Position numbers and translations under genes: made by a program | In this document: one piece after another, positions 1-58,136 of the stretch | Layout of the letters: every line of letters begins with the position of its first letter | How positions within the stretch are numbered: the first letter of the stretch is position 1 | Notes under the pieces: model-generated | Told to the model about the DNA's origin: nothing | What the model saw: only the letters and a program-made list of their open reading frames with translations | The model's database searches: none | IMG/VR virus record: IMGVR_UViG_3300019886_000006 | Coordinates: 1-58,136 of that record | Strand: one strand, 5' to 3' | Origin: a virus | Lineage: Duplodnaviria; Caudoviricetes | DNA: 58,136 nt

Positions 1-276
1 ACTAGATTTAGGTTCCTAGCCAATGATGCCCCGCATAAAAGTCTACACGATAATACTATAGCGGAAAAACACAAAGTTGATTATTCAAGATTTAATCTTA
101 ATCAGAAGAGGGAATATTGGGATAATTATCTTAAAACACTAAAATCTGGAGATAGTTTCATAGAACTATGCTCAAATCGAATTGATATAAGAAGATCGGC
201 TAGTCGATTAGGATATAAAGTAATTAGTAAAAACACAGAAGATAAAGGCATAACTAGATTTTGGGTTGTAAAATGA
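1..276 (+). CDS. 3' part of a hypothetical protein that spans the window junction (joins 57966..58136)
   Basis: Frame 1 is open from base 1 to TGA at 274-276 and is in frame with the ORF running off the right end. Confidence 0.6.
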   Translation, partial: TRFRFLANDAPHKSLHDNTIAEKHKVDYSRFNLNQKREYWDNYLKTLKSGDSFIELCSNRIDIRRSASRLGYKVISKNTEDKGITRFWVVK

Positions 277-473
277 AATTAGGAGATAAGGTTGTTTATT
301 TGGAAAGACCTAATGAAGTGTATATAGTGAATAACCTAGTATCCTTTGGAACAGACAAAGACATTCAATGTGTAAACGAGAAAAACAAAGCTATTATATA
401 TAACTTACCTAAAATCAAATTAATTGCGTACCCTTTAACAAGATTACAAAAAGTAATCTACGGAGTAAATTAA
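273..473 (+). CDS. Small LxxLEKVIYG-motif protein (KOW/SH3-like N-terminus)
   Basis: ATG 273 overlaps the upstream TGA; MKLGDKVV...PLTRLQKVIYGVN. Confidence 0.75.
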   Translation: MKLGDKVVYLERPNEVYIVNNLVSFGTDKDIQCVNEKNKAIIYNLPKIKLIAYPLTRLQKVIYGVN

Positions 474-761
474 ATGAAAAACTGGTTACTTAAACTATAT
501 CATGCTTTTTTAAAAGGTCTATCAAAATACTTAGTTACGGAATTAAAAGAATTTATGTTTGAAGAAATCTATAAAAGATATAAGTTTGAAAAATGGGTTT
601 CTCTTAACGGGGAATTTATAGTTCGTCAGAGAGCTATATCTGCAATGGAAAATCAGAGGCGCCCTTCTGATGAAGAACTATATAATCGGTTCTCTAAAAC
701 CAGAATTAGTGACCGCCCTACATTAGATACTATCGATTTAGCTTCAAATACAGAAGAATAA
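474..761 (+). CDS. Hypothetical protein
   Basis: ORF with GGAG upstream, directly after the previous stop. Confidence 0.6.
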   Translation: MKNWLLKLYHAFLKGLSKYLVTELKEFMFEEIYKRYKFEKWVSLNGEFIVRQRAISAMENQRRPSDEELYNRFSKTRISDRPTLDTIDLASNTEE

Positions 762-809
762 GTATTAAAAAGTAAATAATATCATATACTTGTAATTATA
801 CTAAAATTA

Positions 810-851
810 TATGTCAAATTTATTGACATATCATAATAAGTCATATATTAT
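810..851 (+). promoter_or_regulatory. Sigma70-like promoter with an inverted repeat over the -35 box
   Basis: TTGACA 823-828, 17-nt spacer, TATTAT 846-851; TATGTCAA-N5-TTGACATA palindrome at 810-830. Confidence 0.6.
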
Positions 852-867
852 TTATACAGGAGGAATA

Positions 868-1218
868 ATGAAATTAATCAATAAATTAAAGTCTTACTTA
901 CCAACACCTTTACCAAAAGGGCTAACTGAGTTTAATATTTGGGCGGATAATATTATCGAATTATCAGGGAAATATGCTGATATCGATTCAATGAAATGGA
1001 CCCTTTGTAACATTGTCTTAAGTTTGCCAACTACTTGTAATTCAAAACCAAAGAACCATTTTGTTAAAGTTTTGCATAAAGCAGCTGCTAACCAAGTAGT
1101 TTCTTATGCTATTAATGAAATTAAAGATAACCAAAAAAGAATGGCTGAAGAACAAGCCAAAAAACAAGAAGTAACAGCATCAGATAAGACAACAAGTGGC
1201 GAAGAAACGAAAACTTAA
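868..1218 (+). CDS. Hypothetical protein
   Basis: Start moved to ATG 868 behind GGAGG. Confidence 0.7.
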   Translation: MKLINKLKSYLPTPLPKGLTEFNIWADNIIELSGKYADIDSMKWTLCNIVLSLPTTCNSKPKNHFVKVLHKAAANQVVSYAINEIKDNQKRMAEEQAKKQEVTASDKTTSGEETKT

Positions 1219-1672
1219 TTATATCCAAGAACGGAATAAATGGTACGCGAAACTTAAAAAAGAAGGCTTTAAAGATATCGAGTCCTTAAGAGGACAGACA
1301 AAGGTAGATGAGTCTGATAGAATTGGTAGAAATACTTTTACTAGACTACCACAAGGCGCTGCATCTGAAAATAAACTTACTGTTTTACCCGGCGCAGATA
1401 CCTCTAAGAATAGACGAGAACGGTTTAAAACTGCTTATATCGTTCATAAAGCTAAAGAAGACTATTATTATATGACAGAACAATTCCTTAACTCTTATGA
1501 TTTTGAATCAGGCCTAGAAAAAGTAATATGGGAGTATCATTCTAATGGGATGTCTAAAAGAAATATAACTAAAACATTGTTAGGCGTAAAAATTAAAATC
1601 AATAGTACTAAAGTATGGCAGATCATAAATAAACTGTCAAAAATCATGAAAATAGAATTTGGAGTAAAGTAG
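1196..1672 (+). CDS. Putative late transcription regulator with sigma-70 region 4-like HTH
   Basis: C-terminal 'LEKVIWEYHSNGMSKRNITKTL...STKVWQII' resembles a region-4 HTH; lies upstream of the packaging genes. Confidence 0.5.
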   Translation: MAKKRKLNYIQERNKWYAKLKKEGFKDIESLRGQTKVDESDRIGRNTFTRLPQGAASENKLTVLPGADTSKNRRERFKTAYIVHKAKEDYYYMTEQFLNSYDFESGLEKVIWEYHSNGMSKRNITKTLLGVKIKINSTKVWQIINKLSKIMKIEFGVK

Positions 1673-2089
1673 TTGGACGATTTTTCAGAGTTATATGATA
1701 TAAGAGACAGCGTGGATGACGACAGGAACTTCATTCTCTCTACGGCTTTACGTGGATTATATTATGGTGATAGTTGGTTCTCATTGATTCCCAAAGACAT
1801 ATTTATGGGGTATTATGAGCCTATTCTTAAAGCTATGATACTGAAGTGTAATGTTAAAGTCGCATGCCTTCCAGATGACCCGTCAGTCATCATAGGATAT
1901 AGTATTTTAAGCCCAGATTATCAGGCAATTGTATGGGTATATGTAAAACAAGCATGGCGAAAAAAAGGTATAGCCAAATCTTTAGTCCCTAAGCATCCTA
2001 TTGCTGTCATGCACCTTACTAGATTAGGCAAAACTTTATTAACTAAGTTTCCAACTACTATATTTAATCCATTCTTTCAACTTAACTAA
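1673..2089 (+). CDS. GNAT-family acetyltransferase
   Basis: 'VYVKQAWRKKGIAKSL' fits the acetyl-CoA-binding motif A. Confidence 0.65.
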   Translation: MDDFSELYDIRDSVDDDRNFILSTALRGLYYGDSWFSLIPKDIFMGYYEPILKAMILKCNVKVACLPDDPSVIIGYSILSPDYQAIVWVYVKQAWRKKGIAKSLVPKHPIAVMHLTRLGKTLLTKFPTTIFNPFFQLN

Positions 2090-2100
2090 AGGAGTTATAA

Positions 2101-2367
2101 ATGAAAGGTTTTTCAAGCAGATTCATGAAACGAGATAAACAGGTTTCTCTTAAACCACAGCCGCCACGAGAAATCAGCGAAATTACTAAAGAATATTCAG
2201 AGCAACTAGGTAAAGCTGCTCAAGCTGGGTACCAAGTCTATGTATATCAAAAAGAATTGGCTCGATTAAATGACCGACTAGAACAGCTTAATCTAGAAGC
2301 TGCTAGTCGTAATAAACTAGACTTAGACACTAAGAAAAACGAGGTTGCAGATGAGCAAACTAAATAA
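2101..2367 (+). CDS. Hypothetical coiled-coil protein
   Basis: AAGGAG SD; helical heptad pattern. Confidence 0.7.
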   Translation: MKGFSSRFMKRDKQVSLKPQPPREISEITKEYSEQLGKAAQAGYQVYVYQKELARLNDRLEQLNLEAASRNKLDLDTKKNEVADEQTK

Positions 2368-2608
2368 TACCAAGGTTGATTATGCTAGAGCCCACGGCAC
2401 GGTATTTGTTCCAGATCTAGGACAATTTGGACCAGAGTTAAATGTAAAGACTCCAGGCGGTAGAATCAAGGATATGGAGATTGATGAGCCTTTTCTGGTA
2501 GTTACTATCGAAAACAATTTGAAACAGTTGGTTACTATTCCCGTACCTTTAGCGAATGTATCACATATGAGAACGGCTCCTAAAGTTGAAAAGAATAATA
2601 AAGCCTAA
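2351..2608 (+). CDS. Hypothetical protein
   Basis: GAGG SD before ATG 2351. Confidence 0.65.
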   Translation: MSKLNNTKVDYARAHGTVFVPDLGQFGPELNVKTPGGRIKDMEIDEPFLVVTIENNLKQLVTIPVPLANVSHMRTAPKVEKNNKA

Positions 2609-4019
2609 TACGTCTCTTAAAGATGCTAGCGGTTCATATTATAATCCTTATGATAAATTAAGGCTTACTAGTATGTTCCCACAGCAAGATGCATTTGTTA
2701 AAGACGATTCAAGATATATAGCCGCGCAGTGTAGTCGCAGAGCCGGTAAATCTAACGGCCTGGCACTGCGTTTTTTTAACACAATGTACAAATACCCTGG
2801 TTGTTCCTGTATATACCTAGCCCTTACTAAAGACTCGGCTAAAGATATTATGTGGCCAGTACTTCAAGAATTGAACGATAAGTATAACCTTGGGTGTGAG
2901 TTTAAAGAGTCTAAGCTGATTATGACTCATCCTAATGGCTCAAGACTTATGCTTTATGGTGCAGACATGCCAAACTTTATAAGACGTCTTAAAGGACAGA
3001 AATCACCAGGTATAGGGGTTGATGAGAGTCAAGATTTTGGAGTACATTTAGAAAGTCTTATAAATGACGTTTTAACTCCTATGTTAGTAGATTATAAAGA
3101 ATCATGGTTAGCCATTGTAGGAACACCAGGGCCAGTGCCTCAAGGATATTACTTTGAGGTGACTAATAATAAGAGATTTGGGTATAGTGTTCATAGCTGG
3201 ACTATTTTAGATAATCCATACATTGTAGATGCCAAAGACTTCATAGCAGATATGATAGCCAAAAGAGAATGGCAACCTGATCATCCAACACTCCGTAGAG
3301 AGTGGAGAAATGAGTGGGTTTTAGATACCGAGTCTCTTTGGATTAGGTATAAAAAAGAGATTAATGATTTCGATACTTTACCCCTTGAAGTAAAGAAATG
3401 GAATTATGTCATGGGTATTGATATCGGGTTTAAAGATGCCGATGCCATTGCAGTACTAGCCTGGTCAGACGAGTGTAAGACTACATATCTAGTAGAAGAG
3501 ATTATTACTACTAAACAAGATATTACTTCTCTTATGGAACAAATAGAAAGTACTCGCAAAAAGTATAATGCCTATAAAATGGTTATAGATCAAGGCGGTC
3601 TTGGCCTTAAAATAGCCGAAGAGATGCGTAGAAGGCATGCCGTTCCTGTAGAAGCTGCAGATAAGAAATTAAAGGCTGAGAATGTAGGTATATTAAACGA
3701 CGAGCTTAGATTAGGTAAATTAAAGGCTAGGGCCAATTCTAGATTCGCTCAAGACAGCTATATGATCCAAATCGATTGGAAGCATAGCCGACCAGATAAA
3801 ATAGTTATCAAGAAAGATCCTCATAGCGATATAATCGATGCCGTTCTCTACGCCCATAAAGAATCATATGCTTTTACATATGAGCCAGAGGTTAAGAAAC
3901 CTAAGTACGGATCAAAAGAATGGGCAGAAGCTCAACAAGGCTCTATGTTTGAGGCTGAATTAGCTGGAATGCAGCAAGAACAAGACATTAATCGTAAATT
4001 ATATGGTGATTTTGACTAA
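2586..4019 (+). CDS. terL: Terminase large subunit
   Basis: Walker A 'CSRRAGKS', Walker B 'IGVDESQD', 'GTPG' motif, nuclease 'GIDIG' and C-terminal 'HSDIIDA'. Confidence 0.93.
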   Translation: MKRIIKPNTSLKDASGSYYNPYDKLRLTSMFPQQDAFVKDDSRYIAAQCSRRAGKSNGLALRFFNTMYKYPGCSCIYLALTKDSAKDIMWPVLQELNDKYNLGCEFKESKLIMTHPNGSRLMLYGADMPNFIRRLKGQKSPGIGVDESQDFGVHLESLINDVLTPMLVDYKESWLAIVGTPGPVPQGYYFEVTNNKRFGYSVHSWTILDNPYIVDAKDFIADMIAKREWQPDHPTLRREWRNEWVLDTESLWIRYKKEINDFDTLPLEVKKWNYVMGIDIGFKDADAIAVLAWSDECKTTYLVEEIITTKQDITSLMEQIESTRKKYNAYKMVIDQGGLGLKIAEEMRRRHAVPVEAADKKLKAENVGILNDELRLGKLKARANSRFAQDSYMIQIDWKHSRPDKIVIKKDPHSDIIDAVLYAHKESYAFTYEPEVKKPKYGSKEWAEAQQGSMFEAELAGMQQEQDINRKLYGDFD

Positions 4020-4024
4020 TTATT

Positions 4025-4044
4025 ACCTAATACGCTATATTAAG
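4025..4044 (+). promoter_or_regulatory. Putative phage late promoter, copy 1
   Basis: ACCTAATACGCTATATTAAG, repeated at 15741, 24214 and 31342. Confidence 0.75.
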
Positions 4045-4057
4045 CCTCGGAGGGTAT

Positions 4058-4321
4058 ATTCTTCCATTTCTTAATAAAGCAAAAAAACCTCAAACTGGCG
4101 TTATAATTGCTACTAGATCACCTGATAAACAAAGTGATAATCAAGAAGATAGCCGTCCTCTTCAATCATGCGCTAAAGAACTTATAGACGCAGTACACGC
4201 AAAAGACCCTAATGCCGTAGAAACGGCTCTAAGATCCGCTTTTCAAATCCTAGACTCTGAGCCCCATGAAGAGGGTGAATATATCCAGCCTCATAATTAC
4301 GAAGCATCTAAAACTAAATAA
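4058..4321 (+). CDS. Hypothetical 87-aa protein with a probable ATT start (absent from the ORF track)
   Basis: GGAGGG followed by ATT CTT CCA TTT; frame open to TAA 4319-4321 ((M)LPFLNKAKK...CAKELIDAVHAKD...PHEEG). Confidence 0.65.
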   Translation: MLPFLNKAKKPQTGVIIATRSPDKQSDNQEDSRPLQSCAKELIDAVHAKDPNAVETALRSAFQILDSEPHEEGEYIQPHNYEASKTK

Positions 4322-4329
4322 AGGAAATT

Positions 4330-5580
4330 ATGCCCCTTATTAAATCAAAATCTAAAAAAGCATTCTCTAAAAACGTTGAAACAGAAATGGATTCAGGCAA
4401 ACCTCAAAACCAGAGTCTTGCAATTGCATATTCTGTTAAACGTAAAGCTAAGAAAAAAGCATCTGGCGGTACTGTAAATTCTGGTAGTTCTACAATGAAT
4501 TACGCTGATGGTGGCGATGTAGATCACGTTAAAGAATTAGACGAAACAAAACAAAAACTTTTTGATCATTTGCAAAATAGTAGATTTTCAAAACCAGATT
4601 CCGCTGAAAAAAAAGCAGATATAACTAGACTAAAAGCTAAAAAAGCAATGCATGAAGCTGCATTATCTTCAAAATACGCAGAAGGCGGCGAGATATCAGC
4701 TAAGACTGAGAAACGCTCAATGCCTAATATGAAATACAATGATTCTATGCAAGTAGGCGAAAACTCTAATAAAAAAGAGCTTATTGATGACCAATGGACT
4801 TCTCGCCCAGACATTAAACAAAGTACTAAAGGTATGAGAACAACTCCTATCAAGCACCCTAAAATGGTTGCATCAAATGTATTACAAGCACGCCTTCGTG
4901 ATGAGGAAGATGACCTCCAAACCTCAGCAGGTGTTAATAATGGACCTCAACGTCAACCGCCTGAACATGACAATGAAGAAGACCCTAATCGACAAGGCAA
5001 GACTCCATATGATGAAGCAACTAGCCGCAGAGGCTATGCAAATGGCGGTACAGTAGATCCTGATCATTCAGGTAATACCCATAATCTTAAAGTAGACAAC
5101 GAATATGGCGGTAATGCAGAAGAAGACAACCAAGAAGATCCAGCTGGTTTAACAGAAGATAATGATCAGATGCGCCCGGCTAAAGAAGAATATATGGCTG
5201 ATCATATGCAAATGCTTGCAGAAGGCGGTATTGCAGATGAAGAAGAAATCGAACATGCAGCATCTATTGCAGCTGCTATCATGGCGCGACGTAAAATGGC
5301 ATCTGGGGGTTCTGTTGAATCAGGTTCAGAAGATATGAATATGGCTGATGGCGGTCAAGTCGATATAGAAGATAACAACAATGAAGAGCCAAACGAGTAT
5401 TATCATCTAAATGAAGAAGATGTACTAGATCATGATATGAATGCTGGCATGCCATCAAACGGTCAACCAAAAGATTCTAATGAACATGGTGATGTATTAG
5501 AAGACGAAGATGAGCACAGCGGTTCACTTGCATTTAAGATTCGCGCTAAATCTAAGAAACGTTCGCCTATCACAAGGTAA
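4330..5580 (+). CDS. Acidic low-complexity head-associated protein with seven AxGG motifs
   Basis: Lies between terL and portal; repeated ASGG/ADGG/AEGG/ANGG; basic N-terminus 'MPLIKSKSKKAFSKN'. Confidence 0.7.
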   Translation: MPLIKSKSKKAFSKNVETEMDSGKPQNQSLAIAYSVKRKAKKKASGGTVNSGSSTMNYADGGDVDHVKELDETKQKLFDHLQNSRFSKPDSAEKKADITRLKAKKAMHEAALSSKYAEGGEISAKTEKRSMPNMKYNDSMQVGENSNKKELIDDQWTSRPDIKQSTKGMRTTPIKHPKMVASNVLQARLRDEEDDLQTSAGVNNGPQRQPPEHDNEEDPNRQGKTPYDEATSRRGYANGGTVDPDHSGNTHNLKVDNEYGGNAEEDNQEDPAGLTEDNDQMRPAKEEYMADHMQMLAEGGIADEEEIEHAASIAAAIMARRKMASGGSVESGSEDMNMADGGQVDIEDNNNEEPNEYYHLNEEDVLDHDMNAGMPSNGQPKDSNEHGDVLEDEDEHSGSLAFKIRAKSKKRSPITR

Positions 5581-5583
5581 ATA

Positions 5584-5847
5584 ATGATTAAAGATATTAA
5601 AGACTTAGCCAAGGTTATATCACTTTGTCGTAAGACAGGTGTTGCCTTTCTTAAACTAGGTGATTTAGAACTCCAATTAGGTAATTCTCCTATTAAACCG
5701 TCTAAGTTCTTATCAGAGATTCCTGAAGCTAACTTGAAAATACCTAAACCTAATCTAATCGATCAAGGTCCAGATATCATCGAAACACCAAATGCATTAT
5801 CAGAAGAGGATCAACTCTTCTATTCCGCTAGAGAGCATAATAACTAA
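5584..5847 (+). CDS. Hypothetical protein
   Basis: Stop overlaps the portal start. Confidence 0.7.
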   Translation: MIKDIKDLAKVISLCRKTGVAFLKLGDLELQLGNSPIKPSKFLSEIPEANLKIPKPNLIDQGPDIIETPNALSEEDQLFYSAREHNN

Positions 5848-7760
5848 TGAAGGTTAAAGCCAGCAAAGCTCCTAACTCAGTTACTTTCAAGACAAAGCCA
5901 GACATGGCTAACATGACTCTTGAACAATGGTGGACAGTAAAGGACTCAGACAAGGCGGCATCTTTTATGCTGACTTCTGCCGCATATTTAAAAGAGTCTC
6001 AGAATTTTATATACCGACAAACATCAATATATGCAAGGCTTTATGGAAATCAGTCTCTATACTCTTTCGCTGGGGCCAATACGAATAAGATGGATGACCA
6101 GAAAGGGCTTCCGCAAGACCGCCCCACATTTAACCTCATACAGTCTGTTACTGACACGCTGGTCTCTAGGATATCGCAGAGTCGCCCTCAGCCTGTGTTC
6201 CTTACCGACAATGGCGATTACAAACAACGTAACCTCGCAAAAAAGCTCAATAATTTCATCCAAGGCGAGTTCTTCTCGACTAAGGCTTATGAAAAAGCCA
6301 CAATAGCACTAAGAGATGCATTAGTCCAAGGCACTGGTATTCTTCATGTATATGAAACTCCTGATCATAAAGCCGAATTAGAAAGAGTACTTCTTACAGA
6401 GTTACTTATAGACCCTAATGAAGGTATGTATGGAAACCCGAGACAACTTTATCGTATGAAGTTAGTTGATCGTGATGTCCTTCATGCAGCATTCCCTAAA
6501 CTAGAAGAAAAGATTATTCTAGCAGCTAAAGGTACCCCAGACAATAGCTCAGACTCATCTAAATAAGTATCAGACTTAGTAATGGTAGTAGAAGGATGGC
6601 ATCTACGTTCAGGTAAGAATGCCAAAGACGGTAGACATACCTTGGCTATATCTACTGGCTCATTATTAGATGAAGAATATATCAAAGATAGATTCCCGTT
6701 CTCATTTATTCATTACTCACCAAGACTACTAGGTTTTTGGAGCCAAGGTGTAGCCGAACAGCTTATGGGAACGCAAATGGAGCTGAACTCAATTTTATAC
6801 ACTATCTCTAGAGCAATTAAACTAGTAGGTGTACCAAGAGTATTCCAAGAAGACGGTTCTAAAGTCCTTAATGCCGCCCATAACAATGAGATAGGCACGA
6901 TAGTAAAGTATCGAGGTACTAAGCCAGAATATGTAGTAGCTCCTTGTAATGCCCCAGAATTATACGCCGAAAGGGATAAGCTCATATCTTATGGATACCA
7001 ACAATCGGGGGTATCAGCCCTACAAGCATCTAGTCAAAAGCCTCAAGGCCTTGACTCAGGTGAAGCTATCCGAACGTATGACGATATTAGTACAGATCGT
7101 TTTGCTAGTCTTGCTCGTCGCTATGATAATCTTTTTATCGACTTAGCCTATCAAATAGTTGATCTTGCTAAGGATATCGCAACAGAACAAGGCGAGTATA
7201 GCACTGTTTATCCTAACAAGAATGGAACAAAAGAAATCGACCTTCCTAAAGCAGCAATGATAGAAGATGCATTCATTGTACAGTGCTTTACACAAAGCTC
7301 ATTGCCTAAAGACCCAGCAGGTAGATTAGCCAAAGTAACTGAGATGGCACAAGCAGGTATGATAAGTCTTCAAGAAGCACGACGATTACTTGATTATCCT
7401 GATCTAGAACAGATAGAAAAGCTAGCTAATGCTGCCGAAGAGCGTATCTTATCGATACTTGATGATATCATAGAATCAGGTAAATACACAAGTCCAGACC
7501 CTTTCATGAACCTAGATCTTGCAACACAGCTAACAACCCAGTATATAAACCTATACGCCCCAGCTAAACTTGAAGAAGCAAAGATGGCTAAACTAAGAGA
7601 CTTCTTTTCCCAAGTCCAAGACCTTAAACAAGCAGCACAACCTCCACAGGTAGCACCCCCTGGTGCTCCAGGAGCCTCACCACAAGACGGAAGCCCACAA
7701 GCCGTACCTCAGGCCCCAAATCAATCTCCTTTATTACCAAACGCTCCTCAGGCCTCTTAA
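5847..7760 (+). CDS. Portal protein, interrupted by one in-frame TAA at 6564-6566
   Basis: ORFs 5847..6566 and 6582..7760 share one frame and join to ~637 codons; position after terL and before scaffold/MCP; Pro/Gln-rich tail as in P22/T7-type portals. Confidence 0.8.
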
Positions 7761-7763
7761 AAT

Positions 7764-7916
7764 ATGAAAATACCATTTACTAAACTAGAGATAAATTTTT
7801 TGCATGTCCAAGACACTAGCCTTAAAGCATTCCCGGCAAATATACGAGCCCTAGACTTACGAAATAATGCAAAACTAATATTCCAATTAAAACTAACCGT
7901 ACCAGGAGTAAAATAA
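7764..7916 (+). CDS. Hypothetical 50-aa protein
   Basis: ATG 7764 to TAA 7914-7916, which overlaps the scaffold ATG. Confidence 0.45.
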   Translation: MKIPFTKLEINFLHVQDTSLKAFPANIRALDLRNNAKLIFQLKLTVPGVK

Positions 7917-8947
7917 TGAAAATCATTCCAGTAGCTAGTCCACATGCCGTAGCCCCAGTAACAAGTAATGCTACTGCTGCTAGGGCTAAAGCCATAGAGG
8001 CATTTAAAGCCGCTTCACCCACACCTGATGTTAATACCCAGGCTCAACCTCCAGTAAATCCTAATTCAGTCCAAGTAGAAGAGCTAGGCGCAGTAAAAGC
8101 ATCTCAAGCCCCTGAAACTACTGAAGAAACTGTAGAGCAAAAAGCCCAAGTTGAAGTCAAACCAGAACCAGCTAAACCTGTTTCTGAAGAATGGGCGAAA
8201 CTTGCAAGACAAGAAAAAGCAATTCGTGCCAAAGCCCAACAACAAGAACAAGCCTTTAAACAACGTGAAGCAGCATTACTAGCTAGAGAATCAGAAGCCA
8301 AGTCCAAATCTGAGTTCAACCAAAAAGGCTATGTCTCATTAGACCGTATTAAAGCAGATATCCTAGGTGTAGCACAAGAAGCAGGTATCTCATATGATGA
8401 GATAGCTAATCAGATGCTTAACCCATCTAAAGTCGATCCTAGAACCCAAAGTCTATTAGACAAGATGCAAGCCAAAATAGACGCTCTTGAAAAATCTACT
8501 TCAGAAAACTCTACTAGACAGACTGAGGCTCAACAACAAGCCTATAACTCAGCTGTACGTCAAATCGAATTAGATACTAAAGCCTTGATTCGATCAGAAC
8601 CAGATATTTTTGAAGCCATTAACCAAACAGGCTCTATTAAAGATGTAGTAGAACTCATCACAGAGACATTCAACAAAGATGGTATCCTCATGACTGTCGA
8701 AGAGGCAGCACATGAAGTAGAACAATACCTCGTAGAAGAGGCAGAAAAACTTAGTAATATGAAAAAAATCCAGAGCAAGCGAAATGCGGCCCAAGTACAA
8801 GCCACACCAGCTAAAACGCAGTCACCAAGCTCGCAATCTCAGACAAGTCAGTCAATAAAAACCTTGACAAATGCCACATCTAGCACCCGGAAGTTGGGAG
8901 CCAGAGAACGTGCTCTATTAGCATTTAAAGGCGAATTAACAAAATAA
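7916..8947 (+). CDS. Capsid scaffolding protein
   Basis: Ala/Gln/Glu-rich coiled coil directly upstream of the MCP. Confidence 0.7.
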   Translation: MKIIPVASPHAVAPVTSNATAARAKAIEAFKAASPTPDVNTQAQPPVNPNSVQVEELGAVKASQAPETTEETVEQKAQVEVKPEPAKPVSEEWAKLARQEKAIRAKAQQQEQAFKQREAALLARESEAKSKSEFNQKGYVSLDRIKADILGVAQEAGISYDEIANQMLNPSKVDPRTQSLLDKMQAKIDALEKSTSENSTRQTEAQQQAYNSAVRQIELDTKALIRSEPDIFEAINQTGSIKDVVELITETFNKDGILMTVEEAAHEVEQYLVEEAEKLSNMKKIQSKRNAAQVQATPAKTQSPSSQSQTSQSIKTLTNATSSTRKLGARERALLAFKGELTK

Positions 8948-8994
8948 TCTGACATGGTGTTGGGTTATAAATTTTAACATTAAGGAGAATTATT

Positions 8995-11315
8995 ATGGCA
9001 GCAATTTTTGCCAATAGTTCGAATCAAATTGCAGCTCTTAAAGAGCTGTATACAGACGATTAATCCTTGTCGTCTGATGTTCGTGATCATGTATGAAGGA
9101 ATACATGAAAGATCTAGTGTATAAGGAAAATCCATTCCTTGCACTAGTTCCAAAAGATGAGAGCCCCGACGGTTTTGCTGGTAAATATATTCCAGTTCCA
9201 TTGGAATATGGCAATCCTCAAGGACGTTCTCATACATTTAGTAATGCGCAAAATCAACAAACAGCTACTTCGCTTGTTAGTTTTTTCGTGTTTGTTATTG
9301 AAGATTACCAATTGGTAACGATCACTAACTTACTTATGGAACAAACCAAAACAAACGCAGGTGCATTTGTAGATGCAGCAAAATTACAAATGGACGGTAG
9401 AGTCTGCCGCTCGACTTAGTAATAAGTCGATGAAAATTGGTCAAATACGGTGAAGGCTGAAATGCTAATACCGTGCTAAATACGTATCATAATAGGACGT
9501 ATCAGTGTAACGCGTAGTACTTGAAACTGTCAACTAGATTTGATAGAATAAAATAGTACCAAGAGTGACCAAAAACCCTCGGGGTTTAAAATGTACGCTG
9601 AACTAGATCAAAAAATTTGTACTAAGGATGGACAATTACATTCATTATCAGATTTTCATAAGAATAAAAATCGTAAAGATGGTTATTCTGCTTGGTGTAA
9701 GATTTGTAAGTCTGAAGCAGATGCTAAAGGTTACAAAAATAATCCTAGCAAAATTAAGCTAGCTACTAAAATGTGGAAAGCTAAAAATTCTGATAAAGTA
9801 AAAGTATCAAATGCTGGATATAAGAAACGAAATCCAGATAAAGTGAATGCTAATACTAGAAAGTACAAACGAAAGAATAGAGGAGTAACTAATGCTAATA
9901 CTGCTAAACGCAGAGCAGCATTATTACAAAGAACTCCCAAATGGTTATCAAAGACTGAACTAAATCAGATAAAAGATTTATACAAAGTCGCAGCAAAACT
10001 AACCATTTCTAGAGGAGTTTCTTATGAAGTAGATCACATTATTCCGCTGCAAGGCGAGAATATTAGTGGATTACATGTTCTTTCTAATTTACAGATTCTT
10101 ACGCAAGATGAAAATATTCGTAAGAAAAATAGATATAAGATCTAGAAGTAAAGGATAAAAAGCCTTTACGATAACATGCGGGATTCCGCAATATCACGAA
10201 CAATATCGCTAAACTCATTGGCGATATTAAACCCACTCTGATTGACTTGGACGCCTAGAAGTAGGTAACAGGGCGCAAGGCTTAGGCCAGCGTGAACGAC
10301 TAAGTGAGAGGGCGGCGAAAGCTGATGCGATAGTCTGAGCTACCGTATAACATAATAAGCGGTAGAGGTTAGCAGAAATGACTAACCCCGGTTAACCCCG
10401 AGTAACAATCTGTTTGAGTTGTTTGGTGATGGTACAGCAACACGCGGTACGACTACAGCAGCATCGACTCAAGTCGGTGGTACAGCAGTAGGCGGAGTAA
10501 CTCTCCCACTTTCAAATGCAAATCAAATCGTTGCATTCGAAGTAGGTCAGTTGCTTGTGGCTTCGGCTACACCAGGTGGTGCTCCAAGTACAGATACAGT
10601 CCTTGTAACTGCGGTTAACCGTGCAACAGGTGTGATTAATGGTACAGCGTCAGCTGCGACATTAAGCGCTAACTGGGCGATTGGTACAGGCGCGGCTTCA
10701 TTGACAGTATCAGGTGATCTACCGTCTACAGGAGCAGCTAATACTGGCTCGTTTTTGGCTCTTTCAGGCTTAGCGGCTTGGATTCCAACAACTAGCCCAA
10801 GTACTACTGACTCTTTCTGGGGCGTGAATCGCAGTGCAGATCCTACAAGATTAGCTGGCCTACGGTTCAATGCCGCAAGTCAGACAATTGAAGAAGGTAT
10901 CACTAATGCATTGGCATTCACTAACCGTGAAGGCGGTAAACCAGATCTTTGTATCATGGACTTTGCATCATATGCAGGACTTGTTAACGCATTAGGCGCT
11001 AAAGTCCAATACGTTGAGGTTAAGCACGATGAAGTAGAGGTTGCTTTCGAAGGTATCACGTTCCAATCAGCATATGGTCGTGTAACGATCCTGGCTGACC
11101 GCTCGTGCCCTCCGCAGACAGCTTATCTTCTTACCATGACTACATGGAAGATGCGAAGCCTTGGCAAAGTACCCCATATCCTTACTTATGGTATGGAAGG
11201 CCTAGAAGGCTTACGTGTAGGTAATGCAGATGCGTTAGAAATCCGAATTGGCTATTATGGCAATTTGATTTGTAGCGCTCCAGGCTTTAACTGTGTTGTA
11301 ACTCTGTCAAGCTAA
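8995..11315 (+). CDS. Major capsid protein, spliced: join(8995..9060,9096..9398,10181..10210,10413..11315), 433 aa
   Basis: AAGGAG SD plus ATG 8995; the joined exons read MAAIFANSSNQIAALKELYTDD/KEYMKDLVYKENP...KLQMDG/GFRNITNNIA/FELFGDG...; every junction is U|...G with P1/P10 pairing; HK97-like C-terminus; terminator follows. Confidence 0.88.
9061..9095 (+). ncRNA. 35-nt group I-type mini-intron with no catalytic core
   Basis: P1: CAGACGAU (9053-9060) pairs with GUCGUCUG (9069-9076), U.G at the junction; P10: UCCUU (9064-9068) with AAGGA (9096-9100); ends in G; removal restores the frame. Confidence 0.75.
9399..10180 (+). ncRNA. Group I intron (782 nt) carrying an HNH homing endonuclease
   Basis: P1 CGGU/GCCG; P2 hairpin 9411-9430; P3 UUGGUCA (9437) with UGACCAA (9566); P7 GCGUA (9512) with UACGC (9594); P10 GAGUCU/GGAUUC; terminal G at 10180. 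Confidence 0.88.
9591..10145 (+). CDS. Intron-encoded HNH homing endonuclease
   Basis: 'EVDHIIPLQGENISGLHVLSNLQILTQDENIRKKN' HNH motif; N-terminal Cys motifs; lies inside the intron. Confidence 0.9.
   Translation: MYAELDQKICTKDGQLHSLSDFHKNKNRKDGYSAWCKICKSEADAKGYKNNPSKIKLATKMWKAKNSDKVKVSNAGYKKRNPDKVNANTRKYKRKNRGVTNANTAKRRAALLQRTPKWLSKTELNQIKDLYKVAAKLTISRGVSYEVDHIIPLQGENISGLHVLSNLQILTQDENIRKKNRYKI
10211..10412 (+). ncRNA. Compact ORF-less group I intron (202 nt)
   Basis: P1 AAUAUCGCU/GGCGAUAUU; P7 GACUA (10298) with UAGUC (10331); P9 CUACCG/CGGUAG; P10 AACUCA/UGAGUU; terminal G at 10412. Confidence 0.9.
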
Positions 11316-11346
11316 CCTAACTAATAGAGCTTAATGTTCTATTTTG

Positions 11347-11381
11347 AGCCAAGATGTAAAAGTCTTGGCTTTTTCTTTTTT
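11347..11381 (+). terminator. Rho-independent terminator after the MCP
   Basis: AGCCAAGA...TCTTGGCT stem followed by a T-run. Confidence 0.85.
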
Positions 11382-11399
11382 ATGGTGTATTATTAATCT

Positions 11400-11696
11400 A
11401 TGAAAACCACACAAGCGCGAATGTATGTTGAAGCAGTAAAATATTGTGATTATTATATTAACAGTGACAGGAGGAGCTTTAGATCTGGATGGCGCTCCCG
11501 CGACAAAGACCTCAAAGTTCAACTTGGGTTGCCGAATGAGTGTGACTTAGAAGAAGTGGTGCTGAAGATGAAAGAGGCGCTGAAGTTTACGACAGAATAT
11601 TCAGGCGGGATATATCCCGAAGATGACCACGAACATTTGTGTAAGGCAAAAGTTAAATGTTATTTTGCCCTCGCGCCATTCAAGAAAGTGGAGTGA
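11400..11696 (+). CDS. Hypothetical protein (accessory island)
   Basis: First of a chain of overlapping small ORFs. Confidence 0.6.
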   Translation: MKTTQARMYVEAVKYCDYYINSDRRSFRSGWRSRDKDLKVQLGLPNECDLEEVVLKMKEALKFTTEYSGGIYPEDDHEHLCKAKVKCYFALAPFKKVE

Positions 11697-11905
11697 TGAA
11701 AGAATTAATCGAGATATTTAGAATGACCGAAATTTCGCCTTCAATTCGGGCCAATCTATTATTCAAAATGGGTGAACTTATAAACTATCAATTTGCTTCT
11801 AACGTTACTGAGCCCGTTATTTTTGAATTGGTTTCTATCTTAGATCCAAAACATCCAATGTTATCAGACGAGCGCTTTAGACGATTGGCTGGAGTTAAAC
11901 CATGA
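11696..11905 (+). CDS. Hypothetical protein
   Basis: ATG overlaps the upstream TGA (MKELIEIF...). Confidence 0.6.
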   Translation: MKELIEIFRMTEISPSIRANLLFKMGELINYQFASNVTEPVIFELVSILDPKHPMLSDERFRRLAGVKP

Positions 11906-12219
11906 CCTTCAAAGATGAGCGCGATGAGCGAACCATAAAATATGTCGGAGAAGCTAAATTAGATAACGGCTCCACAGATTGGAATAAAGCATTTTCGCAA
12001 ATGAATTTCAGAAATGGCGCTAACTGGGCGCTGACAAGCGAGCTAGTGCGGCAGATGGCTGAGGCGCTAGTGAATTGCGAGCGTTATTTGCAATGGAATT
12101 CGTGTGATTTATCCACTAACGACAAAACAACTCAAAGACTTAAAGAGCAAATAGATGAGTGCAATAATGTTTTAGCCGCTTACCAAGCCGCCATTAAAGA
12201 GATTGAAGGGGAGAAGTGA
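11902..12219 (+). CDS. Hypothetical protein
   Basis: ATGA overlap; GGAG SD. Confidence 0.65.
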   Translation: MTFKDERDERTIKYVGEAKLDNGSTDWNKAFSQMNFRNGANWALTSELVRQMAEALVNCERYLQWNSCDLSTNDKTTQRLKEQIDECNNVLAAYQAAIKEIEGEK

Positions 12220-12410
12220 AAAAATACATTCCTAAGTTAGTCGAAGGCACTGATGACCAATATAAAATTTATAACGAAGACAGAAGCGTAATGTTTTGCG
12301 GTGATCAACTAGATGAAGAGTTTGTGAAAGTTGAGGATGTTCTTTCGGCTATAGAAAGTGCTGAAGGCGATATTGATTATTTGGAATTTAAACTGAAAGC
12401 CAAGCCATGA
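12216..12410 (+). CDS. Hypothetical protein
   Basis: GTGA overlap; GGAG SD. Confidence 0.6.
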   Translation: MKKYIPKLVEGTDDQYKIYNEDRSVMFCGDQLDEEFVKVEDVLSAIESAEGDIDYLEFKLKAKP

Positions 12411-12616
12411 CAATCCCCACAACCACCCTTGTATCTTACGACTCAGCCGTGCCAGGCCATTATTACACTTGTGGATGTGGCTCTACTTTGGTTTTCGGTT
12501 TTAATAAAAAGATGCGTGGACATCACGGTGTTGACGTTGAATTTTATGATCCCTGGTATACACGACACGATGTCCATGAGTTAGAGCAAGAAGCTAAAAT
12601 GGCGAGGATGTTATGA
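12407..12616 (+). CDS. Hypothetical protein with a CxCG motif
   Basis: ATGA overlap; 'YYTCGCGS'. Confidence 0.55.
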   Translation: MTIPTTTLVSYDSAVPGHYYTCGCGSTLVFGFNKKMRGHHGVDVEFYDPWYTRHDVHELEQEAKMARML

Positions 12617-12697
12617 CCGACGACAAGATAACGAGCATAAGATTATATTAATGGATAAAATTATATTGAAAGAAGTTAAACGTCAAGATAAAGGAGA

Positions 12698-12970
12698 ATG
12701 GTAAAAATGAACGATCAAACAAAGACCCAGAAAGAATATCCAGATTTCTGTAATGAAGTCAATAGCTTAACATCAGAACAACTAAAGGCTCGTATCGTCC
12801 AACTTCAACAAGCCTTGTCTGAATCTGAAGAACATAAAAACTCTAATGAAGTCCTTCAAGCAGCTAAAGCCGAGATTAAAGAGCTTTCAGGCCCTTATCG
12901 TGATGTAAAAAAGGCAGTAAAATCTAAAACAGCATATATCTTAGAACTTTTACGAAATCAAGGTAAATAA
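12698..12970 (+). CDS. Hypothetical coiled-coil protein
   Basis: AAGGAG SD; helical. Confidence 0.65.
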   Translation: MVKMNDQTKTQKEYPDFCNEVNSLTSEQLKARIVQLQQALSESEEHKNSNEVLQAAKAEIKELSGPYRDVKKAVKSKTAYILELLRNQGK

Positions 12971-14196
12971 TGAGTAACGAAAATAGTATACTTTTAGAAG
13001 GTAATTGCTTAGACCGTCTTAAAGATCTAGACGATAATAGTATAGATTCGGTCGTGACCGATCCACCGTACGGTCTGTCGTTCATGGGAAAGAAATGGGA
13101 TTACGACGTACCAAGTGTTGATCTATGGCGTGAAGTGTTTCGCGTACTTAAGCCTGGCGGTCATGTTCTTAGCTTTGGAGGAACTAGAACTTATCACCGT
13201 ATGGTTGTTGCTATTGAGGATGCTGGATTTGAGATTAGAGATCAGGTTCAATGGCTTTATGGCTCTGGCTTCCCCAAGTCTCACGACATCTCAAAAGCGA
13301 TAGATAAAGCGGCGGGCGAATCTCGCGCCACCGAATACAAACCAAATTTCAAAAACAACGATTATGGAAAAGGAATGGGCGGCGGCGAATGGAATGCACC
13401 AAGTGAACCGCCAAAGTCTGCAGACGCGAAACGCTGGCAAGGCTGGGGCACCGCTTTAAAACCCGCTAATGAGCCTATATGTCTAGCACGTAAGCCTTTA
13501 GAAAAAGGGTTAACTGTTGCCGAGAATGTTTTGAAGTACGGCACTGGAGCTTTGAATATTGATGCGAGTCGGATTGGCTTTGCAAATGAAGCCGACGCTA
13601 AAGCGGGACGTTCTGAAAGGCCTACAACTTCAAAAGGCTTTCAAGCTTATACCGAAGGTGAACACGACGCGCTTGATAGAAGTGATAGGTCTCATATAAC
13701 AGGCCGCTGGCCAGCAAATATCATCCTCGACGAGACTGCCGCTGAAATGCTGGATGCGCAGAGTGGTGAGAGTAAATCTCAAGGCGGCGGTAAGAAAGCC
13801 GGAGTTAAGTACGGCTCAATTATGGGTAAAGTTTCAGACAAAGATATTGGGTCTGAGGGTTATTATGGCGACACTGGCGGAGCCTCACGTTTCTTTTACG
13901 TCGCGAAAGCCAGCAAAAAAGAACGCAATGCTGGGCTTGAGCGGATGCAAGATGGCGTCGTTACTGGCGAGCGTAATAATTCTGCGCAGGCCAATCATCA
14001 TCCGACCGTTAAGCCAATAAAACTCATGGAATATCTCTGCCGAATGATCACTCCACCAAATGGAATAATCCTAGATCCGTTTATGGGCTCAGGCTCCACA
14101 GGCGTAGCAGCTGTAAAACTAGGGTATATATTTGTAGGTATAGAAATGAGCGAAGAGTATTTTGAAATCGCAGAAAAACGTATTAAAGTCTCATAG
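12970..14196 (+). CDS. DNA N4-cytosine/N6-adenine methyltransferase (beta class)
   Basis: Catalytic 'VTDPPY' at the N-terminus; 'HPTVKP' and SAM-binding 'LDPFMGSGST' at the C-terminus. Confidence 0.95.
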   Translation: MSNENSILLEGNCLDRLKDLDDNSIDSVVTDPPYGLSFMGKKWDYDVPSVDLWREVFRVLKPGGHVLSFGGTRTYHRMVVAIEDAGFEIRDQVQWLYGSGFPKSHDISKAIDKAAGESRATEYKPNFKNNDYGKGMGGGEWNAPSEPPKSADAKRWQGWGTALKPANEPICLARKPLEKGLTVAENVLKYGTGALNIDASRIGFANEADAKAGRSERPTTSKGFQAYTEGEHDALDRSDRSHITGRWPANIILDETAAEMLDAQSGESKSQGGGKKAGVKYGSIMGKVSDKDIGSEGYYGDTGGASRFFYVAKASKKERNAGLERMQDGVVTGERNNSAQANHHPTVKPIKLMEYLCRMITPPNGIILDPFMGSGSTGVAAVKLGYIFVGIEMSEEYFEIAEKRIKVS

Positions 14197-14204
14197 TAAC
14201 GTCA

Positions 14205-14465
14205 TTAAAAAGTCCATTTAATCACTATTTTACGCTCCAAGATAGTTTTGGATAGGTATATAGCTCCGCCTATATAAAACCTAACCTCTTCGGGAGCTTC
14301 TTTTTCTATATCATTCTGAATCTTTTTGGTATAAGATGATACCATGTCATCTGCTCCTGTATATCGAATATATGCGTCCCTAGTCTTTTTATTAGCCTCT
14401 GGATTATGACCAAAAGTAGTTATACCAGTAATTATCATTAAAAGGAATATACCACTTGACTCCAT
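14205..14465 (-). CDS. Hypothetical protein, possibly exported or membrane-bound
   Basis: Hydrophobic N-terminus; C-terminal aromatic residues 'IKWTF'. Confidence 0.55.
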   Translation of the reverse strand: MESSGIFLLMIITGITTFGHNPEANKKTRDAYIRYTGADDMVSSYTKKIQNDIEKEAPEEVRFYIGGAIYLSKTILERKIVIKWTF

Positions 14466-14605
14466 GTATTATATTAGCTCGATTTAAATAAAAAATCAAT
14501 TAAAGTTTTTTATGTAATCTTCCGAATAGTCATAAGAGGTGATTATGAGAGTATATTTATTTAAAATAGTGACAATAACAGATTATACAGTTATTATGGG
14601 AGTAT

Positions 14606-14899
14606 ATGCTAGGAATTTTAAAGAAGCCCGTTCTATTGCAAATTCGACTTATCCTAATTCGATTATTATTCTTGTTTCGCAGGAATCCTAGATTTAAAGT
14701 AGGCGATACAGTCGTAAGTAAAACTGATCTTTATGTGTTTACGCCACCTACATATTATATGAAAGTAGTTAAAATAGAAAAAGATACTATTATTGTTAGA
14801 CATCCTATAGCAATAATAGGCCTACTATTTTATCGACCAGACGATCTTGTTAAAATCGAGCTTACTAAATTAGAAAGGGTTATTTATGGATTTGAATAA
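14606..14899 (+). CDS. LxxLEKVIYG-motif protein
   Basis: 'FKVGDTV' ... 'LTKLERVIYGFE'. Confidence 0.75.
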   Translation: MLGILKKPVLLQIRLILIRLLFLFRRNPRFKVGDTVVSKTDLYVFTPPTYYMKVVKIEKDTIIVRHPIAIIGLLFYRPDDLVKIELTKLERVIYGFE

Positions 14900-15077
14900 A
14901 ACTCGTAAAGACTATATAAAAACAGCTGAAATACAAGGCTTGTCTCGTAAAACTACAAAACAAGAACAAGAATGTATTGGATATGGCTGGGATATGTGTT
15001 TAAATGAAATAAAAGCTAAAGTAAAATTACTTTTACCCGATAAGGAATATAAGACATTAATGAAAGTCCTTAAATAG
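14886..15077 (+). CDS. Hypothetical protein
   Basis: Start ATG lies inside the TATGG of the upstream IYG codons. Confidence 0.6.
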   Translation: MDLNKTRKDYIKTAEIQGLSRKTTKQEQECIGYGWDMCLNEIKAKVKLLLPDKEYKTLMKVLK

Positions 15078-15085
15078 GATATATT

Positions 15086-15285
15086 ATGGATAATAAGAAG
15101 TTTTTAGAAGAGTTAAACACTGCGACCAAAAAAAAAATTTAGGCAATTTTGTAGAAACCCCTTTTCAGGATTTAACTCCGGAATCAGCTGTTATTAGGTC
15201 TATGGATAATCTCATATCTACATATGGAGAAAGATTCGTAATAGATATGATTCTGGCGATTTATATTATCGGAGCAAGCAAATAA
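15086..15285 (+). pseudogene. Frameshifted paralog of 23336..23533 (A10 homopolymer)
   Basis: MDNKKFLEEL...VETPFQDLTPESAVIRSMDNLISTYGE matches the paralog; the frame breaks in the A-run at 15128-15137. Confidence 0.7.
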
Positions 15286-15737
15286 TGAATAAAATCAACT
15301 ATGAAAATAAAATAAAGTCTCTACTAAGGCCATTGTCTAGAGAATTCTGTGTAAGATTTGCGCTGTATTGTGCCAAGGATTCCCGCCAATACGCAGATCC
15401 TAAAGACTTAGCCTTAATAGACAAGGCACTGGACTTAGTAGAGAAATGGCTTAAAGACAAAGACTCTGTAACACAGCAAGAGCTTATAGATGTTGCTGAT
15501 GTAGCTTACGCAGAGCATGTAACTAATGCAGCGGCTTATGCAGTTAATACAGCAGCTTATGCAGCTGATGCAGCAGTTTATGCAACTAATGCAGCAGATT
15601 ATGCAGCTTATACAGCAGTTTATGCAGCAATTTATGTAGCGGATAACCAGAATAAACTAAAACAGCACTATGAATACTTACTAGGAATGATAAACGGTTT
15701 AACAAGATTAGAAAAGGTTATTTATGGGGTAACTTAA
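15285..15737 (+). CDS. Helical protein with Ala/Tyr repeats and a C-terminal LTRLEKVIYG; paralog of 39586..40029
   Basis: Termini nearly identical to the paralog; AAY repeats. Confidence 0.8.
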   Translation: MNKINYENKIKSLLRPLSREFCVRFALYCAKDSRQYADPKDLALIDKALDLVEKWLKDKDSVTQQELIDVADVAYAEHVTNAAAYAVNTAAYAADAAVYATNAADYAAYTAVYAAIYVADNQNKLKQHYEYLLGMINGLTRLEKVIYGVT

Positions 15738-15740
15738 ATT

Positions 15741-15760
15741 ACCTAATACGCTATATTAAG
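15741..15760 (+). promoter_or_regulatory. Putative late promoter, copy 2
   Basis: ACCTAATACGCTATATTAAG. Confidence 0.75.
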
Positions 15761-15863
15761 GCTAGAGATATCCTCAAACCTTTCCCTTACGACTAACCGC
15801 AGTCAATAGGTGAGATCGCGGCTCAAGGCCTCTACGATCATATAGCGGTAATAGAGGATATTT

Positions 15864-16565
15864 ATGGCTAATCGTAATTGGGCATCAGGCGGCAAAGTCT
15901 ACTCGATGCACGTCTCTCCGGTACTTCTTGACTGCAATTTCGTAGTCGATTCAACAAATGGTAATGGATTAGGAATTAGGAGCCTTAAAGGCCCCGCTAT
16001 CCAAAACGTTTTTATGCATACAACAGTCACCCCAGGAGCCGGTAATAATAACCTAAATGCTCCAAATGGAGTAGTAACTAACCCTAATCCTGCGGCTGGT
16101 ACTATTATTGTACAACTACAAGACAACTATAATCGCTCATTCTCTGGTTTTGATTCTAGAATCAGCCCTGTATCAGGTACTCCTCTTACGGCTACTACTG
16201 CTGGCACCCCAGTCATTATAGTAAGCCTTGGTACTGCAACACTTGCTCAATGGCAAGCCAAAGGTCTACCACTAGGTGTAACACCTGCTGTTGGTGTAGC
16301 ATTTTCTGCTACTGCAACTGGTACTATAGGTGGAGCTGCAACAGTAGAAATCGCCGCCGCTACAGGCACAGGAGTAGCCTCTATTGAGACTTTAGGTGAC
16401 CCTAATACTACTATAGCTCCAGACCAAACAGTAAGTCCTACAGGTGCTTATATCATCCTACAATGCCGTGACTATGCAGGTGCTATTGTAGCTCCAGCAG
16501 ACGGTAGTGTTATTAGTCTAGGTCTATATCTTAGTAATTCATCTATCTTAGTTCAAGGCGAATAA
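15864..16565 (+). CDS. Virion structural protein (possible capsid decoration)
   Basis: Thr/Gly/Ala-rich, beta-rich; follows a late promoter. Confidence 0.6.
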   Translation: MANRNWASGGKVYSMHVSPVLLDCNFVVDSTNGNGLGIRSLKGPAIQNVFMHTTVTPGAGNNNLNAPNGVVTNPNPAAGTIIVQLQDNYNRSFSGFDSRISPVSGTPLTATTAGTPVIIVSLGTATLAQWQAKGLPLGVTPAVGVAFSATATGTIGGAATVEIAAATGTGVASIETLGDPNTTIAPDQTVSPTGAYIILQCRDYAGAIVAPADGSVISLGLYLSNSSILVQGE

Positions 16566-16589
16566 CTCCACTAATTACAAGGAGTTAGT

Positions 16590-17846
16590 ATGGCTGGAGC
16601 CCCAGGTATTCCTCAAGGGTTCTCGGTCCAAACCGGGAACCGAACAAATCTAATATCATGGTCGCTCTCAACAGGGGCGACTTCTTATACAATCCAACGT
16701 AGTCTAGATAATGTGACATTTACTGCATTGATCACTATTAGCGGTAGCCCATTAGCTACTAGCTATCTAGACAACGCAGTAATAGCAGGTACTCAGTATT
16801 GGTACAAAGTATGTGCTAGAAATACCGATTTTATAGGGAACGTATCATCAGGTTCTAACTCAATTACAGTAAGTAATACTGCTGGATTAGTGATAAATAC
16901 TTCTATAACAGGCCTAGGCATTCCTGATAATACCACGATAACTTCGGTAGTTAGCTCTACCCAATTCAATATATCTGCTGTAGCAACAGCTACAGGATTT
17001 ATGTTATTATCGAATAGCAACAGCCAATTTACAAGCTCTCAAGACATTGTTCCTACAGCTACAGGAGAGATGTCTTTAGGCCAGATCAGATTAATGTCTA
17101 GACAACGAGCAGATAGAGTTAATTCAAACTTCGTGACTGACTCCGAATGTAACCTTTATATCAATCAAGCCATGTTTGAATTATACGATTTGCTAGTTAC
17201 GACTTATGAAGACTACTTTATCGGAACTCCTATCCAATTCTCTACTGATGGTAATACCTTCCAATTCCCATTACCCGATGGTGCTACTACTTATATGAAT
17301 GGTATTAATACTAATACCACGATATTAGCCCCTCCACTCTATAAGTTAACTGGTGTAGATCTTGCTCTAAATAATGCTACTAATGCCTATGTAACTGTCA
17401 ATAAGTTCAACTTCATCGATAGAAATCGTTTTGTATACCCAAATACAGCTAGTACTATTTACGGTGTATTCAATATGCAATATAGAATGCTTGGTAGTAA
17501 TATTGAATTCATTCCTACGCCTACAGCAGGACAACAGATACGTCTTTGGTATATACCTAGAATGAATCAGCTTTTACAAGATACAGATATTACTACTCAA
17601 GGTATTTCTGGATGGATAGAGTATGTAATAGTTCGTACAGCTATATATATTTTAGCAAAAGAAGAAAGTGATATTTCTAATCTAGAACAACAACTAATCT
17701 TTCTTAAAACTAGGATCGAAGAATCAGCTTCTAATCGTGATGCAGGTCAACCAGATACTATCTCTGATACTAGATCAACTAGAGGCGGCGGATTTGGATC
17801 TGGCGGTTTTGGTTCGGGATGGAATGGAGGCTCAGCTGGCTGGTAA
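16590..17846 (+). CDS. Head-tail adaptor-like protein with an N-terminal FN3 domain
   Basis: FN3 pattern 'ISWS..GATSYTIQRS...YLDN...YWYKV'; C-terminal 'IRLMSRQRAD...YINQAMFELYDLL' is adaptor-like. Confidence 0.65.
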   Translation: MAGAPGIPQGFSVQTGNRTNLISWSLSTGATSYTIQRSLDNVTFTALITISGSPLATSYLDNAVIAGTQYWYKVCARNTDFIGNVSSGSNSITVSNTAGLVINTSITGLGIPDNTTITSVVSSTQFNISAVATATGFMLLSNSNSQFTSSQDIVPTATGEMSLGQIRLMSRQRADRVNSNFVTDSECNLYINQAMFELYDLLVTTYEDYFIGTPIQFSTDGNTFQFPLPDGATTYMNGINTNTTILAPPLYKLTGVDLALNNATNAYVTVNKFNFIDRNRFVYPNTASTIYGVFNMQYRMLGSNIEFIPTPTAGQQIRLWYIPRMNQLLQDTDITTQGISGWIEYVIVRTAIYILAKEESDISNLEQQLIFLKTRIEESASNRDAGQPDTISDTRSTRGGGFGSGGFGSGWNGGSAGW

Positions 17847-17905
17847 ATATTTGAAACTATTTAGTTTTATTAAGTCTACGTTGATGCAAATCAGCAGGTT
17901 AGTCA

Positions 17906-18202
17906 ATGGCTAATCTACCATTAAGACTTCCTATAGAGCAAATGCAAGTCAAATGGAGTTCTCAACTCAATCCTGTTATCTCTAACCCTGTAATTAATGG
18001 TCTTCAACTCACAAATATAAAGCTAACTACTGGTAATAACTCTGTGAATCATCTTTTAGGCCGCGACTTACAAGGCTGGATAATCGTAGGTATTAATGGT
18101 ATCTCAGATATCTATGATACCCAAGCCACAAATCAACTTCCTAAACTTACTCTTAACCTTGTTTCTAGTGCTGATGTAATCGTCTCACTTTGGGTCTACT
18201 AA
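17906..18202 (+). CDS. Small virion protein
   Basis: In the structural module; 'NHLLGR' fibre-associated pattern. Confidence 0.55.
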   Translation: MANLPLRLPIEQMQVKWSSQLNPVISNPVINGLQLTNIKLTTGNNSVNHLLGRDLQGWIIVGINGISDIYDTQATNQLPKLTLNLVSSADVIVSLWVY

Positions 18203-19635
18203 TGGCTAATACAACTATAAGTCCTAATATGTCCCTTCCTTTACCAACTATAGGTCAAGATCCAGGTCCCGATTATGCATTGAATGTAAATGCTAGTTTG
18301 ACTTTGCTTGATCAGCATGATCATTCATTTGGTAAAGGTGTACAGATTACTCCTTCAGGCATGAATATCAATTCTACGTTGTCATTAAATAACAATATAT
18401 TGAGTATCGCACAAGCAGTTACATTCCAAGCCCAATCTGCCGCCTCTACATTACCACAAGGACTATCTGTAGCTCCGGGAGGAGAAAGTCCGCCTCAACA
18501 AGACTTGTTTTATACTCCTAATACAGGCATACCTATACAAATAACTAAGAATGGAATCGTTAATGCTACTGTGGCATCTATCCCAGGTGAGAGTTATGCA
18601 GCTGGTACCTTCTTTTGGACCCAAACCCAAGACTCTTTACCAACAAATCCAGCATCATTTGATATAGGTCAGATAACATTACGACCAAATATCTCCTCTA
18701 CATCATTCGGAGTTACTTTAGTTCCTCCTTCAACTTCTACATATAATTTTGTCTTTCCCGGTTCATTACCTGCTTCTACTAAATTTTTAACTATAGATAA
18801 TGCCGGTAATGTAGGAGATAATACAGATGTAGATAATTCTACGATAGTTATAACCAGTAATACAATAAAAGTACCTTCAGGCGGTATAACTACTACTCAA
18901 ATAGCAAATCAAGGTGTTCAGACTGCTAATATCCAAGACGGCGCTGTTACTCAAGTCAAACGTGCTCCTTTAGGTATACAGGTATCAAGACAGTTCAGCT
19001 TTAATAAAACTATAGCTAGTTCTACAGGGTCTACATTAACATCAGATATAACTGTGAATTCATTTTCTTCTCCTAATATAACAATAGGAGGGCCTTCTCC
19101 AGCAGCTCAACAAGTATCTGTTAATGATCCTGTAACATTTACTACTTCAGGGACTTTACCATCAGGTATAGTATTAGGAGTCACGTATTTTGTTCTTACA
19201 GCGAGTTCTATAACCCACATAATCACTATCTCTGCAACTATGGGCGGGGCTACCTTGACATTCACTGGTGCTGGAACAGGTGTTGCTACAGCCCATTTCA
19301 ATAATGTTTTAGTCAATATACCATCTACAGGAAGGCCTATTGCTATATCATTCCAAGCAGGATTCCAAGGAAGTGCATCTATAGATCTTAACTCTGGATC
19401 TAGTACAAATGGTTTTCAACTCCAAGTAATAAAAACACTTCCTACTGTCGCGGTAATAGCTACTATACAAACCGGAACTAATACTAGCTTAGATTTCGTG
19501 GCTCCTTCTGCTTATAATACGATAGACTACAATACAACAATAGATAACTACCAGTATCAATTAGGCGTATTTAATGCAGCTGGGGTATCTATTACTGCAA
19601 CTATTACAGGCGTTTTAGTAGCATATGAGTTATAA
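18202..19635 (+). CDS. Tail fibre/spike-like virion protein
   Basis: Ser/Thr/Gly-rich; 'ITTTQIANQGVQTANIQDGAVTQVK' fibre repeat. Confidence 0.6.
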   Translation: MANTTISPNMSLPLPTIGQDPGPDYALNVNASLTLLDQHDHSFGKGVQITPSGMNINSTLSLNNNILSIAQAVTFQAQSAASTLPQGLSVAPGGESPPQQDLFYTPNTGIPIQITKNGIVNATVASIPGESYAAGTFFWTQTQDSLPTNPASFDIGQITLRPNISSTSFGVTLVPPSTSTYNFVFPGSLPASTKFLTIDNAGNVGDNTDVDNSTIVITSNTIKVPSGGITTTQIANQGVQTANIQDGAVTQVKRAPLGIQVSRQFSFNKTIASSTGSTLTSDITVNSFSSPNITIGGPSPAAQQVSVNDPVTFTTSGTLPSGIVLGVTYFVLTASSITHIITISATMGGATLTFTGAGTGVATAHFNNVLVNIPSTGRPIAISFQAGFQGSASIDLNSGSSTNGFQLQVIKTLPTVAVIATIQTGTNTSLDFVAPSAYNTIDYNTTIDNYQYQLGVFNAAGVSITATITGVLVAYEL

Positions 19636-22600
19636 TGGCTTTAAATAAACAAACAGTTAACATTTCGTTCGGCAAGGGAATCGAGACTAAGACAGACCCT
19701 AATCAGATCCCATTAGACTCATTTCTCGCATTACATAACTCTGTATTTACTACTACTAATCGTCTTACTAAACGTAATGGATTCTCGAATATAACTACTC
19801 TCCCAAATCTATTTCTTTCTACTAACCTTACTACTCTATCAGATAATTTAATAGCTACAGGCTCTAATTTATATGCATTTTCTGAAGACACAAACCAATG
19901 GTATAATAAAGGCCTTACTCAGCCGATTCAACTCTCTACATTACCTATAGTCAGGGCATCTACATCTCAAGTATCTCCAGATGTAGCAGTAGCAGCAAAT
20001 GGGCTTATATGTACTGTTTATGTAGATAATGGTGTTTCTTACTACCAAGTATCAGATTCTAGGACTGGGACTCAAATCCAATCTCGTACTGCTTTAGAAT
20101 CTACAGCTACTAATCCAAGAGTATTTTTACTTGGAGTTCATTTCGTTATAACATACATGGCTACTATAGGATCAACTCCTACATTAAGATATATTGCAAT
20201 GCTGACTAATAATATTCCTACAGCTTCAGCCCCTATAACTATTAGTTCATCTGTGTCAGCTATTACTGACGGATATGATGGTTTTATAGTAAATAACTCA
20301 TTATACTTAGCTTGGTCTGCTTCTTCGTCTTCTGTAGAAGCTACATTCATGACATCTGCATTAAATATTGCTACCCCTGTATCTGTAGTTACTACTAATA
20401 CCCAGCAATTCATGAGTGTTACAGCTGATACAGATAATTTAAGGATATATATAACTTATTGGTCATTTAATACAGCTGTTACAGCAAGTAACTCGTTTAC
20501 TTATTCACTTTCGCCTGTTATGACTACTACATCTCCTACAGGAAGTTTATCAGATGATGTAAAAGAATTAACATCCATTGTATTCAATGGAGTATTAAAT
20601 ATATTTGTGCAAGTAAGAAATGTCTATTCTTCTACAACTATTCGTTCTGATCTTATTTTTACATCTACTATAACTCCCCCTGCAACTGTAGGGGCTGGAA
20701 CTCCTACAGCATGGCAAATACTTCTTAGATCTGTAGGATTAGCTTCTAAGCCTTTTATACAAGGTGATACTATTTACATGATATCAACTTATGGAGAGCC
20801 TCCAACAGATTCTCCTCAGACATCTAATGAGCCTACATATTTTCTTATAGATAGTATAGGAAATGTTTATATGCGTTTAGCTCCTACTAATGGCGGGGGT
20901 TACGCGGCATCTCAAGTCCTACCAACCGTTAGTCTAAGTAATGGAAACTATTATACTCCTTATTTAATAAAAGACTTTCTAGCAACTGTAAATAAAACTA
21001 CTAACCCAGGACAACCAACAAGTGCTATATACACACAAACTGGTATAAATCTTGCACAATTCACTATAAATAATACAGGTCAGTATTCGAATGAAATAGC
21101 TGGGGCCTTGCATTTAACAGGAGGCCAACTTTGGGAGTTCGATGGTGTAAAGCCAGTAGAGCATGGATTTCAACTCTACCCTGAAAATATATCATCTACA
21201 ACTAATATAGTCGGTGGATTTTTAACCTCTCAACTTTATAACTATGTATTTACATATGAATGGACTGATAATGCTGGTAATTTGCATCGTAGTGCTCCTA
21301 GTATACCTTTATCAATAACTACTACAGGATCAGGTAATACAAGTTCTAATACATTATTAGTTCCTACTCTTAGGCTGACATATAAACAACCAACACCTAT
21401 GGTATTGGCCACATTGCCTCTAGGAGCACCTACAGTTAATCCTATACGTATAGTAGGATATAGATGGTCCACGGCTCAACAAGTTTACTATCAATTTACT
21501 AGTCTTACATCTCCTGTAATGAATAGGCCGGATTTAGATGTAGTAAGCATAACAGATACACAATCAGACTCTCAAATACTGGGTAATGTAATTCTTTATA
21601 CTACTGGTGGAGTTATAGAGGATATAGCAGCTCCAGCATCAATAGCATCTGCTTTGTTTGATAATAGACTTTGGCTAGTAGATGCCGAAGACCGGAACTT
21701 ACTATGGTATAGTAAACAAGTAATCGAAAATGTGCCTGTAGAAATGTCAGATCTATTGACTATTTTTGTGGCTCCTACTTCTGGTGCACAAGGGTCTACA
21801 GGATCTATATCTGCTTTAAGTGCAATGGATGATAAACTCATCATTTTTAAGAAAGATGCTATTTACTATATCAACGGTGTTGGTCCTGATAACACAGGGG
21901 CAAATAGTTCTTATTCTGATCCTATCTTTATTACCTCTACTGTAGGTACTATTTTACCTAATTCTATTGTTCTTACGCCTAATGGACTTATGTTTCAATC
22001 CGATAAAGGTATATGGTTATTAGGAAGAGACCTCAGCTCTAGTTATATCGGTAGCCCTGTAGAGAGTTTTACTAGCTCAGCTACAGTATTATCTGCTAAA
22101 GCAATACCAAGTACAAACCAAGTTCGATTCATACTAGACAACAACATGACTTTGATGTATGATTATTTCCAAGGACAGTGGGGTACACATAGTAATATAG
22201 GGGCGATATCTAGTACATTGTATCAATCAGCCCACACTTACTTAAATTCGAATGGACAAATATTCAAAGAAACTCCTAATATGTTCCTTGATGGCTCTAG
22301 CCCTGTTTTGCTGTCTCTTACTACTGCTTGGATCAATGTAGCAGGACTTCAAGGATTTGAGCGTTTTTATTTCGGGTATTTATTAGGTAGCTATTTTACG
22401 CCATTTACATTGGACTTGAATATCTCGTATAACTACCAGAATGGCTCTCAGCAGAACATCAAGATCATCCCTAATAACTATGCTCCTAACTGGGGCGGTG
22501 AGGCTCTATGGGGCTCTGGAGGCCCTTGGGGCGGTAGTAAATCAGGAAATGTATTCGAGGCTCGTTTCTTTCCAGAAAAACAGAAATGTGAGAGTTTTCA

Positions 22601-22742
22601 AATCTCAATAACAGAAGTCTATGACTCATCGTTAGGAGTTTCTCCGGGTCAAGGTCTTTCTATATCAGGACTGGCTTTAGTAATAGGAACTAAAAAAGGT
22701 TATAGAACTCAATCAGCTGGAAGATCATTTGGATCTAATTAA
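19635..22742 (+). CDS. Tail nozzle / tail tubular protein B-like (beta-propeller)
   Basis: 1035 aa, beta-rich; 'RLWLV...LWYS...LIIFKKDAIYYI' typical of P22 gp10/T7 gp12-like nozzles; position in the module. Confidence 0.7.
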   Translation: MALNKQTVNISFGKGIETKTDPNQIPLDSFLALHNSVFTTTNRLTKRNGFSNITTLPNLFLSTNLTTLSDNLIATGSNLYAFSEDTNQWYNKGLTQPIQLSTLPIVRASTSQVSPDVAVAANGLICTVYVDNGVSYYQVSDSRTGTQIQSRTALESTATNPRVFLLGVHFVITYMATIGSTPTLRYIAMLTNNIPTASAPITISSSVSAITDGYDGFIVNNSLYLAWSASSSSVEATFMTSALNIATPVSVVTTNTQQFMSVTADTDNLRIYITYWSFNTAVTASNSFTYSLSPVMTTTSPTGSLSDDVKELTSIVFNGVLNIFVQVRNVYSSTTIRSDLIFTSTITPPATVGAGTPTAWQILLRSVGLASKPFIQGDTIYMISTYGEPPTDSPQTSNEPTYFLIDSIGNVYMRLAPTNGGGYAASQVLPTVSLSNGNYYTPYLIKDFLATVNKTTNPGQPTSAIYTQTGINLAQFTINNTGQYSNEIAGALHLTGGQLWEFDGVKPVEHGFQLYPENISSTTNIVGGFLTSQLYNYVFTYEWTDNAGNLHRSAPSIPLSITTTGSGNTSSNTLLVPTLRLTYKQPTPMVLATLPLGAPTVNPIRIVGYRWSTAQQVYYQFTSLTSPVMNRPDLDVVSITDTQSDSQILGNVILYTTGGVIEDIAAPASIASALFDNRLWLVDAEDRNLLWYSKQVIENVPVEMSDLLTIFVAPTSGAQGSTGSISALSAMDDKLIIFKKDAIYYINGVGPDNTGANSSYSDPIFITSTVGTILPNSIVLTPNGLMFQSDKGIWLLGRDLSSSYIGSPVESFTSSATVLSAKAIPSTNQVRFILDNNMTLMYDYFQGQWGTHSNIGAISSTLYQSAHTYLNSNGQIFKETPNMFLDGSSPVLLSLTTAWINVAGLQGFERFYFGYLLGSYFTPFTLDLNISYNYQNGSQQNIKIIPNNYAPNWGGEALWGSGGPWGGSKSGNVFEARFFPEKQKCESFQISITEVYDSSLGVSPGQGLSISGLALVIGTKKGYRTQSAGRSFGSN

Positions 22743-22909
22743 TTTTAGTCCCACTACGGTTTATCATTTTACCAAAAAGCCAAGGCCCAAAATCAGGTTT
22801 AAAATATTCAATAGGTCTTTGCCATCTTAACCCAGTAAACTTATAAAGCAAATCAAACGTTTCCCAAATAAAAACATATATATTGTATTTCATATTTATA
22901 GGATAGCAC

Positions 22910-23329
22910 TTGTCATTACAGATAGCAAAAGAAATAGAAGTAGTCCCATTTAAATACGCCCATTTACCATTACTTTTAGAGATGCTAACAGATCAAAATA
23001 CTCCTTGGGCAACCAAAGTATCAATGAAATCCTTGCCTAAGATAGGGTACATAGCGTTACTAAACAAACAGCCTGTAGCAGCAGGATTTCTTCGTAGAGT
23101 CGAATGCGATGAAGTAGCTCAAATCGATTGTCTTACTTCTAATCCTTGGTTCGGAAGTATTATAAGACACGCAGCTATAACAAATGTAGTAAATCGTTTA
23201 ATAGAAGATGCTAAATTATTGAAACTCCAAGGAATAATAGCTTTTACTAAAGACCTTGGAGTATTATCTAGGGCTAAAGAACTAGGTTTTCAACAAAATG
23301 ATGAGAAACTCGTAGTTCTTAAGTTATAG
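22910..23329 (+). CDS. GNAT-fold virion-assembly protein (T7 gp13-like position)
   Basis: Follows the nozzle gene; 'PVAAGFL...AKELGF' GNAT-like. Confidence 0.5.
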   Translation: MSLQIAKEIEVVPFKYAHLPLLLEMLTDQNTPWATKVSMKSLPKIGYIALLNKQPVAAGFLRRVECDEVAQIDCLTSNPWFGSIIRHAAITNVVNRLIEDAKLLKLQGIIAFTKDLGVLSRAKELGFQQNDEKLVVLKL

Positions 23330-23335
23330 TTGATA

Positions 23336-23533
23336 TTACTTATCTCTTCCAATAATATACGCCGATAGAATCGTATCTATAACGAATATCTCGCCATATG
23401 TAGATATAAGATTGTCCATAGATCTAATAACAGCTGATTCTGGGATTAAATTTTGAAAAGGCGTTTCTACCAAATCACCTAAATTATTTTCATTTGGAAA
23501 CTCTAGTTCTTCTAAAAACTTTTTACTGTTCAT
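23336..23533 (-). CDS. Hypothetical protein, intact paralog of 15086..15285
   Basis: GGAG SD; sequence similarity to the paralog. Confidence 0.7.
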   Translation of the reverse strand: MNSKKFLEELEFPNENNLGDLVETPFQNLIPESAVIRSMDNLISTYGEIFVIDTILSAYIIGRDK

Positions 23534-23720
23534 AATATCTCCTGTTTATTTTAATGCTTTAATCCATTTAGAAATATCTTTTTTATTGACTTTCATATCA
23601 TTCCTTTGTTAATAAACCATCTAGTCTTTAGTATACCTGAAGACTCTACCCATTCAAGTTTAATCCTATTACCGTCAATCTCTATAACCTTAAAGGTATA
23701 AGGCCCTATTTTAATCGCGC

Positions 23721-24086
23721 TCATGAATCACTCATCCGGTCATGTGCAGCATCTACTAGTGATGCTTGTTTATCCGCTGACCATGATCCATCATCGAATT
23801 GAGTCAATAACTCAGATAAATCATCTAAATCTAGATTATCAAGTTTGAAATCCACTAGGACTTCATTTCTACCGACTAAAGTAGCATTCAAGATCTGTGC
23901 CATCGGAATATCATCATCCCATTCAATTTCAAATTCTCCGAAAATCTCGATTTCTAGGCCTAAAGCAGCTTGAATAGCATTGAATCCTAACATTTCTAGT
24001 ATAACAGGGCTAAGATCGATACCCATGATTTTACCTGTAAATTCATAGTATTTTACTTTAGTTAATTCTACTTTAATGTTTTTCAT
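23721..24086 (-). CDS. Acidic hypothetical protein
   Basis: AAGGAG SD on the minus strand. Confidence 0.7.
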   Translation of the reverse strand: MKNIKVELTKVKYYEFTGKIMGIDLSPVILEMLGFNAIQAALGLEIEIFGEFEIEWDDDIPMAQILNATLVGRNEVLVDFKLDNLDLDDLSELLTQFDDGSWSADKQASLVDAAHDRMSDS

Positions 24087-24155
24087 CTGGACTCCTTTGT
24101 TATGTTCTATATAGCTTATCGGGGTAATCTAACAGAACTTTAGGATTATTTCAAT

Positions 24156-24219
24156 TAATTGTGTCTTATAATGCACCAAATACCTAATAATTGTGTCTTA
24201 TAATGCACCAAATACCTAA
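24156..24219 (+). repeat. Perfect 32-bp tandem duplication running into late promoter copy 3
   Basis: TAATTGTGTCTTATAATGCACCAAATACCTAA x2. Confidence 0.9.
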
Positions 24220-24233
24220 TACGCTATATTAAG
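24214..24233 (+). promoter_or_regulatory. Putative late promoter, copy 3
   Basis: ACCTAATACGCTATATTAAG. Confidence 0.75.
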
Positions 24234-24274
24234 CCTGTAGTTACGGCCTAATTCAACCAATAGAAGAGGTTTAG

Positions 24275-25696
24275 ATGGGGTTCGTTTCCGGGTTGCTCGG
24301 CACTGCTGGCGGTGTTAATGGCACAGGTATAGATGCGCCATCTAAAGCCAATATACTTAACCCAACAACTACGGCTCAAGCTGGTACAGCATACAATGCC
24401 AACCAAGCAGCACTCAATCAACAAAACGCATTCTTAGCAGCTACCCAAGCCCAAAACGGTCTTGGGAACCAAACCTCGATATTCAATCAACTCCAAGGTG
24501 TTACTAATGGTACTGGTCCTAATCCAGCACAGGCTGGATTAGCTCAAGCCACGGGTGCCAATGTGGCTAATCAAGCCTCATTAATGGCCGGTCAAAGAGG
24601 CTCAGGAGCCAATGCAGGATTGATTGCACGTCAAGCAGCTATGCAAGGTGCTAATACCCAGCAACAAGCTGCAGGACAAGCCGCAACACTTCAAGCAACA
24701 CAAAGTCTTAATGCCTTGAACTCTCAAGGTGCAATAGCTAATACCCAGGCAGGTCAACAAGCCGCTGCTACAGGTGCTAATACTGCTGCCCAACAAGGCG
24801 AACAATCCCAAATCTTAGGTGGAATAGCCTCTCAAAACAATGCTAATGTAGGCATGCAATCAAGTATTAATTCAGCTAATGCTGGATTAGCAGGTACATC
24901 TATGCAAGGTCAACAAAATCTATTAGGTGGTATTACTGGTGGAATAGGATCAGCTTTAGGATTAGCCCAAGGCGGTAAAGTTCCTAGTTATGCATCTGGC
25001 GGCGGAGTATATGCAGATACTACTACAGATAACTTCGATACTTCTAATCAAAGTCCAGTAGATGTCTCTGGTACAGGTATGACTATTACTCCACAAGCAC
25101 CGACTACTCCTACATTATCTCAGCCTGGCCAATCACAAGTTAAAGGGCCTAAATCTAAAATGGCTCAGATGTTTGGTAGCCCAAATAAAAGTGGTCAACT
25201 TTCAGGTACAACTCTTGCAGGTAATACTATAGGTCAAGGTATCGGATCAGGAATAAAAGCATTATTTGGTCATAATGGTACAGCAGAAGTCAATAATGCA
25301 GCTGCTCAAGGAGCTGCACAAGCCCCCGGCGATACATCAGGCGGAACTATGGATAACTCAGGCCAATCAACTCCTGCAAATATCGGCGATATAAATAATG
25401 CCGAAATGAATGCAGCTCAAGGCGGTAAAGTACCAGCTATGCTATCTAAAGGAGAAGTGTATCTATCTCCTGATAAGGTAAAAGCAGTTTCTAAAGGTAA
25501 AAAAGATCCACTAAAAGCAGGAGAAAAAATACCTGGTAAACCAAAGCATCCAGGGAATGACTATCGCAATGATGTGGTGCCTAAGACGCTCAAAGAAGGC
25601 GGCATAGTAATACCAAATAATATAATTCAAGGCCCAAATCCTCATTGGAATGCTATGCGCTTTGTTCATCAAACGCTGAAAAATGGCAAAAAATAA
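24275..25696 (+). CDS. Internal virion (ejection) protein
   Basis: Gln/Ala/Gly/Asn-rich; AxGG motifs; 'VPAMLSKGE' motif; podovirus ejection-protein position. Confidence 0.7.
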   Translation: MGFVSGLLGTAGGVNGTGIDAPSKANILNPTTTAQAGTAYNANQAALNQQNAFLAATQAQNGLGNQTSIFNQLQGVTNGTGPNPAQAGLAQATGANVANQASLMAGQRGSGANAGLIARQAAMQGANTQQQAAGQAATLQATQSLNALNSQGAIANTQAGQQAAATGANTAAQQGEQSQILGGIASQNNANVGMQSSINSANAGLAGTSMQGQQNLLGGITGGIGSALGLAQGGKVPSYASGGGVYADTTTDNFDTSNQSPVDVSGTGMTITPQAPTTPTLSQPGQSQVKGPKSKMAQMFGSPNKSGQLSGTTLAGNTIGQGIGSGIKALFGHNGTAEVNNAAAQGAAQAPGDTSGGTMDNSGQSTPANIGDINNAEMNAAQGGKVPAMLSKGEVYLSPDKVKAVSKGKKDPLKAGEKIPGKPKHPGNDYRNDVVPKTLKEGGIVIPNNIIQGPNPHWNAMRFVHQTLKNGKK

Positions 25697-26247
25697 TGAT
25701 TATTTATAAAGCTACTTCAAAGACTTCAGGCAAAAGCTATATTGGACAAACGCGAAGTTCATTAAGAGAACGTAGACAAGGTCATTACGATAATTTAAAA
25801 AGATATAAAAATGCTTTGGGTTTAGCCATTACAAAATACGGTAAAGATGATTTTGAATGGACTATTATTCAAACTTGTGAAAGTATTGAAGAATTAAATA
25901 AGGCAGAAATTAAATGCATTAAAGAATTTAACACTGTAACCCCTAATGGCTATAACTTAACTACTGGAGGAGAAGGCGGTTACATTAGATCTGAAGAAAA
26001 TAGATTAAAAATAAGTAAATCTAAACTAGGAAAAACCCCTAAAAATCACTCTGCTTTATTTAAAAAGGGCCATAGACTTAGTCCTGAAAATGAGTTTAAA
26101 GGAACAGAAGTAATTAATTTAGAGAGCGGCGTTGTGTACAAAAGTATAAGAGATGCTGCTAAAGCTCATACTATTAATCATAGTACTTTAGCGTGGCGCT
26201 TACGACGTAAAACTACTAAGCAATTTGCGTATGTAGGAGCAGAGTAA
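25696..26247 (+). CDS. Free-standing GIY-YIG homing endonuclease with NUMOD-type DNA-binding segments
   Basis: 'IIYKAT...SYIGQT', 'GYNLTTGG', 'EENRLKISKS', 'YKSIRDAAK'. Confidence 0.9.
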   Translation: MIIYKATSKTSGKSYIGQTRSSLRERRQGHYDNLKRYKNALGLAITKYGKDDFEWTIIQTCESIEELNKAEIKCIKEFNTVTPNGYNLTTGGEGGYIRSEENRLKISKSKLGKTPKNHSALFKKGHRLSPENEFKGTEVINLESGVVYKSIRDAAKAHTINHSTLAWRLRRKTTKQFAYVGAE

Positions 26248-28541
26248 TGGCTAATATCAAATTAGATTTATCTAAAGTAAAACATGTTAAATCAGATGAA
26301 AGATCTACTACTCTTAGACATCAAGATGGTCATACAATCCACCTCCTTCATTCAGCATTAGCCCCAGAAAATAAAGCCCAGCTTCAAGCCCTTTCAAAAA
26401 TCTCTAAAGATGCCTCACAATCCGTAGATCAAAAGATGGCCTATGGCGGTGACGCTGTACGTAAAGCAGGAGCAGATTTCAAAAAGTCTACCGGCGCTAC
26501 TTATGGTATGACTCCAGAAACTCCTACTGTAAGTCATGTCGAAGGTGACGTAAGAACTCCCGAACAGAAATCTAAAGCTGAACATTACTATGATACTCCA
26601 GCGCCTTCAACTTCAGACCAAACTCCACAAAATACAGATGAAGACGGTTATCATAAAATGGCTAAAGGTGGAGAAGCCGAGTTAAGTGGATCTGGTTCTC
26701 CTGCTAATCCTATAGATAGACCTGATAAAGGTTTCGGATCTGTGATTGTTAAAGCCGAAGGCGGCAAAGTAGCCAAATACTGTATGTATTGTGGTGGTAT
26801 GGCGCATGGCGGTGAGTGTACTTCAGATAAACCTATGATGGCTGAAGGCGGAGACCCAGTAGATCAAATCGATCAAGCTGTTCCTCAATATGCAAACAAA
26901 GTCTCTTTAGAAACACCTTCAGCTAAAGTCGAAGATAGTCGTAGTCCAGCCCAAGCCAGAACAGAAGCTCTTTATAACCAACAAAGCTCTGGTATGACTA
27001 ATTTCGGTGCAGCTAAAGGTACTTTGCCAGATGAAGAACAGATGTTCGGACCTCAAGGTCAAGCTCCTCAAGCCTTTAATCCTGAGAATTATAAGATAGC
27101 CCAAACTCAATTTGCTGAAGAACAAGCCGATAATGCAGCTAAAATAGCCGGGGCTCAACAACAAGCAATCCAACAAAATCAAGTCCGTGCCCAAGCAGGA
27201 CTTCCTTTACTACCAGTTCCTAATACACCTCAAGGACCACAAATACCTGGTTCTGAAGAAAGCCCGCCACCAGGGACAGATAATCCACAAGATCCATCAG
27301 GTCAAAAGGCTATTACAGCCGCAGCTACACAGACTGACCCTACAGATCCTTATGCAATGCTTCAGTCAGGTTATAAACAACAACTTGCTGGTATTCAAGG
27401 TAAAAGTTCTGCTGAACAACAACAAGCCAAGGCTAATGCCGATATATTGGCAACTGCTCAACAAGCCAAGGCTACAGCATTATCGAACTATCAAGATCAG
27501 TATGCCGATTTAGAACAAGAACGTCAGCATCATATATCTGATATTCGCGAAGGCTATATCGATCCAAACCGATATTGGACAGGCGATAAAGATGGCAATG
27601 GGTCTCATTCTAAGTTAGCAGCAGGAATAGGCATGATTCTTGCAGGTTTTAACCCAACAAATAAGCCTAATGCTGCAATCGAATTCCTTAAATACAATAT
27701 GGATAAAAACATGCAAGCCCAAGTCGCAAATCTTGGCGCTAAAGAAAGTATGTTATCGGCTAATCTACGTCAATTCGGTAATATAAAAGACGCTACAGCT
27801 ATGACTCAGCTTATGCAGTCCGATATGATACAGAATAGCCTACAACAAGCCGCAGCAACAGCTGCAACTCCTATGGCTAAAGCCGCTGCTTTAACAGCAG
27901 CAGGACAGCTAAAACAACAAGACGCTCCTATGTTCCAAGAATTCGCTATGCGTAGAGCCATGATGAATATGGCTAATAATGGTACAGGAGACACCAATTC
28001 AATAGAACATATGATGGGTTATATGCGTGCAATCAATCCTAAAGCCGCTGAAGAAATGGAATCTAGATATGTACCTGGAGTAGGTATAGGATCTGTTCCT
28101 GTTCCAGAACAAGGCCGTCAACAAATCATCTCATCAAAGAACGTAAATGATCTTATGAATGCCTCATTACAATTCTCAGCACAGCATAAAGGTTCATTAG
28201 ATCCTCATGTATTAGCTCAAGCCAATACTATCCAACAACAGCTTATAGGATCTATTAAGAACGCCCAACACGATGGTGTGTATAAAGAATCTGAAGCCGA
28301 TTTTCTTTTGAAACAAATCGGAGGTAATCCAGCCTCTTTCTTAGCTGGTATATCATCTGTGCCAAAGATTCAAGAACTCCAAAATATTAAACAAATGGAA
28401 TATAAAAATCTTTTGAATACCTATGGTATCAAAGGAAAAGCCCTTCCTCAAACCTCTCAAAACGAAGGCCAAACCGCTACTAATCCCAAGACTGGCGAGA
28501 AGATCAAGATGGTTAATGGCAAATGGACATCGGCTAAGTAA
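26247..28541 (+). CDS. Internal virion protein
   Basis: AxGG repeats; Gln/Ala-rich helices; position. Confidence 0.65.
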   Translation: MANIKLDLSKVKHVKSDERSTTLRHQDGHTIHLLHSALAPENKAQLQALSKISKDASQSVDQKMAYGGDAVRKAGADFKKSTGATYGMTPETPTVSHVEGDVRTPEQKSKAEHYYDTPAPSTSDQTPQNTDEDGYHKMAKGGEAELSGSGSPANPIDRPDKGFGSVIVKAEGGKVAKYCMYCGGMAHGGECTSDKPMMAEGGDPVDQIDQAVPQYANKVSLETPSAKVEDSRSPAQARTEALYNQQSSGMTNFGAAKGTLPDEEQMFGPQGQAPQAFNPENYKIAQTQFAEEQADNAAKIAGAQQQAIQQNQVRAQAGLPLLPVPNTPQGPQIPGSEESPPPGTDNPQDPSGQKAITAAATQTDPTDPYAMLQSGYKQQLAGIQGKSSAEQQQAKANADILATAQQAKATALSNYQDQYADLEQERQHHISDIREGYIDPNRYWTGDKDGNGSHSKLAAGIGMILAGFNPTNKPNAAIEFLKYNMDKNMQAQVANLGAKESMLSANLRQFGNIKDATAMTQLMQSDMIQNSLQQAAATAATPMAKAAALTAAGQLKQQDAPMFQEFAMRRAMMNMANNGTGDTNSIEHMMGYMRAINPKAAEEMESRYVPGVGIGSVPVPEQGRQQIISSKNVNDLMNASLQFSAQHKGSLDPHVLAQANTIQQQLIGSIKNAQHDGVYKESEADFLLKQIGGNPASFLAGISSVPKIQELQNIKQMEYKNLLNTYGIKGKALPQTSQNEGQTATNPKTGEKIKMVNGKWTSAK

Positions 28542-31339
28542 TGGATAGTCTTCCAGAAGGCTTTCAATTAGATCAAGATACTACTCCTACACAGACCTCT
28601 GTAGCGCCTAATAATGCCTTGCCACAAGCCCAGAATGATGCCCTACCGCAAGGCTTCCAATTAGACAGCGAAGCCCCTACAGACGTATCAGGCGCCGTTA
28701 AAGCCGGATTAGAAGGCTTAGGCAGAGGTGTATTAGGACCATTAGCAACAGCTGCCGAAAGCCATATTCTTCATGTCCCTAAAGCTGAGATGCTAAAGCG
28801 TCAAGAAGAGCACCCTATAGCCTCTACAATAGGCGAAGTAGGCGGTCTTGGTGCAGGAATGCTTACTGGTACAGGCGAAGCTGCATTAATGGAAGGCGCC
28901 GGTAAATTAGGTGCAGAGGCTGTAGGCCTTGGTAGGCCTGTTACATATCTAGCTAAAGTAGGTAGCTCTGCTGTAAAACAAGCAGTCGAAATGGCTGTTC
29001 TTCAAAGTTCTGATGAGACTTCTAAAATGCTCATGAATGACCCTAATACAAGTGCCGAGACTGCTTTAAGTAATATAGGATTAGCATCTGCATTAGGCGC
29101 AGGTACAGGAGCTTTCGTTACAGGAGCTTTATCTCCTTTATGGAAAGCCACGGTTGGCAATAAACTAGGCGGCGTATTAGAAGGCCTTAAGATGAAACTT
29201 AACGGCGAATCAATCTCAGATGTAATGAATGAGGCCAAAGACTTAGGGCTTCAATTAAAGCCTGAAGTAGCCGCAATGATGTCTGAAGACCCATTTACTA
29301 AGAATATCGCATCTAAATTGTCTCAAACAGATACAAGTATGGCTGGTCGAGGCTATCAAGAAAGTCTTGCTGATTTCAGGAAACAAGCCTCAGACTCTAT
29401 ATTAACCGAGACAGGCAAGACACCAGAAACATTGGGTAATCTAGAAGTATCTAAATATGATTCTGGTAAAGATTGGGCCAATACCCTTGCATCTAAATAT
29501 GAAGAACAAATAGCTCCAAGTATTAAAGCCATGGAAGAAAGTAAACTTCGTTTAAAAGACGAGCCCTTGATCCCTGACCAAGTCACAAGAACTACTGATT
29601 ATAGCAATCCTTATAATACAAAGATAGCTGAGAATAAAATACCTGGTACTACATCTAATCTATCAGGGTCAGTTAACCAACAAGCAATGTCTGAAGGATG
29701 GTTATCAGATAGAAACTCTGATACAGCTAGAATGATAAAAACAGCTACTAAAGATATAGCTAATGCTAAGACTTTAGGCGATTTAATAAAAACTTCTGAG
29801 AATATTGGTAAAAATACCAAGTCAACTCTTCCTTTCGGCCAGCAAACACCTTTATCTAGAGCTGGTGCCATTATTAAAGACATGATAGAAGATCATGCCA
29901 ACCAGTTCACTATAGATAATGCAGGATCTAGAGGCTTAACAGAAGAGGTCCAAAAACTTCTTAAAGCCAAACAAGACTTTAAAGGAGTCGCTCAGATAAA
30001 GAATGCCTTAGACGATAGACTTAAGACAGGATCATCTGTTTCTGGGTTTGGTAAAGCATTGAGAGAAATGGGTACTACTGATGGTGAATCTGTATATAAC
30101 CGTTTGAATGGTGCCAAGGATGTAAATCTTCTTCAGACTATACAAGAACATTATCCTGAAGTAGCAGATAAGATCCGCCAAGCTCATCTTGATAAATTAG
30201 TAAAATCATCTATGAAAGGTGAGGACTTTGACTCTACTAAGTTTATTAAAAATACTTTTAGTAAAGACAATGTAAGTCCAGAGCTTAGGAACTTTATATT
30301 CGATCCTCAAAAACAAGATAGACTTCAAAGACTTAATGAACTTTCTAGTAAACTTAATAATACAAACCATAACTTTAGTAATACAGCTAGAACTATTGAT
30401 AAAATGACTCATGGTCATACAGGCGGGGCATTAGGCTATGCAGCTGCTTTATCTGGGCATTTAGGCGGTGCTTTGATAGCTCCATTAGCCTCATTTGGTA
30501 TACGAGAAGGCAGCGACGCCGCTAGACTCAGCATGCTTAGATTCTTGGCATCAGAAGAGCCTATCAAAGCCGAAGGTTTTAAAGCCATGGCATCAATGAT
30601 CCAGAATACTATTAAAGGCGGAACTGTTTTAAATAAAGCCGCCGTGAATGTACTTAAACCTGGAGCCCAAGTCGCAGTAATGCCTCATCTTAGACTTGTT
30701 GCAAATCGAGAAAAACTTGATAAACAAGTAGATAAATTCACGGCTTCTCCTGAGTCATTGATGTCTAAGACTCAAGGTGAGACAGGGCATTATCTCCCAC
30801 AACACCAGGTAGCTTTAACTCAGGCCACGACACAACAAATCCAATATCTAAGCCAATTAAAGCCCAGACCTGTACAACCAAGTCCGTTAGATAAGCCTAT
30901 TATGCCCTCAATGGCACAAAAAGCTGTTTATAACAAGGCTTTAGATATTGCTAATGACCCTACAATTATACTTCAGCATGTCAAAGATGGTACATTACAA
31001 ATCCAAGATATGAAACATCTTGCTGCACTTTACCCTAATGTAATGAAATCAATGGCCCAAAGACTATCTAATGAAATGGGTACGGTTCGTACAAATGATA
31101 CAGTCATTCCATATCATACAAGAATGGGATTAAGTGTGTTTTTAGGACAGGCCTTGGATAGTTCTATGCATCCACAGAATATCCAAGCAGCACAGGTATC
31201 TTTGATGCCTCAACAGTCTCAGAATCCTCAGCCCCAAAGCAAACAAAAGGGCTCACCATCAAAGATAGGCAACAAGACTAATGCAATGTATAAAACGCCT
31301 ATTCAATCAGCCGAAGGTGATCGTAGTGATCGTGACTAA
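28541..31339 (+). CDS. Large internal virion protein
   Basis: 932 aa; 'LP(E/Q)GFQLD' repeated twice; Gly/Ala-rich hydrophobic helices. Confidence 0.65.
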   Translation: MDSLPEGFQLDQDTTPTQTSVAPNNALPQAQNDALPQGFQLDSEAPTDVSGAVKAGLEGLGRGVLGPLATAAESHILHVPKAEMLKRQEEHPIASTIGEVGGLGAGMLTGTGEAALMEGAGKLGAEAVGLGRPVTYLAKVGSSAVKQAVEMAVLQSSDETSKMLMNDPNTSAETALSNIGLASALGAGTGAFVTGALSPLWKATVGNKLGGVLEGLKMKLNGESISDVMNEAKDLGLQLKPEVAAMMSEDPFTKNIASKLSQTDTSMAGRGYQESLADFRKQASDSILTETGKTPETLGNLEVSKYDSGKDWANTLASKYEEQIAPSIKAMEESKLRLKDEPLIPDQVTRTTDYSNPYNTKIAENKIPGTTSNLSGSVNQQAMSEGWLSDRNSDTARMIKTATKDIANAKTLGDLIKTSENIGKNTKSTLPFGQQTPLSRAGAIIKDMIEDHANQFTIDNAGSRGLTEEVQKLLKAKQDFKGVAQIKNALDDRLKTGSSVSGFGKALREMGTTDGESVYNRLNGAKDVNLLQTIQEHYPEVADKIRQAHLDKLVKSSMKGEDFDSTKFIKNTFSKDNVSPELRNFIFDPQKQDRLQRLNELSSKLNNTNHNFSNTARTIDKMTHGHTGGALGYAAALSGHLGGALIAPLASFGIREGSDAARLSMLRFLASEEPIKAEGFKAMASMIQNTIKGGTVLNKAAVNVLKPGAQVAVMPHLRLVANREKLDKQVDKFTASPESLMSKTQGETGHYLPQHQVALTQATTQQIQYLSQLKPRPVQPSPLDKPIMPSMAQKAVYNKALDIANDPTIILQHVKDGTLQIQDMKHLAALYPNVMKSMAQRLSNEMGTVRTNDTVIPYHTRMGLSVFLGQALDSSMHPQNIQAAQVSLMPQQSQNPQPQSKQKGSPSKIGNKTNAMYKTPIQSAEGDRSDRD

Positions 31340-31341
31340 AC

Positions 31342-31359
31342 ACCTAATACGCTATATTA
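31342..31359 (+). promoter_or_regulatory. Putative late promoter, copy 4
   Basis: ACCTAATACGCTATATTA followed by the hairpin GGGC-CATAA-GCCC. Confidence 0.7.
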
Positions 31360-31398
31360 CTAGGGCCATAAGCCCGTAATCCTAAAAGGAAGGCAATT

Positions 31399-31773
31399 AT
31401 GTCGTCTCGCCCCTTATACCAACCAACTCCAGTCATTACTAACGGAGCAATGGTAGGTAATCTCACATCTGCAATAACAATCCTCTCTAATCTCTCAATG
31501 ATGTCATATAGTTATACCTGGTCAGGAACATCTCCTGTAGGAACTATTGTAGTAGAGGTATCAAATGATTATACACAAGACTCTTCTGGTGCTACTGCTA
31601 ACCCTGGAACATGGGATGCCCTTCCTTTATCTGTAGCACCTAGTGTATCAGGTAATACAGGCACAGGATTTGTCGATATCGATCAATTAGGAGCATACGC
31701 AATCCGTACTAGATATATCGCTACCTCAGGTACAGGTACTTTGAACGCAATCTTTAAAGGAAAAGTATCATGA
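31399..31773 (+). CDS. Small beta-sandwich virion protein, similar to 36888..37247
   Basis: 'GTIVVEVSND...W...IRTRY' pattern. Confidence 0.6.
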   Translation: MSSRPLYQPTPVITNGAMVGNLTSAITILSNLSMMSYSYTWSGTSPVGTIVVEVSNDYTQDSSGATANPGTWDALPLSVAPSVSGNTGTGFVDIDQLGAYAIRTRYIATSGTGTLNAIFKGKVS

Positions 31774-34574
31774 GTTTTTATGCATTCTACCCACCAGCAA
31801 GTAGCGGAACCTCATCTAATGCCTCTGTAGGAGCTAATGGTGCAGCTGCACCTAGTTCTAGTACAGAGATTGCAGGAGTCAACCCTAGCGGTAATCTAAC
31901 ACCTGTATCAGTAGATAATGCAGGGAACGTAAATACAAATATCGTAGGAACTGTACCACTTCCTACGGGCGCATCAACTAGTGCATTACAAACTACTGGT
32001 AATACTTCTTTATCGACAATAGCAACTCAAACAAGTCATCTACCTACTTCTCTAGGCCAGACTACAATGGCTAATAGCCTTCCCGTAACTATAGCTTCTG
32101 ATCAGTCTGCTATACCAGTAACGGGCAGTTTATCGATCTCTCCTACAACTGATACGACTCCAGCGACTCAAAACGTTACAACTCAAGATTTAGCATCTAC
32201 AACTACAGCACAAGCTAATGGTCAGAACGCTATTACAGGCACTCCTACAGCAGGATCAGCTGCTAGTTTTGCCGTTACTTCTAGAGAATCAGTCGAAGTA
32301 GAAGTTACTGGTACTTGGGCGGGAACACTAGTATCTGAAGTTAGTATGGATTCAGGAGTAACTTGGTTCACTCGCGGTCTTAAACAAAGTGGTGCCTCTT
32401 ATATTTCAAGTTCATTCACGGCTAAATTTCAAGGCGGATTGAACTTTACTGGTATGACTAATTATCGAATTAGAGCTACTACTGCTATGACTGGCACTGC
32501 TACAGTTCTTATCACGGCCTCATCTAATCCAGCTTCGATTACAGTCTCTAATCCGTTGACTCTTAGAGATTCTACAGTTCAGTCTATTACTGCAACAATC
32601 AAGCCGGCCTCTACAGCCGCTTTGACTACAGATACGGCCTTGGTTGTAGCTATTAGCCCTAATACTACGATTACTTCTAGTGGTACTATTGCTGATCCTG
32701 TAACAGGAACTAAAGCTAAAGTAAATCTTACTGGTCAGTTACAAGTCAACCCAAATCCAACAGAAGTATTTAATGAATCTTTTGAAGGTGGAGTGATTGA
32801 TACAGTTAATCGCTGGAATACTCCAGTAGTAGCAGGTGCAGGAACAGTTACTCAATCAGCAGCATTAGGTTTGACTGTATCTGTTGGATCTGGAGCTAAT
32901 AGCGCGGCAGCTTTATCGTCTCAGCCTTTATTTCCTACTGATTATGCCTCTCCTTTAACTTGGGCTATCGGTTTTAAGATAGAAGCCACTACTATTGCTA
33001 CTGGTAATTATAGATTCTTTGGTTTAGGTACTCAAGGAACTTCTTATAGTACTTCTGACCCTATTGCTAATGGAGTAGGTTTTGAAATCACTACTTCAGG
33101 AGTATTAAGAGCCGTAATATACGCAAGCGACGCCTTAATATTCTCATCTAATCTAACAATCCCAACAGACGGCCTAGAACATATTGTATCTATTACTTGC
33201 CAAGGTAATTTTACTACTTGGTATTTAGATAATTTTTCAATTCCTGTTGCTACTTCTCAAACACAAGCACCAGATATGACTCTATTGCCTATAAGACTAG
33301 CATCTTTAAATGGGGTATCTACAACTACTGGTACACCATCTTTAGAATTATTTGGAGCAGCAGTATTAGATTCTGGTCGAAATGCTAGTCAAATATCAGA
33401 TGGGACTTACCCATGGCGTAAAACCAATGTAGATGTCAATAGTAATCTAGCCACTATTAATCCTGATTTAGTAGTTACTGGTGCAGCAGCACAAACTGCT
33501 ATAGTCAACAATATCTTAACAACTACTTCAGGAACGGCATCTACTAATCTGACCGGCTATAAATCAGCTAGTGTTCAAGTAGTCTCTACTGGTACAGCTG
33601 GTACTTTTATATTCGAAGGTAGTAACGATAATGTTAACTTCCAGACAATCCCGGTATTCAATCAATTAATCTTGACTGGTACACCTATCACAGCAGCTAT
33701 TACTGCGACTGCCTCGCAAATAGTATATAGTTTTCCTATTACTACTCAATATGTAAGGGTACGTATAGTAACTACGATTACTGGTGGAAGTATCCAGGCA
33801 TTCTCGAAGTTCATGCAAATGCCGTATTCTCCGGCTATTACTCAGGTAGCCCAGACTACAGCGGGTAATCTAGCTGTTACCGCAACAGTTGCATCGGGTA
33901 CAGTTACTACTGTTACGACTGTAACCTCTTCTAATACTGCAATACCTGGTATTATTGCTGACGTTGCTTCAGCTGCACTCACTACTACTACTACAACAGC
34001 CACTCTAACGCCTACATTTGGCTCTAGTTACCTTGTAAACATACCGGTAACGGTAGTATCAGGTACTACTCCTACGTTGTCTGTAGCGGTGCAGGAGTCA
34101 ATGGATACAGGCACTAATTGGGGAACTGTATATACCTTTCCTACGATCACGGCTACTGGATCTTATAACTCTCCTGTATTGACTTTGAGAGGCAACAGAG
34201 TACGTTATATCCAAACAGTTACCGGTACGACTCCTAGTTTTACTAGAGCTATAAACCGTTTACAATCTAGTACTAATTCTTATACCAAGCCCACTGGAGC
34301 TGTATTTACGGATCGTAGTGGTACAACTAGTGCAACACCAAGTACTTCTACGTTATTAGCGGCTCAAAATGATAATCGTAGATACTTCATTGTACAGAAT
34401 CTTAGTACTACTGCACCTATTTATATTAACTTCACAGCTGCGGCTGATACTACGACTTCATTACAATTATTGCCTTTAGGTAGCTATATACTAGAATCTA
34501 ATACTATTACTACTGAGGCTATAAATATCCTATCTACTTCAGCAAGCGTGTCTTACTCGGCTAAGGAGGGGTAA
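31770..34574 (+). CDS. Tail fibre / receptor-binding protein
   Basis: Thr/Ser-rich, with repeated beta-sandwich modules and a lectin-like segment. Confidence 0.65.
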   Translation: MSFYAFYPPASSGTSSNASVGANGAAAPSSSTEIAGVNPSGNLTPVSVDNAGNVNTNIVGTVPLPTGASTSALQTTGNTSLSTIATQTSHLPTSLGQTTMANSLPVTIASDQSAIPVTGSLSISPTTDTTPATQNVTTQDLASTTTAQANGQNAITGTPTAGSAASFAVTSRESVEVEVTGTWAGTLVSEVSMDSGVTWFTRGLKQSGASYISSSFTAKFQGGLNFTGMTNYRIRATTAMTGTATVLITASSNPASITVSNPLTLRDSTVQSITATIKPASTAALTTDTALVVAISPNTTITSSGTIADPVTGTKAKVNLTGQLQVNPNPTEVFNESFEGGVIDTVNRWNTPVVAGAGTVTQSAALGLTVSVGSGANSAAALSSQPLFPTDYASPLTWAIGFKIEATTIATGNYRFFGLGTQGTSYSTSDPIANGVGFEITTSGVLRAVIYASDALIFSSNLTIPTDGLEHIVSITCQGNFTTWYLDNFSIPVATSQTQAPDMTLLPIRLASLNGVSTTTGTPSLELFGAAVLDSGRNASQISDGTYPWRKTNVDVNSNLATINPDLVVTGAAAQTAIVNNILTTTSGTASTNLTGYKSASVQVVSTGTAGTFIFEGSNDNVNFQTIPVFNQLILTGTPITAAITATASQIVYSFPITTQYVRVRIVTTITGGSIQAFSKFMQMPYSPAITQVAQTTAGNLAVTATVASGTVTTVTTVTSSNTAIPGIIADVASAALTTTTTTATLTPTFGSSYLVNIPVTVVSGTTPTLSVAVQESMDTGTNWGTVYTFPTITATGSYNSPVLTLRGNRVRYIQTVTGTTPSFTRAINRLQSSTNSYTKPTGAVFTDRSGTTSATPSTSTLLAAQNDNRRYFIVQNLSTTAPIYINFTAAADTTTSLQLLPLGSYILESNTITTEAINILSTSASVSYSAKEG

Positions 34575-34774
34575 TGACTGTGAATATAATGCAGCTCACT
34601 ACTGATGAGGCAGGGAATATAGGATGGGTTACTGTAAATGTTATTCCTTATGATAGTTCTACAATCCAGAATTATATCGATGATTTAGCCTTGGATGGCA
34701 ATGGATATGCAGCTGAGATAGTAAAGGGCGATAATTTTGACCGAGTGGCACAAGCCGGAACAGTGATTATATAA
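34574..34774 (+). CDS. Hypothetical protein (possible fibre chaperone)
   Basis: Coupled between fibre genes; GGAGG SD. Confidence 0.55.
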   Translation: MTVNIMQLTTDEAGNIGWVTVNVIPYDSSTIQNYIDDLALDGNGYAAEIVKGDNFDRVAQAGTVII

Positions 34775-36888
34775 TGGGCATAACTAATCAACCAGGTTTA
34801 ACTAATCCTCTTACATCGGCATTAAATGCCAATAATAACCTAATAGACAATGTTAGTAACCCATTAGCTGCCCAAGATGCTGCAACAAAGAGTTATGTAG
34901 ACTCATCTGTAGCAGCTTTGAATCCTGCTACAGCAGTTTTTGCAGCTAGTACTACAAATATTACTGGAACATATTTAAATGGTGTTTCTGGAATAGGAGC
35001 TACATTTACTGTGACTGCTACAGGAGCATTCACATTAGATAGTACGACACCGCCTGTAAACTCTAGGATCTTGATCAAGGACCAATCAAGCGGCTTCCAA
35101 AATGGTATCTATAATCTAACAGTAACCGGATCACTTGGTATATCACCAGTGTTGACTAGATCATTAGACTATAATACAGCATCTGACATGAATTCTGCCG
35201 GTTTAATACCAGTAATTAATGGCACAGTTAATGCATTGAGTTCATGGCAACAAACAGCAGTAATAACTACTGTAGGCACTGATTCATTGGTATTCCAAGA
35301 ATTTACTGCTAATCCTAGTCTATATTTATTGAAAGCCAATAACCTTTCTGATCTTGGTAATCGCCAAACATCTTTGAATACCTTGTCGGGTGCTGTTACT
35401 TCGGCTCAATTCCTTCGTGGTAATGGAACAAATATAGTTATGTCTGCTATCCAAGTAACAGACGTACCTACCTTAAACCAAAATACAACAGGTACAGCGG
35501 CTAATATCACAGCTACAAGTAATTCTACTTTAACCACGTTATCAGCGTTATCTCTTCCTGCAACACAATTATCTGGCACATTAGCCGCGGCTCAAGAACC
35601 TGCCCATACAGGAGATGTGACTAATACAGCAGGTTCTTTGACCTTAACCTTAGCCACAGTTAACTCTAATGTAGGATCTTTTACTAGTGCTAATATCACG
35701 GTTGATGCCAAAGGCCGTATAACTGCTGCTACTAATGGAAGTGGTGGTAGTGGTGCAAATCAAACCCTTTCTAATCTCACCTCTCCTACTGCAATTAACC
35801 AGAATTTAACAGCGTTTCTTATTGATACATTTGGTAATTATACTATAAATCTAGCAGATACTTTGACTGCGTATCTTTTTGAGGTTAGCGGTACTCCTAC
35901 ATTAAATCCTGGGGATGTTTATACTAATAATGGAAATACCTTTATAGTAACTAACCCAAGTTATACCCAGACAATAAACCCTGGTTTTGCAATGCTTTAT
36001 GGGAGTACATCTAATCCTCCTCTTTCATCTGGAACATTAACTAGGACTAGTGGTACAGGATCGGCAACAGTATCATATATTGATTTTTCTATCGGTGTTA
36101 GCCAGACTCGTTTAAATATCTCAGGATCAAACCAGGCTAGTACTGGGGTAAGCGGTGGATCTGTTTCTATTAATGGCGGGTCTGCTACAGACCCTTCTAG
36201 GAATGGCGGAGATGTCGCTATTATTGGAGGAACAAACCCCTCAGGAAATGGCGGCGGGGTTACAATCTCTGGAGCTAGTGCTAATTTCGGCGGCGGTATC
36301 AGTTTACAAGCCGGAACTGGTAGCGGCCCGACAGGATCTGATGGCAGTATTAGTATATTAACTACTAATTCTGGGGGTATAAATATAACATCTGGTAGAT
36401 CTGAACTTTTAAATAATGTAGGTATTGCTACTTGTAATTGGACGGCTAAACAATTAAGCTCTTCTGATACACAGGTACAACTTTCTTGGTTTAACTTATA
36501 TTTATTTACTGTTAGTGCTGTAACTGCATTAGAGGTAGGTTCTGTATATGAAGATGATGTAGATGGAAACCAATATACAATTCTTCAAGAAATCAGTCCT
36601 ACCCAGATCTTAACAACAGGGACCGCAGCTCCAGATCCTTCGGTTACAACTTTAACATTACTAACTCCTTTTACCAATGCTAGTCTTAATGATACAACTA
36701 TAGCCGTATCATCTTCTATTTCTACATATGGTGTAAGAGTAGGAACAGATAATGCAAATAGTATCTTAGGATTCCCTAGAAATTCAGCGGATCCTACTAG
36801 TGGGGTGTTTCTAGGCGGTGACTGTTATTATAACACGACTAGTAATACTGTAAGGTTCTTTAATGGGACAGTTTGGGGAGACTTGTAA
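34774..36888 (+). CDS. Tail fibre protein
   Basis: 'DAATKSYVD', 'RILIKDQ...QNGIY', 'ITVDAKGRITAA' fibre motifs; Gly-rich repeats. Confidence 0.8.
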   Translation: MGITNQPGLTNPLTSALNANNNLIDNVSNPLAAQDAATKSYVDSSVAALNPATAVFAASTTNITGTYLNGVSGIGATFTVTATGAFTLDSTTPPVNSRILIKDQSSGFQNGIYNLTVTGSLGISPVLTRSLDYNTASDMNSAGLIPVINGTVNALSSWQQTAVITTVGTDSLVFQEFTANPSLYLLKANNLSDLGNRQTSLNTLSGAVTSAQFLRGNGTNIVMSAIQVTDVPTLNQNTTGTAANITATSNSTLTTLSALSLPATQLSGTLAAAQEPAHTGDVTNTAGSLTLTLATVNSNVGSFTSANITVDAKGRITAATNGSGGSGANQTLSNLTSPTAINQNLTAFLIDTFGNYTINLADTLTAYLFEVSGTPTLNPGDVYTNNGNTFIVTNPSYTQTINPGFAMLYGSTSNPPLSSGTLTRTSGTGSATVSYIDFSIGVSQTRLNISGSNQASTGVSGGSVSINGGSATDPSRNGGDVAIIGGTNPSGNGGGVTISGASANFGGGISLQAGTGSGPTGSDGSISILTTNSGGINITSGRSELLNNVGIATCNWTAKQLSSSDTQVQLSWFNLYLFTVSAVTALEVGSVYEDDVDGNQYTILQEISPTQILTTGTAAPDPSVTTLTLLTPFTNASLNDTTIAVSSSISTYGVRVGTDNANSILGFPRNSADPTSGVFLGGDCYYNTTSNTVRFFNGTVWGDL

Positions 36889-37247
36889 TGAAAAATGTAA
36901 ACCCACAAACTCCAGTATTAACAGGATTAGCCACTGCATCTATTAATGGGTCTGCTATAGATGCCAGCCAAATGTATCAAGTAAGTTTTCAAACAGTTAC
37001 TTTAGACACAGCCGCAGCAGGGACTATGAAAATCCAAATGAGTAATGATCCTCAACCAGCAGGGACTTATACTAACTTCACGCCTACTAATTGGAGCGAT
37101 ATTCCTAATTCGACTTCTACTGTTACAGCTGGTGTTGCATCTCCTATTATTTTATCGGTAGTTTCTGCTAGATGGCTTAGAGTAGTATTTACTAGAAGTG
37201 CCGGGACTTTAACTATTAACGTAAACATGTTTGCTATATGCATATAA
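36888..37247 (+). CDS. Small beta-sandwich virion protein
   Basis: 'GTMKIQMSND...W...RWLRVVF'. Confidence 0.6.
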   Translation: MKNVNPQTPVLTGLATASINGSAIDASQMYQVSFQTVTLDTAAAGTMKIQMSNDPQPAGTYTNFTPTNWSDIPNSTSTVTAGVASPIILSVVSARWLRVVFTRSAGTLTINVNMFAICI

Positions 37248-37254
37248 AGGATCT

Positions 37255-37617
37255 ATGGCCACACTAAATATTCCTAATTTCAATACAGAAAAAGTCATGG
37301 TAGGTCTAAATACCTACACCTATACGGTACAAGTCGCAGGACTTCATAACGCAAAGATCCAAGTCGACCACCATCAGGCATCTAATCTAACATGTACTAT
37401 AACTCAGAGTGGGTCTGTATCTCGTACACTAGCCTCAGGAACAGTTCAACCATTAGGTAGTACTGTGACTCAGGGTCAAAGCTCAATCATCTTATATGGG
37501 CTTGCTAACTGCTCTGTAGGGGATGTCATTAGTTTTGTACTTACTTCATCTGCAACTAATGATCAACAATTAAATACTATTAAATCTACATTTAAGGTAA
37601 ACGCCGGACAAGTATAA
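37255..37617 (+). CDS. Virion protein
   Basis: AAGGA SD before ATG 37255; beta-rich. Confidence 0.55.
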   Translation: MATLNIPNFNTEKVMVGLNTYTYTVQVAGLHNAKIQVDHHQASNLTCTITQSGSVSRTLASGTVQPLGSTVTQGQSSIILYGLANCSVGDVISFVLTSSATNDQQLNTIKSTFKVNAGQV

Positions 37618-37859
37618 TGGAAGATCAAAGACTATCTAGAATCGAAGCCAAAATAGATGACCAGCATGATCATTTATCGTCTATAGATGTTACTTTAAAA
37701 GGGCAAGCTGTACAATTAGAAGACCATATTGCTAGGACTAATGATTTACAAGTAATAGTAGTAGCTTTGACAAGAAAGGTCACGTTGGCTGAAGGCGCAA
37801 TCAAACTTCTAGGCGGGGCGGCTATACTAGCTGAAATAATTAGAATGTTTGTGAAATGA
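37617..37859 (+). CDS. Coiled-coil protein with a C-terminal TM segment (lysis-associated, hemolysin XhlA-like)
   Basis: Coiled coil followed by a hydrophobic tail. Confidence 0.5.
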   Translation: MEDQRLSRIEAKIDDQHDHLSSIDVTLKGQAVQLEDHIARTNDLQVIVVALTRKVTLAEGAIKLLGGAAILAEIIRMFVK

Positions 37860-38041
37860 AGAGATTTTTATTAGCTATGTTTAGTGAAAATAGTCAAGTC
37901 AGCATGATGAGAGTCATGTGTTTATTAGCACTATTAATAGCCGGGTATCTTGCTCTTAAAGGTCAGAATAATTCTGTTCCTATCTTTGTTACAGCAGCTT
38001 TCGGCGGCAAAGCTGCTCAAAAATACATCGAATTAAAATAA
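37856..38041 (+). CDS. Putative holin
   Basis: 61 aa with two hydrophobic segments; 'SMMRV...GGKAAQKYIE'. Confidence 0.6.
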   Translation: MKRFLLAMFSENSQVSMMRVMCLLALLIAGYLALKGQNNSVPIFVTAAFGGKAAQKYIELK

Positions 38042-38704
38042 TTACTTAACAGGTAGATCATAAGTAGGTGATATGATACTTAATCCGCCTTGGGTTTGTT
38101 CTACTGCATCATTAATACCTACTACTGTACCATCTTCTAGCATTGTAGGGCCTCCACTCATACCTGGTAGAACCACAGTGTTAGCACCCCAGTGAAATCC
38201 TACTCTATCTACGAAAAAGCCTTGGTTACAAAATAAAGGCCCATGATACGGGTATCCGCAACTAACTAATTTAATGTCTTTTTTCATATATTTAATAAGA
38301 TCTTCTGGTTTTGATAGGTATTTTCTTGGCAAGAATTTAGTGAAATCGCCTTTAATAATAGCGATATCTCGTCTGAAATCCCACCATAATGGTGCAGCTG
38401 ATAACCCTCTAGGAATGTTATCAGCGGCTCTAATCTCCATATAGGGAAGTAAGTGTACTTGGAATACCCCAGGCATCATTTCTTGTTCTATATTGATACA
38501 ATGGTTTGCAGTGACCGCTAAATCATTACTAATTACTACAGCGGTACAGAATGTGCCTCCTTCAGGCTCTATTAATCGTATGATAGGATTTAATTTATCA
38601 TCAGAAGCATGATATTTATCATATTCTTTTTTCAATCCTGCCCCAATAAACAAACCTGATGCTACTAAAAGTAGCGCAGCTATTACTTTAAATTTTCTAC
38701 CCAT
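38042..38704 (-). CDS. Trypsin-like serine protease with an N-terminal membrane anchor
   Basis: 'VTANHC', 'DIAII', 'PGMSGGP' triad; GGAGG SD before ATG 38704. Confidence 0.9.
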   Translation of the reverse strand: MGRKFKVIAALLLVASGLFIGAGLKKEYDKYHASDDKLNPIIRLIEPEGGTFCTAVVISNDLAVTANHCINIEQEMMPGVFQVHLLPYMEIRAADNIPRGLSAAPLWWDFRRDIAIIKGDFTKFLPRKYLSKPEDLIKYMKKDIKLVSCGYPYHGPLFCNQGFFVDRVGFHWGANTVVLPGMSGGPTMLEDGTVVGINDAVEQTQGGLSIISPTYDLPVK

Positions 38705-38721
38705 ATTACCTCCTATAAATT

Positions 38722-38913
38722 TTAATACCCAGACCAAGACCAAGACCCAGACCTAGACCCAGACCAAGACCCAGACCAAGACCCAGACCCAGACCAAGAC
38801 CTAGACCTAGACCTAGACCTAGACCAAGACCTAGACCTAGACCCAGACCTAGACCCAGACCTAGACCCAGACCTAGACTTAGACCTATATTTTTGTTTTG
38901 ATGGTAAGCGCAT
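38722..38913 (-). CDS. Ser-Arg/Gly/Trp dipeptide-repeat peptide
   Basis: Encoded by degenerate 6-bp tandem repeats; its start overlaps the upstream stop. Confidence 0.6.
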   Translation of the reverse strand: MRLPSKQKYRSKSRSGSRSGSRSGSRSRSWSRSRSRSRSWSGSGSWSGSWSGSRSGSWSWSGY

Positions 38914-39182
38914 TAAAGACTCTTTGTAACTGCATATGATTCTATAGAATTCTTTTGAACATAAAATTCATTTGAGACTCTTTGAGCATCTTTAAATTTT
39001 TTATCACCAAAAGCCCCTGTTTCATACACAATATGTGCATTCTCTAATTTAACAAACTCATCATTAACCCCTATTAATATTCCTGCATAGATATAATTCA
39101 TGCAAAATATCGTAACTGTTTGACCCATAAGAGCCAAAAATCCTTCTCCTGCTACTTCTTCTACTTTTACTAACTTTTTCAT
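38913..39182 (-). CDS. Small protein with an Sm/LSm-like fold
   Basis: 'MGQTVTIFCMNYIYAGILIGVNDEFVKLENAHIV'. Confidence 0.55.
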   Translation of the reverse strand: MKKLVKVEEVAGEGFLALMGQTVTIFCMNYIYAGILIGVNDEFVKLENAHIVYETGAFGDKKFKDAQRVSNEFYVQKNSIESYAVTKSL

Positions 39183-39206
39183 TCTTTCTCCTATATTATT
39201 AATATA

Positions 39207-39605
39207 TTATATAACCGTCAATACAAAACTGTCAACATCTTTTTGAAGTAATCGAAGTTTAGCAAAAGTCGCCTTACTACCCATTATCATACCACCATTA
39301 CGTTCGCTGCCTATTAAAATACACCCATCACTGTCTTGATTAAAGTTACCGATATGTATTAATATACCTGTTACTGACTTACCTTGGAATTTAGGTACAT
39401 TCTGTAGTTCATAAGTAGTATAATTTAGTCTATTAGGGGCATGTTCTACACAGATATATCTTCCAGAGGCTACCTTAGGCACATAATTATGTTCGCCTTC
39501 GAAAGCATGCTCTAGTGTTACTCCTAAAAAAGTCCCATCGACATCTGTAAGTATGCCGAAAATACCTTCTTTAGTATAATCATTTCTAGTTAAAATCAAG
39601 TCCAT
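39207..39605 (-). CDS. DUF5675-family protein (L,D-transpeptidase-like)
   Basis: 'TLE...P...G.Y...ILIHIGN...DSDGCILIG'. Confidence 0.8.
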   Translation of the reverse strand: MDLILTRNDYTKEGIFGILTDVDGTFLGVTLEHAFEGEHNYVPKVASGRYICVEHAPNRLNYTTYELQNVPKFQGKSVTGILIHIGNFNQDSDGCILIGSERNGGMIMGSKATFAKLRLLQKDVDSFVLTVI

Positions 39606-40029
39606 AAATAACCTTTTCTAATTTTGTTAAATCGTTTATCATCTCTAGTAAGTATTCGTAGTATTCTTTTAGTTTATTCTGGTTAGCCGCTGCATGAGCT
39701 GCATAAGCCGCTGCATGAGCTGCATAAACCGCTGCATTAGCCGCTACATAATTTGCATGAGCCGGCGCATAAACTGCATAAACTGCTGCATGGTACGACA
39801 TTGCATAAGCTGTCTTAGCAGCATCTATTAGCTCTTTCTGTGTTACAGAGTTTTTATCTTTAAGCCATTTCTCTACTAAGTCTAATGCCTTGTCTATTAA
39901 GACTAGGTTTTTAGGATCTGTACATTGTCGTGCATCCTTGGCACAATACAGAGCAAAAGTTACACATAATTCTCTAGGCAATGGCTTTAATAATAACTTT
40001 ATCTTTTGTTCATAGTTGATTTTACTCAT
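39586..40029 (-). CDS. Ala/Tyr-repeat helical protein with a C-terminal LTKLEKVIYG; paralog of 15285..15737
   Basis: Direct sequence similarity. Confidence 0.8.
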   Translation of the reverse strand: MSKINYEQKIKLLLKPLPRELCVTFALYCAKDARQCTDPKNLVLIDKALDLVEKWLKDKNSVTQKELIDAAKTAYAMSYHAAVYAVYAPAHANYVAANAAVYAAHAAAYAAHAAANQNKLKEYYEYLLEMINDLTKLEKVIYGLDFN

Positions 40030-41197
40030 TACTCGCCTTTACAAAAATCTGCTTTCCAAAATTTGCAGGAGGTTTTTGTGTTCCTACAGTAGCCCAAAGT
40101 ACAGGGTATTTAGGTTTATTTGGGGTATCAGAACTATCCATATCTCCGAAATATATTACACAGTCGACTTTAGGGACATATTTATTGTAAAAATCAAAAG
40201 CAGGTTGGTATGCTGTTCCTCCTCGACCTTTAAATGTATAAGTCTTTTTAGGGTTGAATTCATATGAGTTCTTTATCTCGCTATCTGCCTCTACTACATG
40301 GATATTGGCGTATTTAGACATCTTTGTTATTTCGGCTAAGAATTGTGATAATGACTCATCACTAACACTTCCAGATGTATCTATAGCAACCCCTACATTC
40401 AATTCTTCTATTTTAATACTACCTGGTATTGTAATTCCATACCGTCTATTTCTTTTCTTTTTAGATGATTCAAGTTTAACCTCAAGACTATGCGCCACGA
40501 ATTGTTTTAACTGTTTGCGCCAGTCAATAGTTTGAGAATTATTTAATTTAGAGACTAATAATTCATGTTCTGCTGTCATAGTTCCTGCTGCTCTAGTTCT
40601 TTTAGCTGCACCATTAATAACTTGCCGTATTTTTTCTTTCAAAGTCTCTTTATTACCATCAGACTCTAACCAAAGCTCATGACCTTGACCTCCGCCTATC
40701 ATTTCTTTCATCTTATCATTATTTTTAAGATGTTCGGCATAATATTCCATTGTCTCCCCGTCTTTAAGAGAAAATAATTTAGGATACATCCCTCCTTTAG
40801 GAAGATCAACTAATGAATAGTTTATTGCACAATCCGCTGCTATATTAAGTCTTTGATGTTTCTGGGTATTAATGATATTATCTGCAATTTTATCAACATC
40901 ATTTTCATATTTCTTAACTTCATAAATCTCAGGAGCTAGATCTTTGAATCTACTAATATGATTTCTTAGTATATGCTCACACTCGTGCTTAAGTATAGCT
41001 ACTCTCTCATTTATTGTTAGTTTACAGAAGAAATCCGGATTTATATGGAGTTCTACTACATCTTTTATACAAACTCCTGCGGTAGGGATTCTTCTAGAAA
41101 TCACACGCCTCATTTGACATATGATTTCTCCATAAAATCTTTCAGATTCTAATAAAGCTACAATAGAATCTGAAAGATTATCATTATACGATTCCAT
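40022..41197 (-). CDS. HExxH metallopeptidase plus VWA domain protein (DUF2201-like)
   Basis: 'HECEH', 'NIAADCAIN', MIDAS 'IDTSGS', 'GRGGT', 'FGD'. Confidence 0.9.
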   Translation of the reverse strand: MESYNDNLSDSIVALLESERFYGEIICQMRRVISRRIPTAGVCIKDVVELHINPDFFCKLTINERVAILKHECEHILRNHISRFKDLAPEIYEVKKYENDVDKIADNIINTQKHQRLNIAADCAINYSLVDLPKGGMYPKLFSLKDGETMEYYAEHLKNNDKMKEMIGGGQGHELWLESDGNKETLKEKIRQVINGAAKRTRAAGTMTAEHELLVSKLNNSQTIDWRKQLKQFVAHSLEVKLESSKKKRNRRYGITIPGSIKIEELNVGVAIDTSGSVSDESLSQFLAEITKMSKYANIHVVEADSEIKNSYEFNPKKTYTFKGRGGTAYQPAFDFYNKYVPKVDCVIYFGDMDSSDTPNKPKYPVLWATVGTQKPPANFGKQIFVKASNE

Positions 41198-41211
41198 CGT
41201 ACCGCCTATCT

Positions 41212-42330
41212 TCAGATATTTTTTATAGTCCTGGTTTTCAATACTTCTTGTGTTAGGTCTAGCAATATATTTTCATGTTTCTTATCTGACCCGTATTCAA
41301 TAAAAACCATATTTCCTGCTTTTACTAATTCATCAATCATTACTACTGCGATATCTTTGGGAATAGTAGTTAAGAACTTTGTTAAATTATCTTTTTCTTT
41401 ATCAGTTAGGTTTATATTAGCATCGTTTTTGAGTTTCAATGACTCTCTAAGATTATCTCTAGTACTATTTAAAAAGGATGCTTGGACATTTTCAGGATTA
41501 CTCCACTTCTCTACTAATTCAGGGTTAGAGTCCAATAGTACTTGTTCTCCTGATAATGGCTTGTCTGTCTCTTTCATATACTGTTGGTATGCTATTGTAC
41601 GTTCTAAACCTATAATTCCTGGCATTAAATGCTGCATTAAATGCTGCGGAGTTTTTAAAGTAAACAACTTTCCTAGTCTTTCATACGCCCTACGATCAAC
41701 TTTTACAGGCAATTCATAATCCTGGGGGTTACTATTCTCAAGGAACTGGGGTTGATCCTGAATAAACCCGATTAATGTAGGCTCGATATTCTTAGTTTTT
41801 GCATACTCAACCCATTCTTTTACAGTAGGTTCTAGTTTGATATGTACGAAACGCGCCATAAGAGCTGTTTCATCTACATCAGTTACCTGGTAATCATCCG
41901 TAGGTGGGTTACCAGCAGCTATAATATGACAATTCTTAGGTAACTTAATGGTATGAAAAGTCTTGTCTAAAGCAAGACTAAAGATACCAGACAGAATGTC
42001 ACGACGGGCACGATTAAATTCGTCTAGGAATATAATGGCTCCTGATTCTGGGTTTTCTTCACAGTATGTAATTGTGTCTTTAAGCCATTTAGGAATAGCA
42101 AAGGAAGTTGATTTAGACCCATCACCGTTGTCTACGAATTCTGCAAGACCCAGGATATCTCCAAGATCTGACTGTGTTCCAAGATAGAACGGGAAGAATT
42201 TATATCCTTTTTCTTCGGCGTATTGCTTTACTGCCGCAGATTTTCCTACTCCAGCTGCGCCCCAAACAAAAGGTGTTAATTGAGCCTCAAACATGTATTT
42301 CAAACTATCTTTAAAATCTTGGATATTCAA
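41212..42330 (-). CDS. MoxR-like AAA+ ATPase
   Basis: 'GAAGVGKS', 'IFLDEFNR', 'AAGNP', 'ALMARF'. Confidence 0.9.
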   Translation of the reverse strand: MNIQDFKDSLKYMFEAQLTPFVWGAAGVGKSAAVKQYAEEKGYKFFPFYLGTQSDLGDILGLAEFVDNGDGSKSTSFAIPKWLKDTITYCEENPESGAIIFLDEFNRARRDILSGIFSLALDKTFHTIKLPKNCHIIAAGNPPTDDYQVTDVDETALMARFVHIKLEPTVKEWVEYAKTKNIEPTLIGFIQDQPQFLENSNPQDYELPVKVDRRAYERLGKLFTLKTPQHLMQHLMPGIIGLERTIAYQQYMKETDKPLSGEQVLLDSNPELVEKWSNPENVQASFLNSTRDNLRESLKLKNDANINLTDKEKDNLTKFLTTIPKDIAVVMIDELVKAGNMVFIEYGSDKKHENILLDLTQEVLKTRTIKNI

Positions 42331-42340
42331 ACATTGCTCC

Positions 42341-43351
42341 TTAGTTATTTGTTATTTCTAACTTTACAGGTTCTACCCGGTATTCGTCAAGTAAAACATT
42401 TTTCTGGTCATTGAAGTGTCTCAATAAGAAACGATGGCTATTATCTTTAAATATAATGACTTTACCGCTATCTTTACCTGGGTATGTTCTTAGACACCTT
42501 CCTACAGACTGCATTAGGTTAGATTTGGCTCGTCCAAGACCGGCAATTATTACATACTCACATGGCTTGGTGTCTATACCTTCAGATACTACCCCTGTCG
42601 TACCGATAAGAGCCTTAATTTCTCCATTATTGAATTGCCGGATATAGTCTTTAGTCATCTCATCCTCGCCATAAACGAAAGGAATTCCAGTCATCTCTGA
42701 CAATATCTTACCATGTATTATCTCTTTTACCAGGCATAATGTAGGAATTCCGTTAAGTCTAGATAGTATTGTTCCTATCATGATGTTTCTTATTTCATTA
42801 TGGACTACTAGTTCTCTATATACTTCTTGATATGTATCGGCGTTTGTTTTTTGCTTAGGGACTTGGTAAAAGAATGCATCAACTGGAACTATATAGCCTC
42901 TATTTACGGCATCTTTATATGTCAGTTTATAAATAAGTTGGCCGCAGATGGCTTCTAGTAATAATGACTCTTCACTATCATTTCTAAAGAATGTGGCTGT
43001 CATGAAATAACGGTAATATATACCGTTCCACATTTTTTTATTTAGTTTATGGAATGTTTTAGCAGCTGCTCTATGTGCTTCATCTATAATTAAAACATCA
43101 TAATTACCATCTTTATTAAGAGTATTAGAGTCTATATTTTCGACAGTAACATTTTTCAGGTCTTTAAGAGTCTCTTTCATTTGCGCTTTAATATTCAGAT
43201 TAGGCACAATAACTAAGGTACGAAGGCCTAAAGCCTCTATAATAAGTTTTATAACATGACTTTTACCAGCGCCAGTAGGCATAGATATACCTCCGCGTCC
43301 GTGTTTAAGTGCGGCTTTAACAGCATTTATTTGATCAGGATATGGTTTTAT
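42341..43351 (-). CDS. SF2 DEAH helicase core (UvsW/ResIII-like), probable ATA start
   Basis: Frame open 23 codons upstream of the listed ATG, including the Q-motif 'PYPDQ'; 'MPTGAGKS', 'DEAH', 'TAT', 'QSVGRCLR'; GGAG lies 6 nt before ATA 43351. Confidence 0.85.
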   Translation of the reverse strand: MKPYPDQINAVKAALKHGRGGISMPTGAGKSHVIKLIIEALGLRTLVIVPNLNIKAQMKETLKDLKNVTVENIDSNTLNKDGNYDVLIIDEAHRAAAKTFHKLNKKMWNGIYYRYFMTATFFRNDSEESLLLEAICGQLIYKLTYKDAVNRGYIVPVDAFFYQVPKQKTNADTYQEVYRELVVHNEIRNIMIGTILSRLNGIPTLCLVKEIIHGKILSEMTGIPFVYGEDEMTKDYIRQFNNGEIKALIGTTGVVSEGIDTKPCEYVIIAGLGRAKSNLMQSVGRCLRTYPGKDSGKVIIFKDNSHRFLLRHFNDQKNVLLDEYRVEPVKLEITNN

Positions 43352-43577
43352 CGACTACTCCGTATATGACTTTTTCTAGTTTAGAAGGCTTTTTATCAAA
43401 AAATACAAGTTCTGCTGCTATCCAGAATTTACCCTTATTATGCCCACTATAGTATAAATAACTTTTGCTTCCTGTGATAATTTCCTCTATTTTAGAGATT
43501 TTAAATAATATTCCTACATTCTCATCGTCGTAATATTTATCACTTATTATAATCGCCCAGTCTCCTATTTTTGCCAT
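43335..43577 (-). CDS. LxxLEKVIYG-motif protein
   Basis: 'KIGDWA' ... 'PSKLEKVIYGV'. Confidence 0.75.
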   Translation of the reverse strand: MAKIGDWAIIISDKYYDDENVGILFKISKIEEIITGSKSYLYYSGHNKGKFWIAAELVFFDKKPSKLEKVIYGVVDKTIS

Positions 43578-43792
43578 TAACTACCTTCCTTATCATCTAT
43601 CCCGTAAATTACTCTTTCAAGTTTTGTTAAGTTGTCTATTTTTTTAAAATTTCTTTTATCCCATATAAAAGTAAGGCCTTTGAAGTCATATACTTTGTAT
43701 TGGCTCGGAGTGTCATAACAAGCCATGAATACTTGTCCTTTAGTTAGGGTGCCTAAAGGACTGGTTATTAAAGACTCTACAAAGAATTTCAT
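43577..43792 (-). CDS. LxxLEKVIYG-motif protein
   Basis: 'LTKGQVF' ... 'LTKLERVIYGI'. Confidence 0.75.
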   Translation of the reverse strand: MKFFVESLITSPLGTLTKGQVFMACYDTPSQYKVYDFKGLTFIWDKRNFKKIDNLTKLERVIYGIDDKEGS

Positions 43793-44046
43793 ATTGGTTT
43801 TCTCCGCTTATCTTTTGTTACAAACCCAATATTATTGGTATTTAAGAAATCGACTACTCTACTCTGTAAACCGCTAGCGAACATCCCTCGTTTGTCTAAC
43901 AATGACTTTCTTCTAGGACCATACCCTGAGAAGTAAGCACTACTACCGCCTATTACATAACTCAATAATTTACTGAGTTCTTTTTCATGAATAGGAGATA
44001 GCCCAATAATACGGGAATAGCTATTGTCGATTTCTAGAATCACCAT
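43789..44046 (-). CDS. Probable detached N-terminal domain of the SF2 helicase
   Basis: 'LSY...SLL...MFASGL..RV..FL......D.R.KP' resembles the pre-Q-motif domain of UvsW-like helicases. Confidence 0.55.
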   Translation of the reverse strand: MVILEIDNSYSRIIGLSPIHEKELSKLLSYVIGGSSAYFSGYGPRRKSLLDKRGMFASGLQSRVVDFLNTNNIGFVTKDKRRKPI

Positions 44047-44564
44047 TAATTACTTATCTCACAATTATCGCCTACAGTAAAGGTACAAGATGAGTTAATT
44101 CCATTACTGCTATAAACTCCCGGCGGTATATAAGTAGCAAACCCACCGTGGTCACTATAAACAGCATATAGATTGCCTGAGATACAGAATCCGACCTCAG
44201 TAAAGGTTGCTGGGTAGACAGTAGTATTAGGGCAGAACTGGACTATGCTAATGGGCGTTAAGTCTTGTCCAGGGAGTCCTTGAGGCCCTGTTGGTCCGAT
44301 GCCTCCTACAGCTCCTGTAGCCCCATTACACAGCGTATTGACCCCTGACCCTACTACCAGTACTACTCCCCCATTAGGACACGCCACAGGGCTTGCTATG
44401 AACGTATAAACGGGTACTACTGGACCCTTCGCCCCTGTCGCTCCAGTAGGCCCTGTTTCTCCCCTAGAACAACCAAAGATAACAGTAAGTATGATTGCGG
44501 CTAGTGTTATCATTAATACTCCTGCTAATACCTTTAATAAGAATTCTTGATACCTATAAGACAT
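44046..44564 (-). CDS. Collagen-repeat lipoprotein
   Basis: Signal peptide with lipobox 'IFGC'; Gly-X-Y repeats; Cys-rich C-terminus. Confidence 0.75.
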   Translation of the reverse strand: MSYRYQEFLLKVLAGVLMITLAAIILTVIFGCSRGETGPTGATGAKGPVVPVYTFIASPVACPNGGVVLVVGSGVNTLCNGATGAVGGIGPTGPQGLPGQDLTPISIVQFCPNTTVYPATFTEVGFCISGNLYAVYSDHGGFATYIPPGVYSSNGINSSCTFTVGDNCEISN

Positions 44565-44953
44565 AATTCCTCCATATGGTTTATATTAGATTAGACTGCT
44601 ATTAAACTTTAATCAAGATAATTCTATTGACTGTACTATTTTGGTACTTGACAGCCTTAATTTTTTGGTACAGCATAAAGCCAGTGGAGTTTAGCATTTC
44701 TACTTAATATTTAACATTTAGCCTTTTTTTGTTTGTTTTTTGGAAATACGCAATCTATGTACCACATGAGTATTACTATAAAGGCTTAACGCCATTCCGA
44801 AAAGTATTGATTTATTTATAATCCTATGTATACTGACCTTATGAGACTAGTATTCGACATAGCATTAGTATTAGTATCGCTATTAATAATGGCGTATATA
44901 GGAATTTTTTTCTTTTTGTTCCTTATCTATTCTTACGGAAGGTTATTGAAGTC

Positions 44954-45400
44954 ATGTGGCTTAATTTAAGTATTAAACAGACTATATATCTAGTAGTTAC
45001 CGTATTATTACTACTATTCATTTCTTTCTTAGCTGGTAAGAGAAGTATTAGCCAAAATAAAGAGACGATTACTTCTGTCAAAGACAATAAACAGGTCGAT
45101 ACTCACACAGTTAAAACCGAAATAGAGATTAAAAAAAAAGATGGTACGACACAGATTGTGACAACCACCGATACTGTCCGCTCCGTCATTGATAAAAAAA
45201 TAATTTATTCTGATACTAAAGTATCGTCTAATTACTTGCCTAAGTGGAATATATCTGCTATAGTCTCTCAAGATATCAAACATATAGGACTTCCGACATA
45301 CGGAGCAAGCATGAATCATACTTTCATAGGCCCTGTGACTATAGGCGGATTCGTATTGAGTAGCGGAATACTTGGTCTATCTATAGGAGTAAATTTCTAA
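44954..45400 (+). CDS. Membrane-anchored protein with a C-terminal beta region
   Basis: N-terminal TM segment; ends 'LGLSIGVNF'. Confidence 0.6.
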   Translation: MWLNLSIKQTIYLVVTVLLLLFISFLAGKRSISQNKETITSVKDNKQVDTHTVKTEIEIKKKDGTTQIVTTTDTVRSVIDKKIIYSDTKVSSNYLPKWNISAIVSQDIKHIGLPTYGASMNHTFIGPVTIGGFVLSSGILGLSIGVNF

Positions 45401-45630
45401 TGATTCCTGAAGGTACTTTAGTAAGAGTAAAACCAGGATGGCATGAAACTGGTCAAATAGGTTTGGTATTTCATCGTCACAAAGAAGTAGCATGTAGATC
45501 CACACGACCATATGTATTAAAGTTCCTTGACCCAGGATTTAACGCTATATGCGATATTTTTAATGCCAATAGTCTAGAAGTATTGTCATATAAACTAACT
45601 AAACTAGAAAAAGTTATATACGGAGTATAG
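45400..45630 (+). CDS. LxxLEKVIYG-motif protein
   Basis: 'EGTLVRV..G...GQIG' (KOW-like) ... 'LTKLEKVIYGV'. Confidence 0.75.
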   Translation: MIPEGTLVRVKPGWHETGQIGLVFHRHKEVACRSTRPYVLKFLDPGFNAICDIFNANSLEVLSYKLTKLEKVIYGV

Positions 45631-46020
45631 ATGAATTATAAAGAACTAGAACAAAAAATTATTAGATCTTATCAAGAAGGTATTACCCCAAGTACCGCCG
45701 AGGCATTAGCCGCCGAATTCCTTGAAGCTCAGATAAAGGTTTCTGAAGAGATTAAATCCTCTTCTTTAGAGGCTAGACTTCTTAAGTCTGTAGTTAAAGA
45801 AGAACGTGCTAAGCTATTGTATTCAGAAGCCACAAAAGGTGATAAAAAACCTTCAGATAGTATTTTACAGGCTATTGTGGATAGTAATCAAGGTATTCTA
45901 TCCCACCAGAATGCTTTTGATGAAGCCGAAGAAAAAGCAAATGAACTAGAACGTTTATACAATATTTTTCGTGAAGCACATATATTTTATCGCGGGGTAG
46001 GTAAGGCTAAGTTTGATTAA
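45631..46020 (+). CDS. UvsY-like recombination mediator (helical)
   Basis: Coiled coil of similar size to UvsY, next to the RecA-like gene. Confidence 0.45.
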   Translation: MNYKELEQKIIRSYQEGITPSTAEALAAEFLEAQIKVSEEIKSSSLEARLLKSVVKEERAKLLYSEATKGDKKPSDSILQAIVDSNQGILSHQNAFDEAEEKANELERLYNIFREAHIFYRGVGKAKFD

Positions 46021-46240
46021 AGAAGGAATATATATTTGGAACGGGTCTCTGGTGCGCGTATATGATATTCTTCCAACTAGCTTTTACTATGAATATATAC
46101 GACTACATCCAGGTACCAGATTTACATATGGAGGATACTCAGTATCATCAAATGGAGAACCAATTCAATATGAAAAATTTATGCTACCAGTAGAAAGTCT
46201 AACAAGATTAGAAAGAGTTATTTATGGAATTAAAGACTAA
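46013..46240 (+). CDS. LxxLEKVIYG-motif protein
   Basis: 'LTRLERVIYGIKD'. Confidence 0.75.
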   Translation: MIKEGIYIWNGSLVRVYDILPTSFYYEYIRLHPGTRFTYGGYSVSSNGEPIQYEKFMLPVESLTRLERVIYGIKD

Positions 46241-47102
46241 GAAATTCGATCTTAATGCCATTATTACTGAAGTTCATAAAGAAAACTCTAGAAAATCAGA
46301 TTTACTAGCCAAATTAGGCACAGGAGACAATCTAAAGACTCAGACAAAAGAGGATTTCATGACAATGCCTAAATGGTGGGTAGATGCTACCGGTACGTAC
46401 GGTATACCATATGGAGGTATGGTACAAATAGCAGGAGACTCTGATTCAGGTAAGACGTCTTGTGCTATCGAGGCTATGAAATCAGCCCAATCACAAGGAG
46501 TAGCAATACTATACGTAGAAACAGAAGGTAAGACTACTACTAAAGATCTTGAGTCATGGGGAGTAGATACTTCTCAAATCATGCTTGCCCAAAGTGCCAT
46601 AGCTGAGAAGGCATTCAGTAGTATGTTTAAGTTATGGGATAAGTTCAATAAACATTATCCTGATGACAAACTATTAGTCGTATTCGATTCTATCGGCAAC
46701 GTGGTATCTCAGCATGACGAACAAATGGACATGGCAGAGACTAACCAGCGCCCAGGCGGTAAAGGCAGGACTAACCGAGCAGGAGTAAATCTCATGATAT
46801 CTAGATGCGAAAGGCATAAATCAGCGATTCTAATCCTTAACTATACTTATGATAATATGGGCTCTCCAGGTAAGACTAATGCAGGAGGTAAAGCACTAAA
46901 TTTCTTTAGCTCTTTGACTTACCAGACATCTAGGAAAGGATGGTTAGAAAAGACTGTTAAAGGCCAGAAAGTCAGGATAGGGGCTAAAGTCCAATGGAAG
47001 CTCTTCAAGAATCACATTAATAAAACTAATCCAGGATATAAAGTAATAGAATTAGACATTACTTCAGAAGGCATATCATTGGCTGGGGTAGGAGATGAAT
47101 AA
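46224..47102 (+). CDS. RecA/UvsX-like recombinase
   Basis: 'GIPYG...IAGDSDSGKT', 'VVFDS', 'GGKALNFFSS'. Confidence 0.9.
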   Translation: MELKTKKFDLNAIITEVHKENSRKSDLLAKLGTGDNLKTQTKEDFMTMPKWWVDATGTYGIPYGGMVQIAGDSDSGKTSCAIEAMKSAQSQGVAILYVETEGKTTTKDLESWGVDTSQIMLAQSAIAEKAFSSMFKLWDKFNKHYPDDKLLVVFDSIGNVVSQHDEQMDMAETNQRPGGKGRTNRAGVNLMISRCERHKSAILILNYTYDNMGSPGKTNAGGKALNFFSSLTYQTSRKGWLEKTVKGQKVRIGAKVQWKLFKNHINKTNPGYKVIELDITSEGISLAGVGDE

Positions 47103-47340
47103 ATTTAAAAAAGGCGATAAAGTTGTAATTATTTCAGGAGATAATAGTAATGCGTTTCCTGAAGAATATAAGGGGTCAATAGGTACTATTAAAAGTTTTG
47201 AACCGGTTTACTCTCCATTCGGGGCTTATAGGGTTGCTATATACCAGGGGACATTTAGTATATGGTATATATACGAGCATTGTATGATGTCAACAAACGG
47301 CCTGTCTAACTTAGAAAAGGTAGTATATGGGGTTAAATAA
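47095..47340 (+). CDS. LxxLEKVIYG-motif protein
   Basis: 'FKKGDKVVIISG...KGSIGTI' (KOW) ... 'LSNLEKVVYGVK'. Confidence 0.75.
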   Translation: MNKFKKGDKVVIISGDNSNAFPEEYKGSIGTIKSFEPVYSPFGAYRVAIYQGTFSIWYIYEHCMMSTNGLSNLEKVVYGVK

Positions 47341-48331
47341 ACCAGTAGCAGTTATCATTTCGGATGTCCATTATAATCTTAAAAATTTAGAATTAGCAGA
47401 TAACTCTATGAGACAAGCAATCTCTAAAGCAAACGAGCTTAGTGTTAACCTAATAGTAGCAGGAGATTTACATGATACTAAGGCAAATATGCGTGCCGAA
47501 TGTATAAATGCCATGATAGAGACTTTTAAACTATGTGACAAAAAATTTCATGTAATGGTAGGGAATCACGATAGAATCAATGAAAAATCAGAAGCCCATT
47601 CCCTTAATTTTTTAAGAGGGCTGTCTTGGAGCGACGGTGTACACTCTGAGGCAGTAAAAATGGACACGAGAGAATTATATATGGTACCATATTATAGCAA
47701 TTTAGATGACTTAAGAGCCGAATTAAAACAGATACCTAGAGGATCAATTGTAATCATGCATCAAGGTATCCAAGGCTCAGATTCAGGTGAATATATACAG
47801 GACAAGACTGCAATTACTAAAGAGGATGTAGCGGGTCTTAGAGTCATTTCAGGTCATTACCATAAAAGACAAGATATTAAACTCCCAGATGGCGGTTTAT
47901 GGAGTTATATAGGAAATCCTTACACTCAGAACTTTGCTGAAGCTAATGACCCTGAAAAAGGCTTTCAAATCTTGATGGACGACGGTAGTCTTGAATTTGT
48001 ACCTACTAACCTTAGAAAACACGTATTGATAGAGAATGACATATCTGAACTTATAGCCATCCCATATTTACATAAATCTGGGGATTTAGTGTGGTTCAGG
48101 CTTAAAGGAACGAAAGAAGAATGTAGTAAAGTAACTAAACAACTAGTGGCGGATAATTACGGAATTACTGACCCGTTTAAACTAGATTTAATAACTATAG
48201 ATACACAATATAAGCATCATAAAAAACAGAACTTATCTCAGCCTGAATTACTTGATAGTATTATAGACTCGCTAGACACTACCGACGCTCGCAAGAGTGT
48301 AATTAAAGGTATATGGAAATCATGGAGTTAA
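47327..48331 (+). CDS. SbcD/Mre11-like nuclease
   Basis: 'SDVH', 'AGDLHD', 'GNHD', 'SGHYH', 'YIGNP'. Confidence 0.9.
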   Translation: MGLNKPVAVIISDVHYNLKNLELADNSMRQAISKANELSVNLIVAGDLHDTKANMRAECINAMIETFKLCDKKFHVMVGNHDRINEKSEAHSLNFLRGLSWSDGVHSEAVKMDTRELYMVPYYSNLDDLRAELKQIPRGSIVIMHQGIQGSDSGEYIQDKTAITKEDVAGLRVISGHYHKRQDIKLPDGGLWSYIGNPYTQNFAEANDPEKGFQILMDDGSLEFVPTNLRKHVLIENDISELIAIPYLHKSGDLVWFRLKGTKEECSKVTKQLVADNYGITDPFKLDLITIDTQYKHHKKQNLSQPELLDSIIDSLDTTDARKSVIKGIWKSWS

Positions 48332-48546
48332 AAAAAGGCGACAAAGTATTATTCTTAAAGGATAAAAACAATATATATTACTTCGTTCATGAACGCGGAG
48401 ATGGCACAGCTATTGTAATAAAAAATCCATTTACCTTTGGCACGTATGTTGAATGTATGTCTGACTTGATTCCTTATCCTACTACTAAATTAGAGTGTGC
48501 TATATACGGAGTTAATTATGAAAATATTATCATTAACTCTAAGTAA
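48313..48546 (+). CDS. LxxLEKVIYG-motif protein (variant)
   Basis: 'LKKGDKV' ... 'TTKLECAIYGV'. Confidence 0.7.
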   Translation: MEIMELKKGDKVLFLKDKNNIYYFVHERGDGTAIVIKNPFTFGTYVECMSDLIPYPTTKLECAIYGVNYENIIINSK

Positions 48547-50116
48547 TTTCGCTTCATATAAAGAACTGGGGTTCACTTTCAATGATAAAGGAGTAGCCCT
48601 TATCCACGGAGCTACAGGATCAGGTAAAAGTACCTTTATGGATGCGCCTCCTTGGATTCTTTTTGGCAAAACCTCTAAAGGCGGTAATGCCGATGAAGTT
48701 ATTAGTTGGAACGAGGAGCAAACAAAAGGGGTAATTAGACTCGAAATTAATGGAGTTATTAGAACAGTTACCAGAGAACGAGGTCCTAGATCAGACTTAT
48801 ATCTAGACAATGCTCCTCCAATACGAGGAGCTAATCTACAAGATACCCAGAATCTAATTAATCAATTATTAGGTTTCGATTACGATATGTATATGGCATC
48901 TGCTTATTACCATGAGTTCTCTCAAACAGCTCAATTCTTTACTACCACATCTAAGAATCGTCGCACTATTACGGAACAATTAGTAGACCTTTCATTACCT
49001 CTAAAGTTATCAGATAATATTAAAATAAACCTTAAATCTATTAAAACAGATCTAGTAAAGACTACTACAGAACAAATTAAGGCGTCCACCAAGTACTTTG
49101 CACTGCAAAGTACATTAAAAGAAGTATCACATCAGTTCGAATCATGGGGGTATCAGCAAACAACGAGGATAGGTGCAGTAAGTATTAGGGCATCTCAGTT
49201 CGATATTTCTAAAGCAGGTAGAATTAAAAATTTACAGAAACAAATCATCGATATAGGGTACGATCCTATCGCAGTTAATTATACTACTGAGGCACTAGAG
49301 GCGGATTTACCTCCTGAATTTGACCCTTGTGCTGCTTGTGGCACCCCTAAACATAGCAAAGAACGGCAAACTGCTTTAGAAGTGATTAAAGATATTAAAG
49401 AAGAGGCGAAACTTCATAAAATTAAAGGCAAAGAAATACAGGCCTTATTAAAGCAGCTCGAAGAGATTCAAGCCTCTACTAATCCTTACGAAGAACAGCT
49501 CAATGACTTAAATATTCAAACTAATCCACATACCAAGACTATAGTAACTCTCACTAATAACCTAAATCAAGCTGATAAAGACCTAAATCAAGCTGATAAT
49601 ACTATAATACAACTCAAGGACAGAGAACTTAACCTAGAGTTATTATCTGATGCTGTTACAACTCTGCGCAATGAACTAGTTAAAAACACTATAGAAAGTC
49701 TAGAATCCCAAACTAATACGCTATTACAAGAACATTTTGAAAATGAGATTCAAATCAACTTATCAGTTATCGAATCCGATAAATTAGAGGTCTTGATTAC
49801 AAAAGATAGTAATGAGGCCTCATATACTCAGCTTTCTAAAGGGCAAAGATCGATACTTAAGTTATGCTTCGGTACGGCGGTCATGAAAACAATATCTAAG
49901 CATAATAATCTAGATATAAAACAACTATTTTTCGATGAAAGTCTAGATGGTATGGATGATATTAATAAACTACGTTCTATACGATTATTCGAGACATTAG
50001 CATTAGAATATGATTCTATATATATAGTAGAGCATAGTTCTGAAGTTAAAGCCCGTATTGATCAAAAATACCTAGTTACGCTTAATAATGAAGAAAGCCA
50101 GATAAATAATGAGTAA
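48518..50116 (+). CDS. SbcC/Rad50-like ATPase
   Basis: 'LSNFASY', 'GATGSGKS', Zn-hook 'CAAC', 'LSKGQ', 'FFDE', 'VEH'. Confidence 0.92.
   Translation: MKILSLTLSNFASYKELGFTFNDKGVALIHGATGSGKSTFMDAPPWILFGKTSKGGNADEVISWNEEQTKGVIRLEINGVIRTVTRERGPRSDLYLDNAPPIRGANLQDTQNLINQLLGFDYDMYMASAYYHEFSQTAQFFTTTSKNRRTITEQLVDLSLPLKLSDNIKINLKSIKTDLVKTTTEQIKASTKYFALQSTLKEVSHQFESWGYQQTTRIGAVSIRASQFDISKAGRIKNLQKQIIDIGYDPIAVNYTTEALEADLPPEFDPCAACGTPKHSKERQTALEVIKDIKEEAKLHKIKGKEIQALLKQLEEIQASTNPYEEQLNDLNIQTNPHTKTIVTLTNNLNQADKDLNQADNTIIQLKDRELNLELLSDAVTTLRNELVKNTIESLESQTNTLLQEHFENEIQINLSVIESDKLEVLITKDSNEASYTQLSKGQRSILKLCFGTAVMKTISKHNNLDIKQLFFDESLDGMDDINKLRSIRLFETLALEYDSIYIVEHSSEVKARIDQKYLVTLNNEESQINNE
49560..49599 (+). 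repeat. 21-bp tandem duplication in the SbcC coiled coil
   Basis: ACCTAAATCAAGCTGATAA(AG) x2, encoding LNQADKD-LNQADN. Confidence 0.8.
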
Positions 50117-50159
50117 ATATTTAACAAAATTAGAAATAGTTATTTATGGCATCTCTTAG
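50109..50159 (+). CDS. 16-aa mini-ORF that is almost only the motif (MSKYLTKLEIVIYGIS)
   Basis: Overlaps the SbcC stop and contains the Endo VII ATG. Confidence 0.6.
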   Translation: MSKYLTKLEIVIYGIS

Positions 50160-50403
50160 TAAATTATACCCGACTAGAGAAATCAATAAAATAAGAGATG
50201 ATCTGATTTTTAAATATGGAAATCAATGTGCTATTTGTAAAAAACCAAGATCAGCATTCAAAAAAAATCTATCTGTTGATCATGATCATAAAACTAATAA
50301 AATCAGAGGCTTACTTTGTTTTAGATGTAATAAGTTCATTGTTGGAAGGCATACAATGATTACGGCTACACAGATTCTTGATTACTTAAAGAAATACGGA
50401 TGA
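50146..50403 (+). CDS. Recombination endonuclease VII
   Basis: 'CAIC...LSVDHDHKTNKIRGLLCFRCN'. Confidence 0.9.
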   Translation: MASLSKLYPTREINKIRDDLIFKYGNQCAICKKPRSAFKKNLSVDHDHKTNKIRGLLCFRCNKFIVGRHTMITATQILDYLKKYG

Positions 50404-50404
50404 T

Positions 50405-50623
50405 ATGAAAATTAATATTAAAAGGTATAGAAATATTATAGATAATCATAACATAATTGTACCTGAATTTGCTAGCATACTTAGATCTCAGCTTTCTGAT
50501 AGTACACTTTTACATCGTTTTAAAGTAATTCGTTACCAATGCAAATATAAAGATAGACAATTAGATACTTTATTAGAATATATAAATGAATTAGAATTCA
50601 GACAATTAAAATACCGTTTGTGA
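50405..50623 (+). CDS. Hypothetical protein
   Basis: ORF within the operon. Confidence 0.5.
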   Translation: MKINIKRYRNIIDNHNIIVPEFASILRSQLSDSTLLHRFKVIRYQCKYKDRQLDTLLEYINELEFRQLKYRL

Positions 50624-50630
50624 GGAAAAA

Positions 50631-51326
50631 TTGAAAAAAGTTTATAATAAGATCCTGGTAATACCAGATGTACACTCTCCTTGGGCTAATATGGATGCCC
50701 TAAAACAAGCCCATAAATGGTCTAAAAAACATAAACCAGACCTAGTGATCTGTTTAGGAGACCTTACTGATCAAAAGATATGGTCGCGCTGGCCTAAAGA
50801 TACAGACGATGCTAGCCCAAGTGATGAATATATAGCTGCCGAGAAATGTCTTAAACAGATCCATAAAATGTTTCCTAAAATGATTATATTGAGAGGGAAT
50901 CACGATACTAGGATACTGTCTAAAGCAATTGAAGGCGGCATTCCAGCACAAATGTTTCGTGATGTAGATGAGGTATTTGGCTATAAAGGATGGGAATGGG
51001 TGCCTCAAAATGATAAACTAATGATAAAAACTATTAGAGGCCCGGTATTGTTTGTCCACGGTGATGAACAAGGAGGAACTGTAGCTCAAAAATCTAGGAT
51101 TCTTGGGGTTTCTGTAGTCCAAGGTCATACGCATAAAGTTAGTATTACCTATACTACTACTATGTCGGGCACTATATTTGGCGCTGAGATGGGGTGCATA
51201 ATGGACACAAAATCTAAGGCAGCTAAGTATGCTGCGGCTAACCCAGTTGGCTCTAGTGTAGGCTTCGGAGTTATAAAGTTTGGGGTGCCATACTTTATTG
51301 ACTATCGTAAAGGCGGTAAAGTCTAA
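50631..51326 (+). CDS. Calcineurin-like metallophosphoesterase
   Basis: 'PDVH', 'LGDLTD', 'GNHD', 'HG', 'GHTH'. Confidence 0.9.
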   Translation: MKKVYNKILVIPDVHSPWANMDALKQAHKWSKKHKPDLVICLGDLTDQKIWSRWPKDTDDASPSDEYIAAEKCLKQIHKMFPKMIILRGNHDTRILSKAIEGGIPAQMFRDVDEVFGYKGWEWVPQNDKLMIKTIRGPVLFVHGDEQGGTVAQKSRILGVSVVQGHTHKVSITYTTTMSGTIFGAEMGCIMDTKSKAAKYAAANPVGSSVGFGVIKFGVPYFIDYRKGGKV

Positions 51327-51339
51327 TAATGAGACTATT

Positions 51340-51368
51340 TTGACAATTTATTATTAGTCTGTAATAAT
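51340..51368 (+). promoter_or_regulatory. Sigma70-like promoter
   Basis: TTGACA 51340-51345, 17-nt spacer, AATAAT. Confidence 0.45.
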
Positions 51369-51374
51369 AGTCCT

Positions 51375-51779
51375 ATGATTACTCAATTAGGGCTATATTT
51401 TCTTCTAACAAGTTCTCAATTTAATCTACCTATAGGTCTTCTTGATTCGATTTGTTACACAGAGTCTACATACAATACTCGCGCTATCCATTTAGATGAC
51501 GGGGGAGAACCAAGCCTAGGTATATGCCAAGTCCACTATAGTACTGCAAAATGGCTTGGTTTTAAAGGTACCCCTACTCAACTAATGAATCCAAAAACAA
51601 ATATTTATTACGCCGGGGCTTATCTCGCAAAGCAGTTAGAACGATATGATGATAATACCGTGAAAGCCGTTATAGCTTATAATTACGGTCATGTGCCTAA
51701 AAACTTGACTAGTACAAAATATCAAGTTAAAGTATTTAAAGTATGGAACAAAACACATTTAAACCCGGCGACAAAGTGA
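51375..51779 (+). CDS. Lytic transglycosylase (SLT domain)
   Basis: 'ES', 'GICQV', 'NIYYAGAYL', 'AYNYG'. Confidence 0.9.
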   Translation: MITQLGLYFLLTSSQFNLPIGLLDSICYTESTYNTRAIHLDDGGEPSLGICQVHYSTAKWLGFKGTPTQLMNPKTNIYYAGAYLAKQLERYDDNTVKAVIAYNYGHVPKNLTSTKYQVKVFKVWNKTHLNPATK

Positions 51780-51958
51780 TATGCATTAGCCCTCTTAGTG
51801 AGAATAATATATTAGGGTTAATGTTCTTAAAAGAGGAAGAAATCGTATCTATAAAACATGACATAGTATTTACTATGTCCGGCAGTTGGGGGTCTTATTT
51901 TAGATTCGTTAAACTTCCTCTAACTAAACTAGAAAAGGTTATTTATGGAGTACCGTAA
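51743..51958 (+). CDS. LxxLEKVIYG-motif protein
   Basis: 'FKPGDKVICI' ... 'LTKLEKVIYGVP'. Confidence 0.75.
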   Translation: MEQNTFKPGDKVICISPLSENNILGLMFLKEEEIVSIKHDIVFTMSGSWGSYFRFVKLPLTKLEKVIYGVP

Positions 51959-52521
51959 TGTTTAAAAATGGTCAATTAGTAATATGTATAAATAGTTCAG
52001 GGTCTATTCATATAGCCCAAGGAGAAACTTATCGTGTTTCTTATGATTCTGGGAAAGAGATTTGTTTACAAGGAATTCCAGGTTATTATAATAGCTATGC
52101 TTTCAAACTTTATGAGCCAATTTGTAAACCGTCGATTCATATCGATAACCACGTAGATGAACAGCCAAAAACCACACCTTTTATGACATTGCCTACAGAC
52201 TCTAAAGAACGTAAAGACTACCCTATTTTAAATGGTTGTATTCGTTACTTTCCTGCTGCATTAGCAGGAGTAGCACTTATCAGTAAAAAAGGCAATGATA
52301 AACATAATCCCGGCCAAGAACTGCATCATGCGCGTAGTAAATCTATGGACCATGGTGATTGTATTATGCGACATTTAATCGATGTACAAGACTTGTTATC
52401 ATCTAATAATAAAACAGAGATATTAGAAGAAGTAAGCCAACTTGCATGGCGAGTACTGGCTTATTCACAAGAATTACACGAATATTTCGGGGCACCTTTA
52501 GCTCCAGGAGCTAAGAAATGA
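51958..52521 (+). CDS. dATP/dGTP diphosphohydrolase-like protein (DUF5664) with an N-terminal SH3-like domain
   Basis: 'YFPAALAGVA..S..GNDKHN...H...CIMRHL...LAWRVLA'. Confidence 0.75.
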   Translation: MFKNGQLVICINSSGSIHIAQGETYRVSYDSGKEICLQGIPGYYNSYAFKLYEPICKPSIHIDNHVDEQPKTTPFMTLPTDSKERKDYPILNGCIRYFPAALAGVALISKKGNDKHNPGQELHHARSKSMDHGDCIMRHLIDVQDLLSSNNKTEILEEVSQLAWRVLAYSQELHEYFGAPLAPGAKK

Positions 52522-52895
52522 TAATTATTAAGAGTGAATTCCCGATTCCGATAGACGTAGATGGTACTTTGGTTTTAGAGGCCAATGCTGAAAACAGAGC
52601 ATTAGGTCTAAAAGTCATATCTGTTAAAGACCCCCTAACAGGCGGCATGTTGACTATGTGCGCACATGAGCCAAATATAAGACTTATTAAAGAAGAACAT
52701 AGCAGAGGCTCGTATCTAATGGTATGGAGTAGGGGCGGGTACGCCTGGGCCGCAGCGGTAGTAGTAGCCTTGAATTTACAAGATATAGTAAACGAAGTTA
52801 TGACCAAGCCTCATGTTTATATAGATGATGTAGACGTAAAAGAATGGATGCCATCACGCGTGTATTTACCGCCTAACTCTAGGTATAAGAAATGA
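52518..52895 (+). CDS. HAD-superfamily phosphatase-like protein
   Basis: 'DVDGTL', 'WSRGG', 'KPHVYIDD'. Confidence 0.8.
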   Translation: MIIIKSEFPIPIDVDGTLVLEANAENRALGLKVISVKDPLTGGMLTMCAHEPNIRLIKEEHSRGSYLMVWSRGGYAWAAAVVVALNLQDIVNEVMTKPHVYIDDVDVKEWMPSRVYLPPNSRYKK

Positions 52896-53089
52896 TTAAC
52901 ACTATTGTATGGTGCTTAATTACAGTTACTCTTCAAGGATCTAAAGAAGAGACCGCAGTTCAAGGCAAAATCATTAAAGTTACAGATGAGAATTATTTCG
53001 TGGATTTTTCACAATATGCTAGACAACAAAGGTATGAAGGTGTATATTACTATTATGAAGTTCCTAAATATCAATGTATAAAGGAGTAA
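52892..53089 (+). CDS. Hypothetical protein
   Basis: ATGA overlap. Confidence 0.55.
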   Translation: MINTIVWCLITVTLQGSKEETAVQGKIIKVTDENYFVDFSQYARQQRYEGVYYYYEVPKYQCIKE

Positions 53090-53091
53090 TT

Positions 53092-53241
53092 ATGGTTATT
53101 TTATTCGCGGTGTTAACAACTCTTATGGCATACTTTACAGTTAATCATGTAGCAAATGCTCGTTATGTTAATGCCGCTTTTAGTTTTATGTTATTTACAT
53201 TCGATGCTGTTATTTTGGCAGGACTATTAACCAATGGCTAA
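53092..53241 (+). CDS. Small two-TM membrane protein (49 aa)
   Basis: AAGGAG SD; hydrophobic; below the ORF-track size cutoff. Confidence 0.5.
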   Translation: MVILFAVLTTLMAYFTVNHVANARYVNAAFSFMLFTFDAVILAGLLTNG

Positions 53242-53446
53242 TGAAGATGATGTACTAGCTGAATTCATAAAAAAAGCTCAAATTCTAGCAGTAAATGTAA
53301 AACGTAATATCCAAAAAAATAATAGCCTTATTGATGATAAGACTGTTTTAGCTCTAAATGAATATATATTTGCTGCTAATGCAGCTGTAGATCTAATATC
53401 TATGACCGAAACTTTAGATGATAATAAGAAACGAGCAATTAACTAA
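53234..53446 (+). CDS. Hypothetical protein
   Basis: ORF within the operon. Confidence 0.55.
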   Translation: MANEDDVLAEFIKKAQILAVNVKRNIQKNNSLIDDKTVLALNEYIFAANAAVDLISMTETLDDNKKRAIN

Positions 53447-53459
53447 TCCAGGAGGATTA

Positions 53460-53972
53460 ATGGCCTTTCAAAAAGTACGAGTACTAGAAGCAGATGTTAC
53501 CTATAGTCTAGGTAAACTTAATAAAACAGGTAAAACTGATCCGAAATCAATCGAAGGTTATTACCTAGGTAAACGCAATGTAGAGACGCCGTTAGGCGAG
53601 TCGACACTACATTATTTCGAGACTCAGTCAGGGGTTACTGCTGTTTGGGGTACTACTAAACTCAATAGTGGTCTAACACAAGTAAAACTAGGAAATATGA
53701 CTAGAGTTGAGTTCGTAGGTATAGGCAAACCTAGCAAAGGCAAACAAGGAGCACGTTTATTTGAAATCCAACAAGATCCAGATAACTCAATCGAAGTATT
53801 GGCCTTAGGTGATTCTCCAGTAGGAGATGTAGAAGATCCAGTAGGAGATGTAGAAGATCCAGTAGGAGATGTAGAAGATGAAGAAGAACAAGTTCAAATC
53901 GCAGCATTAGCCGCAGCTGAACGTAGAGCGTCTGTAATTGCTCAATTAAAAGCTAAGAGTGCTAAGAAGTAA
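53460..53972 (+). CDS. Putative OB-fold single-stranded DNA-binding protein
   Basis: GGAGG SD; 'EGYYLG...VWG...L...G...RVEF.G' pattern; acidic C-terminal region; precedes the primase. Confidence 0.6.
   Translation: MAFQKVRVLEADVTYSLGKLNKTGKTDPKSIEGYYLGKRNVETPLGESTLHYFETQSGVTAVWGTTKLNSGLTQVKLGNMTRVEFVGIGKPSKGKQGARLFEIQQDPDNSIEVLALGDSPVGDVEDPVGDVEDPVGDVEDEEEQVQIAALAAAERRASVIAQLKAKSAKK
53817..53879 (+). repeat. 21-bp tandem repeat x3 (PVGDVED)
   Basis: CCAGTAGGAGATGTAGAAGAT x3, perfect. Confidence 0.95.
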
Positions 53973-53990
53973 TTAATCTCCGGAGGCTAT

Positions 53991-55799
53991 TTGAATATTT
54001 TTAGATTGATAGCCCCTAAATGGGCCCTTAGTAAGGGCCTTATTACAAAGCAGGTTTTAGAGGGCCAGTATTCTGATGCTGACCTTCAGACTTATAATGC
54101 CCAAGGCTATAATATATATTTCTTACCTAATAAACCTAGTGAATATATCTCCACTAAGATAGTGAATGGAACTGATATAGATGTATTCGATTGGGTATTT
54201 GTTGATTGTGATCTTAAAGACGGGTTCTACCCGAGTAAAGATGCTTTTATTGAAACTATATTGGCATCTGATTTACTTCCTACTAAAATCATAGACTCAG
54301 GTAATGGGGTACACGTATATTGGCGGGTATCCAATCTAGATGCTATGTCTTACCTACGATTTCAACGCCGTTTAACTAGATTGTTCAAAACAGATGAGGC
54401 TGTAGGTAAGTTATTTCAACTAATGAGATACCCTGGCACTGTCAATACTAAATACCTAGAAAAGTTAGTACCATGTGAACTGGTAGCCGAAGCTGATATG
54501 ACTTATACAGCTGAAGAATTTGATAAGTTACTCCCAAGTATAACAATGTCTGACGAGAAGTTTTGTCAAAATCATTATAATCAAACACACAATATAAACG
54601 AGATAGTTATTAGTCCCGAAATCCCTACAAAATTTGGCAAATTATTGAAACAAAATGCTGAAGCTAAAGAGATATGGACAGAGCCGTTATCAGACAGATC
54701 TAAAGGAGACTTCAGATTAGGACATTTAATGTTCGCTAATGGCTTTACTAAAGATGAAGCCATGAGTGTATTGGTTCAATCCGCTAAGGCATTACAACGT
54801 TCTCCGATTTATAGAGTAACCTACGCCCATAATATAGTAGAAAAGATATGGACATTTGAAGACTTACCCGAAACTGATAAAGCTCATTCTAGTGTTAAAG
54901 AGATACTTCAAAGATCAGGATCAAATATTAAAGGAGAACGCCTTCCTTGCTGGAAGTGGATAGACGATACTGAAGCCGGATTCCGGGTAGGGCAAGTAAT
55001 GGGGCTTGTAGGAGGTTCTGGAGTAGGTAAGACTACAATGGCTTTGAATATATTTCTCGGATTTGTAGAGTCTAACCCAGAATTAACTCACTTTTTTGTA
55101 CCATTAGAACAGCCAGATAGAGAAATAGCACAAAGATGGGCAACTATGTGTGGTGATAAAACACATTTACACGATAAAGTACAAGTACTTAGCAATTATA
55201 ATAATGAAGGTAAATTTAGAGATTTAAGTCTAGAAGATATTAAAAATAATATCTTAGAATTCACAAATAAAACAGGCAAACAAGTAGGGTGTGTAGTAAT
55301 CGATCATATAGGCGTGTTAAAGAACGAAAATAAACTAGGACAAGATGAGGGAGTTAAAGGTATTTCTAAAGCAATGAAAGGATTTGCTGAAGAAACCAAG
55401 ACATTTCTAATTATGCAATCTCAGACATCTAGAGAAAAAGCTGGTATAGGCGATTTAGAGCTGAATAAAGATGCAGCATTTGGCACCAGTGTGTTTGAAA
55501 ACTTCGTAGATTTTTTAACTACTATATGGCAGCCTGTGAAAAGAGTATATGATCTAGGCGCCCCTACAGTTATAGCATATAAGTTCTGCAAAATTAGAAC
55601 TAAGAATCAACTCATAGATGTATTAAAAGAAGACAAGCCCTACTCGGTGTTTTTTGACCCTCAAACCCAGCTTATTAGAGAACTAACTGAAGCCGAAGAA
55701 AAAGGACTAGGATATTGGGTGTCTCATGCTACTAATAAACGTAAGCAAGATAGAAAAACAGAAGTTGTTAATTACAACTCTATTAAGTGGTCTAAGTAG
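53991..55799 (+). CDS. Primase-helicase fusion (RepB/AEP-type primase plus DnaB-like SF4 helicase)
   Basis: 'FVDCD', 'SGNGVHVYW', 'MRYPGTVN'; 'GGSGVGKT', 'VIDHI', 'QSQ'. Confidence 0.88.
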   Translation: MNIFRLIAPKWALSKGLITKQVLEGQYSDADLQTYNAQGYNIYFLPNKPSEYISTKIVNGTDIDVFDWVFVDCDLKDGFYPSKDAFIETILASDLLPTKIIDSGNGVHVYWRVSNLDAMSYLRFQRRLTRLFKTDEAVGKLFQLMRYPGTVNTKYLEKLVPCELVAEADMTYTAEEFDKLLPSITMSDEKFCQNHYNQTHNINEIVISPEIPTKFGKLLKQNAEAKEIWTEPLSDRSKGDFRLGHLMFANGFTKDEAMSVLVQSAKALQRSPIYRVTYAHNIVEKIWTFEDLPETDKAHSSVKEILQRSGSNIKGERLPCWKWIDDTEAGFRVGQVMGLVGGSGVGKTTMALNIFLGFVESNPELTHFFVPLEQPDREIAQRWATMCGDKTHLHDKVQVLSNYNNEGKFRDLSLEDIKNNILEFTNKTGKQVGCVVIDHIGVLKNENKLGQDEGVKGISKAMKGFAEETKTFLIMQSQTSREKAGIGDLELNKDAAFGTSVFENFVDFLTTIWQPVKRVYDLGAPTVIAYKFCKIRTKNQLIDVLKEDKPYSVFFDPQTQLIRELTEAEEKGLGYWVSHATNKRKQDRKTEVVNYNSIKWSK

Positions 55800-55802
55800 T
55801 TT

Positions 55803-57881
55803 ATGGAGTTACAAGTAATAGATAGTCTAGATGGTTTGAAAAGACTTAAAAATATAATAGAAGAACTTGAATATATTGCATTCGATACTGAAACTACCGG
55901 GCTTTCTATTAAAGACGAAATCATAGGCTTTTCGATTTGTGGTGATGAGTCTATCGCCTATTACGTTATATTATCTAAATGGGATATTACAAATCATAAT
56001 ATGCAATACATAGATTACGGAGATGAAGTAAAGAACACTCTGAGTATGCTTAAAGGAAAGAAATTGATCTGTCATAATGGCATATTTGATTGCAAAATGG
56101 TAGAGGCCTATTTCAAAATCAAGTTAATAGAAAGTCTTCATACAGACACAATGGTATTAGCTCATTTACTTGATGAGAATAGGCGTATAGGGCTTAAAGA
56201 GCTTAGCGCATCTATTTTTGGCGAGTCCTCTACAATTGAACAAAAAGAAATGCTTAATAGTATTAAAGCTAATGGTGGAGAAGTAACTAAGGCAAAATAT
56301 GAGTTATTTAAAGCAAATCCTTACCTTATTGGTAAATATGGTGCTAAAGATGCTTGGCTTACTTATAAATTATTTTTGAAATTTGTACCTCAATTATACG
56401 AACAAAAACTAGATAAGTTTTTTTATGAAGACGAGTCTATGCCATTACTTCGTGGGCCTACATATGATCTTAACACGACTGGCTTCCAAATAGATACTTT
56501 AGCAGTTTTGGCCTTAAAAAAGTCATTACAAGCCGAGTGTGAAGAAGCCAAGGCATATATATATCAAGAAATAACTTCTTATATTAAAGATAAATACCCA
56601 GGTACGACTAAAAAGACTTTGTTTAATTTAGGGTCAAATCAACAAATGGCATGGTTATTATTTGGTCAGATGCAGCTAGAGTTCAATACTCTTACAGATT
56701 CAGGCAAGGAATTATGCCGAGAATTAGGCATGAAAATACCTTATACTAAATATGCTAAGAAGAATCTTATAGACACCCTTTTAAACAGCGCTGGTAAGCC
56801 TTACAAGCCCGGCTACCAGCATAATGATAAAATAGTAAAGCCCAAACTAATAAAAGAGCCTTGGGCCTATATAGCAGTAGATAAAGAGGCACTAAAGAAA
56901 CATGCCTCAAAACATAAATGGATAGCTAAGTTACTTGAGTATAATGCAAATAAAAAGATCTTGAATACCTATGTCTCAGCATTAGAACAAAAGCCTCAAT
57001 ACGGAATCATGCATGCAAACTTTAAACAAACAGGCACTACTTCTGGTAGATATAGCAGTAGTGATCCTAATCTACAGAACTTACCTAGAGATGAGAAACG
57101 TGTAAAGGCTTGTTTTGTATCTAGACCCGGCAAAGTATTCGTTTCAGCGGATTTTAGTCAGTTAGAACCACGTATTTTTAGCTATTACTCCCAAGACCCA
57201 ATACTTATGTCAGCTTTTACTAACGGATCTGATTTTTATTCAGTAGTAGGCATACCAGTATATAACAAACACGATGCATTGCCTATTAAAGACGGGCATC
57301 CAGACGCATTTGGTATCAAATATAAGAACTTAAGAGATTTATCTAAAGTAATAGCATTAGCCACAGCGTATGGTTCTACGGCTTACCAACTAATGAAGAC
57401 TACGGGTAAATCAGTAGAAGATACCCAGCATGATATGGACAGGTATTTCGAAGAATTCCCAGGGGTACAGAAAATGATGCAAGATGCCCATGATCTAGCA
57501 AAAATCAATGGGTATGTAACTAACATATTCGGTCGTCCTAGACGTATACCTCAAGCAAAAAATATTCCTCCTAAAATACAGCATAAAGACTTACCGTATG
57601 ATCAGCGCAATATCCTTAACTTAGCCGTGAATCATAGAATACAATCTACCGCTGCATCTATTTGTAATAGAGCTATGATAGCATTCTATAATAATGCCAT
57701 AAAATTAGATATTGACTGTAAAATCATTAGTCAAGTTCATGATGAGATAGTAATCGAATGTAAGGAACAAGATGCAGAAACAGCCCAGATATTGCTACAG
57801 GACGCCATGGAAAATACTGTTGTTTTGCCGGGAATGCCACTACAAGCTATTCCTATAATCTCTAAAACCTTAGCAAAATGA
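55803..57881 (+). CDS. Family A DNA polymerase with a 3'-5' exonuclease domain
   Basis: 'FDTETTG', 'HNGIFD', 'YGAKDA', 'TTSGRYSSSDPNLQNLP', motif A 'DFSQLEPR', motif B 'R..SK...LATAYG', motif C 'VHDE'. Confidence 0.96.
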   Translation: MELQVIDSLDGLKRLKNIIEELEYIAFDTETTGLSIKDEIIGFSICGDESIAYYVILSKWDITNHNMQYIDYGDEVKNTLSMLKGKKLICHNGIFDCKMVEAYFKIKLIESLHTDTMVLAHLLDENRRIGLKELSASIFGESSTIEQKEMLNSIKANGGEVTKAKYELFKANPYLIGKYGAKDAWLTYKLFLKFVPQLYEQKLDKFFYEDESMPLLRGPTYDLNTTGFQIDTLAVLALKKSLQAECEEAKAYIYQEITSYIKDKYPGTTKKTLFNLGSNQQMAWLLFGQMQLEFNTLTDSGKELCRELGMKIPYTKYAKKNLIDTLLNSAGKPYKPGYQHNDKIVKPKLIKEPWAYIAVDKEALKKHASKHKWIAKLLEYNANKKILNTYVSALEQKPQYGIMHANFKQTGTTSGRYSSSDPNLQNLPRDEKRVKACFVSRPGKVFVSADFSQLEPRIFSYYSQDPILMSAFTNGSDFYSVVGIPVYNKHDALPIKDGHPDAFGIKYKNLRDLSKVIALATAYGSTAYQLMKTTGKSVEDTQHDMDRYFEEFPGVQKMMQDAHDLAKINGYVTNIFGRPRRIPQAKNIPPKIQHKDLPYDQRNILNLAVNHRIQSTAASICNRAMIAFYNNAIKLDIDCKIISQVHDEIVIECKEQDAETAQILLQDAMENTVVLPGMPLQAIPIISKTLAK

Positions 57882-57965
57882 GCCAAATCCAATATAAACG
57901 ATTTGACAAAATAATTAAAATAAATTCTTCGATATTTCCCATTAGTTAGTACAGGAACAAATTAA

Positions 57966-58136
57966 ATGAGCGATAAAAAATTCGATTTTAATTCATTTTT
58001 TAAAAAACAAAAGCCAGTATTAAAAGTATACACTTATTGTGTAGACTGTAAATTCACTAAAAATAGTGACGATATATGGTTTCACGGGGATTATTCAAAA
58101 AAAGGACTGTGTAATGAGTGTGTTAAGGATCTTATA
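57966..58136 (+). CDS. 5' part of a Zn-finger (CxxC...CxxC) hypothetical protein that continues into 1..276
   Basis: Exactly 57 codons to the window end; 'CVDC...CNEC'. Confidence 0.6.
   Translation, partial: MSDKKFDFNSFFKKQKPVLKVYTYCVDCKFTKNSDDIWFHGDYSKKGLCNECVKDLI

Follow-up and report, generated by a model that had tools for sequence, protein, structure and literature searches.

The capsid gene of this Caudoviricetes genome (IMG/VR record IMGVR_UViG_3300019886_000006) lies on the plus strand of the window, i.e., the whole 58,136-nt stretch of DNA that was analyzed, and is interrupted by a 35-nt insert and two full-size introns. Preceded by a Shine-Dalgarno sequence read from the sequence (AAGGAG, positions 8982 to 8987; relatives show AGGA or AGGAG there), the capsid frame starts at ATG 8995 and spans 22 codons before reaching a TAA at 9061 to 9063. 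Exon 1 (8995 to 9060), which ends in GAC GAT and matches the N-terminus of uninterrupted homologues, is separated by the insert (9061 to 9095) from exon 2 (9096 to 9398); then follow intron 2 (782 nt, 9399 to 10180), the 10-codon exon 3 (10181 to 10210, GFRNITNNIA, placed by sequence comparison with homologues), intron 3 (202 nt without an ORF, 10211 to 10412), and exon 4 (10413 to 11315, stop codon included), which gave weak matches to SU10_MCP and phrog_9953. The boundaries of both introns were taken from homologue alignment. Because of the insert, the capsid gene reads as a 22-codon ORF followed by a truncated gene, and a single frameshift would be unable to join the two frames because the downstream one is closed upstream by a TGA at 9084 to 9086.

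Exact deletion of 9061 to 9095 restored the capsid frame with the junction GAT|AAG, as the initial annotation had proposed. With both large introns also removed, the joined segments (8995 to 9060, 9096 to 9398, 10181 to 10210, and 10413 to 11315) encoded a colinear protein of 433 amino acids with no internal stops, which was identical to P0001 at 404/433 positions without gaps. Capsid homologues made up 2,022 of 2,116 candidates at E ≤ 0.001, while a search of GenBank phages found no relatives of the protein and no cultured relative. The junction expected from the annotation, a contiguous YTDDKEY, was present in all 14 homologues fetched (..YTDDKEYMKD.. or close variants). Moreover, 78 of 80 relatives were uninterrupted, the other two being L052, which begins within exon 2, and L040, which carries an insert of the same kind (hereafter, mini). 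The possibility that homologous capsids have no exon 1 equivalent fails, as an equivalent was present in all homologues examined.

Read from its 5' end, the insert begins with the in-frame TAA, followed by a P10 strand (TCCTT, 9064 to 9068) that base-pairs with the 5 nt opening exon 2 (AAGGA, 9096 to 9100), and by the 3' strand of P1, the internal guide (GTCGTCTG, 9069 to 9076), which pairs with the end of exon 1 (CAGACGAT, 9053 to 9060), U9060 forming the U.G pair at the 5' junction. A 3' tail (9077 to 9094) and a terminal G in the omega-G position at the 3' junction (9095), invariant in relatives, complete the insert. The 8-bp P1 with U.G at the junction, the P10 (5 bp in the window), the terminal G, and the 5' stop claimed at the outset could all be read here. 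The P1 hairpin was present in the minimum-energy fold, which also contained an 8-bp hairpin between the tail (9087 to 9094) and exon 2 (9101 to 9108, the 3' strand of this splice-site hairpin); the tail/3'-exon duplex was estimated at -9.3 kcal/mol, and 10 of 300 shuffled tails were equally good. Beyond P1 and P10, 19 nt of the insert remain, which agrees with the earlier remark that it has no room for P3-P8. The catalytic core P3-P9 with the G-binding site in P7 was absent from the insert, which had no Rfam match and whose tail pairs with the exon instead. Group II and group III introns have 5' GUGYG and 3' AY boundaries and domains V and VI; this assignment was rejected for the insert, which starts with TAATC, ends with TATG, and matched nothing in Rfam.

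To estimate the chance level of this arrangement, a strict filter was used that required an 8-bp P1 starting with U.G, next to it a P10 of 5 Watson-Crick pairs, and G as the last base. Its one match in the window fell exactly at 9060/9095, against a background of 12 matches in 894 kb of uninterrupted relatives and 3 in 581 kb of shuffled window, so that the motif by itself occurs at close to the rate expected by chance, which does not apply to its falling precisely on the boundaries that restore the frame. The insert is also not an assembly artefact, a case that the annotation had named against itself, as homologous inserts occupy the same site in 16 further distinct sequences from separate contigs. 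A Logan contig of run X2, possibly the source sample, was identical to window positions 8800 to 9074 (no differences); Logan contigs were of low depth, and none bridged the whole insert. A search of viral_contigs for the exact 35-nt insert gave no match. Phage sequence was found in five sequencing runs, all of DNA, and in no RNA run. In the portal gene of the same genome, an in-frame TAA (6564 to 6566) stands where 67/67 relatives have a sense codon, and this particular genome may be defective or contain an error.

Altogether, 25 minis of 30 to 63 nt were recognized in 23 related capsid genes on separate contigs, at no fewer than seven sites, and all shared one layout: a stop in frame, strands for P10 and for P1, the latter with U.G at the 5' junction, and a short tail ahead of a terminal G. 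The layout recurs at other sites with each mini complementary to its own flanking exons, and the L287 mini and the first mini of L309 sit at sites of full-size introns in relatives. A 5' U was found in 25/25 minis, a stop in 25/25 (preceding the guide strands in every case, in L282B by eye), a P1 with at least 6 contiguous pairs in 22/25, and a P10 with at least 4 pairs in 24/25. The 3' G was likewise present in 25/25, a count in which the boundaries of eight minis were set by alignment and by eye; among the 21 pattern matches, in which that position was left free, it was present in 21/21. The U.G pair in 17/17 minis at the window's site (site 22) was fixed by the search pattern. Mini lengths were spread over the three frames (11/5/9), and simple read-through is therefore not possible. 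Across the family, the tail/3'-exon duplex was stronger than with shuffled tails and most tails pair with the 3' exon, while the tails vary widely between sites.

These minis were collected with search patterns of increasing stringency: the first, loose pattern gave at least 116 loci among the matches listed, three of these being capsid genes, and tighter patterns were then used. Seven of the eight minis outside site 22 were tested for boundaries by protein score, and a T|..G solution was among the equal-best ones in 4/7 (L282A, L282B, L289, and L309A). For L287, one solution alone scored best, another T|..G deletion of greater length, judged to be an end-effect of a distant reference, and for L283 and L299, T|..G was not among the best protein-score solutions; the boundaries of these three were set by eye, and the strict filter scan recovered L287 and L299. 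The L309B boundary was taken from that scan, and DNA alignment A2 cleanly confirmed the L282B boundary only. Among 13 non-capsid loci with the same intron core, the strict filter gave one match, on the opposite strand and at the background rate.

The guide strands covary with the exons that they contact. Among the 17 distinct site-22 sequences, 96.3% of P1/P10 cells were paired, and the covariation score was 0.176 versus 0.061 for shuffled data, with none of 500 shuffles reaching 0.176. Pairs exchanged at P1 position 7 (AU 8, CG 4, GC 1, GU 1, UA 1), at P10 position 3 (UA 12, CG 4), and at P10 position 6 (UA 5, CG 2, GC 2, AU 1), the exon partners varying at synonymous sites. In addition, the invariant U.G pair is possible only in the sense-strand RNA. 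P1, P10, and the terminal G, first noticed in a single sequence, are accordingly selected features rather than products of chance.

Minis and full-size introns occur together. In each of the 23 genes with a mini, a full-size intron carrying HNH follows further downstream; its core was homologous to that of window intron 2 at 20 of the 22 other mini loci by blastn, and the remaining two were read directly. By contrast, 78/78 intronless relatives had no mini, and no mini lay 3' of the last full-size intron in the 10/10 genes whose sequence reaches the C-terminus. In L304/L295, a full-size intron occurs on its own, with no mini. The gap between a mini and the next intron was longest in the window (303 nt) and ranged from 23 to 240 nt in relatives. 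As the 17 site-22 minis form one family, these co-occurrence counts are not independent, and co-conversion during intron homing could also account for the linkage. The position of the minis, always upstream of a complete intron, makes removal by a neighbouring ribozyme probable.

Both large introns are candidate helpers. Intron 2 contains an HNH endonuclease ORF (9591 to 10145) with HNH/endonuclease VII PHROG matches and shares a covarying core with the introns of relatives, for which RNAalifold on nine intron 5' parts gave a P7-like R/S helix among its 34 pairs, 24 of which showed compensatory changes. At the window boundaries and in relatives, the 5' exon of the large introns ends in U and the intron itself in G, with a guide that forms both P1 and P10; for 11/12 boundaries in relatives, the best protein join allowed just one T|..G solution. 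Intron 3, the second candidate, folded more stably than shuffled sequences (z = -3.79), and a 9-bp P1 with U.G was read from its sequence; its GACUA/UAGUC resembles the R and S consensus by eye. The assignment of the large introns to group I in the initial annotation was not borne out by Rfam, which called neither (no group I intron in 8500 to 11500 at E ≤ 1, and none for intron 3 by itself at E ≤ 10). Moreover, the partner of the P3-like strand in the HNH-bearing type lies after the P7-like helix (after S) and not inside it, and with this non-canonical helix order the helper is only putative as a standard group I ribozyme. Two further pairings, judged by eye, were tried and rejected: that of the mini tail with the partner strand of the helper's P3-like strand, for which the window offered 5/7 pairs and neither L040 nor L125 a match, and that of the P7-like S strand with the conserved start of the HNH ORF, which was uncompensated in L250 or L121.

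Considering the pairings, their covariation, the conserved end residues, the recurrence at several sites, and the strict co-occurrence with a downstream full-size intron, we infer that the minis are removed at the RNA level with the core of a neighbouring intron as the catalyst. For the insert at 9061 to 9095, our favored reading, with a probability of about 0.55, is a core-deleted group I intron that would be spliced by the core of a downstream intron. At even odds, the whole family would represent a natural two-part group I system, in which repeated core loss at seven or more capsid sites would have left substrate-only minis of 30 to 63 nt, each with a P1 hairpin, a loop-loop P10, a 3' splice-site hairpin, and a terminal G, to be spliced by the ribozyme core of a downstream complete intron on the same mRNA. 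The insert would have kept the substrate side only, i.e., the internal guide for P1 and P10, the terminal G, the tail, and the stop ahead of the guide, and in the unspliced RNA, ribosomes would terminate at this stop after 22 codons. The 3' part of the guide pairs with the end of exon 1 (P1) and its 5' part with the start of exon 2 (P10), and the tail pairs with exon 2 so as to place the 3' junction in a hairpin loop opposite the P1 loop; such a tail/3'-exon hairpin is, to our knowledge, not a standard group I element. Since the insert has no room for a catalytic core, the core would be provided by a full-size intron on the same transcript: the core and G-binding site of intron 2 (782 nt) or intron 3 (202 nt) would dock the ready-made P1/P10 substrate and perform two transesterifications, joining GAU to AAG. 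In such a system, the complete intron would serve other introns as a small splicing enzyme made of RNA only, and the minis would be its non-autonomous riders.

The chemistry could be done by another agent, as guide covariation shows that the exons are aligned on an RNA splint but not who does the chemistry. Removal at the RNA level with the mini's own P1/P10 guide might then involve cleavage and ligation of the splinted exons by host or phage proteins, a ribozyme from another locus, or the HNH protein of the intron in the role of splicing factor. Rfam does not recognize the large introns, and every co-resident intron of the intron-2 type has an HNH ORF, so that co-occurrence cannot tell RNA from protein. 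We nevertheless consider such a catalyst unlikely, considering that two invariant features, U.G at the 5' junction and G as the last base, are marks of group I chemistry, that HNH proteins are DNA nucleases, and that no RNA ligase or RtcB-like family was detected among the 67 window ORFs (PHROGs, E ≤ 1e-5). No tRNA genes were found in the window. It is far less probable still that a mini and its flanks excise themselves without a helper. The P1 hairpin, the 3' splice-site hairpin, and the loop-loop (kissing) P10 between them do form a compact, conserved unit, and small self-cleaving ribozymes of similar size exist, but no G-binding helix or conserved core fits in 30 to 63 nt, the tails differ widely between sites, and self-excision leaves the strict co-occurrence and the position upstream of a full-size intron without explanation.

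Readings in which the insert stays in the RNA fit poorly. In T4 gene 60, also an essential phage gene, ribosomes bypass a short non-coding gap; the last codon to be decoded lies in a stem-loop and is followed at once by a stop. The window resembles it in having a gap, a stop directly after GAU, this GAU within a stem, like the take-off codon of gene 60, and a second GAU exactly 50 nt on; ribosomes could hop, for example, from GAU 9058 to 9060 to GAU 9111 to 9113 and give an in-frame product. However, this hop would remove six conserved residues, the would-be landing site encodes Asn and not Asp in three site-22 relatives (L208, L220, and L250), and the stop adjoins GAU in 1/17 site-22 minis, with one or two sense codons intervening in the other 16. 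Unlike gene 60, the minis form an exact gap without matched take-off and landing codons (the last sense codon equals the codon before exon 2 in 0/25), and the guide of the minis pairs with both exons in a covarying manner that bypass would not require. Translation could instead restart at ATG 9093, the last codon of the insert and in frame with exon 2, to give a 22-amino-acid peptide and the remainder of the capsid protein. Several minis, however, end in ACG, CCG, CTG, or AAG, most have no Shine-Dalgarno sequence ahead of the last codon, and genes with two minis would yield at least three capsid fragments. As neither process accounts for the P1/P10 covariation, retention in the RNA is very improbable. 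The same low probability holds for inert scars of decayed introns that are never removed from defective or mis-assembled genomes: the data are all metagenomic assemblies and the portal TAA of this genome is premature, but 25 inserts in 23 genes on separate contigs, compensatory changes that maintain P1 and P10, conserved stops and terminal Gs, and downstream capsid exons open for ~300 to 400 codons in 10/10 fully covered genes make both assembly artefact and dead allele poor fits.

Returning to core-deleted group I introns as the preferred reading, the minis probably arose through loss of the core, as suggested by some tails that resemble full-size introns at their 3' ends. Summed over the tails, the score against these ends was 218, compared with 187.7 +/- 8.3 for shuffles, which is significant for the family. 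The tails of some relatives do resemble them, with no shuffle scoring as high for L121/L237 (0/200) and one for L221 (1/200). For the window itself the resemblance that had been pointed out disappeared, 198 of 200 shuffled tails scoring as high as its tail. An origin by GTCTGA microhomology had also been suggested, which implies an event in this phage; the insert instead belongs to an old family with other bases after GTCGTC. Nor was a full-length intron with the window's guide found at the TDD|KEY site among seven viral_contigs matches.

Group I introns are the textbook introns that carry their own catalyst, and self-splicing members are known from phage protein genes, including td, nrdB, and sunY of T4. 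The Tetrahymena and sunY ribozymes reportedly accept substrates or guides supplied in trans in vitro. According to PMC3984707, P1 and P10 constitute the substrate domain of group I introns and P7 contains the G site, and intron folding is considered to benefit from a stop in frame. Minis resemble the phage group I introns covered there in having P1 with U.G, P10, a G at the end, and a stop in frame shortly beyond the 5' junction. They also lie in an essential phage gene beside introns that carry homing endonucleases; unlike phage group I introns, they are 30 to 63 nt long with neither a P3-P9 core nor a G-binding helix and are thus not autonomous. According to PMC2709566, a group I core (Azoarcus) functions with a guide supplied in trans, and the proposed docking of a P1 not covalently organised with the core would be similar; these in vitro systems are engineered, whereas the split here would be natural, recurrent, and selected, with both partners on one mRNA. 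A literature search, with subscription journals outside its coverage, found no report of group I mini-introns that lack a core, nor of a group I core that naturally works on a pre-formed P1 from another source.

Degenerate group II and group III organelle introns depend on trans-acting factors, and spliceosomal introns have been proposed to arise from degenerate introns with the catalyst supplied elsewhere. Minis would be similar in having lost their catalytic parts and in being removed by a catalyst from elsewhere, but they belong to another intron class with other chemistry, and the search found no group I counterpart of such introns. Mini-sized inserts break gene calls in phage metagenomes, so that annotation pipelines miss or mis-call genes of this kind. 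If the proposed system is true, it would represent a natural group I ribozyme working on a separate substrate, of which no report was found; a 1.5-kb transcript would hold both partners, with the natural variants serving as ready compensatory mutants. The shift from self-splicing to trans-acting splicing has mostly been discussed for group II introns and the spliceosome, and these phage capsid genes would then offer a living model for this much-debated step.

The capsid gene of this complete 58,136-bp virus, which resembled SU10_MCP weakly in profile matches, opens at ATG 8995 on the plus strand (AAGGAG upstream) and runs for 22 codons before reaching TAA at 9061. The continuing frame is closed on its upstream side by TGA at 9084-9086, so that a single frameshift could not unite both frames. 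A search with exon 2 as the query returned 2022 capsid homologues, and all 14 that were fetched were contiguous over ELYTDD-KEYMKD, as the initial annotation had expected for the YTDD/KEY junction, and over both later breaks of the window. Joining 8995-9060, 9096-9398, 10181-10210, and 10413-11315 gave a stop-free product of 433 aa that aligned without gaps to P0001, an uninterrupted reference homologue (404/433 identical). Because the homologues are contiguous and this alignment is gapless, the three proposed interruptions (35, 782, and 202 nt) are right, as are the boundaries given for them. The observation of a core-less insert at 9061-9095 is thus confirmed; its reading as a group I mini-intron is supported in part and extended to a family, and its splicing by a neighboring core is what we infer.

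Among 80 related viral loci, the capsid gene was uninterrupted in 78, L052 begins inside exon 2, and L040 carries a 37-nt insert at the same GAT/AAR site as the window, with a 740-nt intron 23 nt beyond it. Scanning viral and metagenome contigs by pattern and filtering the matches with tblastn gathered 17 distinct mini-introns (minis) of 35 to 48 nt at this site, after codon 22. When contigs were scanned for the core that the large introns conserve, 31 loci emerged, and capsid relatives made up 18 of these. Minis at other capsid sites were present in L282 (two), L283, L287, L289, L299, and L309 (two), those in the capsid N-terminal regions of L282, L287, L289, L299, and L309 lying after about codons 30-32, 37, 48, and 53. 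In total, the family comprises 25 minis of 30 to 63 nt in 23 genes, the smallest (30 nt, L289) having a P1 that requires a bulged base. No description of core-less mini-introns of this kind was found in open-access papers and preprints.

All 25 minis share one anatomy. A U ends the 5' exon (fixed by the search pattern for the codon-22 set), a G, at a position that the pattern left free, ends the insert, and an in-frame stop precedes the guide inside the first five codons (one identified by eye). The P10 strand lies immediately 5' of the P1 strand, with at least six contiguous P1 pairs in 22 minis and at least four P10 pairs in 24, and mini lengths are spread over all three frames (11/5/9). In the alignment of the 17 codon-22 sequences, 96.3% of cells were paired, three pairs showed double changes, and the covariation score was 0.176 versus 0.061 ± 0.015 when shuffled, a value reached by 0 of 500 shuffles; the signal was lost when pairing partners were slid. 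Variation in the exon partners falls at synonymous positions, indicating that the guide tracks the exons, and the invariant U.G pair is meaningful only in sense-strand RNA. A hairpin missing from the initial annotation pairs window 9087-9094 with 9101-9108 (fold, -20.4 kcal/mol; z = -3.27). Since G9095 and the P10 target fall within its 6-nt loop in the predicted fold, P10 would connect two hairpins through their loops. The duplex energy of tail and 3' exon, summed over the 25 minis, was -210.3 kcal/mol versus -122.4 ± 10.3 kcal/mol for shuffled tails, this signal being missing in the site-30 group, L221, and L231.

The large introns of these capsid genes (L040-L309) occupy ten or more sites in different phages, three of them no more than 2 bases apart around the Val30/Tyr31 codons; the first 135 codons are an intron hot spot. 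They open with the same P10-strand/P1-strand layout as the minis, and most have a common 3' motif. Rfam made no call for them (window 8500-11500, E ≤ 1; 202-nt intron alone, E ≤ 10), and an alignment of nine revealed a covarying structure of 34 pairs, 24 with compensatory changes, including P4-P6-like and P7-like helices. In the HNH-bearing introns (window 9399-9590), a P3-like long-range helix covaries strongly, but its 3' strand comes downstream of the P7-like R/S helix and not between P7 and P8, which makes the order nested, unlike the pseudoknot of canonical group I introns. The 202-nt intron has a core (window 10236-10351) that recurs at 72 to 77% identity in unannotated regions of four phage records in GenBank (Caudoviricetes sp., two Desulfovibrio/Nitratidesulfovibrio phage records, and Roseobacter phage CRP-118), and the intron type therefore extends beyond the capsid family. 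A further interruption separates capsid residues 90 and 91 in L309, flanked on the minus strand by tblastn matches at 1178 and 996; at ~181 nt, it is intermediate in size between the minis and the ORF-bearing introns. In L301, a non-capsid locus with the same core, a mini-filter match at 336-292 (minus strand, opposite to the core) is probably due to chance, judging from the background rate.

Elsewhere in this genome, an in-frame TAA at 6564-6566 splits the portal gene into ORFs 5847-6563 and 6582-7757, at a codon that is Ser or Thr in 67/67 relatives with a continuous gene; it may stem from a nonsense mutation or an error in sequencing, or the portal may be split. Three more homing-endonuclease-type genes are a GIY-YIG gene (25645-26244), a large HNH gene (40025-41197), and a short endonuclease VII/HNH gene (50146-50400). 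Long ORFs flank the GIY-YIG ORF on both sides (24275-25693 and 26247-28538), and a further gene may have been invaded there. No tRNA gene was present in the 58,136 bp, and comparison of the capsid protein with GenBank phages found no cultured relative.

As to how minis arose, the tails of L121/L237 and L221 match 3' ends of large introns, and the family-summed likeness exceeded all 200 shuffles; the window's own tail, for which such a likeness had been claimed, did not match relative to shuffles. The L287 mini and the first L309 mini occupy sites that hold full-size introns in other phages. The simplest origin is loss of the core, which would have recurred at several sites. The proposed origin at a GTCTGA microhomology found no support, as family members carry other bases after GTCGTC. 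At the window's own site, viral_contigs yielded no full-length intron that has this guide.

Translation-level handling of the insert, by bypass or restart, fits poorly: take-off and landing codons are identical in 0 of 25 minis, several minis do not end in a start codon, two-mini genes would give three or more fragments, and neither process needs P1 and P10 covariation. That same covariation conflicts with a dead allele, as do the open downstream exons of all 10 fully covered genes. The minis are therefore best read as elements removed at the RNA level on a guide of group I type. A mini is too short for a catalytic core, and a downstream full-size intron was present in 23/23 mini-bearing genes. 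No mini lay past the last full-size intron in the 10 genes covered to the C terminus, and none occurred in the 78 intronless relatives, whereas the L304/L295 capsid gene has a large intron without a mini, an asymmetry predicted for a helper-dependent element. Shared descent of the codon-22 minis means that these counts overstate independence, and the linkage could instead reflect co-conversion during homing.

We consider splicing of the mini on its own guide by the core of a downstream intron somewhat favored (probability of about 0.55). A group I core works in vitro with a guide supplied in trans (PMC2709566). The upstream mini would be a tethered substrate waiting for the later-transcribed core, and its early in-frame stop would release ribosomes, a rationale given in PMC3984707; by our own reasoning, the stop would also keep unspliced RNA from yielding aberrant capsid subunits.
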